This document shows positions 1-52,591 of a DNA stretch of 52,591 bases, in pieces. The position numbers and the translations under genes are program-made. The notes below the pieces were generated by a model that worked only from the letters and a program-made list of their open reading frames with translations, made no database searches and was not told the origin of the DNA. The DNA comes from Candidatus Kerfeldbacteria bacterium CG08_land_8_20_14_0_20_40_16. GTDB lineage: Bacteria > Patescibacteriota > Patescibacteriia > UM-FILTER-42-10. Each line of letters opens with the position of its first letter. Within the stretch, counting starts at the first letter, position 1. The stretch spans positions 1-52,591 of the forward strand of contig PEXU01000047.1 of NCBI GenBank assembly GCA_002774635.1. The letters run 5' to 3'.

Positions 1-7
1 GGGTAGT

Positions 8-1079
8 TGGAATTAATTTGGTTGGTAAATTGTTCATTTACAAGTAAATTTTGACTTGAATCTAATAGCTGCTATAGCCCATTTACGCCAAGCATTGGGT
101 GCGTTAACTGTCCTTGCCTTTCTTCTAATGTAACTGTTTACCGATTCCATTACGTTGACTGTTGTTGGCAAATTAAATTCAGGATGTTGCAAGTAGCTTC
201 TGTATTCAGGGAAATGTCTCAAAAGTTCTCGGACAACCATTCTCATTCGTCTGGGGCATAACGGATGTTTTGCGAGTATAGCCAACCGTCTACAAAGAAC
301 ATTCACTCGCCGTTTTGATATTTCAGTAATCGCCAGTTTTGCTGATTGATAAATCTTTTCCCTGATCTGCCTGCCGGGGGTAGATGCTCTTTTGCCCCTC
401 ATCTTTTGGAGCATGCTAAGTAAGTGGAAATGGCATCTTTGAATAATCCAGCCATTTTCATAGGCAATTGCATCAAATCCTCTAATTCCGTCAGAAACAA
501 CAGCAACTAAGCGGTTTTTCACGGATAGGGGAAGTCCATTGATAACCACGTTCCAATCAGTAGCATTCTCTTTGCCAGATTTTAAGACCGGATCAAATAC
601 TGTTACCGTTTCTGAATTAGTTGATTTCACCGATAAGCAATACAATGTCCAAAATCCGTTTTTAAACAACTGCCATTCGGCGTCAACGATTAATATTAGT
701 TTCTGACCACGGATTCGGATAATTCTTCGGGCATTTACTACAGCCTTTAATTCATTGTTGAATCTTTTGTAGACAGCGTCAATTGATAGACGGGAATGCA
801 AAGCAATCTGCTTAACAGAGAAACCGTGATTAAATACTTTGTTTAAATGATTTCTCGACCTACGTAAGGTTCTCCGGCCTGGCTTGGCTGGATGTACTCT
901 CCATGTTTTTCGGCAAGCGGTACACTGCCTGCGCTTGCCGCCAAAACGAATTATTTTAGCGGCACAACATTTACTTTTCTCATGTATTAGTTTCATACAA
1001 GAGAAAAGTAGCAGAAAAAGTCAATATTTACTTGTAAATGAGCTAAAAAATTAAACTGTCACCAACCGAATTTATTCCA
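8..1079 (-). mobile_element. Complete small IS element (~1.07 kb) carrying a single transposase ORF. Terminal inverted repeats read inward TGGAATnAATTnGGTTGGT ... TTTACAAGTAAA at both ends. Family not resolved (IS1595-like by size and N-terminal zinc ribbon).
   Basis: Left end 8-48 and the reverse complement of right end 1027-1079 share two conserved blocks (17/19 in the outer block, plus TTTACAAGTAAA inside). A single 320-aa ORF sits between them. Confidence 0.7.
34..996 (-). CDS. DDE-type transposase with an N-terminal Cys-rich zinc-ribbon
   Basis: 320 aa; N-terminal CC...CxxC motif, strongly basic, and flanked by the terminal inverted repeats. Confidence 0.65.
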   Translation of the reverse strand: MKLIHEKSKCCAAKIIRFGGKRRQCTACRKTWRVHPAKPGRRTLRRSRNHLNKVFNHGFSVKQIALHSRLSIDAVYKRFNNELKAVVNARRIIRIRGQKLILIVDAEWQLFKNGFWTLYCLSVKSTNSETVTVFDPVLKSGKENATDWNVVINGLPLSVKNRLVAVVSDGIRGFDAIAYENGWIIQRCHFHLLSMLQKMRGKRASTPGRQIREKIYQSAKLAITEISKRRVNVLCRRLAILAKHPLCPRRMRMVVRELLRHFPEYRSYLQHPEFNLPTTVNVMESVNSYIRRKARTVNAPNAWRKWAIAAIRFKSKFTCK

Positions 1080-1109
1080 TCATCCCGTAATTAGTAATTC
1101 TAAAAACCT

Positions 1110-1361
1110 ATGCCTTATTTCGAAAAAGAGGAAAATTTAGATCCCAAAACACTGGATCTGGAACGGGCTTCTAAATCTTTAAGAGAAGAATTGGAAGCAA
1201 TTGATTATTACCAAGAGAGGATAGAGAATGCTAAAGATGAAGGGCTAAAGAAAATCTTAGCTCATAATCGCGATGAAGAAAAAGAGCATGCCGCCATGCT
1301 GGTTGAGTGGCTGCGGAAAAATGATCCTGTTTTTGATCAAAAGTTTAAAGAGCACGATTAG
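1110..1361 (+). CDS. Small ferritin-like (EncFtn-like) di-iron carboxylate mini-protein
   Basis: 83 aa, helical, with E...Y and EEKEH (ExxH) motifs at EncFtn-like spacing. No encapsulin shell gene is adjacent. Confidence 0.4.
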   Translation: MPYFEKEENLDPKTLDLERASKSLREELEAIDYYQERIENAKDEGLKKILAHNRDEEKEHAAMLVEWLRKNDPVFDQKFKEHD

Positions 1362-1377
1362 TTTTAAATATTGTATC

Positions 1378-1452
1378 TACCTCTCCTATCCTCCCCTTAT
1401 CAAGGGGAGGAATCCTTATGTTTCCCCTCCTTTGCAGGAGGGGTTAGGAGAG
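1378..1452 (+). terminator. Compound structured element: two adjacent hairpins (CTCCCCTT/AAGGGGAG and CCCCTCCT/AGGAGGGG) enclosed by an outer stem (CTCTCCTA/TAGGAGAG). Probably a terminator or small structured RNA.
   Basis: Nested inverted repeats read directly from the sequence. The stems are purine-rich and SD-like. Confidence 0.45.
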
Positions 1453-1565
1453 GTATTAATAAAATCCTAGAATAATCATTTTTCTTGCATCAGTGATTTG
1501 AAATCAAGATTTTTTCTTGATATAATAGCGGTTATTTGCTAAGGTTATTTACTCGAAAAGGCGAA

Positions 1566-1587
1566 ACGTCGACGTTTCGCCTTCTAA
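1566..1587. promoter_or_regulatory. Perfect 22-bp palindrome GGCGAAACGTCGACGTTTCGCC upstream of the purB-like gene; candidate operator or terminator without a T-run.
   Basis: Perfect inverted repeat. The half-sites CGAAACG/CGTTTCG resemble PurR-type half-sites, but the spacing differs. Confidence 0.3.
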
Positions 1588-1638
1588 GAAGTAAACAAAG
1601 AAAGTTCGTTTCATTATAAACAAGAAAGGAGGCCAGAA

Positions 1639-3102
1639 ATGGCCAAAAGAAATCTGGTACTGCCGGGCAATCCCCGCTACCAGCCCGTTTCACTGGTACC
1701 TTACTTTGGGTATGACAATTTGGTGCATTCGTGGATTTGGGTGGAATCGGCGCTTCTGAAAGCGCTCGCGGATATCGGTTATCTGCCGGATGATGCCGAA
1801 GCAGCTTTACGCTTAAGAGGCAGAGCGGGTTGGCAGACTCATCTGGAAAGCTGCATTACCACGACCAAGGTTGATTATCGGGAGAAAACGGCGAAAAGAA
1901 GAACTAAGCACGACATTCGGGCGCTGGTATTACTGATGCAAGAGAATCTTCCGCCGGAACTGAGGCGTTGGGTTCATTTTGGCGCTACGTCCTTTGACAT
2001 CCGCGACACGGCAGCAATCATTGATTTCAAAGCGGCGTATCAGAAAGTGACCGCTCCTACGGTTCGGAAGCTGGCTCTGGCAATAGCGGCAAAAACGGAG
2101 GAGTTTGCCGGAAAAATTCAGATCGGGCGAACTCATGGGCAGCACGCTCTGCCGATAACGGTAGGGTTCTGGCTGGCAACTATTTTGAACCGCCTGATGA
2201 CCGCTGGCAGAAATCTTGAGTTTGATTCCTTATCGCTCGTCGGTAAGTTCAGTGGAGCGGTCGGTGCTCACAATGCCCAGATTGGATTAGGAATCGAAAA
2301 AAAGTATCAGGAATGGCGCAGCGGCAAAAGTTTACCCGATACTTTCGAGGCATTTGTGCTGGCAAAACTCGGCTTAAAACCGGCTGCCGTTTCTACCCAG
2401 ATTCTACCGCCGGAGCCACTCTCCCGCTTTCTGTACAGTTATTTCCAACTTTCCGCCGTTTTAGCCCAGTTAGGCAACGATGGGCGCAATTTACAGCGCA
2501 CGGAAATTGCGGAAGTAATGGAAGTGTTTGAGAAAGGTCAGACCGGCTCGTCTACTATGGCGCACAAACGCAATCCGATTACTTTTGAAAACACTGCCGG
2601 CATCTTCAAAATCGTAAAGGCAGAATTCCTAAAGGTGATGGACTGCATGACTTCAGACCACCAGCGCGATCTGGTAGACAGCTCCGTAATGCGGGAATTT
2701 CCCGGCATTGTAGTGTTGGTTCAGTACCAGCTGGAGAGCCTGCTGCGCTTAATTCCGAAAATGGTTGTGGACCCGGAAGCGCTGAAGCGCAACTTCCAGC
2801 TTTCCGCCAACGTGATTCTGGCAGAGCCGATTTATTTGGCGCTGATTCTGGGCGGCTACCGGGGTGATGCGCACAAGTTTGTGAACCACACGCTTACCCC
2901 GCGTGCTAAAGAAAGCGGAAACCAAATAATCGTGGAACTGGAAAAAATGGCAAGACGTAGCCAGACGCTTCAGAAAGTACTGGAAAACATTCCCAAAGAC
3001 GTCCTTCGGTTACTGCATGATCCGCGAGAATATGTCGGTTCGGCATCGGCCGAAGCATTAAGAATTGCTTCAGGGGCTCATACACAGTTCTCTGAACATT
3101 AA
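1639..3102 (+). CDS. purB: Fumarate-lyase superfamily enzyme, most likely adenylosuccinate lyase (PurB-like)
   Basis: GSSTMAHKRNP signature loop of the aspartase/fumarase/ASL family. The purA remnant elsewhere in the window supports a purine role. 487 aa is longer than canonical PurB. Confidence 0.6.
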   Translation: MAKRNLVLPGNPRYQPVSLVPYFGYDNLVHSWIWVESALLKALADIGYLPDDAEAALRLRGRAGWQTHLESCITTTKVDYREKTAKRRTKHDIRALVLLMQENLPPELRRWVHFGATSFDIRDTAAIIDFKAAYQKVTAPTVRKLALAIAAKTEEFAGKIQIGRTHGQHALPITVGFWLATILNRLMTAGRNLEFDSLSLVGKFSGAVGAHNAQIGLGIEKKYQEWRSGKSLPDTFEAFVLAKLGLKPAAVSTQILPPEPLSRFLYSYFQLSAVLAQLGNDGRNLQRTEIAEVMEVFEKGQTGSSTMAHKRNPITFENTAGIFKIVKAEFLKVMDCMTSDHQRDLVDSSVMREFPGIVVLVQYQLESLLRLIPKMVVDPEALKRNFQLSANVILAEPIYLALILGGYRGDAHKFVNHTLTPRAKESGNQIIVELEKMARRSQTLQKVLENIPKDVLRLLHDPREYVGSASAEALRIASGAHTQFSEH

Positions 3103-3164
3103 CTCCTTAGCCGATTCTTTAGATTGTAGGGCGTGTACTTTTACCAGAAAGTGCCCGCCCTTTT

Positions 3165-3812
3165 TCATTCATAAAGCCAGAAATCATCACGGTCGATATG
3201 CCAGGCACTTAGCAGCTCGTCCGCCACCAAAGCAATGACATCTTTGTTCCAGTTAACTTGTTCGGCCCCCTCTCTTTCCAAAAGCACTGACCAAACAGGG
3301 CGCAAATCGTCATCTGATTGGTAAGCTTCGCATTTAGCGTAATATACTTTGTTTTCTTCTTGGTACAATGCTTTAAACAGCTCGGCGCATTTCAGTTTAA
3401 TGGAATTGAGATCCTCCAACACTTTAGTTTCATAATTGGTGGTGATTTCGTGTTCATCAGCCCAAAATCCCACCAGCGAAAAATACTCTTCCTGCTCGGA
3501 CATTCTTCGATCAGATTCGTTTTTAAAAAGATAAGGTTTGCCTTGGATATTATTGCCGGCCATTACCTCGCTGACGATTGATTTGATGTTAGCGATGCTT
3601 TCTTCCTTGTTTTCTAGTTCTTTCCCTGATTGGTTAGTTATTTCCTCAATAACCTTGGACTTTTCTTCGTAGTATTTTTCTTCCGCAGTTTTATTGCCTC
3701 CGCTCGCGTAATAAATAATCACAACGACGATTCCCGCCGCTATTATAGCCAAAACAGCAATTACTATAATTAATGTTTTTTTGGTGTTTTTCATAGGATT
3801 ATAATTAGTCAT
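3165..3812 (-). CDS. Single-pass membrane protein, function unknown. The start is probably at MTNYNP (3812), not at the upstream extension listed in the ORF track.
   Basis: N-terminal transmembrane helix (LIIVIAVLAIIAAGIVVVII) followed by a soluble acidic domain. The upstream in-frame extension runs into a GC-rich structured region. Confidence 0.45.
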   Translation of the reverse strand: MTNYNPMKNTKKTLIIVIAVLAIIAAGIVVVIIYYASGGNKTAEEKYYEEKSKVIEEITNQSGKELENKEESIANIKSIVSEVMAGNNIQGKPYLFKNESDRRMSEQEEYFSLVGFWADEHEITTNYETKVLEDLNSIKLKCAELFKALYQEENKVYYAKCEAYQSDDDLRPVWSVLLEREGAEQVNWNKDVIALVADELLSAWHIDRDDFWLYE

Positions 3813-3829
3813 TAAACTTGTTTTTATTT

Positions 3830-4015
3830 CGACTAGCGAGGAGCAAAATGAAAGCTTGCTATCATTTTGGCCGAGCGACGCCTGCCTCCGCCGAAGCGAA
3901 GCCTCGGCTTCGCGCAGGTAGGTCGAAACACAGGGTAAATACCCCGTGGCTTGCCGCTTTTCCATTCAATCCCGCGGACGCGGGATTGGGGTCCAGGGCT
4001 TGCTCTGGGGTCAAT
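3830..4015. other. GC-rich structured island in a divergent intergenic region: multiple hairpins, including the 16-nt palindrome TCCCGCGGACGCGGGA. Candidate ncRNA or GC-palindrome element.
   Basis: Sharp GC spike against AT-rich flanks. Stems include gaagcctcggcttc and cccgcggacgcggg. The same 16-mer recurs at 38606-38621. Confidence 0.4.
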
Positions 4016-4108
4016 ACCCTTTATTATAGTATTTAATCCATTTTCTGGGAATTAAATATTTTTAGCTTATTATGCTACTATTAACTGGTAAACATTAAAG
4101 GCAAAACT

Positions 4109-5470
4109 ATGAAATATTGTCCCAAATGCAATGCCCTTTTAAACAAAGAAGCCGAATTCTGCAGCGAATGCGGCACCAAAATCGAATCGGAGAACAAAAC
4201 TTCAGAACCCGCTCAAACTCCGATTACTCCAAAACAAAAAAGAAAAAAATCGAGCAACAGATTACTTTGGGTTATCATTATTATTTTTACCCTGGTCATT
4301 ATTGGTGCACTGATTGCTGCTTTTTTTGTTTTTCGGGAATCGGATGAGAAAAATTCCAATTCCGCTATTCCTTCCAATCAAAATTTAAACATGAATGTCA
4401 ATGAGAATACTAACGCCAATGTTAATCTTAATCAGAATGTAAACAGTGATGAGAATATGAATATAAATGATAATGGCAATATTAACATAAATCTAAATGA
4501 GAATAGCAATGAAAATACAAATGCGAATCTCAATGAAAATACTAACCAAGAGCAATTCACTCAAACCGATCCGGTAAATCCACTCCGGCCGCCGATCCCC
4601 GAAACCATTGTAACCGCTTCCTCCACCTTGGAAGACGCCAGCAATACCGGATTCGATTATTCCCCCTCTCAAGTTTTAGATCAGGATTTTTCCACGGCTT
4701 GGACCGAAGGAGTGAACGGTTACGGAGTGGGTGAGTGGATTAAAATGGAATTTCCAGGAACAGCCGAAATCAATACGATCGGAATCGTGCCAGGATACGC
4801 CCGCGATGAAGAAATCTACAACGAGAATGACCGAGTGGCGGATTTGGAACTGGAGTTTTCTGGCGGATCAAAAATAACCAGAACGCTTGCAGACCAATAC
4901 GGCATGCAGTTTATTGAATTTCCAACCGTTGGAACTACTTATATCAAATTAACAATTAAGGGAGTTTACGACGGATCAAAATACCAGGATGCCGCCATTG
5001 CTGAGCTTGATATCTGGTCCGACTATGTAACCAATAAAGATGCCCAAGCAGCCCTGGAATACTATCAAACTAATAAGGAATCGGCCGCTCTAAAGCCTCC
5101 TGTGAAATACATCGAGAAAACCTACATGGCCATCGGCATTATGGGCAGTCCTACTCCAGAAATTCCAGTTAATTTCTATTCTCCCACTGTGGAGCCGATG
5201 GTTGCTGCCGCAGAAATCCCCGCCGCCACTCCTCAAGGAATTACCTTTACCGCTAAGTGGTTCAATGAAGGCAACTTGTTCCATACCCAGGATATTACCA
5301 GTTATTCGCCGGTTGCCGAGATTGCTACCATTACTATTGTTTCCACCGCCCAGATTAGTGATTTAGTTTCTCCACCTGATGTTCTGTGGCCTCTGGGCGA
5401 TTATGATGTCAGATGGTATGAAGACGGCCAGCTTTCCACCACTCAAATTTTTGCCGTGACTCCGCAATAA
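4109..5470 (+). CDS. Membrane-anchored protein with, in order: N-terminal zinc-ribbon, transmembrane helix, (Asn-X)n low-complexity linker, discoidin (F5/8 type C)-like domain, and a C-terminal domain of unknown function
   Basis: CPKC...CSEC ribbon; hydrophobic helix; ~57-residue stretch with N at alternate positions (aatNNN DNA repeats 4376-4550); D..TAW and EW motifs typical of discoidin-like domains. Confidence 0.55.
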   Translation: MKYCPKCNALLNKEAEFCSECGTKIESENKTSEPAQTPITPKQKRKKSSNRLLWVIIIIFTLVIIGALIAAFFVFRESDEKNSNSAIPSNQNLNMNVNENTNANVNLNQNVNSDENMNINDNGNININLNENSNENTNANLNENTNQEQFTQTDPVNPLRPPIPETIVTASSTLEDASNTGFDYSPSQVLDQDFSTAWTEGVNGYGVGEWIKMEFPGTAEINTIGIVPGYARDEEIYNENDRVADLELEFSGGSKITRTLADQYGMQFIEFPTVGTTYIKLTIKGVYDGSKYQDAAIAELDIWSDYVTNKDAQAALEYYQTNKESAALKPPVKYIEKTYMAIGIMGSPTPEIPVNFYSPTVEPMVAAAEIPAATPQGITFTAKWFNEGNLFHTQDITSYSPVAEIATITIVSTAQISDLVSPPDVLWPLGDYDVRWYEDGQLSTTQIFAVTPQ

Positions 5471-5543
5471 GCCAAACTAAGGTTAGCATTTATTTTCTTA
5501 GAAATTAAAAAGATTTTGGAACTTATAATTAACTTTAAAAAAT

Positions 5544-5750
5544 ATGCGAACCGAGGAAGAAATTAAGGAAAAAATAGACGATTTGGAATCAGAGAAAGAT
5601 GATCTGGAAACTGAATTTCAAGAGACGCTGGAGGATGAGAATGTTGAAGAAGATTCCGAGAAGGGTGAAGAACTAAGATGCGAGTATGACGAAAAAGTCG
5701 AAGCAATGGAAAAACAAATCGGTCTGTTAGAATGGGTCTTGAAGGAATAA
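5544..5750 (+). CDS. Small, highly acidic coiled-coil protein (68 aa), hypothetical
   Basis: ORF between two secreted/membrane protein genes; no clear Shine-Dalgarno site. Confidence 0.25.
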   Translation: MRTEEEIKEKIDDLESEKDDLETEFQETLEDENVEEDSEKGEELRCEYDEKVEAMEKQIGLLEWVLKE

Positions 5751-5784
5751 ACATTTTTAAATAAACAGGAAAGGAGGTGATAAC

Positions 5785-6642
5785 ATGAAAAGAAGCCTTG
5801 CCATTACGCTAGTGGCTTTCGCTGCCGTTATGCTAACGGTTGGCGTAGTGAAAGCGGCATCGGAATACAATATTACTTCCACCCTAGGAGGAGTAAGCGG
5901 AGATTTTTTTGATTTAGATGGAACTTTGAAAGTTGACTCAATTAAAGTAGGGGCCCAGGGAGTAGGCGGAGTGACCTTTTTTAACGGGACGATTGTAAAT
6001 GAAACTACTAATAGCGGTGTTGATAATCCAGTTACCTTCGGCGATAATGTCAGGATTGATGGTAGAGTATATCGGGGTGCAGCCGCTGGGACAAGCGATT
6101 CCATGCCTTTTATTGTTAATGATAATATGGAAGTCACTGGTACCTTGACCGTTTCCGGATTAAGCGGTTCGGGAATTGTGTCCAGTAATAATATTGCCAG
6201 TAATGCAATTACCAGTGCCAAGGTGGCTGATGGTGCCATTGCCACAGAGGATCTAGCGGATAATTCTGTCACTCAAGCAGTGGAAGATTCTTCTACTACT
6301 TCTCAAACCACCACTAAGTCAGGGGGGGATTTCGATACCGCAGCAGAAGTTGAAATAACCACTGGTGACAGTAATCTGTTCTGCACGTTTAGCGGTTATG
6401 GAACGACTGGTAATCCTGACCATTCGATTACTGTTGCTCTGCTACTAGATAATGAAGTGATTGACCGGACCGTGCGATCAGCAACAATGGGCGGAGGAGA
6501 TGGTCATATTATCTTAAACACCACAGCTATTTTGGAAGTTGCTGCTGGTGACCACACCATCCAATTAGGATGGAATACTGATAATGAGATTACGGCCAGT
6601 CTTTATGCCAACACTCTAGATTGTATTGAACTAAAGAAATAA
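5785..6642 (+). CDS. Secreted Gly/Thr/Ser-rich beta-rich protein (fibre-like), hypothetical
   Basis: Strong Shine-Dalgarno site (aggaggtg), signal peptide ending VKAAS, and a rho-independent terminator downstream. Confidence 0.55.
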   Translation: MKRSLAITLVAFAAVMLTVGVVKAASEYNITSTLGGVSGDFFDLDGTLKVDSIKVGAQGVGGVTFFNGTIVNETTNSGVDNPVTFGDNVRIDGRVYRGAAAGTSDSMPFIVNDNMEVTGTLTVSGLSGSGIVSSNNIASNAITSAKVADGAIATEDLADNSVTQAVEDSSTTSQTTTKSGGDFDTAAEVEITTGDSNLFCTFSGYGTTGNPDHSITVALLLDNEVIDRTVRSATMGGGDGHIILNTTAILEVAAGDHTIQLGWNTDNEITASLYANTLDCIELKK

Positions 6643-6655
6643 CAGCTGTGGCAAT

Positions 6656-6690
6656 TCAAAAAACCCGTCGTAATTGGCGGGTTTTTTTGT
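6656..6690 (+). terminator. Rho-independent terminator
   Basis: aaaaacccgtcgtaattggcgggttttttt. Confidence 0.7.
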
Positions 6691-6710
6691 AAATTTGTAT
6701 AATATAAGCT

Positions 6711-8222
6711 ATGAGAAAAGCCTTTATTTTTATAATTATCCTCGTATTCTTTTTTTATCCCTTAGTAGGATTTGCGGAAAGCTCTACATGGGCCGTTACC
6801 AATGATAAGGTTGGTTTAAATGTTCATTGGGCTTTAGGAGGATTCGGCAAAGACAGCCAATACAGCTACCGACTCACCCAAAGCCGCACTAAGTGGGTGC
6901 GGGAACATTTTTATACCGAAGTGTTTATGGTAGAAAATCCTAATGCTTGGTTTGAAAGATATGATTACGTTCTGAATGAATACCATCGCAAGGGGATTAA
7001 AGTTTTGGGAATGTTAGCCTATGGTCCGGAGCACGGCGATTTTCAGCAGCCCAATCTGGAATTGTGGGAAGATTACGTCAGAACAATTGTTTACCGCTAC
7101 AAAAACCGGGTGGCCGCTTGGGAGATTTGGAATGAGCCCGACTCACCCAGTTATTTAAATCCTAACAATCCGGAAACTTTTGGCCCTATTTTAGAAACGG
7201 CTTATCGAACCATTAAAAACATTGACCCAGGTGCTCTCGTTCTGAATGGTGGACTGGTCTGGCCCAATTTCTATTTTGCCGAACAGCTTTTTCAAAATTA
7301 CAACCAGTACTTTGACCGCTTGGCCGTACACGCCTATTACTGCCGAGAAGGAAACAATCAATTGCTTACGGACTTAAATTCCCTTCAAGCGGTGGTAAAT
7401 AAGTACCGTCCCGGTGAAAAAATTTGGATTACTGAATTAGGCTGTTCTTCTTTTGACGAATCTTTTCAAGAATCCTATTTAGCAGGAACCGCTCAAGCGG
7501 TTTTGGAAGCTGGCTTTGTGGAGAAAATTTTTCTCTATAACATCCGTAACCGGGAAACGGGCAACGCTTACGAAGACCATTTTGGACTTTTGACCTTAGA
7601 TCTGCGGCCCCGCCTTTCCTGGAATTGGTACCGTAAGCTCCCGCGGGGTCCTTATGATCAGCCAAGAATCAGCGTGGAACTAGAACAAAAACACGCTCAA
7701 GAATTAAGAGCGGTTCTGGAAAACTATTTTGGCCTGGGTAAGATTCCCGTGTCCGCAGAAAACTGGTCCAAGCTGGTTAATGCGTATATCTATGGGGGCT
7801 ATCCGGTAATTGCCATTGTTCAATCCTTGCGTTTTGGCGGCAAAACAGTGCATCCCACTATTCATTATGATTATTGGCAGGAATCAATTGATTATCAGAA
7901 TTATATCAATAAAGATTTAATCAATGGCCGTTTTGTTTATTCTTACGGAAAGGCGCGCTTACCTATTGATCAAGAGCAACAGAAAGCCTTAGAATTAAAA
8001 CAAAAACTCCAAGACCAATTTGGCTTAGAGCATTTACGGATTAATGATACAAACTGGGTTAAACTATTAAATGCATATGCCTACGGGGGATACCCGGTAG
8101 AAGCTATTGCGCGGGCGGTAATTTATGGCGGAAAAACGGTTCATTTAGAAATTCCATGGAAAACCTGGCAGGAATCAGCCGATTACCAAGAGTTTATCTC
8201 CAAACCAATCCCCACTTCTTAG
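6711..8222 (+). CDS. Secreted clan GH-A glycoside hydrolase (GH5-like) with two tandem C-terminal ~60-aa repeat modules
   Basis: Signal peptide; WEIWNEPD (acid/base Glu) and ITELG (nucleophile Glu); an internal repeat containing NAYxYGGYPV...GGKTVH occurs twice. Confidence 0.6.
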   Translation: MRKAFIFIIILVFFFYPLVGFAESSTWAVTNDKVGLNVHWALGGFGKDSQYSYRLTQSRTKWVREHFYTEVFMVENPNAWFERYDYVLNEYHRKGIKVLGMLAYGPEHGDFQQPNLELWEDYVRTIVYRYKNRVAAWEIWNEPDSPSYLNPNNPETFGPILETAYRTIKNIDPGALVLNGGLVWPNFYFAEQLFQNYNQYFDRLAVHAYYCREGNNQLLTDLNSLQAVVNKYRPGEKIWITELGCSSFDESFQESYLAGTAQAVLEAGFVEKIFLYNIRNRETGNAYEDHFGLLTLDLRPRLSWNWYRKLPRGPYDQPRISVELEQKHAQELRAVLENYFGLGKIPVSAENWSKLVNAYIYGGYPVIAIVQSLRFGGKTVHPTIHYDYWQESIDYQNYINKDLINGRFVYSYGKARLPIDQEQQKALELKQKLQDQFGLEHLRINDTNWVKLLNAYAYGGYPVEAIARAVIYGGKTVHLEIPWKTWQESADYQEFISKPIPTS

Positions 8223-8238
8223 AATTTATCTAATCTGA

Positions 8239-9195
8239 TTGGTGGTGTATAATAAATCCCAAATGGAACTATTTTTAGCTCAACCTCGCGGATTTTGTGC
8301 CGGAGTAACCCGTGCCATTGAAACGGTGAATTTTGCTTTGGAGAAATTCGGTTCTCCCGTCTATATCCGTCATTCCATAGTACACAATCAGCACGTTATA
8401 GATGAATTTAAAAAGAAGGGGGCAATTTTTGTTGAAACCCTTCAAGATGTTCCCAAAGGAAGCCGAGTAATTTTCAGCGCGCACGGGATTTCTCCAGCGG
8501 TGCGGAAAGAAGCGGAAGCGCGTAATCTGAAAGTAGTTGATGCTACTTGTCCTTTAGTATCCAAAGTACATTTGGAAGCAATCCGCTACGCCAAACAGGG
8601 ATATTCCATTATCCTGGTTGGACATAAGGGTCACGTGGAAGTGGAAGGAACGGCTGGTGAAGCTCCTGATCAAACAATAATTATGGAAAGCAAGGACGAA
8701 CTAGCTGGTTTAAAAGTGATTGATCCAGCTAAAGTAATCGTACTAACCCAGACTACGCTTAGTATTGATGATACTCAGGAAATCATCGGTGCTCTAAAAA
8801 AGAAGTTTCCCCAACTGATTGAACCGCCTAAGGGCGATATTTGTGATGCTACCCAGAATCGCCAGGATGCCGTTAAGTATTTAGCTGAATTTTGCGATTT
8901 AGTATTGGTAGTGGGAGATCCTTCTAGCTCTAACTCCAACCAGCTGAAAGAAGTTGCTTCAAAAAAAGGAATCGAGGCTTATTTAATTAAAGACAGCTCT
9001 GATATTGATTCAGAATGGCTAAACGGCGTAACGGCGGTGGGAGTAACGGCCAGTGCTTCCACTCCCGAATATCTTATTGACCAAGTGGTTGTCTTTCTTC
9101 AAAAGCAGGGGGCTCAGCAAATAAAGGAAGTTCAAAGAAGAAAAGAAAACGCTGAATTTCCTTTACCCAGTGAAATAACAAAAACTAATTATTAA
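8239..9195 (+). CDS. ispH: 4-hydroxy-3-methylbut-2-enyl diphosphate reductase IspH/LytB (true start probably the MELF... Met near 8263)
   Basis: ATCPLVSKVH and the remaining conserved Cys ligands; typical length. Confidence 0.85.
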   Translation: MVVYNKSQMELFLAQPRGFCAGVTRAIETVNFALEKFGSPVYIRHSIVHNQHVIDEFKKKGAIFVETLQDVPKGSRVIFSAHGISPAVRKEAEARNLKVVDATCPLVSKVHLEAIRYAKQGYSIILVGHKGHVEVEGTAGEAPDQTIIMESKDELAGLKVIDPAKVIVLTQTTLSIDDTQEIIGALKKKFPQLIEPPKGDICDATQNRQDAVKYLAEFCDLVLVVGDPSSSNSNQLKEVASKKGIEAYLIKDSSDIDSEWLNGVTAVGVTASASTPEYLIDQVVVFLQKQGAQQIKEVQRRKENAEFPLPSEITKTNY

Positions 9196-9206
9196 TTACC
9201 AGGGCT

Positions 9207-10127
9207 ATGGTATATGAACTAATTATTGTTGGCGGATCAGCTTCCGCTGTAGCCGCCGGAATTTACGCGGCTCGCCGAAAGTTAAATTTTATTATTATCT
9301 CCAAAGACTTTGGGGGAGAAGTGGCTAACTCTGGTGAGATAGAGAACTATCCCGGGTTTGTGAAAACAACCGGCATTGAATTGAGCGAAAAATTCAAGAA
9401 ACATCTAGCGAGCCACAATGTTTTTCCGGAAACTGGGATAGAGGTAAAAAACATTAAGCAAGAAAATAACCGTTTTATTCTGGAGGCGGATAAAATAGGA
9501 AAGGCCGTTGTTTATGAAGCGAAAAGCGTGATTATTGCTACGGGAGTGCGGCCCCGGCAGTTAGGTATACCCGGAGAAGAAAAGTTTAGGGGTAAAGGAG
9601 TGAGTTACTGCACGGTTTGTGACGGTCCGTTGTTCAGAAATAAGATCGTGGCTACTATCGGAGGAGGCAATTCCGCTTTAGAATCAGTTTTAATGCTTTC
9701 TCAAATCGCTTCTAAAGTTTATTTAATCACCATTAATTCGGAATTAGCAGGAGAAAATACTCTCATTGACAAAGTCAAGGCAGATAAGAAGATTGAAATT
9801 ATCTGCAATGTCAATACTAAAAAAATAATAGGCGAGCAACTGGGGGGGGGCTTGGAATACAAAGAAAAAGAAAGTTCCCAAACCAAAAGACTGAAAGTGG
9901 ATGGAATTTTTGTTCACATTGGGCATCTTCCCAATTCCCAAATGGTTGATTTGACGGAGAAAAACAAATTTGGCGAAATAATCGTGGATCGACTTGGCCA
10001 AACAAATATTGGCGGCCTGTTCGCGGCAGGAGATGTAACCGATATTCCCTATAAACAGATTGCGATTGCTACGGGCATGGGAGTGACAGCGGCGCTTTCG
10101 GCCGTTAGCTATTTAAATAGCAATTAG
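9207..10127 (+). CDS. trxB: Thioredoxin-disulfide reductase
   Basis: N-terminal FAD-binding GGSASAVAAGIYAAR, redox CTVCDG, and NADPH-binding GGGNSALE. Confidence 0.85.
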   Translation: MVYELIIVGGSASAVAAGIYAARRKLNFIIISKDFGGEVANSGEIENYPGFVKTTGIELSEKFKKHLASHNVFPETGIEVKNIKQENNRFILEADKIGKAVVYEAKSVIIATGVRPRQLGIPGEEKFRGKGVSYCTVCDGPLFRNKIVATIGGGNSALESVLMLSQIASKVYLITINSELAGENTLIDKVKADKKIEIICNVNTKKIIGEQLGGGLEYKEKESSQTKRLKVDGIFVHIGHLPNSQMVDLTEKNKFGEIIVDRLGQTNIGGLFAAGDVTDIPYKQIAIATGMGVTAALSAVSYLNSN

Positions 10128-10429
10128 CTTGTAGAAAATAGTGAGTTAGGTATAGGATGTTAGCTTGTAGGCGGGTAGAAAGAGAACGAAAAGCGAAAAA
10201 CGTAAAAGGCAAAATCACAGATGAAAATTAAAAATTGTATTATCAGTTAAACAAAGATAATAGAAAGTTAAAAATCATTTTTCGCTTTACATTGTAATTT
10301 TTCATTTTCAGTTTTTAATTTTTCACTAAAGTAATACTCGCTACAACCAAAAGCCAAAAAGCGATAAAAAACGGATGACTCATTAAAAAGCCGTTTTTTA
10401 TTTGACATCATTTATCAAACGTATTATCC

Positions 10430-10452
10430 TTATTAGTAATCATTCCTAATAA
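10430..10452. promoter_or_regulatory. Inverted repeat TTATTAG-n9-CTAATAA (Fur/PerR-box-like) just upstream of the Fur-family gene; probable autoregulatory operator next to a TTGACA -35 element at 10403
   Basis: 7-bp perfect inverted repeat, AT-rich like Fur/PerR boxes, positioned between the promoter and the start codon. Confidence 0.45.
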
Positions 10453-10459
10453 GGAAAAA

Positions 10460-10981
10460 GTGAATAAATACCACAAATCAACCCGTCTGACCGCTCAGAA
10501 AAAGACGATTTTGGCTTGTCTTAGGCATTTTGAGCCGATTCACCCTACCTCCCAAATGGTTTTTCAAAGAGTAAAGAAAGAAATTCCTAATATTTCATTG
10601 GCAACAGTTTATCGGAATTTAAATTCCCTTCGGAAAGGGGGATTTGTTGAAGAAATAGTCGTTCATGACGAACCAAGTAGATATGATGGCCGGGTAGATG
10701 CCCATCTTCATTTTCGTTGCGAATGCTGCAAAGAAATAGTTGATGTAGAAGACCCTAATCTATTTCGTTCCACGTCGCGTCTTTTGAAGGAAAAGGGTTT
10801 CTTAGTTCAGCGCTCCACTCTTGTGTATTCCGGCCTCTGCCGAAAATGCCAGAACCATAAAAAAGACGATAGTTTATTTTGCAGCGCGCTGGGAAAGATT
10901 AAGTCGAGTCTTCCGAAAAAGGGCTCCTCCTGCCAGATTTGCGGCTTCCAGGAAGAATGTTCGTACCATACAATTAAATAG
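10460..10981 (+). CDS. Fur-family metalloregulator (Fur/Zur/PerR-like) with an extended Cys-rich C-terminus
   Basis: Winged-helix N-terminus (ATVYRNL), HFRCECC metal-site motifs, and extra CRKC/CQIC pairs in a C-terminal extension. Confidence 0.75.
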   Translation: MNKYHKSTRLTAQKKTILACLRHFEPIHPTSQMVFQRVKKEIPNISLATVYRNLNSLRKGGFVEEIVVHDEPSRYDGRVDAHLHFRCECCKEIVDVEDPNLFRSTSRLLKEKGFLVQRSTLVYSGLCRKCQNHKKDDSLFCSALGKIKSSLPKKGSSCQICGFQEECSYHTIK

Positions 10982-11068
10982 CATCCTTGTTTGCCTTGCC
11001 AGAGTTTGACGGCAACTGAAAAATTTTATAGAGTGGAAGAGAAGCTAACAAACTTAATCCAATTATAA

Positions 11069-11320
11069 ATGGCTGACGAACAAAAAAAGGATGCGCCAAA
11101 AATTTCCAAAATCGAAGTAGATCGTGATGCCTGCATCAGCGTAGCAAGCTGTGTAGATATTGCCCCCGAAGTATTTGAGCTTGACGATGAGGGAAAAGCG
11201 GTAATCAAGAACCCTAAAGGTAATCCTGACAACACGATTTTAGAAGCAGCGCAGTCTTGCCCAGTGAACGCCGTTATTCTCTACGACGAGAACGGAAAAA
11301 AGATCTGGCCTGAGGAATAA
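11069..11320 (+). CDS. Small ferredoxin (single cluster, three-Cys Pyrococcus-type motif)
   Basis: DRDACISVASCVDIAPEVF ... CPVNAV. Confidence 0.7.
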   Translation: MADEQKKDAPKISKIEVDRDACISVASCVDIAPEVFELDDEGKAVIKNPKGNPDNTILEAAQSCPVNAVILYDENGKKIWPEE

Positions 11321-11391
11321 AATATCCTAATAAATCAAGCTTAATTAAAGAAGGATACCCTCCTTCTTTAATCTTTTTAACTAAAAGTTTC

Positions 11392-11961
11392 ATGAATGAA
11401 ATAATCCTCGACCTAGAAACCCAAAATCCCTTTCAGTTTGGCAATAAGAACACTAAGGATTTAAAAATATCATTGGTGGGAATTTACCATTACGGTCAGA
11501 ATCAGTTTTTAGCCTTTCCTGAAGAAAAGCTGGGGGAGTTATGGCCTCTCCTGGAACACGCTGACCGGATTATCGGCTACAATATCAAAGGGTTTGATTT
11601 TCCGGTGCTGAATAACTATTATTCCGGAAACATGGCACAGTTTCCGGCCCTAGACATTATGGATATTATTTACCAGAAGTTGGGATTCCGCGTCAGTCTG
11701 GATGACGTTGCCCGCTCTACCTTGAATATCGGAAAAACGGGGGATGGTTTAAAGGCGATCAAATTGTTCCGGGAAGGTAAAATGGATGAGCTGTGCGACT
11801 ATTGCCTGCAAGATGTCCGCCTGACCAGGGATTTATACGAATACGGAAAGAAACACGGCAAGCTTCTCTACGAAAATAAATTAGGAAAAGGTGAAATAGC
11901 GGTTGATTTCAATCCATCCCGAGATCAGAGACATTCCATTAACTTTACCCTTCCCATTTAA
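11392..11961 (+). CDS. DEDDy-type 3'-5' exonuclease domain protein
   Basis: ExoI (LDLET), ExoII (YNIKGFDFPVL) and ExoIII (YCLQDVRLTRDLY) motifs. Confidence 0.6.
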   Translation: MNEIILDLETQNPFQFGNKNTKDLKISLVGIYHYGQNQFLAFPEEKLGELWPLLEHADRIIGYNIKGFDFPVLNNYYSGNMAQFPALDIMDIIYQKLGFRVSLDDVARSTLNIGKTGDGLKAIKLFREGKMDELCDYCLQDVRLTRDLYEYGKKHGKLLYENKLGKGEIAVDFNPSRDQRHSINFTLPI

Positions 11962-12716
11962 TGAAAAATATACTCTCAATTCAAAATCTGAAAGTTAAAG
12001 TTGATCAGAAAGAAATCATCAAGGGGGTCTCCTTAAATATTAAATCCGGAGAAATCCATGCTTTAATGGGGCCTAACGGTTCCGGCAAAAGCACCCTGGC
12101 CATGGCTTTGATGGGAAACCCTGATTTTAAAATTGCGTCCGGAAAAGCATTATTCAATCAAAGAAACATTTTGGCAGAACCTCCTGAGAAGCGGGCAAAA
12201 CAGGGGCTTTTTCTTTCCTTTCAGTATCCCCAGGAGATAGCAGGCGTAAGTTTGTTTAATTTTTTAAGAACGGCTTATAACAATGTAAAACGAAAAAAGA
12301 ATGATCCCATTTCTGTGGCGGAATTCAGAAACCTGTTGGAAGAAAAAAGCCGGCTCCTTAAAATTGATCCTTCGTTTTGGGGGAGACCGATTAATGAAGG
12401 TTTTTCCGGAGGCGAAAAAAAGAAAGCCGAAATTTTGCAGCTTTCGATATTGGAACCTAAGCTGGCAATTTTGGATGAAACTGACTCGGGTTTGGATATT
12501 GATGCTCTTAAAACAGTGGCCGAAGGCATCGATCAAATCCGTCGAAAAAATAAAATGAGTATTTTAATTATTACCCATTATCAAAGAATTCTGCGCTATA
12601 TCAAACCTGATTTTGTGCACGTATTGCTGGCGGGCAAAATAGTGGAATCGGGTCGGCAAGCCCTGGCTGGAAAATTGGAACAAAAGGGCTATTTGAATTT
12701 CATCAAGAAAAAATAA
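11961..12716 (+). CDS. sufC: Fe-S cluster assembly ATPase SufC
   Basis: Walker A (GPNGSGKST), ABC signature, Walker B; lies immediately upstream of sufB. Confidence 0.9.
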
Positions 12717-12720
12717 GAGC

Positions 12721-14124
12721 ATGATTACTAAGACCGCCGAAATAGTTTCTGAACAATACAAATACGGCTTTGCCATGCCGGAAAAATACGTCTATAAATC
12801 TAAAAAAGGGCTTGATGAAAAGGTAATCCAAGAAATTTCTTGGAAGAAAAGCGAGCCGGCCTGGATGACCAAATTTCGTCTGCAAAGCTATCAGTACTTT
12901 AAGAAGAGAGCTTTACCAAAATGGGGAGGAGATCTGAAAAAAATCAACTTTGACAGCATTTATTACTACATTAAACCAACGGATCACCCGGCCAAAACCT
13001 GGGAGGAGCTGCCTTCAGAAATTAAGGAAACCTACGACAAAATTGGCGTTCCGGAAGCGGAAAAGAAATTTCTGGCGGGAGTAGGAGCGCAGTACGATTC
13101 AGAAATGGTTTACCATTCTCTAATCGAGAATCTGGAAAAACAGGGAATTATTTTTTTGGATACCGATTCCGCTTTGCAACAATACCCCGATTTAGTAAAG
13201 GAGTATTGGGGTACAATTGTTCCGTCCAATGATAACAAATTTGCTGCTCTCAACTCCGCAGTGTGGTCCGGAGGGTCGTTTATCTACGTGCCAAAAGGGG
13301 TAAGCGTGAAACTGCCTTTGCAGGCTTACTTCAGAATCAATGCGGCGCGGATGGGTCAGTTTGAACGCACTTTAATTATTGCGGAAGAGGGGAGCGACTT
13401 TCACTATTTAGAAGGATGTACTGCTCCGATTTATACCACCGATTCCCTGCACGCAGCCGTGGTAGAAGTGTTTATAAAAAAGGGAGCCCGAGTGCGCTAT
13501 ACCACCATCCAAAACTGGAGCAATAATGTCTATAATCTGGTAACCAAAAGAATGCGAATTGAAGCAGAAGGAATCGGAGAATGGATTGATTGCAATCTTG
13601 GTTCTAAGCTAACCATGAAATACCCCGCCTGCTATTTAATGGGCCCGGGCGCGCGCGGCGAGCTGCTTTCTATGGTTTATGCCGGATTAGGCCAGCACCA
13701 GGATGCCGGCGGCAAAATGATCCACATAGCGCCCCATACTTCTAGCAGAATAACTTCTAAGTCAATCAGCCAGAACGGGGGAAGAACATCTTATCGCGGG
13801 CTGATTCAAATAAATTCCAAGGCAGAAGAATCAAAATCCCGGGTGGTGTGTGATGCCTTAATTCTAGATGAAAAATCCCGGTCCGACACCTATCCTGATA
13901 TGAAAATCTATCAGCAAAATACCCAGGTGGAGCACGAAGCCACAGTCTCTAAAATAGGCGAGGAGCAGCTTTTTTACTTAATGAGCCGGGGTATTGACCA
14001 GATGACCGCCGAGACAATGATTATTAACGGATTCATTGAACCAATTGTAAAAGAACTACCGTTGGAATATGCGGTAGAAATGAACCGGCTGATCCAGCTA
14101 CAGATGGATAGAAGTATTGGTTAA
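12721..14124 (+). CDS. sufB: Fe-S cluster assembly scaffold SufB
   Basis: 467 aa with conserved SufB/SufD C-terminal beta-helix region. Confidence 0.9.
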
Positions 14125-14127
14125 TTT

Positions 14128-14232
14128 CATAATTTACAATTCTCAATTTTCAATGACTACTTTCTTAATTGTTTGAAAATTGAATCATTGAAAATTTATT
14201 GAAAATTGAAAATTGATAATTAAAAATTGCAT
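14128..14232. repeat. Copy of the dispersed AT-rich hairpin repeat (AATTTTCAAT / ATTGAAAATT family)
   Basis: Left arm caattctcaattttcaatg; right arm cattgaaaatttattgaaaattgaaaattgataatt. Confidence 0.7.
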
Positions 14233-14851
14233 TCTAATGACTAAAATAATAATTGATCAACTGAATAGAAAAAAGTCCAAGCGAACTTTGTCTGTTGGTA
14301 AAAGTGAGTCTTTAGTCTATTTATTACTGGGTTTACAGCCGGGCTCCAAAGAAGTCACGATAAATCTAAATGGCAAGGGGGCGACGGCCGAGATACTGGG
14401 ATTGTTTATCGGCCGGCAAGGAACAGGTCAGATCAAAACAATTCAGCGCCACTTGGCTCCTGACACTACCAGCGATTTGTTAATAAAAAGCGTTTTATTT
14501 GATGAGGCAAGCTATAATTACCACGGCATGATCCGGATCGACCGGTCCGCTCCGGGCGCCAATGCTTATCAAAGAAATGACAACTTATTACTAAGTGAAA
14601 AAGCGCTGGTTAACACTAGGCCGGAATTGGAGATTCTGGCCAACGATGTCCGTTGCACCCACGGGGCAACCACCGGCAGAATAAATGAGGCTAACCTGTT
14701 TTATCTTACCAGTAAAGGTATTGCCAAAAAGGAAGCGGAGCGTCTAATCGTGGAAGGGTTTTTGCAAGATGTTCTTGAGAGGATTCCTGACCAGAAAAAA
14801 AGAAATGAGCTAGCAAAACAATTAAAAAGGAAATTAAATCATGTTAATTAA
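14213..14851 (+). CDS. sufD: Short SufD-like Fe-S assembly protein
   Basis: SufBD-family C-terminal region; its position directly after sufB. Confidence 0.7.
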   Translation: MIIKNCILMTKIIIDQLNRKKSKRTLSVGKSESLVYLLLGLQPGSKEVTINLNGKGATAEILGLFIGRQGTGQIKTIQRHLAPDTTSDLLIKSVLFDEASYNYHGMIRIDRSAPGANAYQRNDNLLLSEKALVNTRPELEILANDVRCTHGATTGRINEANLFYLTSKGIAKKEAERLIVEGFLQDVLERIPDQKKRNELAKQLKRKLNHVN

Positions 14852-15143
14852 AATAGCCAAAACAAACGAAATATCAGCTGGAGCAATGAAACGGTTTACT
14901 GTAAGGGGCAAAAAAATCATCATTGTAAATCTGGAGGAAAAATTTTATGCCCTAGATGATACTTGTTCGCATAACCAATGCTCTTTGAGCAAAGGAGAAT
15001 TAGAAGGCGGGATAATTATTTGTCCTTGCCACGGAGCAAGGTTTGATGTTTCGACCGGCAAAGTGCTGGCGCTTCCGGCGGTGAAAGACCTCAAAATTTA
15101 TCCGGTTCAAATCAAAAAAGATTATTTATATGTAGAAATTTAA
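14841..15143 (+). CDS. Rieske [2Fe-2S] domain protein
   Basis: CSH...CPCH ligand boxes. Confidence 0.8.
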   Translation: MLIKIAKTNEISAGAMKRFTVRGKKIIIVNLEEKFYALDDTCSHNQCSLSKGELEGGIIICPCHGARFDVSTGKVLALPAVKDLKIYPVQIKKDYLYVEI

Positions 15144-15144
15144 T

Positions 15145-16368
15145 ATGATTGATGCCGCTAAAATCAAAAAAGATTTTCCGCTTCTAAATCAGAAAATGAA
15201 CGGCCAGCCGCTAGTCTATTTAGACAGTGCTGCTACTTCTCAAAAACCTCAAGCAGTAATTGATGCTATTAAGGATTTTTATGAGCGCCATAACGCCAAT
15301 ATTCATCGGGGGATCTACCGGTTAAGCGAGGAGGCCACCGAGCTTTATGAAGGTGCCCGGGAAAAAGTGCAAAAATTCATTAGAGCCAAAGAAACAAAAG
15401 AAATCATTTTTACCCGTGGTACTACTGAATCAATTAACTTAGTGGCTTATAGTTGGGGCAGACAAAATATAGAAAAGGGGGATGAAATTATTGTTACGGA
15501 AATGGAGCATCATTCTAATCTGATCCCCTGGCAGTTATTGGCTAAAGAAAAAGAAGCGGTTCTGAAATTTATTCCGATAGATGATGAAGGTCGTTTGAAG
15601 ATTACTAAGCTGGACAGTTTGTTGAATAAGAAAACAAGGTTATTAGCAATAACGCATGTTTCTAATGTTTTGGGAGTGGTTAATCCTTTGAAAGAAATCA
15701 TCACCAAGGCGCATAGTAATGGAACGCGGGTGCTGGTAGATGGTGCCCAGGCCGTTCCCCATCTGTCCGTGGATGTATCAGAGCTAGATTGTGATTTTTA
15801 CGCTTTTTCAGGCCATAAAATGCTGGGACCGACCGGCATCGGAGTGCTCCACGGAAAAAGGGAGTTATTAGAAGCGATGCCTCCCTTTATGGGCGGGGGT
15901 GAAATGATTAAGGAAGTTACCAAAGAAGGCGCTACTTGGAACGAATTGCCGACCAAGTTTGAAGCGGGCACTATGCCGATTGCCCAAGTGGTCAGTTTAG
16001 GAACGGCCATTGATTATTTGAATGGCATCGGAATGGAAAATATCTGGCAGCATGAACAAATGCTCATTGCCTATGCTTTAGAAAAGGTTACGGCCATACC
16101 TGGAGTTAAAATCTATGGTCCGTTGAAACCGAAAGACAAAGGCGGAGTGCTGTCCTTTAATATCGGCGAAATCCATCCGCATGACATTGCTTCTATTTTT
16201 GATGAAGAAGGAATTGCGATCCGGGCCGGTCACCACTGCGCCCAGGTATTGCACCGTCGTTTAGGGATTCCCGCTACCGTCCGGGCCAGTTTTTACCTTT
16301 ATACCGATCAGTCGGATATTGATAAACTGATAGGAGCAATTAAGAAAGCTAAACAACTTTTGCTATGA
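15145..16368 (+). CDS. sufS: Cysteine desulfurase SufS (PLP-dependent)
   Basis: PLP-lysine region SGHKMLGPTGIGVL; active-site cysteine RAGHHCAQ. Confidence 0.9.
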   Translation: MIDAAKIKKDFPLLNQKMNGQPLVYLDSAATSQKPQAVIDAIKDFYERHNANIHRGIYRLSEEATELYEGAREKVQKFIRAKETKEIIFTRGTTESINLVAYSWGRQNIEKGDEIIVTEMEHHSNLIPWQLLAKEKEAVLKFIPIDDEGRLKITKLDSLLNKKTRLLAITHVSNVLGVVNPLKEIITKAHSNGTRVLVDGAQAVPHLSVDVSELDCDFYAFSGHKMLGPTGIGVLHGKRELLEAMPPFMGGGEMIKEVTKEGATWNELPTKFEAGTMPIAQVVSLGTAIDYLNGIGMENIWQHEQMLIAYALEKVTAIPGVKIYGPLKPKDKGGVLSFNIGEIHPHDIASIFDEEGIAIRAGHHCAQVLHRRLGIPATVRASFYLYTDQSDIDKLIGAIKKAKQLLL

Positions 16369-16757
16369 ACACCTCGGATATTTATCGGGAAGAAATTATT
16401 GACCATTCCAAACATCCGCGCAATTTCGGTAAAATTGCTAAGCCGGATGTACGCTATAAAGAAAAAAACCCGCTTTGCGGTGATGAAATAGAACTTTTCG
16501 TAAAATTGGATAGTCATAAAAAAGTTAAAGCAGTCGCTTTTAACGGAGCCGGTTGCGTAATCAGCAGGGCCTCTGCTTCTTTATTCACCGAGGCGATAAA
16601 AGGAAAATCTGTGAGGGAATTAGAACAACTTTCTGCTAAGGATGCCTTGGAGTGCCTGGGTTTATCAGAGCTTACTCCGACCCGCCAAAAATGCGCTCTG
16701 CTGGTTCTAGAAACTCTCAAGCGCGGCTTGAAGAAATATCAACAAAAAACCAAATAG
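16365..16757 (+). CDS. sufU: SufU/IscU-like sulfur-transfer/scaffold protein
   Basis: NifU-N-like fold with conserved Cys (LCGDE, GAGC). Confidence 0.8.
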   Translation: MNTSDIYREEIIDHSKHPRNFGKIAKPDVRYKEKNPLCGDEIELFVKLDSHKKVKAVAFNGAGCVISRASASLFTEAIKGKSVRELEQLSAKDALECLGLSELTPTRQKCALLVLETLKRGLKKYQQKTK

Positions 16758-16787
16758 GAAGAATCTCTAACAATTAAACTAAATACT

Positions 16788-17369
16788 ATGAAATACGAAT
16801 TACCTAAACTTAATTATGCTTATGATGCCTTAGAGCCTTATCTTGACGCTCAAACAATGGAAATTCACCATTCCAAACATCATCAAGCCTATACTGATAA
16901 TTTCAACAAAGCTTTGGCGGAGCATCCTGACCTGGCGGAAATGCCGGTGGAGGAGCTTTTAGCTAAAGTGAATGAATTATCGATTAAAGATAGAGATAAA
17001 AACGCTCTGCGTAACCACGGCGGAGGTTATTATAATCATAAACTGTTCTGGGAAATTATGGATCCCGCTAACAAAAAGGACGAATCTTTAATCAAGGACA
17101 TTGAAACAGAGTTTGGCTCCGTTGATTCCTTTAAGGAACAGTTTTCCGAAACGGCTAAAACTCTACTAGGCAGCGGCTGGGCCTGGCTAGCACGGGATAA
17201 AGAAGGCAAGCTCCATGTTTACGGTCTGCCTAATCAGGATTCCCCCTTCCAAAAAGGGCATACCCCGATAATCTGCCTGGATGTTTGGGAGCATGCTTAT
17301 TATCTTAAATATCAAAACCGCCGACCGGAATACATTGAAAACTGGTGGAATGTCTTAAAATTAATTTAG
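16788..17369 (+). CDS. sodA: Fe/Mn superoxide dismutase
   Basis: Signature motifs LPxLxYxxxALEP, HHxKHH and DVWEHAYY. Confidence 0.9.
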   Translation: MKYELPKLNYAYDALEPYLDAQTMEIHHSKHHQAYTDNFNKALAEHPDLAEMPVEELLAKVNELSIKDRDKNALRNHGGGYYNHKLFWEIMDPANKKDESLIKDIETEFGSVDSFKEQFSETAKTLLGSGWAWLARDKEGKLHVYGLPNQDSPFQKGHTPIICLDVWEHAYYLKYQNRRPEYIENWWNVLKLI

Positions 17370-17406
17370 AAAGGGGATACTAATAAGTGAGGGTCTGTCT
17401 ATTACA

Positions 17407-17437
17407 GTAGGCGAGCTCGCGTCGCGGGATCGCCTAC
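17407..17437. repeat. Palindromic element GTAGGCGAgctcgcgtcgcgggaTCGCCTAC (GTAGGCGA family), acting as terminator after sodA
   Basis: Inverted repeat followed by tttt. Related copies at 18923-18958 and 22159-22186. Confidence 0.6.
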
Positions 17438-17531
17438 TTTTGTATTGACCAATCATTTCTTTATTGATAAAATAAAGGACTTTAAGAAGTTTTTTTGAAC
17501 ATTCACAAACCTTAATAGAGGAGGGCTTGAA

Positions 17532-18848
17532 ATGCCGCTCAAAATAATTGTTGGTTGTCAAAAAGGCGATGAAGGTAAAGGTAAGCTTGTTGATCGAGAA
17601 CTTACATTAGGTCATTTTACCTGGAACGTGCGTTTTCAAGGTGGGCGCAATGCCGGCCATACCGTGCAAGTCGGAGATCAACAGATTATCCTGCATCTGA
17701 TTCCTTCGGGAGTGCATCACAAGAATGTCCAATTGGGACTAGGCCCGGGTGTCATTTTTGACCCACAGGGGTTCTTTGAGGAAGTAGATGAACTCAAATC
17801 TTTTGGGATTGAAGTTGAAGGGCGTCTCTGGGTTTCCCCGGCTGCCAAGCTGGTAATGCCCTGGGATAAGGTTCTGGACGGAGCAATCGACCAAGTTCGG
17901 GCTGAAGCTCAAGGTAAAACGGTTCAGGCTGGCGGTGGAGTAGGAACCACTAATCGCGGGATCGGTCCGGCTTATGCCAATGCCATTGCCCGGGACGGTC
18001 TGACCGTTGCCCATCTGCTGAATCCGGAAATTCTCCGCCAACGGCTGGGAACAGTGGTGCCGGTCATCAATCGGATACTCAATGCTTTCGGCTGTCCGGA
18101 AACTAGCGTATAGGAAGTATTTGATCTGTACGCGCCGCTCGGAGAATGCTTACGGAAATTTACTAAGCCTCTTTCTCAAGGATTAGTACAATCACTTGAG
18201 AAAGATCAGTGGATTTTAGTGGAAGGTGGTCAGGGTGCTTTCCTAAGTGTTGACTGCGGGGTCAGTTATCCCTGTTGCACTTCTTCCATTACCACCTCTA
18301 ATGCCGTTTTTGCCGGGTTAGGATTGCCGCTGGTTCCCGAGTGGATCGGTCCGATCGTAGGCGTGGTCAAAGCTTACCAAACTGCCGTCGGTAATCATCC
18401 CATGCCCACTTTGATTGGTGGAGAAGTGGAAGAGAGAATCCGCCAGCGCGGAAAGGAATTCGGTGCTACCACCGGTCGTCCTAGGCACTGTTGCTGGATT
18501 AATGGCTTGGAATTGGTAAGGGGGGTCTGGATTAACGGATGCACGGAAATCGTCATTACTAAGCTGGATGTTCTGGACGAAGAACCAGCAATTCCGATTG
18601 CGCGGGCGCTACGCTACAATAACTATGAGATTCATGAACTGCCTTCGACTTTGGAGGAATACCTAAGATGTGAGCCGGTTTATGATCAAGCTATGTCTGG
18701 TTGGCAAAAAGATACCAGTGGGGTTAGTAAATTCTCTAACCTTCCCGAAGAAGCCTGGAACTATCTCAAGCAACTGGAAATCATTGCCGGCGTGCCGATC
18801 ACCGGCGTTTCTAACGGTCCTCAAAGGGATCAGTTCTGCGTCGCGTGA
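17532..18848 (+). pseudogene. purA: Adenylosuccinate synthetase purA interrupted by a single in-frame TAG at 18111-18113. Both halves and the intervening segment are in one frame and PurA-like throughout.
   Basis: N-terminal half has the GDEGKGK P-loop and GGRNAGHT; after the TAG the same frame reads EVFDLYAPLGE...LVEGGQGAFLSVDCGV...GTTGRPRHCCW...ITKLDVLD. TAG is used as the stop of three other genes in the window. Confidence 0.75.
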
Positions 18849-18864
18849 TGCAGAACACCTCCAG

Positions 18865-18895
18865 GGGAAGAATTATTCATGGTTCTTCCCCTATT
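18865..18895 (+). terminator. Rho-independent terminator after purA
   Basis: ggggaagaattattcatggttcttcccc + tatttt. Confidence 0.6.
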
Positions 18896-18922
18896 TTATT
18901 TGACGAGGATTAATAATTTATG

Positions 18923-18958
18923 ATCAGTAGGCGAATTTGGCCAAATTCGCCTACTGAT
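18923..18958. repeat. Perfect 36-bp palindrome ATCAGTAGGCGAATTTGGCCAAATTCGCCTACTGAT (GTAGGCGAATTT family)
   Basis: Seen directly in the sequence. Confidence 0.75.
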
Positions 18959-19009
18959 AGGAACGATGTCCCACGTACCAAAGTAGGGTATTTGTTCAGT
19001 GGAACGAGT

Positions 19010-19100
19010 ACCCTTTTTAAATTTCCAATTTCCAATTCTCAATTTTCAAATAAGTTCCAAATTCCAATGTTCCAAACATATTTATAATTTGGAATTTTAA
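19010..19100. repeat. Copy of the AT-rich AATTTCCAAT/AATTTTCAAT repeat family
   Basis: atttccaatttccaattctcaattttcaaat ... ttataatttggaatttt. Confidence 0.6.
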
Positions 19101-19159
19101 TAAAAAAAGGGTATAAGCACAAAGTGCTCTACCCTTGTAAATTCCTCCTTTCGAATGAA

Positions 19160-20065
19160 CTATCCCGTCCTTTGATAAACAGGTTCACGTTTCTTCTTAA
19201 AGGCAGTGAGCCCTTCCGCATAGTCCGGATGTGGTGCGAGTTCTTGCAGGTAAACCGTTTCGGAAAATTCCAGAGCTTCGGTAAGGGTTTTAGCATTCTG
19301 GGCACAGTGGGTTAGCACGCTGGTCGCCTGATTCAGGACAAAGGAGCTCAACTTAGCGGTATGCTGCTGTACATCGGCAAGCGCTTGGGCGACGGTAGTT
19401 TCGTCAATGTGCAGGACTTCTCCAAAGAGACTGGAAATTTTAGGTAGTTCCGCAACTGATCTGAAATCCAGTTGCTCAATGAGATTTTCCAGCGTGCCGG
19501 TAAAAGTCTCGTCAATCAGCCCCATAACGCGCATATCCTCCAGTTGCCAGGGTTCCTCTCCCTTCAGAATTTTACCTGTCAGCAGAAACCGGATTGTGCT
19601 TGTGATGTCCTTTGATAGGCGGGGGAAAACTGCCAAACCGAACGGCGGATAGCAAGCCAGCTTAATCTCCGGAACTCCGAAATACAGCGTTTTGGGATTC
19701 AAGGCGATTACCTTCCGGCAGGCCCGGACCAGTTCCGCTCCTCCGCCTAGACACTTGCCGGAAACAATAGCGACGGTAGGAAGGGGAAATTCAGCAACGG
19801 TCCGGCAGAGATTGTTGAAAACAGGAAGCATTTTTCCCACCTTCTCCGGAAAATGTTCGCCAATATCCGCTCCGGCGCAAAAATACTCTCCTTCACTGGC
19901 GAGCACCAATAGGTCGAATTCCTTGATCGGGAATTCCATCAGCAGAAAGTGGGATAGTTCTTCGCACATCGCCTGGTTCAAAATGTTTAGCGGCGGTCGC
20001 TTAAGCAGTAAGACCGCATTTCGACCATATGGTTTGAGTTCAGTAAATTGCAAATTCATCCTCAT
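19160..20065 (-). CDS. Enoyl-CoA hydratase/isomerase (crotonase) family protein
   Basis: Crotonase-fold motifs (FCAGADIGE, GGGAELVRACRKVIA); GC-richer than surrounding genes. Confidence 0.65.
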   Translation of the reverse strand: MRMNLQFTELKPYGRNAVLLLKRPPLNILNQAMCEELSHFLLMEFPIKEFDLLVLASEGEYFCAGADIGEHFPEKVGKMLPVFNNLCRTVAEFPLPTVAIVSGKCLGGGAELVRACRKVIALNPKTLYFGVPEIKLACYPPFGLAVFPRLSKDITSTIRFLLTGKILKGEEPWQLEDMRVMGLIDETFTGTLENLIEQLDFRSVAELPKISSLFGEVLHIDETTVAQALADVQQHTAKLSSFVLNQATSVLTHCAQNAKTLTEALEFSETVYLQELAPHPDYAEGLTAFKKKREPVYQRTG

Positions 20066-20118
20066 ACTCCTTAATAAGTTAATAGGACAAAAATTTCGGT
20101 TGTCAGAACGGGGAAGGG

Positions 20119-21255
20119 CTACGATTCTTGAGGTTTTCCCAGCACCGCCTCAAACAGCTCTTCATTCATGGGATGACCTTCTGCCAGCAACTGTCGGTAC
20201 TTAATGAAATCAATGACATTCGAGCCGGTGATTTTCTTGGTGTTGAAGGCAGTGAATCCCAGAGAACCTTCGCCCTGCATGTTTGCTGCTAGCCAGTGCC
20301 GGTTGGGAAGTTTATTCTGGTCCCACCCGGATTTTTTCTTCTGCCGGATACCGTCAATAGATTTCATCAGACAGCCCGAGAACAGGTTGATAAAGGTCCA
20401 GACGATGCGGTTGACTGCGGTATCGAGCTGAGCGGAATCATATACCACTTTTTCCATCAGACCTTTGGCATGCTGGATTTCGTTGTGTCCTGAGAGGCGT
20501 TCGCCGAAGACAATTCTGCCGTTCTCTATCCATTGGTCGGTGATGACCAAGGGGTTGGTGATGAATTTTCCTTCCAGCTTGAGTACTGGTACTGCCTCGG
20601 TGATTAATCCCAGCCGCAACATCTTGTAGGCAGACCACATTTCGCAGGAAACGCAGCTCCACATTGCTTGCTCAAGGGGTAACAACCAAGGCAGAAAGTC
20701 AGTAGAACCGCCGTCTGGTGCGCTGCCATGACGAGGACCGGCTTGTCCGAATATAGCAGTGTCAGCGGCAATGGTCAGATCGCATGCCATGCCAATTTCC
20801 TGACCGCCAGCTACGCGCATGCCGTTGACTCGGTTGATGACGGGCTTTTTGCAGTTTAGAATGGCATCCACCATCGCGATGAAAAGGTCCATGTACTGAC
20901 CGTATTCTTCCGGCCGGCCGGAGTAATACTCGGCGTATTCCTTGGTGTTGCCGCCGGTGCAGAAAGCCTTGCTGCCCATGGCAGTGAAAACCACTGCTAC
21001 CACACTGCGGTCCATTGAGGCGCGGTAGAACCCGGCGATTACTCCTTTCACCATTTTCGTGGTGTAGGAATTAAGTTGCTCCGGGTTGTTCAGAATAATC
21101 CAGGCGGTGCAAAGGTCTGGAACTACCAGTCCTTTGTCGTCCATTATCGGGCGTAGTTCGTACATTACACCCGGTGCTTGATCGCTGAATAGCGATTCGT
21201 CAAAGAGATTATGGTCTTTCAACTCATGATCTCGTGGTACCCAGTCTAGTGACAT
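20119..21255 (-). CDS. Long-form crotonase-superfamily enzyme (378 aa; MenB-like or ring-hydrolase BamA/Oah-like; subfamily not resolved)
   Basis: FCTGGN...GQAGPRHGSAPDGGSTDFLP crotonase core with N- and C-terminal extensions. Confidence 0.5.
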   Translation of the reverse strand: MSLDWVPRDHELKDHNLFDESLFSDQAPGVMYELRPIMDDKGLVVPDLCTAWIILNNPEQLNSYTTKMVKGVIAGFYRASMDRSVVAVVFTAMGSKAFCTGGNTKEYAEYYSGRPEEYGQYMDLFIAMVDAILNCKKPVINRVNGMRVAGGQEIGMACDLTIAADTAIFGQAGPRHGSAPDGGSTDFLPWLLPLEQAMWSCVSCEMWSAYKMLRLGLITEAVPVLKLEGKFITNPLVITDQWIENGRIVFGERLSGHNEIQHAKGLMEKVVYDSAQLDTAVNRIVWTFINLFSGCLMKSIDGIRQKKKSGWDQNKLPNRHWLAANMQGEGSLGFTAFNTKKITGSNVIDFIKYRQLLAEGHPMNEELFEAVLGKPQES

Positions 21256-21455
21256 GTTTTACTCCCTTCTGTTTTTACTAACTGATTGGTGATTTTTTGA
21301 TTGTATTTGGTTGTAAAAGTTCAAATTTGTATTTAATAATACAAGTTTTATATCTTAGCATAAGGAAAAGGGGAATTCAAATCTTGACTTTGTTTCTGGT
21401 TATATGATAGTGTGAAATTACAGATAAATGGCGTTCTCGGACGTCTATTTTTTGT

Positions 21456-21500
21456 TTAATTCTCAATTATCAATTCTCAATTTACAATCAATTTTCAATG
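21456..21500. repeat. Left arm of the AT-rich hairpin repeat; it contributes the ATG of the four-helix-bundle gene
   Basis: aattctcaattatcaattctcaatttacaatcaattttcaATG. Confidence 0.65.
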
Positions 21501-21863
21501 AAACAATTTCCAAACAGGTATGATTTAGAAGATAGAACAGCTAATTTTGGCGCTGATATCATATTATTTTGTAAAAGAATTGTACAGGACGAAATCGCCA
21601 AACCCATTGTAAAACAGCTAATTCGTTCGGCAACAAGCATTGGAGCAAATTATATGGAAGCAAATGCCGCAAGTTCAAGAAAAGATTTTAGAAATAAGAT
21701 ATACATTTGCAAGAAAGAAGCTCAAGAAACAAAACATTGGCTGAGAATGATGTTGGTCTGTTTACCGGATAAGAAAGAAAAGATAAATAAACTACGTGGA
21801 GAATGTCAGGAATTAACGTTAATTTTTCAAAAAATAACCTCGTCATTGAAAATTAAAAATTAA
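21498..21863 (+). CDS. Four-helix-bundle protein (23S-rRNA-intervening-sequence protein family)
   Basis: Characteristic LIRSATSIGANYMEANAASSRKDFRNKIYICKKEAQETKHWL motif; both gene ends lie inside the repeat arms. Confidence 0.7.
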   Translation: MKQFPNRYDLEDRTANFGADIILFCKRIVQDEIAKPIVKQLIRSATSIGANYMEANAASSRKDFRNKIYICKKEAQETKHWLRMMLVCLPDKKEKINKLRGECQELTLIFQKITSSLKIKN

Positions 21864-21925
21864 ACATTCACTGAAAATTGATAATTGGAAATTGAAAATT
21901 TGTTTTTATTGTAAATTTGACAATT
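21845..21925. repeat. Right arm of the AT-rich hairpin repeat; it contributes the stop codon of the four-helix-bundle gene
   Basis: cattgaaaattaaaaattaaacattcactgaaaattgataattggaaattgaaaatt. Confidence 0.65.
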
Positions 21926-22125
21926 TATCCAAAAATAGAATAGGATAGGAATTACAACTAAATAACTAATTTTAGCCATGAAACTGCAATTTAAGTACAA
22001 TCTGATGAATTCCAAAGATACCCAAGGAATCAGGGATGTTGCCGTATTATACGGTAATCTCGCTTGCCCGGGCAGTTTTAGGCTAATTTTAGGCAAAATG
22101 TAATGTAATTTAGTTATTATCCTAG

Positions 22126-22150
22126 TACTGCCCCGGCAAAAGCCGGGGTT
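22126..22150 (+). terminator. Rho-independent terminator
   Basis: ccccggcaaaagccggggttttt. Confidence 0.65.
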
Positions 22151-22158
22151 TTTAAGTA

Positions 22159-22186
22159 GTAGGCGAATTTCGCGAAATTCGCCTAC
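22159..22186. repeat. Palindrome GTAGGCGAATTTCGCGAAATTCGCCTAC (third copy of the GTAGGCGAATTT family)
   Basis: Seen directly in the sequence. Confidence 0.75.
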
Positions 22187-22216
22187 AAAACCGTTCCCAA
22201 ACTGGAGGAAACAACC

Positions 22217-23410
22217 ATGATCAAGAGAACAACCAAAATATTCTACCTTGTCACCGGAATCAGCGAATTTTTCGTGGCTTTTCATTTTGGCACCTACGTG
22301 CTGTTCTTGCTGTCGCACCAGCTGACGCTTTTTGAGGTCAGCCTGGTAAACATGGTTTTTATGACCACCATGTTCTTATTTGAAGTGCCAACCGGTGCTA
22401 TTGCCGATATCTTTGGCCGAAGATTCTCTTATCTTCTGTCTTGCCTGGTCACTGCCGCCGGATTCCTGTTTTACGGATTTTCGAGCACCTTGGCCGGATT
22501 TATGTTAGCGGAAGCGATTCTGGCCTTGGGAGCAACCCTTACTTCCGGAGCGTTAGATGCTTGGTTTGTGGACAGTCTGAAATTCTACGGCTACCAGGGG
22601 TCGTTTCACAATTTCTTTGCCCGCCAGGCAAGGATTCTGAATGGAGCAACCATCTTTGGCGCTTTGGCCGGCGGTTACTTAGGCCGTTTGAATCTCGCTT
22701 ACAATTGGTTTGTAGCTGGATTCGGATTTCTGCTGGTAGCTTGGCTGGCCTCGCGGTTGATGAAGGAGGAATACTTTCAACCGAATGGAAACGGCATAAA
22801 GGGCATTCTGTCTGATTTTCGGGAAGTAGCCGGCAGCTCTTTCCACTATGGTAAGAGCAGTAAGGCATTTGTCTTGCTGGTTCTAATTGGCGTGGGAGTG
22901 AGTATTGCCACTATGGCCCCTAATATGCAGTGGCAGCCGGTTTTCCGGAGGTACTTTAATGATCCGGCGCTCTTTGGCTGGCTTTGGGCGGCCATGTCCG
23001 TGGCGGTAATAATCGGAAACACCCTAGTTCCTTGGCTGGCTAAGAAATTACCAGGCCAAAAATGGGTCTTTGCTTTAGCACTGCTGGTGATTGGAGTAGG
23101 GGTGATTATCACCCCTTGGGCTTCCGGATTACTGATCACCCTGTTGTTCTTCCTGTTTCATGAAATGGGTCGGGGAGTGCTTAGGCCCAGCCTGGATGCT
23201 TATTTAAACAGGATTATTCCTTCTAATTGGCGGGCCACCCTCCTCTCAATTTATTCTATGACCACCACCGGCGGAGCGGCCCTGGGACTACTGATAAGCG
23301 GTTATTTAGCAGAGCGCTACTCGATTCCGCTAACCTGGTCTCTGGCCGGGGGTTTGTTGCTGCTACTTATCCCCATCTCCTTGAAGCTCAAGGAAGAAGG
23401 AAAAAATTAA
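22217..23410 (+). CDS. MFS-type transporter (12 predicted transmembrane helices)
   Basis: Hydrophobicity pattern and a GRRF-type loop motif (ADIFGRRFSY). Confidence 0.7.
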   Translation: MIKRTTKIFYLVTGISEFFVAFHFGTYVLFLLSHQLTLFEVSLVNMVFMTTMFLFEVPTGAIADIFGRRFSYLLSCLVTAAGFLFYGFSSTLAGFMLAEAILALGATLTSGALDAWFVDSLKFYGYQGSFHNFFARQARILNGATIFGALAGGYLGRLNLAYNWFVAGFGFLLVAWLASRLMKEEYFQPNGNGIKGILSDFREVAGSSFHYGKSSKAFVLLVLIGVGVSIATMAPNMQWQPVFRRYFNDPALFGWLWAAMSVAVIIGNTLVPWLAKKLPGQKWVFALALLVIGVGVIITPWASGLLITLLFFLFHEMGRGVLRPSLDAYLNRIIPSNWRATLLSIYSMTTTGGAALGLLISGYLAERYSIPLTWSLAGGLLLLLIPISLKLKEEGKN

Positions 23411-23411
23411 A

Positions 23412-23448
23412 AGGTCCTTCCTAACACCAAGAAGGACCTTTTTTATCA
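23412..23448 (+). terminator. Rho-independent terminator
   Basis: aaaaggtccttcctaacaccaagaaggaccttttttat. Confidence 0.7.
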
Positions 23449-23645
23449 CTTGTTTTAGCTAAAATATTCAAAAAATTGATTTACCCTACTTTATCGCTTG
23501 ACAGTGTTTTATCAGAAGAAGTATGATAAAAACAACAAAATAGACTGGCAAACAAACACCAAAATCAATTTAAAAACCTTTAACAATCTCAGGGTTTGTT
23601 TTTTTCTCGCTTTTTTTCACTGAAAATGAGCAAAAGTGGGGAGTA

Positions 23646-23674
23646 TTGACTGACACAAGATTTTGTGATAGAAT
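23646..23674 (+). promoter_or_regulatory. Sigma70-like promoter of the nrdR-nrdJ operon (TTGACT ... extended -10 TGATAGAAT)
   Basis: ttgactgacacaagattttgtgatagaat. Confidence 0.5.
23654..23669. promoter_or_regulatory. NrdR box 1 (ACACAAGATTTTGTGA), overlapping the -10 region
   Basis: 13/16 match to the NrdR-box consensus acaCwAtATaTwGtgt. Confidence 0.55.
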
Positions 23675-23685
23675 ACCTTATAGGA

Positions 23686-23701
23686 CCACTAGATATAGTA
23701 T
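23686..23701. promoter_or_regulatory. NrdR box 2 (CCACTAGATATAGTAT), 32 bp downstream of box 1
   Basis: Near-palindrome matching the NrdR-box core ACTAtATATAGT; the tandem spacing of ~3 helical turns is typical. Confidence 0.55.
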
Positions 23702-23781
23702 TTTTAAGAATACAAAAAGCTAATTTGTGGGGAAATAACAAATCCCACCCTTAAAAGGGTCTATTTTTTTGCGAAAAAACT

Positions 23782-24258
23782 ATGCGTTGTCCAGTTTGCC
23801 AACATCCCGATAGCCGAGTGGTAGATAGCCGGCTGGTAGAAGACGGAATAGTTATCCGTAGGCGCCGGGAATGTGAAAAGTGTGAATTTCGATTTTCTAC
23901 CTATGAAGAGGTAGAAATCCTAGATCTTTCTGTAATTAAAAGAGACGGACGCCGACAGCCCTATTCTCGAGAGAAACTAGAAGAAGGATTAAGGAAGTCG
24001 TTGGAAAAACGCCCAATCGGGTCAGATGATTTCAAAAGATTAATTAGCCGGATCGAAAGGGATATTCAACTTAAGAGTAAATCAGCTTCTGCTCAAGCTA
24101 ATGGTTCCCGCCGAGAAGTTCCTACTTCCAAAATAGGCGACATTGTGATTAAGCATCTTCGCAAAGTTGATCCGGTGGCTTACATTCGCTTTGCCTCGGT
24201 CTATAAATCATTTGATGACATTGATTCCTTTAAAAAAGAGCTTAAGAAAATAAGTTAG
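23782..24258 (+). CDS. nrdR: Transcriptional repressor NrdR
   Basis: N-terminal zinc ribbon CPVC...CEKC plus ATP-cone. Confidence 0.9.
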   Translation: MRCPVCQHPDSRVVDSRLVEDGIVIRRRRECEKCEFRFSTYEEVEILDLSVIKRDGRRQPYSREKLEEGLRKSLEKRPIGSDDFKRLISRIERDIQLKSKSASAQANGSRREVPTSKIGDIVIKHLRKVDPVAYIRFASVYKSFDDIDSFKKELKKIS

Positions 24259-24285
24259 CTTTTCAAGCATTAATTAGGAGGTTTT

Positions 24286-27189
24286 ATGCCCCAACAAACA
24301 CAAACACTTACCTCTTCCAAAATCGAAGAAGAAATCGAAATAAAAGATTCAGCCCCGGAAACAGATAAAAAAAGAGGTCTTTCTTTCCAGCGACTTTTTA
24401 CCTACGCCGAAACTCATCCTTTCGATGAAATCAAATGGGAAAAAAGAGATGCCGTAATCACCGACCCGAAAGGCAAAATAGTCTTTGAGCAAAAAGAAGT
24501 GGAAGTTCCTGATTTCTGGTCTCAGAACGCTACTAACATTGTGGCCTCGAAATATTTTTATGGCGATAAAGAAAAAAAAGAAAGAGAGTTCAGCGTCAAA
24601 CAACTGATTGACCGAGTCTCTCGAACCATAACCGACTGGGGCAAAAAAGATAATTATTTTGCATCCGAAGAAGATGCGGAAAATTTCTATAACGAATTAA
24701 CTTACCTTTTAGTAAATCAATACACGGCATTTAATAGCCCAGTCTGGTTTAACTGCGGGGTTGATCGTTATGATAGTGGTTCAGGAAAAGGACGCTATTA
24801 CTGGAACAAAGAACAGCAAAAAATATTAGTTGCCGAAGACGATTATACTCATCCCCAATGTTCGGCCTGTTTTATCAATTCGGTGGAAGATTCCATGGAT
24901 TCTATTTTAAATTTGGCCAAAACCGAGGGAATGTTGTTCAAATTCGGATCAGGAGCCGGTACCAACCTTTCTCCTATTCGGTCTTCTAAAGAGCATTTAA
25001 GCGGCGGCGGTCAATCCTCTGGCCCGGTGTCGTTTATGAAAGGATTTGATGCTTTTGCCGGGGTGATTAAATCGGGCGGCAAGACTCGCCGAGCGGCCAA
25101 AATGGTCATTTTAGATGTAAATCACCCGGATATAATGGAATTTATTGGATGTAAAGCCAATGAAGAAAAGAAAGCCTGGGCTCTAATTGATGCTGGTTAC
25201 GATGGTTCGATTGATGGAGAAGCTTATTCTTCGATTTTTTTCCAAAATGCCAACAATAGCGTTCGGGTAACGGATGAATTTATGGAAGCAACCCTGAATG
25301 ATGGTAAGTGGAAAACAAGGACAATTACCACTGGCAAAGTAATGGATACTTTTAATGCCCGTGACCTTTTGCGCAAAATCGCGGAAGCAACCCATATTTG
25401 TGGCGATCCCGGACTGCAGTTTGATACCGCGGTTAATGATTGGCATACCTGTTTGAATACCGATCGCATTTATGCCTCTAATCCTTGTAGCGAGTATATG
25501 TTCATCAATGATTCGGCCTGCAATCTGGTATCTTTAAATCTGACCAAGTTTTTGAATGATAATGGGGAGTTTGACGTTGCTTCTTTTAAGCATGCTGTGG
25601 ATGTAGTAATTACCGCTCAAGAGATAATCGTGGACCGCGCCAGTTATCCGACCCAGAAGATTGCTGAAAATAGCCATCTGTTCCGTGCCCTCGGGCTGGG
25701 ATACGCCAACTTGGGAGCGCTTCTGATGTATTTGGGCCTTCCTTATAATAGTGATAGGGGTAGAGCCTTGGCCGGTGTAATCACCGCCATTATGACCGCC
25801 GAAGCTTACAAACAATCTTCTATCATGGCCAAAGAAAAGGGGGTTTTTGATAAATATAATGAAAACAGAGAGCCCTTTTTAAGGGTGATTCGAAAACACC
25901 GGGATGCCACTAAAGAAATCAACGGCGATTTGACCATGCCTGGTCTAAAACAGGAGGCGGAAGAAATCTGGAACGAAGTTTTAGAACTAGGAAACGAGTA
26001 CGGCTTTCGAAATGCTCAAGTAACCTTGCTGGCTCCTACCGGTACCATCGGCTTTTTAATGGATTGTGATACTACCGGTATTGAGCCGGACATTGCTCTG
26101 GTAAAATACAAAAAATTGGTGGGAGGAGGCTACATGAAGATTGTGAATAATACTATCCCCATGGCGCTTAAACGGCTTGGCTACAACAATGATCAGGTCA
26201 AGGACATTATCGACTACATTGACAAAAACGATACGATCGAGGGAACGCCTTATCTTAAAGAAGAAGATCTGCCGGTATTTGATTGCGCTTTTCGTCCTTC
26301 CAACGGCGTCCGCTCCATTCACCATTTGGGGCATATTAAAATGATGTCGGCCGTTCAACCCTTTCTTTCTGGAGCCATTTCTAAAACGGTGAACATGCCC
26401 GAGAATTCAACGGTAGAAGATATTATGGATACCTATATCCAGGCTTGGAAGTTGGGCTTAAAAGCAATTGCCATTTATCGGGATAGTTCTAAACGAACTC
26501 AACCTTTAAACAATAAGAAAGAGGAAAAGGATGTCAAGAAAGAGGAGTTTAAAGTAATTCGTAACAAACTGCCGGACGAAAGACAGTCCATTACCCATAA
26601 GTTCGAAGTAGCCGGCCACGAAGGATACATTACGGTTGGTCTTTACGAAGATGGTCGCCCTGGCGAAATCTTTATTACCATGTCGAAAGACGGCAGCACC
26701 CTTTCTGGAATAATGGACGCCTTTGCCACTTCTATTTCCCTTAACCTGCAATATGGCGTTCCCCTGAAAGTGCTGGTTAATAAATTTACCCACACCCGCT
26801 TTGAACCGGCCGGCTTTACCAATAACAAGCAGATCCCGATGGCTAAGTCGATTATGGATTATATCTTTCGCTGGTTGGCAATAAAGTTTTTAAACCCCGA
26901 AGAAGTAGCGTTGGTTCATAACGCTTTATTGATTGGGGAAGACAAGAAGGAACTGAAGGAAGAGGTAAAAGAAAATAGCAAAATAAAGGAGGAAGAAAAA
27001 GATTCTCCTAATCCGGGCGAAGGTCAAGACCCGCTGCCCGCTTTTCAAATAAAGGTTGAGCAACAAGAATTGTTAACCTTTCAGAACCACGAAGATGCTC
27101 CGTTCTGCGAAGAATGCGGATCAATTATGATTCGCAACGGATCCTGCTACAAATGCCTGGAATGCGGCAGTACCAGCGGCTGCTCCTAG
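24286..27189 (+). CDS. nrdJ: Class II (adenosylcobalamin-dependent) ribonucleotide reductase NrdJ with a C-terminal zinc ribbon
   Basis: 967 aa monomeric-type RNR; active-site NPCSEY; C-terminal CEECG...CYKCLECG. Confidence 0.8.
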   Translation: MPQQTQTLTSSKIEEEIEIKDSAPETDKKRGLSFQRLFTYAETHPFDEIKWEKRDAVITDPKGKIVFEQKEVEVPDFWSQNATNIVASKYFYGDKEKKEREFSVKQLIDRVSRTITDWGKKDNYFASEEDAENFYNELTYLLVNQYTAFNSPVWFNCGVDRYDSGSGKGRYYWNKEQQKILVAEDDYTHPQCSACFINSVEDSMDSILNLAKTEGMLFKFGSGAGTNLSPIRSSKEHLSGGGQSSGPVSFMKGFDAFAGVIKSGGKTRRAAKMVILDVNHPDIMEFIGCKANEEKKAWALIDAGYDGSIDGEAYSSIFFQNANNSVRVTDEFMEATLNDGKWKTRTITTGKVMDTFNARDLLRKIAEATHICGDPGLQFDTAVNDWHTCLNTDRIYASNPCSEYMFINDSACNLVSLNLTKFLNDNGEFDVASFKHAVDVVITAQEIIVDRASYPTQKIAENSHLFRALGLGYANLGALLMYLGLPYNSDRGRALAGVITAIMTAEAYKQSSIMAKEKGVFDKYNENREPFLRVIRKHRDATKEINGDLTMPGLKQEAEEIWNEVLELGNEYGFRNAQVTLLAPTGTIGFLMDCDTTGIEPDIALVKYKKLVGGGYMKIVNNTIPMALKRLGYNNDQVKDIIDYIDKNDTIEGTPYLKEEDLPVFDCAFRPSNGVRSIHHLGHIKMMSAVQPFLSGAISKTVNMPENSTVEDIMDTYIQAWKLGLKAIAIYRDSSKRTQPLNNKKEEKDVKKEEFKVIRNKLPDERQSITHKFEVAGHEGYITVGLYEDGRPGEIFITMSKDGSTLSGIMDAFATSISLNLQYGVPLKVLVNKFTHTRFEPAGFTNNKQIPMAKSIMDYIFRWLAIKFLNPEEVALVHNALLIGEDKKELKEEVKENSKIKEEEKDSPNPGEGQDPLPAFQIKVEQQELLTFQNHEDAPFCEECGSIMIRNGSCYKCLECGSTSGCS

Positions 27190-27295
27190 TCTCAATTTTC
27201 AATTTTCAATTTACAATTTTCAAGTACGCCATTGAAAATTGAATCATTGAGAATTTAATGGAAATTGCAAAATTGATAATTGAAAATTATTGATT
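27190..27295. repeat. Copy of the AT-rich hairpin repeat (caattttcaattttcaatttacaattttcaag / cattgaaaattgaatcattgagaattt...aaattgataattgaaaatt)
   Basis: Inverted arms read directly from the sequence; shares the GAAAATTGATAATTG core with the other copies. Confidence 0.7.
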
Positions 27296-27846
27296 ATATT
27301 ATGTCCAGAAAAACAGAAAATAAAGGATTAGTAATCGTCTACACTGGCTCTGGCAAAGGCAAAACCACCGCGGCGATTGGAATGGCAGTGCGCGCGGCCG
27401 GTTATAATCAAAAATCAATCATTATTCAATTTATCAAAGGAACTTGGAAATCAGGGGAAGGGCAGAGTCTGAAAAAGCTTTATCCTCAAATAGAGATTAT
27501 TCCGGCCGGCAAGGGATTCGTAAAGATATTAAATGACCGCGAGCCTTTCAAAAATCATCTTCAAGCGGCTCAAGCGGCCTTAAAACTGGCTCGGCAGGCT
27601 GTCCGTTCCCATAAATATCAAATAGTGGTTCTGGATGAAATCAACTATGCGGTAAAAGGGAATTTGGTTTTAGTAAAAGATGTCTTAGATCTAATTAAAA
27701 TGAAGCTTCCCTCAATCCATTTAGTGCTGACCGGCAATTACGCTTCACCCCGCCTAATTCAAAAAGCCGATCTGGTGACAGAAATGAAAGAAATTAAACA
27801 TCCTTTCCAAAAAGGAATTAAGGCTCAAGAAGGAATCGATTATTAA
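27280..27846 (+). CDS. cobO: Cob(I)alamin adenosyltransferase (CobO/BtuR/CobA family); alternative start at 27301 (MSRK...)
   Basis: P-loop GSGKGKTTAA and family-typical length; sits adjacent to the B12-dependent RNR. Confidence 0.75.
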   Translation: MKIIDYIMSRKTENKGLVIVYTGSGKGKTTAAIGMAVRAAGYNQKSIIIQFIKGTWKSGEGQSLKKLYPQIEIIPAGKGFVKILNDREPFKNHLQAAQAALKLARQAVRSHKYQIVVLDEINYAVKGNLVLVKDVLDLIKMKLPSIHLVLTGNYASPRLIQKADLVTEMKEIKHPFQKGIKAQEGIDY

Positions 27847-27857
27847 GCGATTTGACA

Positions 27858-27887
27858 GCTCTAGTCAAGAAGTAATAGAATTAACTC
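27858..27887 (+). promoter_or_regulatory. Promoter TTGACA-18-TAGAAT driving the cobalamin riboswitch
   Basis: ttgacagctctagtcaagaagtaatagaat. Confidence 0.5.
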
Positions 27888-27899
27888 ACCTTAACAATT

Positions 27900-28140
27900 G
27901 AAAGTTTAATCAGAGAGAAAACAGGGAACACCGGTGGCTCCCTCGTCAGACGAGGGGGGAATCCGGGGCAGACCCGCTACTGTGAGTTCTGAACGAAGTG
28001 AAGAAATCACCTCGAGCTTAGTCGAGAGGTGATTATTCCCCAGCTCAGAATAAGCCAGAGAACTGAATCTCTCTTGAGAAAGTCTTCTTTACTTTCTTCG
28101 CGGATAGAGAAAGGAAGGGTCTAATTTTTGCCTTCCTTGA
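27900..28140 (+). ncRNA. Cobalamin (B12) riboswitch with terminator-type expression platform
   Basis: AGGGAACACCGGTG core, B12-box-like CCGCTACTG, AAGCCAGAGAACTG (cf. AGCCAGGAGACCTGCC), and a terminal hairpin ggaagg...ccttcc + ttttttt. Confidence 0.7.
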
Positions 28141-28187
28141 TAGGAAGGTTTTTTTGTCCGCAGGGATAATCATTAATAAAAAACGAT

Positions 28188-28610
28188 ATGTCTAAAAAAA
28201 GAATTTATTTCCTCGCCGTTATTTTAATCACCTTGTCTTTAGTTGGTGCTGGTTGTCTTACTAAGGAAACCAGCACTGAAACAGGCCAAGTAAAAGGAGA
28301 GGCAACGGAAACAGCACAGCTCCAAGTTGATCTGGTTATTAATACCGGCAACAGCAACCTGACTTATACCATATCGGTTATTCAGGATTCAACTGTTTTA
28401 GCGCTGTTACAATCCGCTTCGGAAAAATACGGGCTGGCTCTGGAAGTTCAGGATTCTACTTATGGACCATTTGTTCAGGCGCTGGCTGGCAAAAACGGAG
28501 GCGAAGATGGTAAATACTGGATTTACTATGTTAACGGAGAAGCGGCCACCGTCGGGGTGGGGGAGCAAATCGCAAAAGATGGTGATAAAATTGAATTTAA
28601 ATTTGAGTAA
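28188..28610 (+). CDS. Lipoprotein with DUF4430-like (transcobalamin/intrinsic-factor-like) B12-binding domain
   Basis: Lipobox LVGAGC; C-terminal GKNGGEDGKYWIYYVNGEAATVG...DGDKIEF motif characteristic of DUF4430. Confidence 0.6.
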   Translation: MSKKRIYFLAVILITLSLVGAGCLTKETSTETGQVKGEATETAQLQVDLVINTGNSNLTYTISVIQDSTVLALLQSASEKYGLALEVQDSTYGPFVQALAGKNGGEDGKYWIYYVNGEAATVGVGEQIAKDGDKIEFKFE

Positions 28611-28628
28611 TTATTAATCCCTATTATT

Positions 28629-29213
28629 ATGAATAAGTTCAATCGCAAAAAATTATTTTTTGCTGTTTTGCTGATTGGCTTTGCTATCTTAGGCCGCTAT
28701 CTTTTATTGGAGGTGCCAAACGTAGAAACAATGACCGCTGCCATTCTTTTAGCCGGTGCTTTACTAGGAGGAGCATACACCCTGATCGTTCCCTTAGCGG
28801 CAGTGGCCATCTTTGATTTATTCTATGGCAACAGTTCCATTCTGATTTTCACCTGGTCCGCTTGGGCAATCATTGGTTTTTTTGGGTTGGTGCTTAAAGG
28901 AAGGACCAAAAGCGCCTGGAAGTTTACGGCCGGTTTAACAGGAATGGGAATGGTTGCTTCTCTTTTTTTCTATTTTTGGACCAATTTTGGGGTCTGGCTG
29001 ATTGGTAATTGGTATCCTAAAACGACCAATGGTCTGTTAAACTGCTTTTTGGCTGGTGTTCCCTTTTTGAAATGGCAGATTATTGGAAACCTGATTTTGG
29101 TTCCGGTTTCTGGATTAGCCTTTCATTTTCTTTTTGAAAAAATCAGAATGGCTAAACTAAAGCTGTTATTTATCCCCACACCAAGAACGTCCCACCCTTC
29201 GAAACGGGGGTAA
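28629..29213 (+). CDS. Small polytopic membrane protein, candidate cobalamin transporter substrate-capture component (ECF S-component/CbrT- or BtuM-like)
   Basis: ~190 aa with 5-6 transmembrane helices, co-transcribed behind the B12 riboswitch. Confidence 0.4.
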   Translation: MNKFNRKKLFFAVLLIGFAILGRYLLLEVPNVETMTAAILLAGALLGGAYTLIVPLAAVAIFDLFYGNSSILIFTWSAWAIIGFFGLVLKGRTKSAWKFTAGLTGMGMVASLFFYFWTNFGVWLIGNWYPKTTNGLLNCFLAGVPFLKWQIIGNLILVPVSGLAFHFLFEKIRMAKLKLLFIPTPRTSHPSKRG

Positions 29214-29330
29214 AAGGGAGATTGAACTTTCCTAAAAAATGTCCCATTTTCAGAATGAGGTGTGGGGATTTACTAAAGAAACAAACAGAGCTAAAATTGA
29301 TTAGGTTATCATTATTATAGAGATCAAATT

Positions 29331-30851
29331 ATGAAAGCCAGGCGATTTTATCCAGTAATTGTTGGTATTTTAGCAAGTTTTAGCTTAATTATTTATTCTG
29401 TTAAACCTCAAGAAAGTTCTGCTGCCGAGCTTGCCCAATCCGCTACCAGAATCCGGATCGATCAAAATACGATTAAAAAAGGCTTTACCGTGGAACACGC
29501 CAGCGGTAATTTTCGTTTTGCCGTTACTCCCGGGCAGGTTGATCAGGAAGTAAGCATTGTGTTGAAAAATGAAACTGTTTTTAATGCTCCCTTGCCCGCC
29601 GGAAAGAAAGCGGTCAGCCCCTTTTATTCCTTCGGAGTAAAAGGAATGGACCATAACCCGGTTATTGTAGAAAAGCCTTATTGGGTGGCCATGCACTATA
29701 CTTCAGATAATTCCATTGCCCCCAAAGCTATTTACAACTGGGACAGTAATAAAAACAGCTGGATGAGAATGCCCTCCGGCGTGAATCTAGAAGCCCAAGA
29801 AGTACGAGCAATTTCCCATTTGCCTTTTTCTTGGGTGGTAGTTTTAGAGGATACCAATACTTTGCAGGGCAGAGCCAGTTGGTTCCCTTCTTCCCAAGGG
29901 TTAGTTGCTGCCAGTAACGATTTTCCTCTGGGTACCGAGCTGACAGTGATCAACTTGGCTAACAATAAAGCTGTGGTAGTAAAGGTTGTTTCTACGGGCC
30001 CTTTCGTAGCCGATCGGATTATTGATTTGTCTGATGATGCTTTCCAAGAACTGACGACGCTTTCGGAAGGAGTGATTGAAGTTAAAGTCCAGCCGGCAAT
30101 AGCCAGTCCAGCTGTGGTTAGTATTGATTCTCCTTCGGGTATTTTGATTGATGCGGGTTCCGGCCAGGTTCTTTGGGAAAAGAATGCTAAAGAGGTGCGT
30201 TCCATTGCCAGTATTACTAAACTGATGACCGCAATGATCTTTTTGGACACTAACACCTCTTTTGATAAAGTAGTCGCCATGGAGCAGTCAGATATGGCTA
30301 GCGGTTCCAATTTACAAGTAAGTGCCGGCGAAACTCTGAAGGTACAAGATTTGTTTTACTCTATGCTGGTCGGTTCTGCTAATAATGCCAGTTTGGCTCT
30401 GGCTCGTTCCACTGGGCTATCGCAAGAGGAATTTGTCAGCCGGATGAATGCCAAAGCCCAAAACTTAGGGCTAACTAACACTCATTTTGTTGAACCATCT
30501 GGCCTTAATCCCGATAACAAATCAACGGTTCACGACGTGGTTTTGTTTTCTAAGGAAGCTCTGAAGTCTTTTTCCATGCTCCAAGGAACCACCACCAAAG
30601 AATATACCTTTACCACCATCAACCGCGGCGTTTTTCATAGAATAAAAAACACTAATGAACTGCTCGATTCCTCGCTTTACGTTACCGGCGGAAAAACCGG
30701 CTATTTGGACGAAGCCGGCTACTGCTTAATGGCCAAAGCCAAAAACAGTCAGGGTCGCGAGGTAATCGCGGTTACCTTGAGTGCGACTACCTCTAGTTCA
30801 AGATTCAGTGATACCGAGAAATTGCTTCGATGGGGGTTAGGTACTCCTTAA
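29331..30851 (+). CDS. Secreted fusion protein: N-terminal domain + RlpA-like double-psi beta-barrel + D-alanyl-D-alanine carboxypeptidase (PBP5/6 family)
   Basis: DPBB motif GRASWFP...TELTVINLANNKAVVVKVVSTGPFVADRIIDLSDDAF; SxxK (SITK), SGSN and KTG motifs. Confidence 0.75.
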   Translation: MKARRFYPVIVGILASFSLIIYSVKPQESSAAELAQSATRIRIDQNTIKKGFTVEHASGNFRFAVTPGQVDQEVSIVLKNETVFNAPLPAGKKAVSPFYSFGVKGMDHNPVIVEKPYWVAMHYTSDNSIAPKAIYNWDSNKNSWMRMPSGVNLEAQEVRAISHLPFSWVVVLEDTNTLQGRASWFPSSQGLVAASNDFPLGTELTVINLANNKAVVVKVVSTGPFVADRIIDLSDDAFQELTTLSEGVIEVKVQPAIASPAVVSIDSPSGILIDAGSGQVLWEKNAKEVRSIASITKLMTAMIFLDTNTSFDKVVAMEQSDMASGSNLQVSAGETLKVQDLFYSMLVGSANNASLALARSTGLSQEEFVSRMNAKAQNLGLTNTHFVEPSGLNPDNKSTVHDVVLFSKEALKSFSMLQGTTTKEYTFTTINRGVFHRIKNTNELLDSSLYVTGGKTGYLDEAGYCLMAKAKNSQGREVIAVTLSATTSSSRFSDTEKLLRWGLGTP

Positions 30852-30857
30852 TCAAGT

Positions 30858-32837
30858 TTGCTTATGGGAAACGAGTCAGTACCGAAAAGCGACAAAGGGC
30901 TTTCGAATAATTCAAAAAGGGCAATAATTTTCAGTACCCTTTTTATTTTTACCTTATTCTGGTTTTCCCCCTCTTTTAAAGTGGGATTTTTAGCGGACGA
31001 TTACGATTTTTTGGAACATACTATCCAGGCCGAAGAAACCGGCCACCCGCTTTTAGCTTTGTTGAATACTTCCATTGGTGGAATTTCGTTTTATCGGCCA
31101 GTAATCAATCTTTCTTTCGGACTGGGTTATCAATTTTTTAACTTCAATCCCTTAGGATACCATTTAACCAATATTATCATTTTTGGGATAAGTGTTGGTT
31201 TGTTTAGTCTTTTAATTGATTTTCTTTTTAACCGCCAGTTGCTTGGTTTTATGGCCGGCCTTTTATTTTTAGTAAATCCGTTTAGTGCCGAGAGCGTAGT
31301 TTGGATTGCGGGCCGGACTGATCTAATTATGCAGTTATTTTTGCTTCTTAGTCTAATTTTCTTTTTGTTGCTACGGAAACAATTTAAATATTTCTGGCTG
31401 CTTGGCTTTGTTCTGGCGTCTTTATTATGTATTTTCAGCAAAGAAAACGGAATTATCATTGCCGGCCTTATTTTTTTAATCGACCTTTTTTGGTTTAATT
31501 TAATTAGCAAAATAAAGCGGGGTTCTTTAAAGGAGCGTTGGCGACTGTTAGCCCCCTATTTTTTAATAGGGCTGGTAATAATTTTGTTTTTTATCGGCCG
31601 CTACCTGGTATTAGGCCATTTCATTCTTCAGCATAATGAATTTGGCTATCCTAATTTCAGAATGCCCGGATTAAGGGATGTTTATCTGTTTTTCTTTTAT
31701 TTTGTCAAAGGCATTATGCCCAGCAGCGGATTTGAATGGCTGGGCATTCCTTCTAAGATTTTTTACGGTTTATATTCCCTAAGCATGCTGGCTGGATTGT
31801 TTTCTTTGGCCGCTTTAATTTACAAAAAAGCATTTCCCTTCCTGAATCGTTTGATTTTTGCCGGGCTATTCACCTTTTTCTTAGTTCTGCCAGTTTTAGG
31901 ATTTGTCCGTTTTGTTACCGCTGACCATCAAAATGCTCGTTTTCTTTTTGTGCCCGCGCTTGGCATCATTCTATTCATCATTACGCTCTATGGTATTTTT
32001 CCTAAAAGCGGTCTGCGGCTATTAAGAATGAGCGCGCTTGGCTTGATTATCATTTTGTGGGGAGCAACTTCTTGGTACGTTCAGATTCCCTTTAAAAATG
32101 CCAGTGATACTTTAAGAGGGGTTTTTGATAAATTTGAGCAACAAATAATGCCGGAAATCCGAACAGTAGCACAACCCGCTATCTTGCTGGCAAATTTGCC
32201 CCAAGTGCGCCGTGGGGTTTATGTCACTCCGTCAGATATCGATTTGGCGCTGCAAATAAAGTTTCCCCAATTAAAATCCGCGGAGATTCAAATGTACGGC
32301 ATTGTTCCGTTAGCAGACTCGGCAATTTGCCAGATCCAGAATGGCGAAAGAAACCCAGTCACCCTGTTTGCCTATCTTTGGCAAAATGATCAGTTTGTTT
32401 CTTCTGAAATAAGAGAAAGAGTTTCTTTTTCCCCGCGCGATCCGGTATCTTTAGGCGGAGCTTTGAATGAAAATAATCAATCGGTGGAATTCCCTGCCGT
32501 TGTTGACCATCAGAAATCAATAGTTTGGAACTATAAGGGAGAGGCTTTTGATCCGGCTAACCTTAAAGAATTAATAATTCCGATCAATTCCTGGGAAGGG
32601 GAATTAAGCGGTGCCTCCTCGCATATCCGTTTCCGCTTTAGCTTTGGAGATAAACTGAATAATGACCGGATGCTGGCTATTTCAGTAAAACAGGAGGATT
32701 TAGACCAAGGGATGATTCGCTTGCCGTTGTGTCCCTACCCTCGATTTTATGATACTTACCCAATTAAAAAATTGTCATTAGAATGGTTGGGATTCGAGAA
32801 TGCCAAAATAGAAGTAGGCGCTCCTGAATTTCGTTAA
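30858..32837 (+). CDS. Large polytopic membrane protein with C-terminal extracytoplasmic domain (GT-C-fold glycosyltransferase-like)
   Basis: Multiple N-terminal transmembrane helices, soluble C-terminal ~250 aa. Confidence 0.35.
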   Translation: MLMGNESVPKSDKGLSNNSKRAIIFSTLFIFTLFWFSPSFKVGFLADDYDFLEHTIQAEETGHPLLALLNTSIGGISFYRPVINLSFGLGYQFFNFNPLGYHLTNIIIFGISVGLFSLLIDFLFNRQLLGFMAGLLFLVNPFSAESVVWIAGRTDLIMQLFLLLSLIFFLLLRKQFKYFWLLGFVLASLLCIFSKENGIIIAGLIFLIDLFWFNLISKIKRGSLKERWRLLAPYFLIGLVIILFFIGRYLVLGHFILQHNEFGYPNFRMPGLRDVYLFFFYFVKGIMPSSGFEWLGIPSKIFYGLYSLSMLAGLFSLAALIYKKAFPFLNRLIFAGLFTFFLVLPVLGFVRFVTADHQNARFLFVPALGIILFIITLYGIFPKSGLRLLRMSALGLIIILWGATSWYVQIPFKNASDTLRGVFDKFEQQIMPEIRTVAQPAILLANLPQVRRGVYVTPSDIDLALQIKFPQLKSAEIQMYGIVPLADSAICQIQNGERNPVTLFAYLWQNDQFVSSEIRERVSFSPRDPVSLGGALNENNQSVEFPAVVDHQKSIVWNYKGEAFDPANLKELIIPINSWEGELSGASSHIRFRFSFGDKLNNDRMLAISVKQEDLDQGMIRLPLCPYPRFYDTYPIKKLSLEWLGFENAKIEVGAPEFR

Positions 32838-32849
32838 TAAATAAAATCT

Positions 32850-34502
32850 GTGTTTACCTATCTAAATAAAATTACAAAAGACAGGTACCTATTGATATTT
32901 ATCGGGTTAGTCGTGGCCTTGGTTATTTTTAATATCCTTTGGATTATAAAAGATCAGAGCCCTCCGCTTTGGGATATGGCCGCTCATTCCGCCCGCTCAG
33001 TGGACTTCGGCAAATTCATCCAGGGCTTTCACCCGCGCGCTATTTTAAATTACGTTTCTATTTATCCGCCGTTTACTTATCTGTTAACGGGCAGTTTGTA
33101 TTCTATCCTAGGCTTTTCTGAAGACATTCCCCAGTTTTCTTTGCTAATTTACCTGATAGTTTATTTAGTAAGTATCTATGGGATTGCCCATAAGCTTTTC
33201 AGTAGAAAAAGCGTGGCCTTGTTCGCGGTATTTTTAGCGTCAGTCTATCCTTTGCTAGTTCATTTTTCCAGAATATACGATCTGGATTTCCCTCTAACGG
33301 CCTTACTCGCTTTGTCCTTATACGCCTTATTAAGAACAGGCTATTTTACCAATCTCAAATGGTCTGTTGCTTTGGGCGTTATCGTTGCTCTGGGCATGCT
33401 TACTAAGTGGACTTTTGTTATTTTTTTCCTTGGCCCTTTAGTGGTCTACCTGTTTGCTTTCAAAAAAACCAATGATAGTTTGGCAGAAAACGAACTATCC
33501 CGAAAGGTTTTTAGGAGAAATCTGCTAATGGCGGTAATGGTGGCGCTTGTTATCGCTGTTCCGTGGTATTGGCAGAATTTTTTTGATGTTCTAAAATCCA
33601 GCATTGCTACCCGTAATAATGTTTTCTCAGTTCCTTACGAAAACATTATTAGCATCGGCAATATTAATTATTACATCCTAAAAACAATTAAAAGCGTCAC
33701 TTGGCCGCTTGCCCTGCTGATGCTGACGGGCATTATTTTTTCTTTTCTGCGGCACAAAAAAGAAGACTGGTTTTTGCTGAGCTGGATTCTGTTACCTTAT
33801 TTTTTAATGACTTTTTTAATCTATTCCAAAGAAAGCCGCTATTTTTTGCCGGAGTATCCTGCCTTGGCAATAATTTCAGCCGGTACTATTCTTTCGCTCA
33901 AAAAAATCTGGCTTAAAAGGACTTTAGTTATTGGCGGAGTGATCATTGGAATATTTATCTGGATAGAAACTTCTTGGGGAATTCTTTTTCTACCCTGGAA
34001 GTTTTACCAGCAAATAGGGTTTTTTAGAACTTATGGCTATTTTGTCCCCTCTACCGAAGATGTGGGATACGGCTTTACCCGCCCGACCCAATACCAGACA
34101 GCAATTAAAGAAATTCCCCGTGCTATTCTGGCCGATCGGAGCAAGAGAAAAGTATCGGCAGAAAGCCCAAGTAAGATTTTAGTTGTACCGAACAGCATTT
34201 TCTTGACCGCTGCCCAAATTCAGTTTTATGGCAATCTGATCGGTTTAAAAGCCGATTATAGTTTAAGTTCTAAAGTAAGAGTTAAGGATTTTAGAAAATT
34301 TCTGCCCCAGGCGGACTACATTATCACAAAAACAGGTGATCAAGGCCCCAGCATCTGGTCGCCTCATTTAAAGGATATCCAAGAGGAATCAGAAAATCCT
34401 GAAAGCGAGATTTTTAGTAAGTACGAACTGATAGATACTTGGCCTTTAAACGGAATTGAAGCGGAAAATCAAACAGCAAGACTTTATCGCAGGAAGGACT
34501 AA
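32850..34502 (+). CDS. Polytopic membrane protein, GT-C family glycosyltransferase-like (ArnT/PMT-like)
   Basis: Multi-transmembrane N-terminus with an early periplasmic loop PPLWDMAAH, plus a C-terminal soluble domain. Confidence 0.4.
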   Translation: MFTYLNKITKDRYLLIFIGLVVALVIFNILWIIKDQSPPLWDMAAHSARSVDFGKFIQGFHPRAILNYVSIYPPFTYLLTGSLYSILGFSEDIPQFSLLIYLIVYLVSIYGIAHKLFSRKSVALFAVFLASVYPLLVHFSRIYDLDFPLTALLALSLYALLRTGYFTNLKWSVALGVIVALGMLTKWTFVIFFLGPLVVYLFAFKKTNDSLAENELSRKVFRRNLLMAVMVALVIAVPWYWQNFFDVLKSSIATRNNVFSVPYENIISIGNINYYILKTIKSVTWPLALLMLTGIIFSFLRHKKEDWFLLSWILLPYFLMTFLIYSKESRYFLPEYPALAIISAGTILSLKKIWLKRTLVIGGVIIGIFIWIETSWGILFLPWKFYQQIGFFRTYGYFVPSTEDVGYGFTRPTQYQTAIKEIPRAILADRSKRKVSAESPSKILVVPNSIFLTAAQIQFYGNLIGLKADYSLSSKVRVKDFRKFLPQADYIITKTGDQGPSIWSPHLKDIQEESENPESEIFSKYELIDTWPLNGIEAENQTARLYRRKD

Positions 34503-34544
34503 ATATCCTTACATTGGGAATCAAGGCAAATGTATCCTCGCCCA

Positions 34545-34580
34545 CGGGGAATGAGTGATATGGGCGTCCTTCAAAAGGGC
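34545..34580 (+). terminator. Rho-independent terminator
   Basis: gggcgtccttcaaaagggcgtttttt. Confidence 0.5.
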
Positions 34581-34899
34581 GTTTTTTAATTGCATGATTA
34601 CTGTTTTTGGAGATAAAATAAAAATCCTCCCACACCATTGACCCCATTAGAGATTTCCATAATCAAACCTTAGTATATTCTTGGTTTGAATCAGATAATT
34701 TGAAATACTTAGGTTAATATTCATTTTATCTCTAACGGGATTGACAAATTCTACAAAGTATGATAGGGTGATCTGTTACACTTACCTGTTTTTTAAACGG
34801 GTTTGCTCGTAACGCGTTCGTTGAAAATTGGTTACAAAACCTAGCAATCTTGTAAGTAATGTTGATAAAGAAATAAAAAAAGAGAGAAAGGAGGCAGAA

Positions 34900-36732
34900 A
34901 TGCCTACGAATCCAACAGTTCCAGAAACCGGTGAAGCTTCTACTTCCCCAAAAACCAAGAGGAAGAAAAAAGGCCTTTTCCTTTGGGCTGAAATCTTAAG
35001 GTGGGTGCTTTTCGGACTGATTGTTCTAATTAGCCTCATCTCAAGCCTAAGCTCTGGTAAAGCCGTAGACCTGATCGTGGCCTTGGTGACAATTATTATT
35101 TCTGCTGCCGTGTTGTGGGTTTTAGTTCCGATTCTGGTCAGGAGAATGGCGGACCAAGGATTGTTTTTTCTGCGGGTTCCGGAAATGAGAGCCGCGCTAA
35201 TTCTGTGCGACAAAGTAATCCACAAAATCCTCATTTCTGCTTCCGAGAAACATCGGACAAGGTTTGATGGATTAGTGACGGAGAAGGGGGTTAAGGGAGT
35301 AAAACTACAAGTACTGGAATCCGGTCAGGGGCTGGTTTGGATGGGAGTACCCTGGAAGTACCAGCGGTATGAGTGGTATGAGAAATCCGACGAGGAAAAA
35401 AATCCCGAGATTGATCCTCAAACTCTGCTCGTACTTTCCGAGCGGATTTTCGATTTTACGCCGCCCGACGTTGATACTGCCGAACCGATAGAGATCCATG
35501 CCAAGTTGACGGTTTACTTCTATATCTATGACCCTTACAAAGCGCTTTTCGGAGTGCGGTACTACCTCGAAGCCCTTGCGCTGGAAATTGCTTCGCGTTG
35601 GCGCAAGGTCATATCTCTACTGCACTATTTTCAGTACATCAGAGCGGAAGAAGGCAAGTCGGATCTTAAGGGCAAAACAGTGGGACAAGTCTCGGCACTT
35701 ATTATGGAGTCAATGGAAGTTGACCCCGAGATTATCAAGTTGGCCCATCGTCGGCTGCTCACTGATTTGTGGCTGGCGGCGATGAAGAAAAAACTCTACT
35801 TCGACTCAGAAGGAAACCTCCAGGAAAACAAAAGAGAAGAAGAAGCGGTTCCCTGGGACATCACCGACCCGCTCGTTTTAGACGGGAAGACTGGAAAGAA
35901 CAGCGAATTCGACGTGTACGACGACTTTACTGCCATGCCTGGTAATCGTGTCTACGTGAAGGACAACGGCGAGGTAAAAGAATCGGTCGATGGTACCACG
36001 GTAAACCTGAAGCCTCTGAAGCCTCAGCCCGGTGAACAAAATCCGGTGGTCGATCTTGTTCACAAGGTCGTATACACCTACACCCAAACATCTGAAGGAA
36101 AAAAAGAGGTGAAAAGGGTGTTTTACAAACTGGGCATTCCGCCCAGCAAAGCTGTCCGCCGGATTTTTGAAGACTGGGGAGTCGTGCTCAAAGACGTCGA
36201 AGTCACTGACATCGAGCCAAAAGAAATAGCCATTAGAGAAGCTCTGTCTGAAAGACTTAAGGCCAGAGCCGCGGCCATGGCTGTGAAAGAAACGGCCGCG
36301 GGTCATAAAGCCAAAGACATTCTGGAAGGAGAAGGAGTAAAACAGAGGACGATTCTGGAGGGAGAGGGTCAGAGAGAGGCAAGGAGACTAGCGCTTGTCG
36401 GAGATGCCGAAGGGTTTACGGCACAAATAAAAGCCCTTGGACTTTCTCAAGGAAAAGAAGCAAGCATTGTTCTAATTGCCGAGCAAATGCGGAGAATCAC
36501 CGAAAAAACCCAGATGACCGTAATGGCTGGTAGTGGCGCAGGTTGGACCGATCTTTTCGGAAGCATTCCCCTCATAAAAGACCTCTGGTCAGGGAAGCCG
36601 CAAACCTCAGAATCCTTCATCGGCACCTTATCCAGCATGTCAGAAGCGGATCTGGCAAAGGTGAAAAGTGAACTTGCCAGAATCGATAGCAGCGTTGAAA
36701 AAGAAAAGCAGAAAACTGATAAAACTGAATGA
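34900..36732 (+). CDS. SPFH/band-7 (flotillin/YqiK-like) membrane protein; start taken at the Met preceded by a strong Shine-Dalgarno site
   Basis: aaggagg-7nt-ATG at 34900; N-terminal transmembrane helices; SPFH-like core; C-terminal Ala/Glu-rich flotillin-type repeats. Confidence 0.55.
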   Translation: MPTNPTVPETGEASTSPKTKRKKKGLFLWAEILRWVLFGLIVLISLISSLSSGKAVDLIVALVTIIISAAVLWVLVPILVRRMADQGLFFLRVPEMRAALILCDKVIHKILISASEKHRTRFDGLVTEKGVKGVKLQVLESGQGLVWMGVPWKYQRYEWYEKSDEEKNPEIDPQTLLVLSERIFDFTPPDVDTAEPIEIHAKLTVYFYIYDPYKALFGVRYYLEALALEIASRWRKVISLLHYFQYIRAEEGKSDLKGKTVGQVSALIMESMEVDPEIIKLAHRRLLTDLWLAAMKKKLYFDSEGNLQENKREEEAVPWDITDPLVLDGKTGKNSEFDVYDDFTAMPGNRVYVKDNGEVKESVDGTTVNLKPLKPQPGEQNPVVDLVHKVVYTYTQTSEGKKEVKRVFYKLGIPPSKAVRRIFEDWGVVLKDVEVTDIEPKEIAIREALSERLKARAAAMAVKETAAGHKAKDILEGEGVKQRTILEGEGQREARRLALVGDAEGFTAQIKALGLSQGKEASIVLIAEQMRRITEKTQMTVMAGSGAGWTDLFGSIPLIKDLWSGKPQTSESFIGTLSSMSEADLAKVKSELARIDSSVEKEKQKTDKTE

Positions 36733-36792
36733 ACCAAAAGCGGGCGCTGGCCGGTTGCTGGCGCCCACTTTTCCTACTTTAGGAGGTAAGAT

Positions 36793-37764
36793 ATGTTTGT
36801 AGTAATGATTGTCGTGCTGATGGTGTCTGCTGCTATTGTGATGACGTTTTTGCTCATCGGAAAAGCGGCAACACCAAGCCAGAGAAGAACGGCGGCTGAA
36901 ACGTCTCCTACAGATGTGACACAAAATCCGAATTGGCTTAGTCGTCGCTGGAAAAGGATTCGCGGCAATAAACCCTTCAAAGAATGGATGCGCACGTGGG
37001 GGACCTTCGGATGCTGGGTGTCTTTCTGGGCCGCCGAAATAATTTTGGTCGAGGTGAACAATCCGGGGTTCTGGAAGAAACTGTTGTTCGGCTGGGACTT
37101 TATGACTGTTGGCTTCTGGGTGATGCACGTTATTTTCATTTGGACCTTGGGAACCTGGGGTTCGGGGAAAAGCAAGGGAGCCCGGAAGTTTTCGGTTCTC
37201 CTATGCAACGTAGTATGGATCGGGCTCTTCGTGTTTTTTCAGAGCCAGATCCTAAATATTCCCTATTCTGATTGGTTATTTCGGAATGTGCTAAAAAACA
37301 GTAACCAGTCAGCCACTACGCAGACATACACCACGCCAGCAAACTACGAGAACTATATTGCTAGTCCAGCTCCTGGTATGATAATTGCCGGAGTGGTGCC
37401 AGAGGGTAAAGCGCCGGATGGCTCCTGGAAACTGCAGTATGTCTGCGATCTGAAGCCGGGTGAGAACCTCATTACCATTACCGAGGTAAACGGTCGTATC
37501 CGGGCGAACGGTCGCTACACTCGGTTTGAGAGCGAAAAGCTCTACGCCGATGTAGTGCGAGGCCCTCGCGATTGGGAATCAATTGAGATTTCTGACGAGG
37601 AAAGCCCACTTCGGCTCGCAGTGGGAAACCGACTGGTCCTGATCGCCGGCCCGGGCGAGGTACGGATGACTGTAACCAAGCTGACCCCCTTGTATGCCTA
37701 TATTGAGGCAGAACAGGGCGGTTCGGGAATCGTTCAACTTAAACTAACGGTGAGATCGAGCTAA
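36793..37764 (+). CDS. NfeD-like membrane protein (N-terminal transmembrane helices + C-terminal beta-barrel), probable partner of the SPFH protein
   Basis: Domain architecture and its operon position directly after the SPFH gene. Confidence 0.4.
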   Translation: MFVVMIVVLMVSAAIVMTFLLIGKAATPSQRRTAAETSPTDVTQNPNWLSRRWKRIRGNKPFKEWMRTWGTFGCWVSFWAAEIILVEVNNPGFWKKLLFGWDFMTVGFWVMHVIFIWTLGTWGSGKSKGARKFSVLLCNVVWIGLFVFFQSQILNIPYSDWLFRNVLKNSNQSATTQTYTTPANYENYIASPAPGMIIAGVVPEGKAPDGSWKLQYVCDLKPGENLITITEVNGRIRANGRYTRFESEKLYADVVRGPRDWESIEISDEESPLRLAVGNRLVLIAGPGEVRMTVTKLTPLYAYIEAEQGGSGIVQLKLTVRSS

Positions 37765-37774
37765 TGCTCGTTCT

Positions 37775-37818
37775 CAAGGCGGGGCGCGTGCTTTCGAAAG
37801 AGAGTGCCGCCCCTTTTT
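37775..37818 (+). terminator. Rho-independent terminator
   Basis: ggcggggcgcgtg...gccgcccctttttt. Confidence 0.55.
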
Positions 37819-37943
37819 TATTTTTGCTCTAAAACAAAAATTCCCATAAAGGGATATAGTATTTCGGAAAGTTTGTTACTGGTACTAGGGGTGGGGATTG
37901 TCACCCCGTACCAAAAAATATTATTGCTAAACAGTAAAGTATG

Positions 37944-38019
37944 TGGTAGCGGGGGTGGGGATTGAACCCACGACCTTGGGCTTATGAGTCCCACGCTCTA
38001 CCAACTGAGCTACCCCGCC
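37944..38019 (-). tRNA. tRNA-Met (CAT), elongator-type, CCA encoded
   Basis: GGCGGGGTAGCTCAGTTGGTAGAGCGTGGGACTCATAAGCCCAAGGTCGTGGGTTCAATCCCCACCCCCGCTACCA folds as a canonical cloverleaf. Confidence 0.85.
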
Positions 38020-38074
38020 TTAAAGTAGTTTTGAGTATTATTGCTAATTTAATGTAATCTTATATTTTTGCTAC

Positions 38075-38240
38075 GGGGTGAAAGTCCCACGCTCTTCCTG
38101 GGTGCTTAAGGTCACCTTTGGTGACATCTCCGCACCCGTCTCGGCGCTCGCCAAGACAAGTAAGTTGTCTTGCTTTCCGCGCCTCGACCCAACTGAGCCC
38201 GTCCGCCTCGGCTACGCCGAAGGCGTGCCGGGCGGGCTAC
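38075..38240 (-). other. Degenerate tRNA-Met-like duplicate (acceptor 5' strand + D-arm + anticodon-stem 5' strand) interrupted in the D-loop by a ~95-nt GC-rich hairpin-rich insertion
   Basis: GGCGGACGGGCTCAGTTGG-[insertion with hairpins ggtcacc/ggtgacc and caagaca/tgtcttg]-AGAGCGTGGGACT matches the tRNA-Met 5' half. Confidence 0.5.
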
Positions 38241-38247
38241 CCTGGCT

Positions 38248-38323
38248 TGGTTGCGGGAGGGGGATTCGAACCCCCGACCTCCAGGTTATGAGCCTGACGA
38301 GCTGACCGCTGCTCTATCCCGCG
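38248..38323 (-). tRNA. Initiator tRNA-fMet (CAT); C1xA72 mismatch, A11:U24, CCA encoded
   Basis: CGCGGGATAGAGCAGCGGTCAGCTCGTCAGGCTCATAACCTGGAGGTCGGGGGTTCGAATCCCCCTCCCGCAACCA. Confidence 0.85.
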
Positions 38324-38573
38324 TCGTGTTGTCTTTTATAATTTTAAAGAATCCATCTCCTCCTTTTTGTTTTTTAAAGAATATTTCTCTTTTTCTTGCC
38401 TGGCTAAGTTTATCGAATTTTTCTGAATAAATCAATTTCCAGTTCTTAAATCGCTTTGTCCAGGTAGATAATCCCTCATTATGTTCTTTTAGCCTTCTTT
38501 GGATATCAGAAGTAGTCCCAATGTAATACCTCTTATTTTCGCTTTGAATTATATATACTATGTACTTTTTCAT
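38286..38573 (-). CDS. Small GIY-YIG nuclease domain protein; the ORF's 3' end reads into the tRNA-fMet 5' end, so the true C-terminus is likely shorter
   Basis: YIVYIIQSENKRYYIGTTSDIQRRLKEHN (GIY-YIG with the R/E/N catalytic trio). Confidence 0.65.
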   Translation of the reverse strand: MKKYIVYIIQSENKRYYIGTTSDIQRRLKEHNEGLSTWTKRFKNWKLIYSEKFDKLSQARKREIFFKKQKGGDGFFKIIKDNTTRDRAAVSSSGS

Positions 38574-38589
38574 CTTATCATCCAGTAAC

Positions 38590-38645
38590 TATGAGCCTGA
38601 CGAGCTGATCCCGCGTCCGCGGGACTCTATCCCGCGTCGAATGCT
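38590..38645 (-). other. Partial duplicate of the tRNA-fMet 5' half (acceptor strand through anticodon, ending after CTCATA) in which the D-loop CAGCGG is replaced by the 16-nt palindrome TCCCGCGGACGCGGGA
   Basis: The minus strand reads cgaCGCGGGATAGAG-TCCCGCGGACGCGGGA-TCAGCTCGTCAGGCTCATAg, compared with the intact gene 290 bp away. Confidence 0.6.
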
Positions 38646-38707
38646 TAAGTATCTTAACTTATAAAAAAAAATCTGACAAGACAGGTGGTAATAGTAAATA
38701 TAGTCTT

Positions 38708-38795
38708 TGGTGGGCAAGGAGAGAATCGAACTCTCATGAGCTTACGCTCATACGATTTTGAGTCGTACGCGTCTACCAATTCCGCCACTCGCCCC
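38708..38795 (-). tRNA. tRNA-Leu (CAA), long variable arm, CCA encoded
   Basis: GGGGCGAGTGGCGGAATTGGTAGACGCGTACGACTCAAAATCGTATGAGCGTAAGCTCATGAGAGTTCGATTCTCTCCTTGCCCACCA. Confidence 0.85.
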
Positions 38796-38957
38796 TTTAT
38801 TTAATGTGTATACTTTTTCCGTCGGATGAATGTAGGGTTTATTATACCCCAAACCTAGCTACTATTTAAGATTCCCTTTCGTTGTAAAATAAGTCTAGAA
38901 ATAAAATACTTAACTGTCAACATTTCAATGATGTAAAAAATCAGCAAATCTGGTATA

Positions 38958-39752
38958 ATGATACAAGATTTTGTCTTTCAAAATAATATGGCTCGAATTA
39001 TTTCGCTGGTAAATCAAAAAGGAGGAGTGGGTAAAACCACTACCGCTGTTAATTTAGGAGCCTATTTAGCGGCGATGGGCCGTTTTGTCCTTTTGGTGGA
39101 CATTGATCCTCAAGGAAACGCATCTTCCGGAGTGGGAATCGATTTTAGAAAAGTGCAAAAAGGAGTCTATGAGGCAATTATTAAACAGGCTTCTTTTCGG
39201 GAAGTGACTCATCATACAGCGTTAGAAGGCTATAAAGTGGCCCCTTCCACAATTTCCTTGGCCGGCGCTAATATTGAGCTGGTGACGGTGGAAAACCGAG
39301 AACACAAGCTGCGCGAGAGCCTGTTAGAGGTCAAGAACGATTATGATTACATTTTAATCGATTGCCCGCCTAGCTTAGGATTATTGACGATTAACGGCTT
39401 AGTGGCCGCCGACGAAATTTTGGTTCCCGTGCAAAGCGAATACTATGCATTAGAAGGATTAGGGCAACTACTCCATACCGTTAATTTAATTAAGGAAAAT
39501 ATTAAGCCAGAACTCAAAATGTTGGGAGCGGTGCTGACCATGTACGACCGCCGCCACCAGCTTTCCAACGAGGTAATGTATGAGCTTTACAAATTTTTCC
39601 CCAGTAAAATATTTCGTTCCGTCATACCCCGAAACGTGAAGCTGGCCGAAGCTCCTTCTTTCGGCGAGCCGATTATTAAGTACGATCCCAAATCAAAAGG
39701 GGCCAAAGCCTACGAGAGGCTGGCCCGGGAAGTAATTGAAACAGAAGGATAA
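38958..39752 (+). CDS. parA: Chromosome partitioning ATPase ParA/Soj (start probably MARIISL at 38988)
   Basis: Deviant Walker A KGGVGKTT. Confidence 0.9.
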   Translation: MIQDFVFQNNMARIISLVNQKGGVGKTTTAVNLGAYLAAMGRFVLLVDIDPQGNASSGVGIDFRKVQKGVYEAIIKQASFREVTHHTALEGYKVAPSTISLAGANIELVTVENREHKLRESLLEVKNDYDYILIDCPPSLGLLTINGLVAADEILVPVQSEYYALEGLGQLLHTVNLIKENIKPELKMLGAVLTMYDRRHQLSNEVMYELYKFFPSKIFRSVIPRNVKLAEAPSFGEPIIKYDPKSKGAKAYERLAREVIETEG

Positions 39753-39764
39753 TCAGATAAAAAT

Positions 39765-40631
39765 ATGAAACACAATAGCAGCTTGGGTCGGGGATTAGCC
39801 GCCCTGATTCCCATCAAAAAAGAATCGACTATTTCTACCGCAGAGCTGGCCAGGACTGAAGTAGAAAGGGTGCAAGAGGTTCCGGTTTCCCAAATCCAGA
39901 ATAATCCCATGCAGCCCCGGCACCATTTCGACCACCATTCGGAAGAGGAATTGGTAAATTCTATTAAAGAGCACGGAATTATCCAGCCGCTGATTGTTAC
40001 TAAAACAGATCAGGGCTACCAGCTGATTGCCGGAGAAAGAAGATTAAGGGCCGCTAAACTGCTGGAGCTAGCAACGGTTCCAATAATTTTAAGAAACGCT
40101 TCCCAGCAGCAAAAACTGGAGGTTTCCTTAATTGAGAATATTCAGCGGCAGGATCTTAATCCTGTTGAAGAAGCCCAAGCTTACCGTCGGCTGATGGATG
40201 AATTTAGCCTGACCCAAGAGCAGTTGGCCAACCGAATGGGCAAGAACCGCGCCACTATTGCTAATATCATTCGGGTCCTAGAGTTGCCCGAGGAAGTCCA
40301 AAATGCCCTGATTGACCGAAAGATTACCATTGGGCACGCCAAAGTGCTTTTGTCGCTGGATAACCCTAAAGATCAAATCAACACTTTTAAAAAGATTTTG
40401 CGCGGGAACCTTAATATTCAAGAAACAACCAGGATCATCAGAAAAATCCAGCCGAAAGGAGAGAAAACAATCGACTTTGCTCTTCAAGAAAAAGAAGAAA
40501 AACTAAGAGCGGCGCTGGCCACTAAAGTGAATATTGAAAAGAGGGGGAATAAAGGAAAAATCGTGATCGCATTTTATTCCTCTGAAGAAATGGATTCCCT
40601 TATTAGAAAGATATTAGGCAACGATCGCTAG
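39765..40631 (+). CDS. parB: Chromosome partitioning protein ParB/Spo0J
   Basis: ParB box GERRLRAAK, HTH, and a C-terminal dimerisation region. Confidence 0.9.
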   Translation: MKHNSSLGRGLAALIPIKKESTISTAELARTEVERVQEVPVSQIQNNPMQPRHHFDHHSEEELVNSIKEHGIIQPLIVTKTDQGYQLIAGERRLRAAKLLELATVPIILRNASQQQKLEVSLIENIQRQDLNPVEEAQAYRRLMDEFSLTQEQLANRMGKNRATIANIIRVLELPEEVQNALIDRKITIGHAKVLLSLDNPKDQINTFKKILRGNLNIQETTRIIRKIQPKGEKTIDFALQEKEEKLRAALATKVNIEKRGNKGKIVIAFYSSEEMDSLIRKILGNDR

Positions 40632-40736
40632 TGTAGATTTTTTGGATGTTGATGGAATATCTATTGTTCGATTGCTCGATTATTCTATTGTTACCAGCTA
40701 AGTTTAACAATAAAACTAATCATTAGCAGGAATTAA

Positions 40737-43034
40737 ATGTCGTTTAAATTTTTATCCAAGGTAAATAATTCCCAAAAATCAATGGGCGATAAAATAATCA
40801 ATTGGTGCCTTTCTTTAATTATTTTTTTCTTGCCTCTTTTCTTTTTTCCACTTTCCGTAAGTACTTTGGAATTGAACAAGATGTTTTTGTTCTATTTATT
40901 AGTCTTTATTGCTTTTTTAACCTGGATTATCAATTCGGTGTTAAGAAAAGAATTGGTAATCAAACACAGTTTTTTAAATACCTTAATAATCATCTTCGGA
41001 TTAATTTACCTGCTGGCCTCTATTTTTTCTGACGATCGCTTTTTAAGTTTTATTGGCGCCCCTTTATCGCATGGCAGTTTCTTAGCGCTTCTATTCTTTA
41101 TTATTTTCTATTTTCTGGTTACCAACACAATCAGGGGAATAGAAGAAGGATGGCAATTACTGCGGCTGTTTTTGTATTCCGGGATATTGATTGTAATTTT
41201 TAACCTAGCCCAGCTTTTTGGAGTGCATATTTTGCCTTTTGATTTTACCCAGAACAGCGCTTTTAATTTAGTGGCTAATTCCGTTTCTATTCTCGCCATT
41301 TATTTAGTGGTCTTGTTTGTGATTGGACTCGGTTTTTTAATCAGAAGCACTAAACAAACAGAAAGAATATCCAGCGAAGTTTTTTTGGTGCTAGTATTCG
41401 CTCTCCTCTTTTTCTTAGATCAAGATATTGGCTGGTATTTATTAATTTTTGGCTTATTTGCTTGGCTGGTATTCCTTTCTATGCAATCAAAGAGAATAAA
41501 AGCATTTTGGGTGATTCTGCCCACTGTTCTTTTGATTATTTCCTTAGCCTTTTTATTTTTTTCCACCACTTCATTGACCTGGCTGAATCCTCCCACCGAT
41601 TTGAAGCTTGATTATCATACCACGCTCACAATAACCAAATCCAGTCTGACGCACTCTCTTATTTTAGGATCCGGCCCCGAGACTTTTCATTACGATTTTA
41701 GTGCTTATCGGCCAGTTGATTACAATAATTCTATTTTATGGCAATTGCGTTTTGATCGTTCCACTAATGAATTTTTTCAATTAATCATTACGGCCGGGTT
41801 TTTTGCCTTTCTCGCTTTTATCATAATTTCCCTCTGGTATCTAATAAGAGTAGGTAAGAATATTTTGGTATCCAGCGCCATCAAAGATGAATGGTATTAT
41901 CAATCAGTAATTTTTTCGGGATTTTTAGTTATTTTCTTAAGTGGTTTTCTTTACCCTTTTAGTACCGCTACCAGCTTTATTTTCTGGTTCTTATTGGCAT
42001 TGGGAGGGTTATTCTTAAACCGAAAAGAGGTGAAATTAAATCTTCAGAAATCAGCCGGAATCAATTTTATTTTCTCGCTTGGTTTTTCTTTACTATTAAT
42101 CGGTGCCGTTTCTTTTATTTATTTTGGGATGAGAATTTGGCTGGGAGATTATTATTTAGCTCAAGCTCAAACCACCTTTGAGGAAACCAACAATCCTTTG
42201 TTGGCCATAGAAAAACTGGAAAAGGGAGTAAGTCTTAGTCCTTGGCTGGCTGCGCCTCATTTGGCCCTGGCCGATGGTCTGATGGTAAGCGCCAATTATT
42301 CGGTACAGCAAAATGATGCTGCTAGTACCGGGAACTTATTAAATAGAGCGGAACAGGAAATAGAGCTGGCTATCAAAAAAGAGCCTAAGAATGTGGTGGT
42401 CTATGAACATGCTGGTGAGATTTATCAGCTGATTAGCAAAGCCGGCGGTTCAATAGCCAATGAAAAAATAATAGCAGTCTATGAAAAAGCGATCGAGCGG
42501 GAATCAAACAGTCCTTCTCTTTATTTAACTCTAGGCAGTGTCTATTTTTCGCAAGCCCAAATTATTCAAGCTCGAATTGATAATTCCCAAGAACCAACCG
42601 GAGAAGAAAGCGATTTAGAGACCGCTACTCAAAATGCCTTGGAAAAGATAAAAAGAGCTACTGAATTGAAATCAGATTACGAAAACGCGGAACAGCTTTA
42701 TGCTCAAGTTCTAGAATTTCAAGGAAAGTTCTCAGAAGCGGTTGAATATCTTAATACTGCCTTAGCGAACAATGCAGCCAGCTTAACTCTCTTAGAAGAA
42801 AGGGGTAAGGCACTGTTAGCCGAAGAAAAATTAGAAGAAGCCCAAAATGATTTCCTGACCATTTTAGCGCTGGCGCCCAATCACGCTAATGCCCATTATT
42901 GGTTAGCTTTGATTTACGAGAAGCAAGGGGAAAAAGATAAAGCAATAGCAGAATTAGAGCAGGTTTTAAAAACTAATCCGGGCAATTCGTTAGTGACCCA
43001 AAAAATCTCCCAGTTAAAGGGAGAATCAAATTAA
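40737..43034 (+). CDS. Polytopic O-antigen-ligase (Wzy_C)-like membrane protein with C-terminal TPR repeats
   Basis: ~12 transmembrane helices; TPR-like repeats in the C-terminal ~300 aa. Confidence 0.55.
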   Translation: MSFKFLSKVNNSQKSMGDKIINWCLSLIIFFLPLFFFPLSVSTLELNKMFLFYLLVFIAFLTWIINSVLRKELVIKHSFLNTLIIIFGLIYLLASIFSDDRFLSFIGAPLSHGSFLALLFFIIFYFLVTNTIRGIEEGWQLLRLFLYSGILIVIFNLAQLFGVHILPFDFTQNSAFNLVANSVSILAIYLVVLFVIGLGFLIRSTKQTERISSEVFLVLVFALLFFLDQDIGWYLLIFGLFAWLVFLSMQSKRIKAFWVILPTVLLIISLAFLFFSTTSLTWLNPPTDLKLDYHTTLTITKSSLTHSLILGSGPETFHYDFSAYRPVDYNNSILWQLRFDRSTNEFFQLIITAGFFAFLAFIIISLWYLIRVGKNILVSSAIKDEWYYQSVIFSGFLVIFLSGFLYPFSTATSFIFWFLLALGGLFLNRKEVKLNLQKSAGINFIFSLGFSLLLIGAVSFIYFGMRIWLGDYYLAQAQTTFEETNNPLLAIEKLEKGVSLSPWLAAPHLALADGLMVSANYSVQQNDAASTGNLLNRAEQEIELAIKKEPKNVVVYEHAGEIYQLISKAGGSIANEKIIAVYEKAIERESNSPSLYLTLGSVYFSQAQIIQARIDNSQEPTGEESDLETATQNALEKIKRATELKSDYENAEQLYAQVLEFQGKFSEAVEYLNTALANNAASLTLLEERGKALLAEEKLEEAQNDFLTILALAPNHANAHYWLALIYEKQGEKDKAIAELEQVLKTNPGNSLVTQKISQLKGESN

Positions 43035-43039
43035 TTCGG

Positions 43040-43080
43040 AAAAATAGAAAGAGATCCGGTCGCGGCCGGATCTCTTTGTT
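43040..43080. terminator. Bidirectional terminator hairpin between convergent genes
   Basis: agagatccggtcgcggccggatctct. Confidence 0.6.
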
Positions 43081-43088
43081 ATATTTTG

Positions 43089-44537
43089 TCATTTGGCGTA
43101 GCGACGAATTCTTTCCTTAGCTAAATGCGTTTTGACAAATTCCAACCAATCGGTACTGGGACGTTTTCTTTTTTTATCCATAATAATTTCAACCATATCG
43201 CCGCTTTTCAGTTTGGTGTCTAATTTATTCATTTTTTCGTTAATTTTCGCCCCGCTGCATTTATTGCCAAGATCAGTATGAACGTAATAAGCAAAGTCAA
43301 CCGGTGTGGATCCCTCGGGCAAATCAATCACATCTCCTTTGGGAGTAAAGACGAAAATACGGTTTTGGAAAATATCAGTCTTGATTGATTCCAGGAATTG
43401 GGTCTGATCCTTAACTTCTTTCTGAATTAAAATCAAATCTTTAATCCAAGCAAACTCTTTCCTTAAATCCTTTTTTGATTTTAAAACTCCCCCTTCTTTA
43501 TAGTGAAAATGAGCGGCAATGCCAAATTCAGCATACTCGTGCATTTTAGGGGTTCTAATTTGAAATTCTACTACTTGTCCTCCTAGACAAAAAATGGTGG
43601 TGTGCAGAGATTGGTAACCGTTAGGTTTAGGGGTGGCAATATAATCTTTGATTTTTCCTTTAAGTGGTTTCCAATTTTTGTGAATAATTCCTAAGGTGGC
43701 GTAGCAATCACTGATGGTCGGCACAATTATCCGAACTGCGATTAAATCGTGTATTTCATTAAAATCCATATTGTTTCTAAGCAACTTTTGATACAGGCTA
43801 TAAAGATGCTTGGTCCTGCCGTGAATTGATAACACTTTGATTTTTTCATATGCTAGCAATTCTTTTATTACTTTTTTTACTTGTTCAATATACTTTTCTT
43901 CAGTTTGGAGTATTTCTTTCACTTTTCTGGTCAGCATTTCGTATTCTTCAGGAAGAACATAAGGGAACGACAAATCCTCCAGCTTACCTTTCAGTTCGCC
44001 CATTCCTAAGCGATTAGCGATCGGAGCGTATATTTCTAAGGATTCTAAAGCAATTCTTTTTTGCTTTTCTTTAGGAAGGGCAGCGAGTGTTTCTAAATTA
44101 TGAATTCGGTCGGCAAACTTAATCAGAATGATTCTAATATCCTGCGCCATGGCTAGAAACATCTTTCTCAAATTTTCAATATAGCGTTGCATTCCCCGGT
44201 ATTTTATTTTTCCTAGCTTGGTAATACCTCCTACCAAGGTAGCAATTTCTTTTCCGAATTCTTTTTCCACATCTTCGATTGTTTTAGCGGTATCTTCCGG
44301 AACATCGTGCAAAAGGCCGGCAATGATAATTTTGTCGCTTAATCCTAAGCTTGCCAGATTGTAAGCGGTGGCCAAAGGATGCTGAATATAATCTTCGCCT
44401 GAGAGCCGTTTTTGCCCGCGGTGCGCCTCCTCGGCAAAATCATAAGCCAAACTGATCAGGTCGATGTCAGCCTCGGGATTTTTCTCTTTTACTTCTTTAA
44501 GCAGGGTTTTAATAGTCATGGTCGTTGTGTTAGGCAA
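43089..44537 (-). CDS. rel: Short bifunctional (p)ppGpp synthetase/hydrolase Rel/SpoT homolog (HD + synthetase + TGS domains, no ACT domain)
   Basis: HD motif HDVPED; synthetase GYQSLHTT; TGS fold at the C-terminus. Confidence 0.85.
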   Translation of the reverse strand: MPNTTTMTIKTLLKEVKEKNPEADIDLISLAYDFAEEAHRGQKRLSGEDYIQHPLATAYNLASLGLSDKIIIAGLLHDVPEDTAKTIEDVEKEFGKEIATLVGGITKLGKIKYRGMQRYIENLRKMFLAMAQDIRIILIKFADRIHNLETLAALPKEKQKRIALESLEIYAPIANRLGMGELKGKLEDLSFPYVLPEEYEMLTRKVKEILQTEEKYIEQVKKVIKELLAYEKIKVLSIHGRTKHLYSLYQKLLRNNMDFNEIHDLIAVRIIVPTISDCYATLGIIHKNWKPLKGKIKDYIATPKPNGYQSLHTTIFCLGGQVVEFQIRTPKMHEYAEFGIAAHFHYKEGGVLKSKKDLRKEFAWIKDLILIQKEVKDQTQFLESIKTDIFQNRIFVFTPKGDVIDLPEGSTPVDFAYYVHTDLGNKCSGAKINEKMNKLDTKLKSGDMVEIIMDKKRKRPSTDWLEFVKTHLAKERIRRYAK

Positions 44538-44633
44538 TCCTAGTGTAAGCTAGAATTGTTTTCCAATCAAGGCAATTAAAACAAAAAGGCGCGAATTGTT
44601 TTGCGCCTTGCTTGATTGATAAATTTTTCTCAA

Positions 44634-46841
44634 TTACTTTTTGAATTTACAGCCAGTATTAGAACAATAGCTTGTATTCCCCTTGCCATAAACTAATAGA
44701 TTTTCGCAATCCGGGCATTTTTCGCCGGTCGGTTTAGACCAGAGGGCGAATTTACAATTAGGATATTGGTTGCAGGAATAGAATGTTTTTCCTCTTTTGC
44801 TTCTTTTCTCTACAATATCGCCCTTGCCGCACTGGGGGCATTTTACACCAGTAGTTTTCTCAATCCCTTTTATGCCTTTACATTCCGGATATTTAGAACA
44901 GCCCAGGAATTTTCCGTAGCGACTCTGCTTGATCTGCATGGGAGCGCCGCAAAGGTCACATTTTTCATCGGTCAGTTCCGGTTTCTCCGGTTCGCCAGCT
45001 CCATTTAAGGGTTTTGTATTTTTGCAGTCAGGAAAGCCGGTGCAGGCTAAAAATTTTCCAAAGCGTCCCAGTTTAATTACCATCGGCTTGCCGCACTTTT
45101 CGCAAACTTCTTCGGTGGCTTCTTCAGTTAAATCTTTTTTATTTACTTTTTCCATTTTTTGCATAAGGTTTTCTTTAAATGGTTGATAAAATTCTTTAAT
45201 AATCGGAATCCATTCCTTTTTCGCTTGGGCAATTTCATCTAAATTGTTTTCCATATTGGCAGTAAATTGATAATCCACTATTTTAGGAAAGTGTTCTACT
45301 AATACGTCGTTAACCAGAATGCCAATTTCATTTGGTTTCAGTCTCCGATTTTCTTTGGATACATAACCCCGCTCGATAATTGTGCCGATGGTAGGGGCGT
45401 AGGTGGAGGGACGGCCGATTCCGTATTCCTCAAGCGCTTTCACTAAGCCGGCTTCGGAATAACGGGCCGGCGGTTCGGTAAAATGCTGTTCGGGAATGAT
45501 TTCCTTAGCTTCTAATTTTTCATTTATTTCCAGTTGAGGCAGAAGTTTCTCTTGCTGATTATTGGGATATACTTTCAAAAATCCGTCGAATTTTATTATT
45601 GATCCGGAAGCCAAAAAATTGTATTTTTCTTCTTTATTTACAATATCGACACTGGTTGAATCAATTATGGCTTTTTCCATTTGGCAGGCGAGTGCTCTCT
45701 GCCAAATAAGTTCGTAAAGCTTGTAAATCGATTTGTCGACATAAGGTTTGATTGACTCGGGGGCACGGTTAATATCGGTGGGCCGAATCGCTTCATGCGC
45801 TTCTTGAGCGAGCTTGGATTTTGCTTTGTAATACCGGGCTGTTTTAGGTAAATAAGAAGCACCAAAACTTTCTTTAATATATCCTCGGGCCTCCTCAATA
45901 AATTTACGGGCTAAATTAACAGAATCAGTACGCATATAAGTGATTAGTCCCACTGTTCCTTCCGAACCAAGTCCCAATCCTTCATAGAGCTTTTGAGCCA
46001 TAAACATAGTCTGGCGTGAAGAATATCCTAATTTTCGATTAGCATCTTGCTGTAGGGTAGAGGTAGTAAAAGGAGGAAAAGGATTGCGATAGGTTTCCTT
46101 TTTTCTAATCTCCTTAACAAAAAATCCATCCTTGAGATTTTCTAAAATGGCCTTCGCTTCTTTTTCGTTGGGGATGGCAAATTTATCCAGCGTTTTGCCG
46201 GCAATCTTGTTTAGTTTGGCTGGAACAGTTTCCTTGCTATCGAGTTTCTTAAATTCCCCTTCAATCGTCCAATATTCCCGAGCCTTAAAATTCTGAATTT
46301 CTCTTTCTCTTTCCACGATTAAGCGGACGGCCACTGATTGTACTCTTCCCGCTGATAGGCCTTTAGCCACCTTCTTCCATAGAAAAGGGGAGAGCTCGTA
46401 TCCGACTAAGCGATCCAGCACCCGGCGGGCCTGTTGCGCATCTACCAGGTTTAAATCAAGCGAGCGGGGATTTTTCAGCGCGTCTTTAATTGCTTCTTTG
46501 GTGATTTCGTGGAAGGCAATTCTTCTAGTTTTATCTTCAGGCAAACCAAAAATATTGGCCAAATGCCAAGAAATAGCCTCTCCTTCCCGGTCTTCATCAG
46601 TAGCAAAATAGACCAAACTAGCTTTCTCGGCCAGTTTTTTCAGCTCGTTCACTTTTTTCCGCGACTTAGTGGGAATTACGTAATGGGGTTCAAAATTGCT
46701 TTCGATGTCGATTCCCATGTTTCCTTTAGGAAGATCTCGAACATGCCCGTTTGATGATTGAACATCGTATTCCTTTCCCAAAAAACGGGAAATAGTCTTG
46801 GCTTTGGTGGGTGATTCAACGATTACTAAATTTTTAGCCAT
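44634..46841 (-). CDS. topA: DNA topoisomerase I (type IA) with multiple C-terminal zinc ribbons
   Basis: Toprim N-terminus (LVIVESPTKAKTI), active-site Tyr region, and 4x CxxC...CxxC. Confidence 0.9.
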   Translation of the reverse strand: MAKNLVIVESPTKAKTISRFLGKEYDVQSSNGHVRDLPKGNMGIDIESNFEPHYVIPTKSRKKVNELKKLAEKASLVYFATDEDREGEAISWHLANIFGLPEDKTRRIAFHEITKEAIKDALKNPRSLDLNLVDAQQARRVLDRLVGYELSPFLWKKVAKGLSAGRVQSVAVRLIVEREREIQNFKAREYWTIEGEFKKLDSKETVPAKLNKIAGKTLDKFAIPNEKEAKAILENLKDGFFVKEIRKKETYRNPFPPFTTSTLQQDANRKLGYSSRQTMFMAQKLYEGLGLGSEGTVGLITYMRTDSVNLARKFIEEARGYIKESFGASYLPKTARYYKAKSKLAQEAHEAIRPTDINRAPESIKPYVDKSIYKLYELIWQRALACQMEKAIIDSTSVDIVNKEEKYNFLASGSIIKFDGFLKVYPNNQQEKLLPQLEINEKLEAKEIIPEQHFTEPPARYSEAGLVKALEEYGIGRPSTYAPTIGTIIERGYVSKENRRLKPNEIGILVNDVLVEHFPKIVDYQFTANMENNLDEIAQAKKEWIPIIKEFYQPFKENLMQKMEKVNKKDLTEEATEEVCEKCGKPMVIKLGRFGKFLACTGFPDCKNTKPLNGAGEPEKPELTDEKCDLCGAPMQIKQSRYGKFLGCSKYPECKGIKGIEKTTGVKCPQCGKGDIVEKRSKRGKTFYSCNQYPNCKFALWSKPTGEKCPDCENLLVYGKGNTSYCSNTGCKFKK

Positions 46842-47178
46842 AAAAAAATGGAGCTTTAAATTTTAATATCCTTATTTATAACTCAAATTGTTTATTGCTG
46901 TCAATATAGGAAGTTAGGAGATAGACTATGGTTGTGTTTGAAGGTATGGTCTGATGTATGGTTTAAGGGGTGGTTTAAGGTCTTTTAGGAAAATGCATGG
47001 ATTAGAATATACTACACCCTTCTACCACGACCATACTTAGAAATAAACTCCCAACCTTAAACCCAGTAAGATTTCTTTAGTGGAGTGGATGAAATCTCAC
47101 TATTGGATATTGTTATTACTATCTAAGTAATCTATAATGTTATATAGAAATGAATAATCAAAATTAAATCATAATTAT

Positions 47179-47928
47179 ATGGATATGGATATAGTATTAT
47201 TTATAGTATTCGCATTAATTTTTATTACTCCATATTTCATAGCATTCTATTTCCGACGTCGGAAACCAATAATTACAGAATTAATATTGGCCTTTATTCT
47301 TGGTTTCGCCGTAGCTTCTTTTTTTTACTCAATCATAGATATTTTATATCACGATTACGGATTAGAAGGGGCTATTATAGAGCTTTGGATGTTCATTTTA
47401 ATAATAATAGCTCTTATCAATAGTATTTGGTTGAGAAGGTCATTAAGGAAAAAACGTGTTGAACTTCAAGGTAAATCACAACATATTTATCTGTTTATTG
47501 CCTTAATACTTGGTATTTTACTATCAACTATTTTGTATTGGGGATCAATCGAAAACTTCGTAGAAAAAAGAAACATCTCGGCAGCTATAAAAACAAAATA
47601 CCAAGAAGCTGTTAAGAAATCGCCCATAGTTGATATTGGAGAAACAATTACACTTACTCCAGAACAGCCAGCTTTTAAATTAAATTCTAGCAAAGGACTA
47701 TTAGTAGAAGATATAGTAAAAAGAAACGATAAATTCCTTCAGCCTCACTGGTTAGGTTGTGATTTTAATTATTATGTATCCTCAGGAAGAAGTGGTATTA
47801 GTTATCTCTACTCTAAAAATTATGAAATTATGATAGAGAAAAATACATGTGCCCAGTTAAAAGACTGTGATACTAATACACTAAATTTGGAGATTACTCA
47901 TTGTAACCCCAATTTAATGTATCGCTAA
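47179..47928 (+). CDS. Membrane protein, hypothetical, in a markedly AT-rich (~28% GC) island
   Basis: 3-4 transmembrane helices; compositional outlier. Confidence 0.45.
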   Translation: MDMDIVLFIVFALIFITPYFIAFYFRRRKPIITELILAFILGFAVASFFYSIIDILYHDYGLEGAIIELWMFILIIIALINSIWLRRSLRKKRVELQGKSQHIYLFIALILGILLSTILYWGSIENFVEKRNISAAIKTKYQEAVKKSPIVDIGETITLTPEQPAFKLNSSKGLLVEDIVKRNDKFLQPHWLGCDFNYYVSSGRSGISYLYSKNYEIMIEKNTCAQLKDCDTNTLNLEITHCNPNLMYR

Positions 47929-48022
47929 ATCAGTGGAGAATTCTCTTTTGAAGGATAAGCTGAAGCTTCCACGCTTCTGTTTTTTTAATGCTTTTAGCTT
48001 AAACAACTTTCAAATATCCAAA

Positions 48023-49105
48023 TCATCTTGCTAAAAAATAATACATCCCGCCTAAATTTCTCACCTTTCCCTTCATTTCCATTAAAGTCAAAGCGGAATT
48101 AACGGTGGATGTTGATAACCCGCTGTTTTTTACTATCTGATCGATATGAACGGGATCCTGGGAAAATGATTTAAGAATTAATTCCTCTTCTTTGGTGTCG
48201 GCAATGATTTTTCTTACTTCTTGGGAACTGGTGAGTTGTTTTAGGTTCAATGGTTCCAAGATATCCTCTGCTTTAGTAACTGCCCGAGCCCCCATTTTAA
48301 TCAGATTATTGGGCCCCTCGGAATTTTTGCTGTAGATGCTCCCGGGAACGGCAAAAACCTCCCGGTTTTGCTCTAAGGCCAGCCGCGCCGTGATTAATGC
48401 GCCGGATTTTTCCCCGGCTTCAATTACCAAAGTGCCGATAGACAGCCCGGAAATAATCCGGTTTCGAATAGGAAAGTGGTGTTTCAAGGCAGCCGTACCT
48501 AAGGGATATTCTGAAATCAGGGCCCCGCCAGCAACCAAAATTTCTTCTGCTAGACGGTAGTTTGCTCGGGGGTAAACTAAATCCAGCCCGCCAGCCAGTA
48601 CCCCAACTGTTCTTCCTTTTGCTTGTAAAGTTGCCTGGTGAGCAAAAGAATCGATTCCTAAAGCTAATCCTGAAACAATGGTTAATCCTGCTCTAGAAAG
48701 ATTGCTAACCAGATCAGAAGCCACCCCTCTCCCGTAAGCCGAAGATTTTCTAGTGCCTACCACGGCCAGCATCAATTCGTCTTTTGTCAGGATACCTTTA
48801 AGATAAAGAAGAGGCGGGGGATCATATATTTCTTTTAAAAGAGCAGGATAATTATTATCCAGCAGGGTGATAATCTTTATTCCGTTTTTCCTCAACTTTC
48901 CCCACTCTTTAAGGGGATCAATCTCTTTTGGCAAGTTGGTGATTTTTGCTGCTGTTTTGGGATGAATCCCGCATCGTTTTATTTCTCTCATCGGCGCCTC
49001 CCAGGCCTCTTTCAGCGAAGAAAAACGGCTCAAAAGCTTCCGGAAAGTAGCAGGCCCGGTTTCAGGGATTTGATTGAAAGCGTTCCAATAAGGTTGATCG
49101 AACAT
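48023..49105 (-). CDS. dprA: DNA processing protein DprA (Smf)
   Basis: Rossmann core motif VVGTRKSSAYG...SGLALGID and a C-terminal winged helix. Confidence 0.85.
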   Translation of the reverse strand: MFDQPYWNAFNQIPETGPATFRKLLSRFSSLKEAWEAPMREIKRCGIHPKTAAKITNLPKEIDPLKEWGKLRKNGIKIITLLDNNYPALLKEIYDPPPLLYLKGILTKDELMLAVVGTRKSSAYGRGVASDLVSNLSRAGLTIVSGLALGIDSFAHQATLQAKGRTVGVLAGGLDLVYPRANYRLAEEILVAGGALISEYPLGTAALKHHFPIRNRIISGLSIGTLVIEAGEKSGALITARLALEQNREVFAVPGSIYSKNSEGPNNLIKMGARAVTKAEDILEPLNLKQLTSSQEVRKIIADTKEEELILKSFSQDPVHIDQIVKNSGLSTSTVNSALTLMEMKGKVRNLGGMYYFLAR

Positions 49106-49355
49106 AGTTGACAGGATATAATTAATCTGATAAGATAAGGCGTTTTTGAAGTAATCTATTAATAAGCAGTGCCGGAGGGTAAAATGTTCTTTGACTTTTT
49201 TGCGAGACTGCCAGCGCCAGTTTGTTTGGCAATCGTATTAATCTGCTTTCCTATTCTGATTGGAATAGCAGCATTGTGTTTTTTTGCATCTCTTCCGGTT
49301 ATTCTGTATTTCATCCTGAGCATTTATTTCAGTTTTCGAGCCTAAAGGAGGAATC

Positions 49356-49604
49356 ATGGAGAGTGCAGGACAGGGAAGTTTATTTGCCGGAGCTTCATTG
49401 GATCCCCCTAAGCAGGGGACTATTCAATGGACCATTAGAATCAGTGGGAGGCGGGTGGTTGTGTATGCTGCTTCTAAAAGAGAAGCATTTGCTGACGCGG
49501 CTAGTGCGGTGAGACCACTGGAGGGCCGTGGTATTGAACGTCGTTACCGGCTTGCGCTCCAAATGGGCGCCAAAGTTATTTCCAAGACCCCGATCATAGT
49601 CTAG
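49356..49604 (+). CDS. Small hypothetical protein (82 aa)
   Basis: Strong Shine-Dalgarno site (aaaggagg-5nt-ATG) and a downstream terminator at 49625-49668. Confidence 0.5.
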   Translation: MESAGQGSLFAGASLDPPKQGTIQWTIRISGRRVVVYAASKREAFADAASAVRPLEGRGIERRYRLALQMGAKVISKTPIIV

Positions 49605-49624
49605 GGCTGAAGGTTGGGAATTAA

Positions 49625-49668
49625 CGAAAACAGGGCTTTCTTCTTGTTAGAACGCCCTGTTTTTTCTT
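49625..49668 (+). terminator. Rho-independent terminator
   Basis: aaaacagggctttcttcttgttagaacgccctgttttttc. Confidence 0.65.
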
Positions 49669-49770
49669 TATTCCAGTGTAACAGAGGAAGCAGTTTTTTT
49701 CAAGTTTGTGCGTATTAAGAAATTAGGAGTTGGCTTCTAAACCCTGTGCTATAAGCCAGATTAGAGCTCT

Positions 49771-49800
49771 TGACATCAGATTTTATTGTGCTAACATGGA
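49771..49800 (+). promoter_or_regulatory. Strong sigma70-like promoter TTGACA-16-TAACAT pointing into a 300-bp non-coding stretch and the tRNA-like cluster
   Basis: cttgacatcagattttattgtgctaacat. Confidence 0.45.
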
Positions 49801-50109
49801 AAACTCCTAAAAAGATACACTTTTACAATATTTAGCCATACTACTCAGGCAGCCGCTTACAAGCGGTGAAAGCTAGGCAACCCCTCCTACGCCAAAGCTG
49901 GTAGCCATCAAGTATAAGGTTTATCCCTTCTGGGTTGGACTTTATTGCTTGTAGGCGGCTCTTTGGGCAGTATTTCAACAAGTATCCGGAGTACTATTTA
50001 TAAGTCCCGGGAAAAGGAAGGATGTTGTGATCCTCCTTAAACAATGTCTCTTCCTCCCGCTTATAAATAGTATTCTGGATATTTTATAAATGGCTCTTTT
50101 GGGATAATA

Positions 50110-50217
50110 GCCCCCATAGCTCAATTGGTTAGAGCAGCGGCCTGAAAAGCTGTTAGCAGTGGTTCCCCGGCCGCCTGCTGACGCAGTCAGCGGGGCAGGC
50201 AATTCCACTTGGGGGCA
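50110..50217 (+). tRNA. tRNA-Phe(GAA)-like gene with perfect acceptor, D and anticodon arms but a 35-nt GC-rich hairpin insertion inside the T-loop (between 56 and 57); no CCA encoded
   Basis: GCCCCCA-TA-GCTCAATTGGTTAGAGC-A-GCGGC-CTGAAAA-GCTGT-TAGCA-AGTGG-TTC[CCCGGCCGCCTGCTGACGCAGTCAGCGGGGCAGGC]AATT-CCACT-TGGGGGC-A. Confidence 0.5.
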
Positions 50218-50590
50218 CGAAAAATCAGATTGCGGGCGTAGTCCCGACGTTCCGACAGTTATGTCGAAAGTCGGGATCCCGACTTCGCCTTTTGCGAACG
50301 TCGGGACTCAGTTGGTAGACCCGCCCGCCGCCGATGTAGCTCCCGCCGACGCTTTCGTTGCACTCAAGCTTTGGCGGGCGAGAGGTGTATATTGAATAAT
50401 CCACTCGCCCATCGTAACTTGGGTTAATACCCAAGCGTAGTTGGGCCAATGTAGCTAAGTCGGTAAAGCAACTCCGGTAAGGAGTAGGTCCGCGGTTCAA
50501 GTCCGCGCATCAGCTCCAGGCGGCTGGCGGGCGGGGCGTCTCTTGGTAAGAAGAGGGTCACTGGTTCGACTCCAGTCGTCCGCTCATAAT
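50218..50590 (+). other. GC-rich cluster of tRNA-like modules and nested palindromes. At 50232-50312 a nested-palindrome segment carrying D-loop-like TCAGTTGGTAGA; at 50440-50517 a tRNA-like element with canonical T-arm CGCGG-TTCAAGT-CCGCG, acceptor 3' strand and CCA; at 50531-50590 a 58-nt acceptor/T-arm minihelix (ACTGG-TTCGACT-CCAGT).
   Basis: Acceptor-stem complementarity (GCGGGCG/CGTCCGC with one G-U), T-loop consensus, D-loop-like TCAGTTGGTAGA, and perfect inverted repeats GTCCCGACG/CGTCGGGAC. Confidence 0.4.
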
Positions 50591-50628
50591 TGTTCTTCGG
50601 CTCAAGAATTTTCTTGAGCTTTTTTTAA

Positions 50629-51825
50629 TTACGCTAATTGGTTGGTCCGGGCAATTTGGGCGTAATATTCTCCGCTTGGTCTGATTTTTCTTTCTTGGGT
50701 TTTGAAATTTACGCTGAATAATCCAAACTTTTTACTGTAGCCTTCCCGCCATTCGAAATTGTCCATTAGCGACCAATGAAAGTATCCCCGGATATCGTAT
50801 CCTTCCAAAATCTTTTGATGCAATACGACAAGGTGGTCCTGAATGAACTTTATGCGCATTTTATCCTTGGCGTCGGCAATTCCATTCTCTGTGATATACA
50901 AAGGTTTATTAAATCGGGCAGCAAATTCAATTACCCGGCCTAATCCTTCCGGATAAATTTCCCAGCCATAATCGCTAACCGGAACATTTTGGGGCACCGT
51001 ATCTTTAAAGAAAGTACTGGATTGGTACAGTTTTAGTTTAACGCGAGAATGATAATAGTAATTGATGCCGATAAAATCCAGTGAATTAGCAGTTTGTTCC
51101 AGAAACCAACGGTTGTGCCATTGATGACCCAACCGGGCGGCCAGGTGATCCGTCGGCAACCAGGATCGATAAGGATCAAAGGCAATTAAGTTTTTCGCTA
51201 TCCCGACTTCCGATTGAGAATCCACCTTCTTAATTAATCCGTAAGCCAGTCGGTGGGCTTTTACCAAGTTTTTCCTGACCTCGTTGGCCGCAGAAATAGA
51301 TTTTTCTTGAGGAGGCCAGTATCCCGCCAAAAATCCCAGCTCAGTGTAAACATCCGGCTCGTTCAGGGAAATCCAGTATTTTACTGGAGGTAGGCTTTCC
51401 ACCATCTTCTGGCAATACCGGCTAAAAAGTTCTGGCGCCTGTTTATTTTTCCATCCTCCTTTTTTGGCAAACCAGTTGGGATTGGTGAAGTGATGCAGAG
51501 TAACGAATGGTTCGATCCCTAGTTTCTGTAACTCAACAACCATTTGCTGGTAGCGATTGATTGCTGCTTGATTCCATTTTCCTTCCTCTGGCTCGATTCT
51601 GCTCCATTCAATGGAAAAACGGTAGGCGTTGTTATTCAGTTTTTGAATTAAATCAAAATCTTCCAGATAGCGATTCCAGCTGTCGCAGGCTTGGCCAGAA
51701 AGAGTGCCATCATTAATTTTTCCCGGTTCCCATTCAATCCAATCATTATTCTGGCCGCCCTCTATTTGATGCGCTGAAGTAGCAGTACCCCAAAAGAAAC
51801 CCTCTGGGAATTTTTTTGTCTTCAT
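50629..51825 (-). CDS. GH1 family beta-glucosidase (short form)
   Basis: Acid/base LNEPDVY and nucleophile ITENG motifs, with an N-terminal FxWGxATSAHQ. Confidence 0.8.
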   Translation of the reverse strand: MKTKKFPEGFFWGTATSAHQIEGGQNNDWIEWEPGKINDGTLSGQACDSWNRYLEDFDLIQKLNNNAYRFSIEWSRIEPEEGKWNQAAINRYQQMVVELQKLGIEPFVTLHHFTNPNWFAKKGGWKNKQAPELFSRYCQKMVESLPPVKYWISLNEPDVYTELGFLAGYWPPQEKSISAANEVRKNLVKAHRLAYGLIKKVDSQSEVGIAKNLIAFDPYRSWLPTDHLAARLGHQWHNRWFLEQTANSLDFIGINYYYHSRVKLKLYQSSTFFKDTVPQNVPVSDYGWEIYPEGLGRVIEFAARFNKPLYITENGIADAKDKMRIKFIQDHLVVLHQKILEGYDIRGYFHWSLMDNFEWREGYSKKFGLFSVNFKTQERKIRPSGEYYAQIARTNQLA

Positions 51826-52358
51826 TATGCTAAAAGCTTTTGGATATTAGTGATGAATTGAGGCAGGAGTTCTTTTAACTCCTTTTTTTCCTGGCGATTA
51901 AATTTTTTTAAAACAAAATCGGACGGATCCATTTTGGCTAAATAATCATTCTTAATGCCAATTTTTATCTGAGTAAAATCTTGTAATCCAAGCTGTTCAA
52001 TTATAGAAGTGATTCCCTTATGGCCTCCGGAAGAACTGTCCTTTTTCTCGCGGTACTGTCCGAATTCCAAATCCAGGTCATCCCGAATCGCCAGAATATC
52101 CTTAGGGCTTATTTTATAAAATCTTTGGATTAATCCCACGGCCTGTCCGGAATTGTTCATGTGGGTCAAAGGCTTAGCTAGAATTATCTTTTGTCCGTTG
52201 AAGGTTCCTTCAGAAATAGCGCTTTGGAATTTACTTTCCGTCTTAAACTTTGCCAAATCCAAAACCGAGCGCAATTCTTCAATTATTTGCCATCCAATAT
52301 TGTGTCTGGTTTTTTCGTATTTTTTTCCGGGATTTCCCAAACCCACCACTAGTTTCAT
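51825..52358 (-). CDS. pth: Peptidyl-tRNA hydrolase
   Basis: N-terminal VGLGNPG, plus HNIG and other catalytic motifs. Confidence 0.9.
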   Translation of the reverse strand: MKLVVGLGNPGKKYEKTRHNIGWQIIEELRSVLDLAKFKTESKFQSAISEGTFNGQKIILAKPLTHMNNSGQAVGLIQRFYKISPKDILAIRDDLDLEFGQYREKKDSSSGGHKGITSIIEQLGLQDFTQIKIGIKNDYLAKMDPSDFVLKKFNRQEKKELKELLPQFITNIQKLLA

Positions 52359-52591
52359 TTTTTACTTTTACTCTGTTTAATAATTAGCGGTGTTCCCCAC
52401 AGACTAAATTCCATCCGCAAAGAATTTTTTAAAATGTCCATCACGGCAGCCGGTATTTCGGTTTTCGGGGCGGCGGTGATGGTGAATTGAGGTGGAGCGG
52501 TTCCGAATTGCTCAATGGATTCAAGAGAAGGAGTTTCTTTATTCTTAATTCCTGGAGATAAATTTTTATTAAAGAAATTCAGAAATGATTG
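52355..52591 (-). CDS. 3' end of an upstream gene (partial); by synteny possibly rplY/ctc, but not recognisable from this fragment
   Basis: Open frame to the window edge on the minus strand; its stop overlaps the pth start codon (ATGA). Confidence 0.3.
   Translation of the reverse strand, partial: QSFLNFFNKNLSPGIKNKETPSLESIEQFGTAPPQFTITAAPKTEIPAAVMDILKNSLRMEFSLWGTPLIIKQSKSKK

What the first reader, a model, noticed from the sequence alone, without database searches (positions are those of the whole stretch)
37944..38800. tRNA locus with tRNA-half duplicates carrying GC-rich palindromic D-loop insertions and an embedded GIY-YIG nuclease gene
Next to intact tRNA-Met and tRNA-fMet genes lie 5'-half copies of each. 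In both copies the D-loop is replaced by a GC-rich self-complementary insertion: ~95 nt with two hairpins in the Met copy, and the 16-nt palindrome TCCCGCGGACGCGGGA in the fMet copy. The fMet copy stops in the anticodon loop after CTCATA, at the classical tRNA-intron position. Exactly between that copy and the intact tRNA-fMet sits a GIY-YIG (homing-endonuclease-type) ORF whose 3' end overlaps the tRNA. This looks like the footprint of a mobile element targeting a tRNA gene, or repeated invasion of tRNA loops by selfish GC-palindromes in an AT-rich genome. Neither is described for this kind of genome as far as I know.
Basis: seen in the sequence. Interest (0 to 1): 0.78.

Follow-up and report, generated by a model that had tools for sequence, protein, structure and literature searches.

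The report
tRNA-gene-invading GIY-YIG nuclease cassette
This stretch holds the gene of a tiny DNA-cutting enzyme wedged into a tRNA gene cluster, flanked by broken tRNA copies plugged with GC-rich hairpins; the same layout recurs next to many different tRNA genes across many bacterial phyla, pointing to a widespread selfish element that I could not find described.

Summary
On the minus strand lie a 5' copy of the initiator tRNA with its D-loop replaced by a 16-nt palindrome, a 95-aa GIY-YIG ORF, and the intact initiator tRNA, which the ORF overlaps by 38 nt. The "Met half-copy" is one part of an older tRNA-Met gene, split by a 182-nt inverted-repeat-bounded cassette that carries the intact tRNA-Met. 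It holds two hairpin inserts (37 and 93 nt).

The pattern is general. In 145 homologous loci, 43 of 45 ORFs of this subclass abut a tRNA, with 81 same-strand tRNAs against 1 opposite. In 72% (control 2.5%) a partial copy of that tRNA lies beyond the ORF, usually interrupted in a loop by a GC-rich palindrome. Hairpin type tracks the nuclease lineage and is better conserved than the ORF. Related genomes carry the ORF at a different tRNA of the same cluster, or only footprints.

Best reading: a selfish, tRNA-gene-targeting cassette built on a minimal Slx1/UPF0213-like nuclease. The closest known analogue is phage T4 SegB. The mechanism is inferred, not shown.

The parts
38651..38679 (-). Promoter-like site (TTGTCA-17-TAAGAT), 11 nt upstream of the fMet copy. 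It is possibly the resident tRNA promoter now driving copy, ORF and tRNA. This is an inference.
   Evidence: It is a consensus match only: 4 sites were found against 2.2 expected in the region.
38625..38639 (-). fMet 5' copy, part A: CGA plus tRNA positions 1-12 (CGCGGGATAGAG)
   Evidence: Exact 15-nt repeat of 38312-38326 (D8).
38609..38624 (.). 16-nt GC-rich palindrome TCCCGCGGACGCGGGA that replaces the D-loop CAGCGG in the copy
   Evidence: fold -10.2 kcal/mol. An exact second copy lies at 3970-3985 (0.13 matches expected even when 3 mismatches are allowed).
38590..38608 (-). fMet 5' copy, part B: tRNA positions 19-37, ending CTCATA in the anticodon loop
   Evidence: Exact 19-nt repeat of 38287-38305 (D5).
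38286..38573 (-). GIY-YIG nuclease ORF: 95 aa, 34% GC. Its last 38 nt are tRNA-fMet positions 1-38, and its stop is the TAA of the anticodon loop.
   Evidence: Pfam PF01541 E=1.2e-17; PDB profile hits to UPF0213 and SLX1; Foldseek hits to 1zg2, 7cq3 and 6seh; catalytic Y7, Y17, R27, H31 and E63 invariant.
38248..38323 (-). Intact initiator tRNA(CAT), with C1/A72 mismatch and CCA encoded
   Evidence: 65.3 bits.
38236..38246 (-). Old (split) tRNA-Met gene, piece 1: GCCAGGGTAGC, positions 1-11
   Evidence: Its acceptor strand pairs with the 3' piece at 37880-37900 at 6 of 7 positions, counting one G-T wobble. Two of those pairs differ on both sides from the intact gene.
38199..38235 (.). Hairpin insert H1, 37 nt, 81% GC, a nested hairpin CCGCC..GGCGG
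   Evidence: (-26.3 kcal/mol).
38189..38198 (-). Old tRNA-Met piece 2: GCTCAGTTGG, positions 10-19
   Evidence: D6.
38096..38188 (.). Hairpin insert H2, 93 nt, two stem-loop domains, placed after G18G19 of the D-loop
   Evidence: (-46.3 kcal/mol).
38083..38095 (-). Old tRNA-Met piece 3: AGAGCGTGGGACT, positions 21-33
   Evidence: D7, 94% over 16 nt.
38062..38082 (.). Left terminal inverted repeat of the tRNA-Met cassette (TTCACCCCGTAGCAAAAATAT)
   Evidence: I1: 24-nt arms, 88% complementary.
37944..38019 (-). Intact tRNA-Met(CAT), acceptor GGCGGGG, carried inside the inverted-repeat-bounded 182-nt cassette
   Evidence: 69.3 bits.
37901..37921 (.). Right terminal inverted repeat of the tRNA-Met cassette (ATATTTTTTGGTACGGGGTGA)
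   Evidence: I1.
37880..37900 (-). Old tRNA-Met 3' piece: CAATCCCCACCCCTAGTACCA, positions 56-76
   Evidence: D4, 86% to the 3' end of the intact gene.

Best explanation
The locus carries footprints of at least two insertions by a family of very small selfish cassettes that live in tRNA genes.

The active-looking one sits at the initiator tRNA. It is a roughly 260-nt segment encoding a single-domain GIY-YIG nuclease of the Slx1/UPF0213 type, lying between a dead 5' copy of the tRNA and the working gene, and it is probably read from the tRNA's own promoter.

I propose three steps, all inferred.
1. The nuclease makes or exploits a break in a tRNA gene.
2. The break is repaired from a cassette-bearing copy, with the highly conserved tRNA sequence serving as portable homology. 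This could be homing, or a Campbell-type or homology-facilitated insertion.
3. The result is a displaced partial tRNA copy, then the ORF, then a reconstituted intact tRNA. Some cassettes instead bring a whole replacement tRNA, as at the Kerfeld tRNA-Met and in L077.

The GC-rich palindrome in a loop of the dead copy is a conserved, lineage-specific DNA module of the cassette. It most likely destroys the cut site, or breaks up the direct repeat that would otherwise delete the ORF. It may also be the nuclease's own binding site.

Shown here: the anatomy, its recurrence, strand and side rules, hairpin conservation, purifying selection on the ORF, and differential occupancy in relatives. Inferred: cleavage, target position, and the route of transfer.
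For: Anatomy in the window.

Recurrence.
- All four word-index homologues show the same layout at tRNA-Glu, tRNA-Phe and tRNA-Lys.
- 63 genome loci and 80 metagenome loci were fetched.
- tRNAs within 300 nt: 81 on the same strand, 1 opposite.
- Subclass [WL]KLIYSE: 43 of 45 tRNA-adjacent, against 3 of 27 for the YhbQ-like subclass (earlier two-cluster split 31/34 against 2/33).
- 25 different isoacceptors are involved.
- The far side of the ORF shares an exact word of at least 12 nt with the adjacent tRNA in 50 of 69 loci, against 17 of 690 with mismatched tRNAs. Most apparent misses hold diverged copies on inspection.

Hairpins.
- Simple inserts sit mostly in the D-loop, anticodon loop or T-loop, or the hairpin replaces a whole arm.
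- GC-rich perfect hairpins occur at 2.8 per kb within 200 nt of these ORFs, against 0.30 per kb elsewhere.
- Hairpin type tracks ORF lineage.
- The 20-mer CCTGCCTGCCGGCAGGCAGG is identical in L019, L021 and L104, whose ORFs are only 57-61% identical in nucleotides.
- The 30-nt double hairpin is 30/30 identical between L007 and L010, where synonymous sites differ at 58% and dN/dS is 0.05.
- In the double-hairpin alignment 9 of 12 stem pairs change on both sides, and no G-T pair occurs in 108 cells.

Mobility.
- L075 (ParA 84% identical) has the ORF at tRNA-Leu, and its tRNA-fMet is unoccupied.
- L077 has a resident tRNA-Leu split around a different-acceptor tRNA-Leu.
- Stacked remnants and degenerate ORFs occur in several loci.
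- Copies can differ from the intact tRNA by compensatory changes (L032 T-stem; Kerfeld Met acceptor).

Precedent: SegB, a GIY-YIG homing endonuclease in the T4 tRNA cluster, recognises the T-psi-C motif of tRNA genes (PMC2330249).
Against: - No cleavage data exist.
- The protein has only about 85-95 residues and no DNA-binding domain, so sequence-specific recognition of many different tRNAs is hard to picture.
- In most loci the pieces of the dead copy are 100% identical to the intact tRNA. The working gene is therefore not visibly immune to a nuclease that cuts at the hairpin position.
- No precise filled-versus-empty pair with alignable flanks was found.
- No relative was found in viral contigs or phage genomes, so no vector is evident.
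- The origin of the hairpins is unexplained. Most are not templated from the local tRNA.
- Sampling was seeded by one peptide motif, and most loci come from MAGs.
Confidence: 0.62

Rival explanations
1. Hairpin-guided transposon. The nuclease recognises its cognate palindrome or hairpin as DNA structure, much as RAYT/REP or IS200/IS605 enzymes recognise hairpin ends. It moves a unit bounded by hairpins or inverted repeats into exposed loops of extruded tRNA-gene cloverleaves. In this reading the GIY-YIG nuclease acts like a transposase rather than a classical homing enzyme.
For: - Hairpin sequence is lineage-specific and better conserved than the ORF.
- Stems vary only by two-sided Watson-Crick changes, with no wobble, as expected for a DNA palindrome.
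- Closest folds are Slx1 structure-specific nucleases.
- Inserts sit at loop tips.
- The Kerfeld tRNA-Met cassette has 21-nt terminal inverted repeats.
- Sister-class ORFs without a tRNA are bracketed by inverted repeats in 11 of 32 loci, against 2 of 26 controls.
- In L147 the hairpin recurs inverted on the other side of the tRNA.
Against: - Only 3 of 30 loci have the hairpin on both sides of the ORF-tRNA unit.
- No target-site duplication and no conserved flanking motif was seen.
- The short tRNA piece between hairpin and ORF has no role in this model.
- No GIY-YIG transposase is known in prokaryotes (my own knowledge).
Confidence: 0.2
2. Independent selfish palindromes. The GC-rich hairpins are autonomous repetitive elements, like REPs, mitochondrial GC clusters or double-hairpin elements. 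They land in any dispensable structured DNA, including dead tRNA copies, and have nothing to do with the nuclease.
For: - The exact 16-mer also sits at the apex of a GC-rich hairpin island at 3830-4020 with no ORF or tRNA nearby.
- L147 has tandem copies downstream of the tRNA.
- L027 and L077 tRNA clusters hold many hairpin-bearing remnants without an ORF.
- Mitochondrial hairpin elements insert in RNA-gene loops (PMC2800124).
Against: - Hairpin family tracks ORF lineage across phyla and across different tRNAs.
- Hairpins are 9-fold enriched next to these ORFs but not next to YhbQ-like ORFs.
- Only two copies of the 16-mer, and few other GC hairpins, occur in 52.6 kb.
Confidence: 0.1
3. Domesticated arrangement. 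The small nuclease is a host gene co-transcribed with tRNAs. The hairpin-bearing partial tRNA is an RNA leader or trailer that serves as a processing or stability signal.
For: - The ORF is always co-oriented with, and often overlaps, the tRNA.
- A promoter-like site lies upstream of the copy.
- The ORF is under strong purifying selection.
- Hairpins near mRNA ends can stabilise transcripts (general knowledge).
Against: - 25 different isoacceptors are involved, and the ORF can sit on either side of the tRNA.
- Related genomes occupy different tRNAs of the same cluster.
- Truncated ORFs and ORF-less footprints are common.
- The absence of G-U pairs in stems argues against an RNA helix.
- RNase P cleavage at the tRNA 5' end would remove the ORF's own stop codon here.
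Confidence: 0.06
4. Ordinary causes: an assembly artefact, a group I or other tRNA intron, or att-site duplication left by an integrase-type island.
For: tRNA genes are common integration sites that leave partial copies (PMC9897764). Group I introns are frequent in Patescibacteria tRNAs (PMC13011429).
Against: - Six independent assemblies are identical.
- No intron family hit appears even at E<=10, and the tRNA downstream is complete.
- The duplicated part is the 5' half, the insert is only 263 nt, and no integrase gene is present.
Confidence: 0.02

Closest known systems
Phage T4 SegB, a free-standing GIY-YIG homing endonuclease in the tRNA gene cluster (PMC2330249)
   Same: It is a GIY-YIG nuclease gene lodged among tRNA genes. 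Its 27-bp recognition site contains the conserved T-psi-C stem-loop motif of tRNA genes. It spreads itself and neighbouring tRNA genes by break-induced gene conversion.
   Different: SegB is a two-domain phage protein of the Seg/I-TevI type. It has no partial tRNA duplicates and no hairpin inserts. The present ORFs are single-domain, about 80-95 aa and chromosomal. They were found in many bacterial phyla and not in viral collections.
UPF0213/YhbQ proteins and the Slx1 nuclease domain (PDB 1ywl, 1zg2, 7cq3, 6seh; Dunin-Horkawicz 2006, PMC1564403)
   Same: These are the best sequence and fold matches. Both are minimal stand-alone GIY-YIG domains with the same catalytic residues.
   Different: The YhbQ-like subclass sampled here is not tRNA-linked (3 of 27) and has no hairpin enrichment. 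Slx1 works with Slx4 on branched DNA in eukaryotes.
Mobile endonuclease ORFs in fungal mitochondria that bring a duplicated piece of the target gene. I know the Allomyces atp6 case from memory; PMC7315562 was listed but not read.
   Same: The endonuclease gene is inserted together with a replacement part of the host gene, which leaves a displaced, dead partial copy.
   Different: Those targets are protein-coding genes in organelles. This comparison is recalled from memory and was not tested here.
Mitochondrial repetitive hairpin elements: yeast GC clusters, Allomyces double-hairpin elements, sponge RHEs (PMC2800124)
   Same: They are short GC-rich single or double hairpins that insert into loops or variable regions of structural RNA genes and into intergenic DNA.
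   Different: They are organellar and have no known cognate enzyme. Here the hairpins co-vary with a nuclease lineage and sit in dead tRNA copies.
tRNA gene disruption by a recombinase-carrying element in Caldiarchaeum (PMC3293823), and integrase att-site tRNA fragments (PMC9897764)
   Same: A 5' or partial tRNA fragment and a full tRNA flank an inserted mobile element.
   Different: Those elements are kilobases long and encode recombinases or integrases. Here the insert is about 260 nt and encodes a GIY-YIG nuclease.

Membership tests
GIY-YIG nuclease superfamily (Pfam PF01541) | Match to the GIY-YIG catalytic-domain profile above the curated threshold | tested here: met
   64.4 bits against a cutoff of 22.6, E=1.2e-17, residues 3-70.
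GIY-YIG nuclease superfamily (Pfam PF01541) | Conserved catalytic residues: Tyr of GIY, Tyr of YIG, Arg, His, and the metal-binding Glu | tested here: met
   Y7, Y17, G19, R27, H31 and E63 are invariant in 23 sequences.
GIY-YIG nuclease superfamily (Pfam PF01541) | The beta-beta-alpha-alpha-beta-alpha fold | tested here: met
   AF2 model with pLDDT 77.9. Foldseek top hits are 1zg2, 7cq3 (Slx1, rmsd 2.0 A over 74 columns), 6seh, 1ywl, then UvrC 1yd6.
GIY-YIG nuclease superfamily (Pfam PF01541) | Nuclease activity | not testable with these tools
   Needs biochemistry.
Minimal stand-alone Slx1/UPF0213 (YhbQ-like) clade | Single domain of about 80-110 aa whose closest solved relatives are UPF0213 and Slx1 | tested here: met
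   95 aa. PDB profile hits: 1ywl E=3.9e-15, 1zg2 E=2e-13, SLX1 about 5e-5.
Minimal stand-alone Slx1/UPF0213 (YhbQ-like) clade | Same sequence subclass and genomic context as YhbQ-like proteins | tested here: not met
   The ORF falls in a separate cluster with the motif [WL]KLIYSE, of which 43/45 are tRNA-adjacent. The VKLIYSE/YhbQ-like cluster is 3/27.
I-TevI/Seg-type GIY-YIG homing endonucleases | N-terminal GIY-YIG domain plus a C-terminal DNA-binding domain; match to TIGR01453 | tested here: not met
   The protein has only 95 aa and one domain. TIGR01453 scores 20.9 bits against a cutoff of 56.05.
I-TevI/Seg-type GIY-YIG homing endonucleases | Gene sits in or beside its target, with presence/absence polymorphism among relatives | tested here: met
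   The ORF abuts the tRNA. In L075 the tRNA-fMet is unoccupied while the tRNA-Leu is occupied. L077 has footprints only.
I-TevI/Seg-type GIY-YIG homing endonucleases | Site-specific cleavage of the ORF-less allele and nuclease-dependent gene conversion | not testable with these tools
   Needs cleavage mapping and a mobility assay.
Group I intron in a tRNA gene | Ribozyme core detectable; a single tRNA split into two exons | tested here: not met
   No Intron_gpI hit even at E<=10. The downstream tRNA is complete (65.3 bits).
Integrase-type island at a tRNA gene (attL/attR) | Integrase or recombinase gene; duplicated att core, usually the tRNA 3' end | tested here: not met
   The insert is 263 nt with one GIY-YIG ORF. 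The 5' part of the tRNA is duplicated. No integrase domain occurs in the neighbours.
REP/RAYT or IS200/IS605-type hairpin elements | HUH (Y1) transposase | tested here: not met
   The only domain is GIY-YIG.
REP/RAYT or IS200/IS605-type hairpin elements | Conserved hairpins flanking the gene and dispersed in many copies in the genome | tested here: inconclusive
   The hairpin usually lies on one side only (3 of 30 loci have it on both sides). The 16-mer occurs twice in 52.6 kb. Whole genomes were not available.
Mitochondrial double-hairpin / GC-cluster elements | Short GC-rich (double) hairpins inserted in loops of structural RNA genes | tested here: met
   Searches show the resemblance. No sequence homology was tested, and the context is bacterial, so this is an analogy and not membership.

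The most novel reading that the evidence does not exclude
This may be a previously unrecognised class of prokaryotic mobile element. In it, a minimal Slx1-like GIY-YIG nuclease and a co-evolving palindromic DNA hairpin form a two-part system. The system inserts into exposed loops of tRNA genes while restoring a working tRNA. Sister lineages form inverted-repeat-bounded mini-elements outside tRNA genes. In effect this would be the first GIY-YIG 'transposase-like' system in bacteria, present across many phyla and a major source of tRNA pseudogenes and tRNA gene replacement in CPR genomes.
Probability: 0.3. Interest if true: 0.9.

Novelty: new variant of a known kind. Interest (0 to 1): 0.8.

Why it matters
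- It would add a compact element of under 0.4 kb, widespread across phyla, to the known catalogue of bacterial mobile DNA.
- It could explain many unannotated tRNA fragments and "extra" tRNA-like calls in MAGs.
- It offers a route for horizontal replacement of tRNA genes, with the tRNA itself as the homology handle.
- It assigns a biological role to a large clade of uncharacterised GIY-YIG or "UPF0213-like" ORFs.
- If the nuclease recognises tRNA-gene structure or its cognate palindrome, it would be a very small programmable-looking nuclease worth biochemical study.
- It connects bacterial chromosomes with the long-puzzling hairpin elements and endonuclease-driven gene-fragment duplications of mitochondria.

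Tried and rejected
- Rfam, at gathering and at permissive thresholds, found no family for the copies or hairpins and no intron.
- SRP, 6S or tmRNA readings of the 190-nt GC-rich region were considered by eye and dropped. ARAGORN finds no tmRNA.
- Hairpins templated from the local tRNA by snap-back repair: this holds only for the Kerfeld 16-mer (9 nt direct plus 7 nt reverse-complement), for L026, and perhaps for L007. It does not hold in general.
- Hairpin present on both sides of the ORF-tRNA unit, in the manner of terminal inverted repeats: only 3 of 30 loci.
- The window is not flooded by GC palindromes: 9 were found against about 2-3 in shuffles.
- Viral contigs and phage genomes hold no relatives.
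- My first automatic copy finder missed short or diverged copies, and one control script timed out. I replaced it with an exact-word test and inspection by eye.
- Nine literature searches found no description of this arrangement. This means absence in that library only.
- A precise empty-site/filled-site pair with alignable flanks was not obtained.
Full report
**Where the window comes from.** The window is a whole 52.6-kb contig. The source name attached to the ORF product is Candidatus Kerfeldbacteria bacterium CG08_land_8_20_14_0_20_40_16. Its overall GC content is 42%.

**Checking the observation: the fMet side.** All relevant features lie on the minus strand. ARAGORN and Rfam agree on three intact tRNAs:
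- tRNA-Leu(CAA) at 38794..38708
- a tRNA(CAT) with the C1/A72 mismatch typical of bacterial initiators at 38323..38248
- tRNA-Met(CAT) at 38019..37944

Between Leu and the initiator lies a partial initiator copy in three parts:
- 38639..38625 is CGA plus positions 1-12
- 38624..38609 is the palindrome TCCCGCGGACGCGGGA, in place of the D-loop CAGCGG
- 38608..38590 is positions 19-37, ending CTCATA

A 95-aa ORF follows at 38573..38286. It has a GIY-YIG domain (Pfam E=1.2e-17). Its last 38 nt are positions 1-38 of the intact initiator gene, and its stop codon is the TAA of the anticodon loop.

**Checking the observation: the Met side.** Directly after the initiator tRNA comes a 190-nt stretch of 61% GC that folds far better than shuffled sequence (z=-5.2). 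It contains three colinear pieces of a tRNA-Met 5' half, covering positions 1-11, 10-19 and 21-33. Two hairpin inserts of 37 and 93 nt separate them.

**Not an assembly artefact.** Six contigs from separate assemblies (ENA/MEGAHIT, SPAdes and Logan, from several samples) are 100% identical over 37663-41573.

**The tRNA-Met locus is a split gene.** Downstream of the intact tRNA-Met, at 37900..37880, lies CAATCCCCACCCCTAGTACCA, a copy of positions 56-76 (D4). Its acceptor strand CCCTAGT pairs with the acceptor GCCAGGG of the 5' pieces at 6 of 7 positions, counting one G-T wobble. Two of those pairs (2-71 and 4-69) differ from the intact gene on both sides. The pieces are therefore the two ends of one formerly functional gene, distinct from the present intact gene.

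Between the pieces sits a 182-nt segment bounded by 21-nt terminal inverted repeats: TTCACCCCGTAGCAAAAATAT at 38082..38062 and its complement at 37921..37901 (I1, 88% over 24 nt). This segment carries the intact tRNA-Met.

**What the ORF is.**
- A profile of the ORF and its four nearest homologues hits the solved UPF0213 proteins EF2693 and BH0048 (E=4e-15 and 2e-13), then the SLX1 nuclease domain.
- An AlphaFold model (pLDDT 78) matches the same structures: Slx1 7cq3 at rmsd 2.0 A over 74 columns, then UvrC.
- The group I intron endonuclease model TIGR01453 scores far below its cutoff (20.9 against 56 bits).
- The catalytic Tyr, Tyr, Arg, His and Glu are invariant.

It is thus a minimal, single-domain Slx1/UPF0213-like nuclease, not an I-TevI/Seg-type enzyme. 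Dunin-Horkawicz et al. (PMC1564403) describe such stand-alone prokaryotic Slx1-like domains, and note one fused to a tRNA Gm18 methyltransferase.

**First sign of recurrence.** The word-index search found only four homologues, at 46-53% identity. All four sit against a tRNA and show the same anatomy:
- L007 and L010: a 5' copy of tRNA-Glu positions 1-17, then CCAGCCAGAGGCTGGTCCGCCTATGGCGGA, then positions 18-25, then the ORF, then the intact tRNA-Glu.
- L009: the mirror image. Intact tRNA-Phe, then the ORF, then a 3' copy with CCTGTCTGCCGACAGGCAGG inserted in the T-loop at 56|57.
- L008: tRNA-Lys abutting the ORF, preceded by a degenerate second unit.

**Larger samples.** A scan of one genome per GTDB species gave 63 loci. 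A scan of JGI metagenomes gave 80 more. Pooled results:
- tRNAs within 300 nt of the ORF: 81 on the ORF's strand, 1 on the other.
- By sequence subclass: ORFs with [WL]KLIYSE, which includes the Kerfeld ORF, are tRNA-adjacent in 43 of 45 cases with enough flanking sequence. The YhbQ-like VKLIYSE subclass gives 3 of 27, and a KLIYYE subclass gives 19 of 44. An earlier two-cluster split gave 31/34 against 2/33.
- 25 different isoacceptors are involved. The ORF lies upstream of the tRNA in 45 loci, overlapping its 5' end in 20 of them, and downstream in 24.
- The far side of the ORF shares an exact word of at least 12 nt with the adjacent tRNA in 50 of 69 loci, against 17 of 690 when tRNAs of other isoacceptors are used as control.
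- Inspection of loci scored as "no copy" showed that most do hold short or diverged copies with hairpins (L122, L129, L134, L153, L118, L099, L098, L087, L083).
- L147 and L148 repeat the Kerfeld layout at a tRNA-Met(CAT): copy 1-31, hairpin, 32-40, and an ORF that overlaps the tRNA by 39 nt and stops at the anticodon-loop TAA.

**The hairpins.**
- Every insert folds as a perfect or near-perfect hairpin, or a double hairpin.
- Simple insertions fall mostly in the D-loop (often after G18G19), the anticodon loop (36|37) or the T-loop (54-57). Other hairpins replace a whole arm.
- GC-rich perfect hairpins occur at 2.8 per kb within 200 nt of these ORFs, against 0.30 per kb in the rest of the same loci. 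The YhbQ-like class shows no enrichment: 0.17 against 0.20.
- Apart from the Kerfeld 16-mer (which contains GACGCGGGA, a copy of the tRNA start, plus its complement), L026, and perhaps L007 (a 7-nt match), the hairpins are not copied from the local tRNA.
- They fall into families that track ORF lineage.
- CCTGCCTGCCGGCAGGCAGG is identical in L019 (annotated Levybacteria, tRNA-Asn), L021 (annotated Bacteroidales, tRNA-Arg) and L104 (tRNA-Asn). The ORFs of these loci are 60-66% identical in protein and 57-61% in DNA, with saturated synonymous sites.
- The double hairpin CCAGCC-N3-GGCTGG plus TCCGCC-N3-GGCGGA recurs at tRNA-Glu and three tRNA-Ser species.
- Between L007 and L010 the ORF shows dN/dS of 0.05 with 58% of synonymous sites changed, yet the 30-nt hairpin is identical.
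- In nine double hairpins, 9 of 12 stem pairs change on both sides and none of 108 cells is a G-T pair. The sequences were chosen as hairpins, so the paired fraction is biased. Even so, the absence of wobble fits a DNA palindrome better than an RNA helix.

**Synteny.** ParA homologues led to related genomes with the same Leu-fMet-Met cluster next to parAB.
- In L075 (ParA 84% identical), an 84-aa GIY-YIG ORF sits at tRNA-Leu, with a hairpin-bearing 5' copy of tRNA-Leu upstream. Its tRNA-fMet has neither ORF nor copy.
- In L077/L078 (75% identical) there is no ORF. The resident tRNA-Leu is split into a 5' piece and a 3' piece, each abutting hairpins, and these flank an intact tRNA-Leu with a different acceptor stem. 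Hairpin-bearing 3' pieces of tRNA-fMet are also present.

Occupancy therefore differs among relatives, and some cassettes carry a complete replacement tRNA, as at the Kerfeld tRNA-Met. Stacked remnants (L012, L017, L022, L087, L097) and tandem or degenerate units (L008, L025) point to repeated events. Copies sometimes differ from the adjacent tRNA by compensatory changes, as in the L032 T-stem.

**Interpretation.** The best-supported reading is a family of very small selfish cassettes that reside in tRNA genes. What is shown is the anatomy, its statistical recurrence, the strand and side rules, selection on ORF and hairpin, and differential occupancy.

What is inferred is the mechanism. I propose that a break in a tRNA gene is repaired from a cassette-bearing copy, with the tRNA sequence serving as portable homology. 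This could be homing, or a Campbell-type or homology-facilitated insertion. Such repair yields exactly the observed order: partial copy, ORF, intact tRNA, or its mirror image. The hairpin interrupts the redundant copy. There it would destroy a cut site, or break up the direct repeat that would otherwise delete the ORF, and it may also be the nuclease's own binding site.

A promoter-like site 11 nt upstream of the fMet copy (not significant on its own) fits expression from the resident tRNA promoter.

The closest precedent is T4 SegB, a GIY-YIG homing endonuclease in a tRNA cluster whose site includes the T-psi-C motif (PMC2330249).

**Weak points.**
- The enzyme has no DNA-binding domain.
- The intact tRNA is usually identical to the copy pieces, so it is not visibly immune to cutting.
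- The origin of the hairpins is unexplained.
- No clean empty-versus-filled pair with alignable flanks was obtained.
- No phage or viral carrier was found.

**Rival readings.** A transposon-like, hairpin-recognising mechanism is a serious rival. It draws support from the Slx1 similarity, the DNA-type covariation, the inverted repeats around the tRNA-Met cassette, and the inverted repeats bracketing KLIYYE-class ORFs that lack a tRNA (11 of 32 against 2 of 26). Against it, only 3 of 30 loci have the hairpin on both sides.

Independent selfish palindromes, a domesticated RNA-level role, an intron, an integrase island and an artefact are each less likely, for the reasons given under the rival explanations.

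**Novelty.** Nine full-text searches found no description of small GIY-YIG genes abutting bacterial tRNA genes with hairpin-interrupted partial copies. A 2026 survey of tRNA gene interruptions in Patescibacteria reports only group I introns, with HNH, LAGLIDADG or PD-(D/E)XK endonucleases, and mentions neither GIY-YIG nor hairpins (PMC13011429). This shows absence from that library, not proof of novelty. I file the finding as a new variant of a known kind, namely free-standing GIY-YIG endonuclease elements that target tRNA genes. There is a real chance that it is a separate class.

Noticed in passing
window 3830-4020 (16-mer at 3970-3985): A GC-rich intergenic island of nested hairpins folds well on both strands (z=-4.3 and -4.5). 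Its apex is the exact 16-mer TCCCGCGGACGCGGGA found in the fMet copy. There is no tRNA, no Rfam family and no GIY-YIG ORF nearby.
   Followed up: partly
window 27886-28084 (+): Cobalamin riboswitch aptamer (Rfam RF00174, 38 bits against a gathering score of 31.5).
   Followed up: no
L109, L138, L154, L121, L110, L132, L096 and others (metagenome loci): GIY-YIG ORFs of the sister KLIYYE subclass that lack an adjacent tRNA are often bracketed by 12-23-nt inverted repeats abutting the start and stop codons (11 of 32 against 2 of 26 controls). The repeat core CCCCGTAG / CCCGGTAG resembles both a tRNA 5' end and the inverted repeat of the Kerfeld tRNA-Met cassette.
   Followed up: partly
L147 1520-1640: The hairpin that interrupts the tRNA copy recurs as three tandem copies, in the opposite orientation, just downstream of the intact tRNA.
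   Followed up: partly
L075 2400-3350 (minus strand): A repeat of about 90 nt (GGGTCAT..GTTCCGTGTCTGCAAATTATTGCATTCACTTCACC..CCCACCGAGCTTTGCTCGTCGGGG) follows each of the three tRNAs of the cluster. Its function is unknown.
   Followed up: no
L027 1800-2300; L077 2850-3900: tRNA clusters of CPR genomes hold several further hairpin-interrupted tRNA pseudogenes without any ORF. Such footprints may be common and may confuse tRNA annotation.
   Followed up: partly
window 38286-38323: The ORF ends inside the tRNA. RNase P cleavage at the tRNA 5' end would therefore remove the last 12 codons and the stop codon of the ORF's mRNA. This may limit expression of the nuclease.
   Followed up: no
window 37919-37930 and 38036-38047: A 12-nt direct repeat TATTATTGCTAA flanks the intact tRNA-Met inside the inverted-repeat cassette. 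Its meaning is unclear.
   Followed up: no
L001-L006 and L074 contig ends: Independent assemblies tend to break inside or next to this tRNA cluster (ends at 37799, 37929, 37934, 37971 and 38269; L074 ends at tRNA-Leu). This may reflect the repeats or population heterogeneity.
   Followed up: no

Follow-up and report, generated by a model that had tools for sequence, protein, structure and literature searches.

The tRNA-like modules described here lie in a 52,591-nt contig (the window, meaning the whole stretch of DNA that was analysed) of Candidatus Kerfeldbacteria bacterium CG08_land_8_20_14_0_20_40_16, a tiny groundwater bacterium, where they follow a small RNA in an apparent RNA operon. The operon has the order conserved promoter, leader small RNA, tRNAs or tRNA-like modules and terminator, with the following features:

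49770..49797, + strand: Sigma-70-type promoter of the RNA operon, TTGACA-16-TG-TAACAT (promoter scan)
49815..50100, + strand: leader small RNA of about 290 nt, ends approximate (alignment A1, RNAalifold)
50110..50217, + strand: module 1, a complete cloverleaf of tRNA-Phe(GAA), its T-loop interrupted by a hairpin, ‘GCCCAC’ family, no encoded CCA
50166..50200, + strand: GC-rich 35-nt hairpin inserted into the module 1 T-loop; 13 bp, two bulges, GCA triloop (register ±1–2 nt)
50232..50328, + strand: module 2, an acceptor-like stem GCGGGCG/CGCCCGC, with TA and G, around a three-way junction of about 67 nt
50330..50444, + strand: module 2b, three hairpins after a 13-nt tRNA-Thr-like 5′ fragment
50445..50518, + strand: module 3, tRNA-Thr(GGU)-derived, with an encoded CCA (Rfam tRNA, 47.2 bits)
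50526..50584, + strand: module 4, a D-armless tRNA-like element with a canonical T arm and no CCA
50599..50628, + strand: intrinsic terminator at the operon end, with a T run after its 9-bp stem

The promoter and leader RNA are 83–88% identical in the related lineages L131, L135, L137, L139 and L140, and are also found in L143 (truncated) and L150. All seven carry a box of the form cTTGACA...TGTGCTAACAT 5′ of the leader RNA, and the leader-bearing relatives share with the window the neighbourhood Pth...DprA-TopA. The leader RNA comprises two domains, each with a CCUCC (anti-Shine–Dalgarno-like) motif in its apical loop. It matches no Rfam family; RNAalifold predicts 87 pairs from alignment A1 (seven lineages), 16 of them with compensatory changes. 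The region 3′ of the leader differs in content in each lineage compared: genuine tRNAs (His, Met, Lys and Trp) are present in the operon of relatives, a normal tRNA-Phe occupies the corresponding position after the leader in the sister species, and in L146 the leader stands alone with zero tRNA modules. The unit is conserved, and the tRNA cluster forms its 3′ tail, which changes fast. IS and Y1-transposase genes lie close by in relatives. Upstream, and outside the RNA unit, an 82-aa ORF has a weak counterpart adjoining DprA in relatives.

The cluster has a GC content of about 0.6 (range 60–77%) against about 0.4 in its flanks, and its fold as a whole gives z = −6.4, with an alternative pairing between the 5′ strand of module 2 and the 3′ strand of module 4. 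An acceptor-type closing stem is kept in every module and a T arm in most. At gathering thresholds, an Rfam scan of the region returned no tmRNA, RNase P RNA, 6S, SRP RNA, GOLLD/ROOL or intron match, and at E ≤ 10 it added to the tRNA matches only chance-level, miRNA-type noise; the tRNA matches are that of module 3 and a partial, sub-threshold one to module 1. An earlier note, made from the sequence alone, had described a GC-rich cluster of tRNA-like modules and dismissed the ORFs called across it as artefacts, while allowing that the whole might be a known RNA such as tmRNA or RNase P. The GC contrast bears out the first point, and the Infernal scans leave the tRNA interpretation in place. 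Coding by the cluster was likewise rejected, in agreement with the note, because the overlapping ORFs (50159–50395(+), 50225–50500(−) and 49975–50208(−)) have no Pfam match. A phage origin was rejected because viral contigs contained no match to the leader anchor or to the module 3 pattern.

Module 1 departs from an ordinary tRNA-Phe gene chiefly in its T-loop. The 5′ part of the gene parses as GCCCCCA TA GCTC AATTGGTTA GAGC A GCGGC CTGAAAA GCTGT TAGC and the 3′ part as AGTGG TTC[35 nt, 50166–50200]AATT CCACT TGGGGGC A. This parse, ARAGORN run on the sequence minus the insert and a constrained fold all give four cloverleaf stems of 7, 4, 5 and 5 bp with U8, A14, G18G19 and G53–C61; the discriminator is A73, and the 7-nt anticodon loop, CUGAAAA, contains the anticodon GAA, U33 and a purine at 37. 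The T-loop is 42 nt long (TTC, the 35 nt and AATT) in place of the 7-nt TTCRANY form, positions 15 and 48 form a non-standard A15/C48 pair and no CCA is encoded, unlike in the window’s three canonical tRNAs. ARAGORN makes no call on the native module; with the 35 nt deleted it returns a clean, textbook 74-nt tRNA-Phe(GAA), confirming the earlier note both in its reading of 50110–50217 as a tRNA-Phe(GAA) cloverleaf with a T-loop hairpin and in its claim that excision restores the consensus. The Rfam tRNA model (RF00005) gives a partial match of 26.1 bits over model positions 6–65, below the curated cut-off of 29 bits. In folding calculations, a cloverleaf whose T-loop is left open has −50.1 kcal/mol, almost the same energy as the unconstrained minimum (−50.9 kcal/mol). 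Because a search of 0.85 Mb of unrelated bacterial DNA turned up no tRNA frame that depends on an insertion, the configuration is not a product of chance. Three strain SNPs fall in module 1 (a G·U to G–C change in a stem, a bulge change and a change at the variable T-loop position 59), all structure-neutral or structure-improving. The sister species has two Phe genes, and over 12 nt their anticodon arms are identical to the GAA arm of module 1; a module that keeps this arm and all standard cloverleaf elements would fit a working tRNA-Phe too. Minus the insert, module 1 is identical to the sister-species tRNA-Phe at only 50 of 74 positions, and simple orthology of the two was rejected on that ground.

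A run of C residues leaves the junctions of the insert ambiguous by 1–2 nt (55/56 or 56/57). The hairpin is present in each of the six independent metagenome contigs that span the site, a strain-level comparison only, as these are at least 99.5% identical; the look across orthologous loci suggested by the earlier note finds the insert in every near-identical strain and variation among family members in relatives. Neither a second copy (up to three mismatches) nor a comparable family of GC hairpins occurs in the 52-kb window, which within that span speaks against a dispersed palindromic element. The T-loop bases of module 1 stay outside the hairpin helix, unlike those of L135 and of module b of L140 (L140-b), so the T-loop fold could survive. 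No bulge–helix–bulge (BHB) motif, with two 3-nt bulges and a 4-bp intron/exon helix, can form at the junctions, because the start of exon 2 (AATTCCAC) offers no complement to the 5′ end of the insert (CCCGGCC); nor does the 3′ end of the insert offer one to the end of exon 1. The insert contains no group I core (P3–P8) and matches neither Intron_gpI nor any other intron family in Rfam, even at E ≤ 10. On these grounds, and because the insert has just 35 nt, a length far too short for a self-splicing intron, both a BHB intron and a group I intron were rejected. Among the inspected ORFs of the 52-kb window, nothing resembling the splicing endonuclease EndA was noted.

The remaining modules depart further from tRNA. 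What had been described as a nested-palindrome segment with D-loop-like sequence resolves, as module 2, into a 7-bp acceptor-like closing stem and a D-loop remnant (CTCAGTTGGTAGA, 50307–50319) around the three-way junction, with a fold z of −4.96. Module 2b (z = −3.26) has no Rfam match of note; the fragment at its start (50330), GCCGATGTAGCTC, is a near-repeat of the start of module 3. Homology of modules 2 and 2b to element X, a feature of the relative L135, or to other parts of the window was rejected, as there is no significant similarity. Module 3 scores above the RF00005 threshold, but its anticodon loop has 5 nt (GGUAA, with positions 32–33 deleted and no U33) instead of 7, its acceptor has two mismatches that leave five of seven positions paired, and its D stem is altered. 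The encoded CCA claimed for this element is real, but the element is not canonical: it is a tRNA-Thr(GGU) body with a shortened loop. The Thr assignment comes from comparison with genuine tRNA-Thr(GGU) genes; an ARAGORN call of ‘tRNA-Tyr’ (gta) here is an artefact. Module 4, previously taken for an acceptor/T-arm minihelix, indeed lacks a D arm, but beneath its 9-bp acceptor-like stem it also has an anticodon arm that resembles that of tRNA-Thr and ends in a loop of 6 nt, GGUAAG (alignment A2). It gives a weak tRNA-Sec-type match (21.3 bits), and its 3′ half is 80% identical to that of the last module of L137. Apart from the loop deletions, both modules can be aligned with real tRNA-Thr(GGU) genes, as was done for module 3 as well as module 4, and a scan of genome contigs for a degenerate pattern built on their GGTAAG loop matched ordinary tRNA-Thr(GGU) genes only, revealing their Thr ancestry. 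Modules 2–4 contain no strain SNPs, and their folds have no covariation support because they have no homologues outside near-identical strains.

Module 1 has such homologues. It belongs to a tRNA-shaped family present in the corresponding operon of five other lineages, which we denote the ‘GCCCAC’ family and define in this analysis by a shared acceptor and D arm, compensated cloverleaf stems and location in the leader-RNA operon, all of which module 1 displays. Over the acceptor 5′ strand and D arm, 25 of 27 positions are identical between module 1 and the last module of L137. The analysis covers five or six sequences, with the stems tabulated explicitly because the MAFFT alignment mis-registered the variable loops. 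In the five members compared, 104 of 105 stem positions are paired, and compensatory changes are seen in 10 of 21 pairs. The CUGAAAA loop is found in module 1 only, the other compared members having anticodon loops of 6, 24, 24 and 7 nt (no U33) and a sixth member, L150, the loop CCAGGAG. The members in L137, L139, L140 and L150 have intact 7-nt T-loops; the member in L135, a non-sister lineage, carries a 28-nt GC hairpin at the insertion site of module 1. Two other L140 modules have T-loop hairpins that are about 93% identical to each other although they sit between different T-stems. In L135 and L140-b the T-loop bases pair, giving a continuous 13–17-bp helix with an NCA triloop. The hairpins of module 1, L135 and L140 share one style, a GC stem with an NCA triloop, and the insert sequences of the three lineages are mutually unalignable. 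All of the hairpin carriers in relatives are non-decoders on other grounds. Beside the family, a gutted tRNA-His derivative in L139 has kept its acceptor stem by a compensatory change. Module a of L140 is chimeric, and truncated module copies are also present. The earlier note had missed this family, as it had the conserved small-RNA operon and the tRNA-Thr origin of modules 3 and 4.

These comparative data suggest that the modules are probably tRNA-derived structural RNAs, not ordinary translators or intron-bearing tRNAs, and that the most likely ancestor of module 1 is a tRNA-Phe gene of the operon. The note’s idea of tRNA-derived decoys or minihelices comes close to this reading; its alternative of intron-bearing tRNAs finds no support, given the missing BHB motif, the missing intron-family match and the confinement of relatives’ hairpins to non-decoding modules. 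As a full account we tentatively favour, with a confidence somewhat short of even, an island that yields non-decoding RNAs with retained hairpins and that is the tail, derived from tRNAs and specific to its lineage, of a non-coding RNA operon conserved among Kerfeldbacteria-like CPR bacteria. One promoter (49770–49797) would drive a precursor of about 830 nt containing the leader, modules 1, 2/2b, 3 and 4 and the terminator. RNase P at 5′ ends and RNase Z or exonucleases at 3′ ends would then cut this precursor into the leader RNA and stable, GC-rich, tRNA-shaped RNAs. The 35-nt hairpin would remain part of the RNA, lengthening its T arm, and this hairpin and the shortened anticodon loops would exclude the module RNAs from normal decoding. 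Selection would act on the tRNA-like fold, which may serve as a processing or stability module or as a mimic for a tRNA-binding factor, and not on the anticodon. That structure is under selection is argued by the fold z of −6.4, the 60% GC in a 40% GC genome, the neutral SNPs and the compensatory change in L139. The high turnover, the chimeras, the truncated copies and the absence of modules from L146 would fit neutral debris as well.

The main competing view of module 1 is that it is a working tRNA-Phe whose hairpin is tolerated at the T-loop/elbow or removed by unknown processing that is neither BHB nor group I. It would then represent a new class of intervening sequence in bacterial tRNAs. 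Its flawless cloverleaf, canonical CUGAAAA loop and A73 speak for this view, the open-T-loop cloverleaf costs next to nothing relative to the energy minimum, its SNPs preserve structure and the insert is fixed in six assemblies. The normal tRNA-Phe at the sister’s post-leader position and the real tRNAs His, Met, Lys and Trp of relatives’ operons point the same way, and the way in which T-loop hairpins are precisely but sporadically present in the family resembles the behaviour of introns. We nevertheless consider it unlikely: T-loop hairpins are otherwise carried by non-decoders, module 1 matches the sister gene at only 50 of 74 positions and its body belongs to a family whose anticodon is lost elsewhere, a BHB is impossible and 35 nt cannot self-splice, and the module has no encoded CCA and the A15/C48 pair. 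Moreover, the tRNAs that escaped detection across 95 complete genomes of Patescibacteria were essentially those for Asn and Asp, an effect of group I introns, and not Phe (PMC13011429). The stronger claim, that module 1 is the bacterium’s only tRNA-Phe, with the elbow hairpin used or else excised by some route other than BHB/EndA or self-splicing, and the related hairpins a new class of insertion element, is in our view distinctly improbable; if true, it would mean a new route of tRNA maturation or an unexpected tolerance of the translation apparatus.

Two further accounts dispense with function or place the hairpin first. The cluster could be debris, decaying tRNA pseudogenes and fragments left by duplication, recombination and mobile elements at a tRNA-gene hotspot, as suggested by tail content that is wholly different between lineages and missing in L146, chimeric or truncated modules (module a of L140, module 4 and the 13-nt 5′ fragment at 50330), the acceptor and D-stem lesions of module 3, the tRNA-Met half-duplicate beside a GIY-YIG gene in the window’s other tRNA cluster, and the IS and Y1-transposase genes near the locus in relatives. 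Set against this are the retention of 60–77% GC and z = −6.4 in a streamlined 40% GC genome, compensatory changes that preserve stems of the module 1 family and of the gutted tRNA-His derivative across lineages, a 9-bp closing stem in module 4 that is improbable by chance, and SNPs that are absent from modules 2–4 and only neutral in module 1; we judge debris, too, an unlikely explanation. Very unlikely, to our mind, is that the T-loop hairpins are copies of a small GC palindromic mobile element (REP/MITE-like or intron-like) that targets tRNA T-loops and hit module 1 recently. The shared insertion site in different genes and non-sister lineages, the near-identical (about 93%) hairpins between different T-stems in two L140 modules and the single style of GC stem and NCA triloop would follow from it, but the window holds no second copy and no similar hairpin family, the window, L135 and L140 inserts cannot be aligned, target-site duplications are lacking, 28–35 nt encode nothing, no associated transposase is evident at the locus and viral contigs give no matches. 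The earlier suggestion that GC palindromes had colonised tRNA genes is only weakly supported: the near-identical L140 hairpins speak for it, and the single copy in 52 kb against.

To our knowledge, the only interruptions in bacterial tRNA genes are self-splicing introns located in the anticodon loop. Group I introns are a size class larger than 35 nt. Those in Patescibacteria tRNA genes occur in the same phylum and likewise make interrupted tRNA genes escape annotation, yet they are self-splicing, lie in the anticodon loop (for example, at 35/36) and match Rfam group I models, in contrast to the 35-nt T-loop insert, which matches none. Non-canonical BHB introns of Crenarchaeota and the red alga Cyanidioschyzon merolae also provide short interruptions in the T-loop region of otherwise perfect tRNAs that standard finders miss; they lie in a bulge–helix–bulge motif cut by the EndA/TSEN endonuclease (PMC3241643, PMC9602550). 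Here, there is no BHB, the host is a bacterium and the same kind of insert sits in relatives on modules that are functionally not tRNAs. In its layout, the island may be compared with tRNA punctuation, with the mascRNA of MALAT1, a tRNA-like processing module in a longer non-coding transcript (PMC8457004), and with non-tRNA substrates with acceptor-like stems that RNase P processes, in bacteria c4 antisense RNA, 4.5S RNA and tmRNA (PMC4919922): by analogy, its embedded acceptor/T-arm structures might direct RNase P/Z cleavage and define RNA ends. It differs in its consecutive modules without obvious cargo, its T-arm hairpins and its 5–6-nt anticodon loops. The staphylococcal tRNA-Gly of cell-wall synthesis, a non-proteinogenic tRNA, and the bacterial Y-RNA YrlA, a tRNA mimic, are tRNA shapes altered at the T-loop, elbow or anticodon and excluded from ribosomal decoding, yet they keep other tRNA interactions; neither is described as having a hairpin within the T-loop, and Rfam returned no YrlA match. 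Tandem tRNA-derived units, lesions, truncations, chimeras and fast turnover recall tRNA pseudogenes and degenerate arrays, from which the island is set apart by family stems kept by compensatory substitutions in five lineages and by GC-rich structure in an AT-rich, reduced genome.

In the literature searched, no clean T-loop hairpin insertion recurring at one site in related tRNA-shaped genes has been described. The comparative data point to a conserved family of tRNA-shaped RNAs in a reduced CPR genome that has given up the anticodon and kept the fold, attached to a small RNA with anti-Shine–Dalgarno-like loops. Should these RNAs prove to be processed and stable, they would represent a natural reuse of tRNA scaffolds in bacteria as processing or stability modules or as mimics. 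Standard annotators miss or mis-call such genes, ARAGORN passing over module 1 and naming module 3 a ‘tRNA-Tyr’. In the window’s other tRNA cluster, a half-duplicate of tRNA-Met adjoins a GIY-YIG gene. The c4-2 model (RF02944; cut-off 41 bits) has no + strand match in the window and a 17.7-bit minus-strand chance match at 49550–49608; element X of L135 scores 32.8 bits, under the same cut-off, and this c4-2-like element in relatives’ operons bears a likeness to the c4 substrates of RNase P.

Direct reading of the sequence bore out the earlier description of the tRNA-like cluster at 50110–50590, which stands at ~60% GC in 40% GC surroundings and folds with z = −6.4 against shuffled sequences. 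No curated Rfam family explains the region, and the overlapping open reading frames, already regarded as artefacts, lack family support. The cluster is a real, unusual feature and a new form of tRNA-like or tRNA-derived RNA. By its DprA homologues, the window belongs to a Kerfeldbacteria-like CPR bacterium. Comparison of orthologous loci, retrieved through DprA homologues and a DNA anchor, showed that the cluster makes up the 3′ portion of a unit conserved among relatives.

Components of the unit in the window
49770–49797: promoter, TTGACA-N16/17-TG-TAACAT, common to relatives
49815–50100 (+), ends approximate: leader RNA, a small RNA of ~290 nt
50110–50217: module 1; T-loop insert, 50166–50200
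50232–50328: module 2
50330–50444: module 2b
50445–50518: module 3
50526–50584: module 4

The leader RNA, which together with its conserved promoter spans 49770–50100 (+) of the window, occupies the Pth–DprA interval of at least eight related lineages, one of which (L146) has no tRNA tail, and is 83–88% identical between lineages. Across seven lineages (alignment A1), 16 of its 87 predicted pairs show compensatory changes, and each of two covarying domains presents CCUCC, an anti-Shine-Dalgarno-like motif, in an apical loop (CAACCCCUCCU and GAUCCUCCUUAA); it matches no Rfam family. The content 3′ of the leader differs in every lineage.

Content 3′ of the leader RNA in relatives
L131 (sister species): normal tRNA-Phe; adjoining it at 2964–3049 (−), a class-II-like aberrant tRNA-Phe(GAA) (86 nt, extra variable arm, weak D stem, 40 bits); tRNA-Trp
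L135, L137, L139, L140, L150: c4-2-like element X; real tRNAs (His, Met, Lys and others); several aberrant tRNA-like modules
L146: nothing
Element X (~135 nt, GC-rich): L135 5875–6008 (−) and 5570–5700 (−); L137 5875–6008 (−); also L139, L140, L150

Element X, of which the window has none, is closed by a GGGUCCG/CGGACCC stem followed by ACC(A) and contains several GNRA loops; its core scores 32.8 bits against the Rfam c4-2 antisense RNA model, below the 41-bit cut-off.

Module 1 parses as GCCCCCA TA GCTC AATTGGTTA GAGC A GCGGC CTGAAAA GCTGT TAGC AGTGG TTC-(35 nt)-AATT CCACT TGGGGGC A. ARAGORN calls no tRNA in the native sequence; with 50166–50200 removed it returns a perfect 74-nt tRNA-Phe(GAA), in agreement with the earlier note, the junction register being uncertain by 1–2 nt because of a C run. 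The intact module matches the Rfam tRNA model partially (26.1 bits; cut-off 29). Its insert is predicted to form a 13-bp hairpin with a GCA triloop and two bulges, and the cloverleaf with an open T-loop from which this hairpin projects (−50.1 kcal/mol) is roughly iso-energetic with the unconstrained minimum (−50.9 kcal/mol). A control scan of both strands of 0.85 Mb of unrelated bacterial DNA found no insertion-dependent tRNA frames. The 12-nt anticodon-arm core GGCCTGAAAAGC is common to module 1 and both tRNA-Phe genes of the sister species.

The acceptor 5′ strand and D arm of module 1 are identical at 25 of 27 positions to the last module of L137, the lone stem difference being compensated. 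When stems were tabulated explicitly for the five members of this ‘GCCCAC’ family (module 1 and the last modules of L135, L137, L139 and L140), 101 of 105 positions were Watson–Crick, with three G·U and one mismatch, and compensatory changes occurred in 10 of 21 pairs. L150 supplies a sixth member. Among the six, only module 1 has the anticodon loop CUGAAAA; in the others it reads GCCUAA (6 nt), is one of two unrelated loops of 24 nt, or lacks U33 (CCAGGUG, CCAGGAG). Three members have a 6-nt D-loop without GG. The pattern in these five or six sequences indicates selection on fold, not decoding.

As to whether relatives share the insertion, every contig covering module 1 carries it, and diverged relatives are mixed. 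The former contigs, from several groundwater metagenomes, are at least 99.5% identical, and their three SNPs within the cluster all lie in module 1: in the anticodon stem (G·U to G-C), in a bulge of the insert hairpin and at the variable T-loop position 59. The L135 family member, from a lineage not sister to that of the window, bears a GC hairpin of 28 nt at the T-loop position that is interrupted in module 1; the T-loops of the members in L137, L139, L140 and L150 are uninterrupted, at 7 nt. L140 has two more modules, with bodies that differ, whose T-loop hairpins are ~93% identical. In predicted folds of one of these (L140-b) and of L135 the T-loop bases are themselves paired, and T arm and insert therefore form a continuous 13–17-bp helix capped by an NCA triloop; in L150 the module corresponding to L140-b shows instead a 5-nt loop on a 5-bp stem. 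All carriers other than module 1 are, on independent grounds, non-decoders. That such hairpins represent a palindromic mobile element targeting T-loops is very unlikely. Four independent metagenome contigs (L004, L002, L009 and L010) terminate within the cluster, at 50227, 50308, 50574 and 50579, which may reflect a branching of the assembly graph at tRNA-like k-mers or structural variation between strains.

Module 3 scores 47.2 bits as a tRNA. Its ARAGORN label, ‘tRNA-Tyr(gta)’, was rejected as an artefact because a 7-nt loop is forced. A search pattern built around the GGTAAG loop common to modules 3 and 4 proved non-specific, matching 120 ordinary tRNA-Thr(GGU) genes. Module 3 aligns end to end with such genes, differing by deletion of positions 32–33 (5-nt loop GGUAA), two acceptor mismatches and two D-stem changes; the CCA reported for it is encoded, and the Thr(GGU)-type body is an addition to that account. 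Module 4, previously described as an acceptor/T-arm minihelix, has the acceptor-like closing stem (9 bp) and T arm and no D arm, yet it also contains a Thr-type anticodon arm (6-nt loop), with variable region and T arm as in module 3. Module 2 comprises an acceptor-like 7-bp stem, ‘TA-G’ and a D-loop remnant enclosing a ~67-nt three-way junction (z = −4.96), and module 2b starts with a 13-nt near-repeat of the module 3 5′ end. Diverged homologues of modules 2–4 were not found. In the predicted fold of the whole cluster, module 1 is an autonomous domain and the GC-rich strands of modules 2–4 can adopt alternative nested pairings, consistent with nested duplications or insertions within ancestral tRNA genes.

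We tentatively favour the modules being tRNA-derived, non-decoding structural RNAs cut out of a polycistronic precursor by RNase P/Z. Leader and modules would be co-transcribed, and cleavage at acceptor-type stems would release the leader small RNA and stable tRNA-shaped RNAs, the T-arm hairpin being an expansion retained in the RNA. RNase P processes non-tRNA substrates with acceptor-like stems, c4 RNA among them (PMC4919922). The suggestion of an intron-bearing tRNA fared poorly: the sequence cannot form a BHB motif, an insert of 35 nt is incapable of self-splicing and none of the intron models matched, which rules out a recognisable intron, and module 1 is probably not a functional intron-bearing tRNA. 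Known tRNA introns of Patescibacteria are group I and lie in the anticodon loop (PMC13011429), in contrast to this T-loop insert.

Module 1 might still serve as the cell's tRNA-Phe, its hairpin tolerated or removed; this is unlikely, as it encodes no CCA (all three canonical tRNAs of the window do), is identical to the sister's tRNA-Phe at just 50 of 74 positions, and Phe is not among the tRNAs undetected in 95 complete Patescibacteria genomes (PMC13011429). That it is the sole tRNA-Phe of the genome would be much more surprising and is distinctly improbable. We likewise give little credence to neutral debris from a tRNA recombination hotspot, against which stand the compensatory evolution and the retention of GC-rich structure in a streamlined genome.

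Around the cluster, the Pth–DprA locus appears rearranged. A GH1 glycosidase (50629–51825 (−)) and the RNA array occupy the interval where L135, L137 and L150 have Mfd (TRCF). An 82-aa ORF (49356–49604 (+)), of higher GC than its surroundings and with its own terminator-like hairpin (49630–49665), matches no Pfam family; an 88-aa L135 ORF divergent from DprA shares 34% identity and the KREAFA motif with it. In several relatives (L131 ~3470–3560 (−), L145 ~500–650 (−), L150 ~6310–6350 (−)) a short inverted repeat (CCCCGTTAGA...TCTAACGGGG) lies against the −35 box of promoters or overlaps with it; this element may be MITE-like or an operator.

Elsewhere in the window, a degenerate second copy of the initiator tRNA-Met 5′ half (within 38336–38660 (−)), broken after anticodon-loop position 37, lies directly upstream of a 79-aa GIY-YIG nuclease ORF (38336–38573; Pfam 65 bits), after which comes the intact tRNA-Met (38248–38323). 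The arrangement looks like a relic of a homing-endonuclease-type insertion; in L150 the corresponding position also holds a GIY-YIG ORF. The ~175-nt spacer between two tRNA-Met genes (38070–38245 (−)), without an Rfam match, is GC-rich and apparently structured, with GGCGAG motifs and a D-loop-like CTCAGTTGGGTCGAGG; tRNA genes are therefore separated by GC-rich modules outside 50110–50590 too. A cobalamin riboswitch match lies at 27886–28084 (+) (38 bits; gathering score 31.5 bits).
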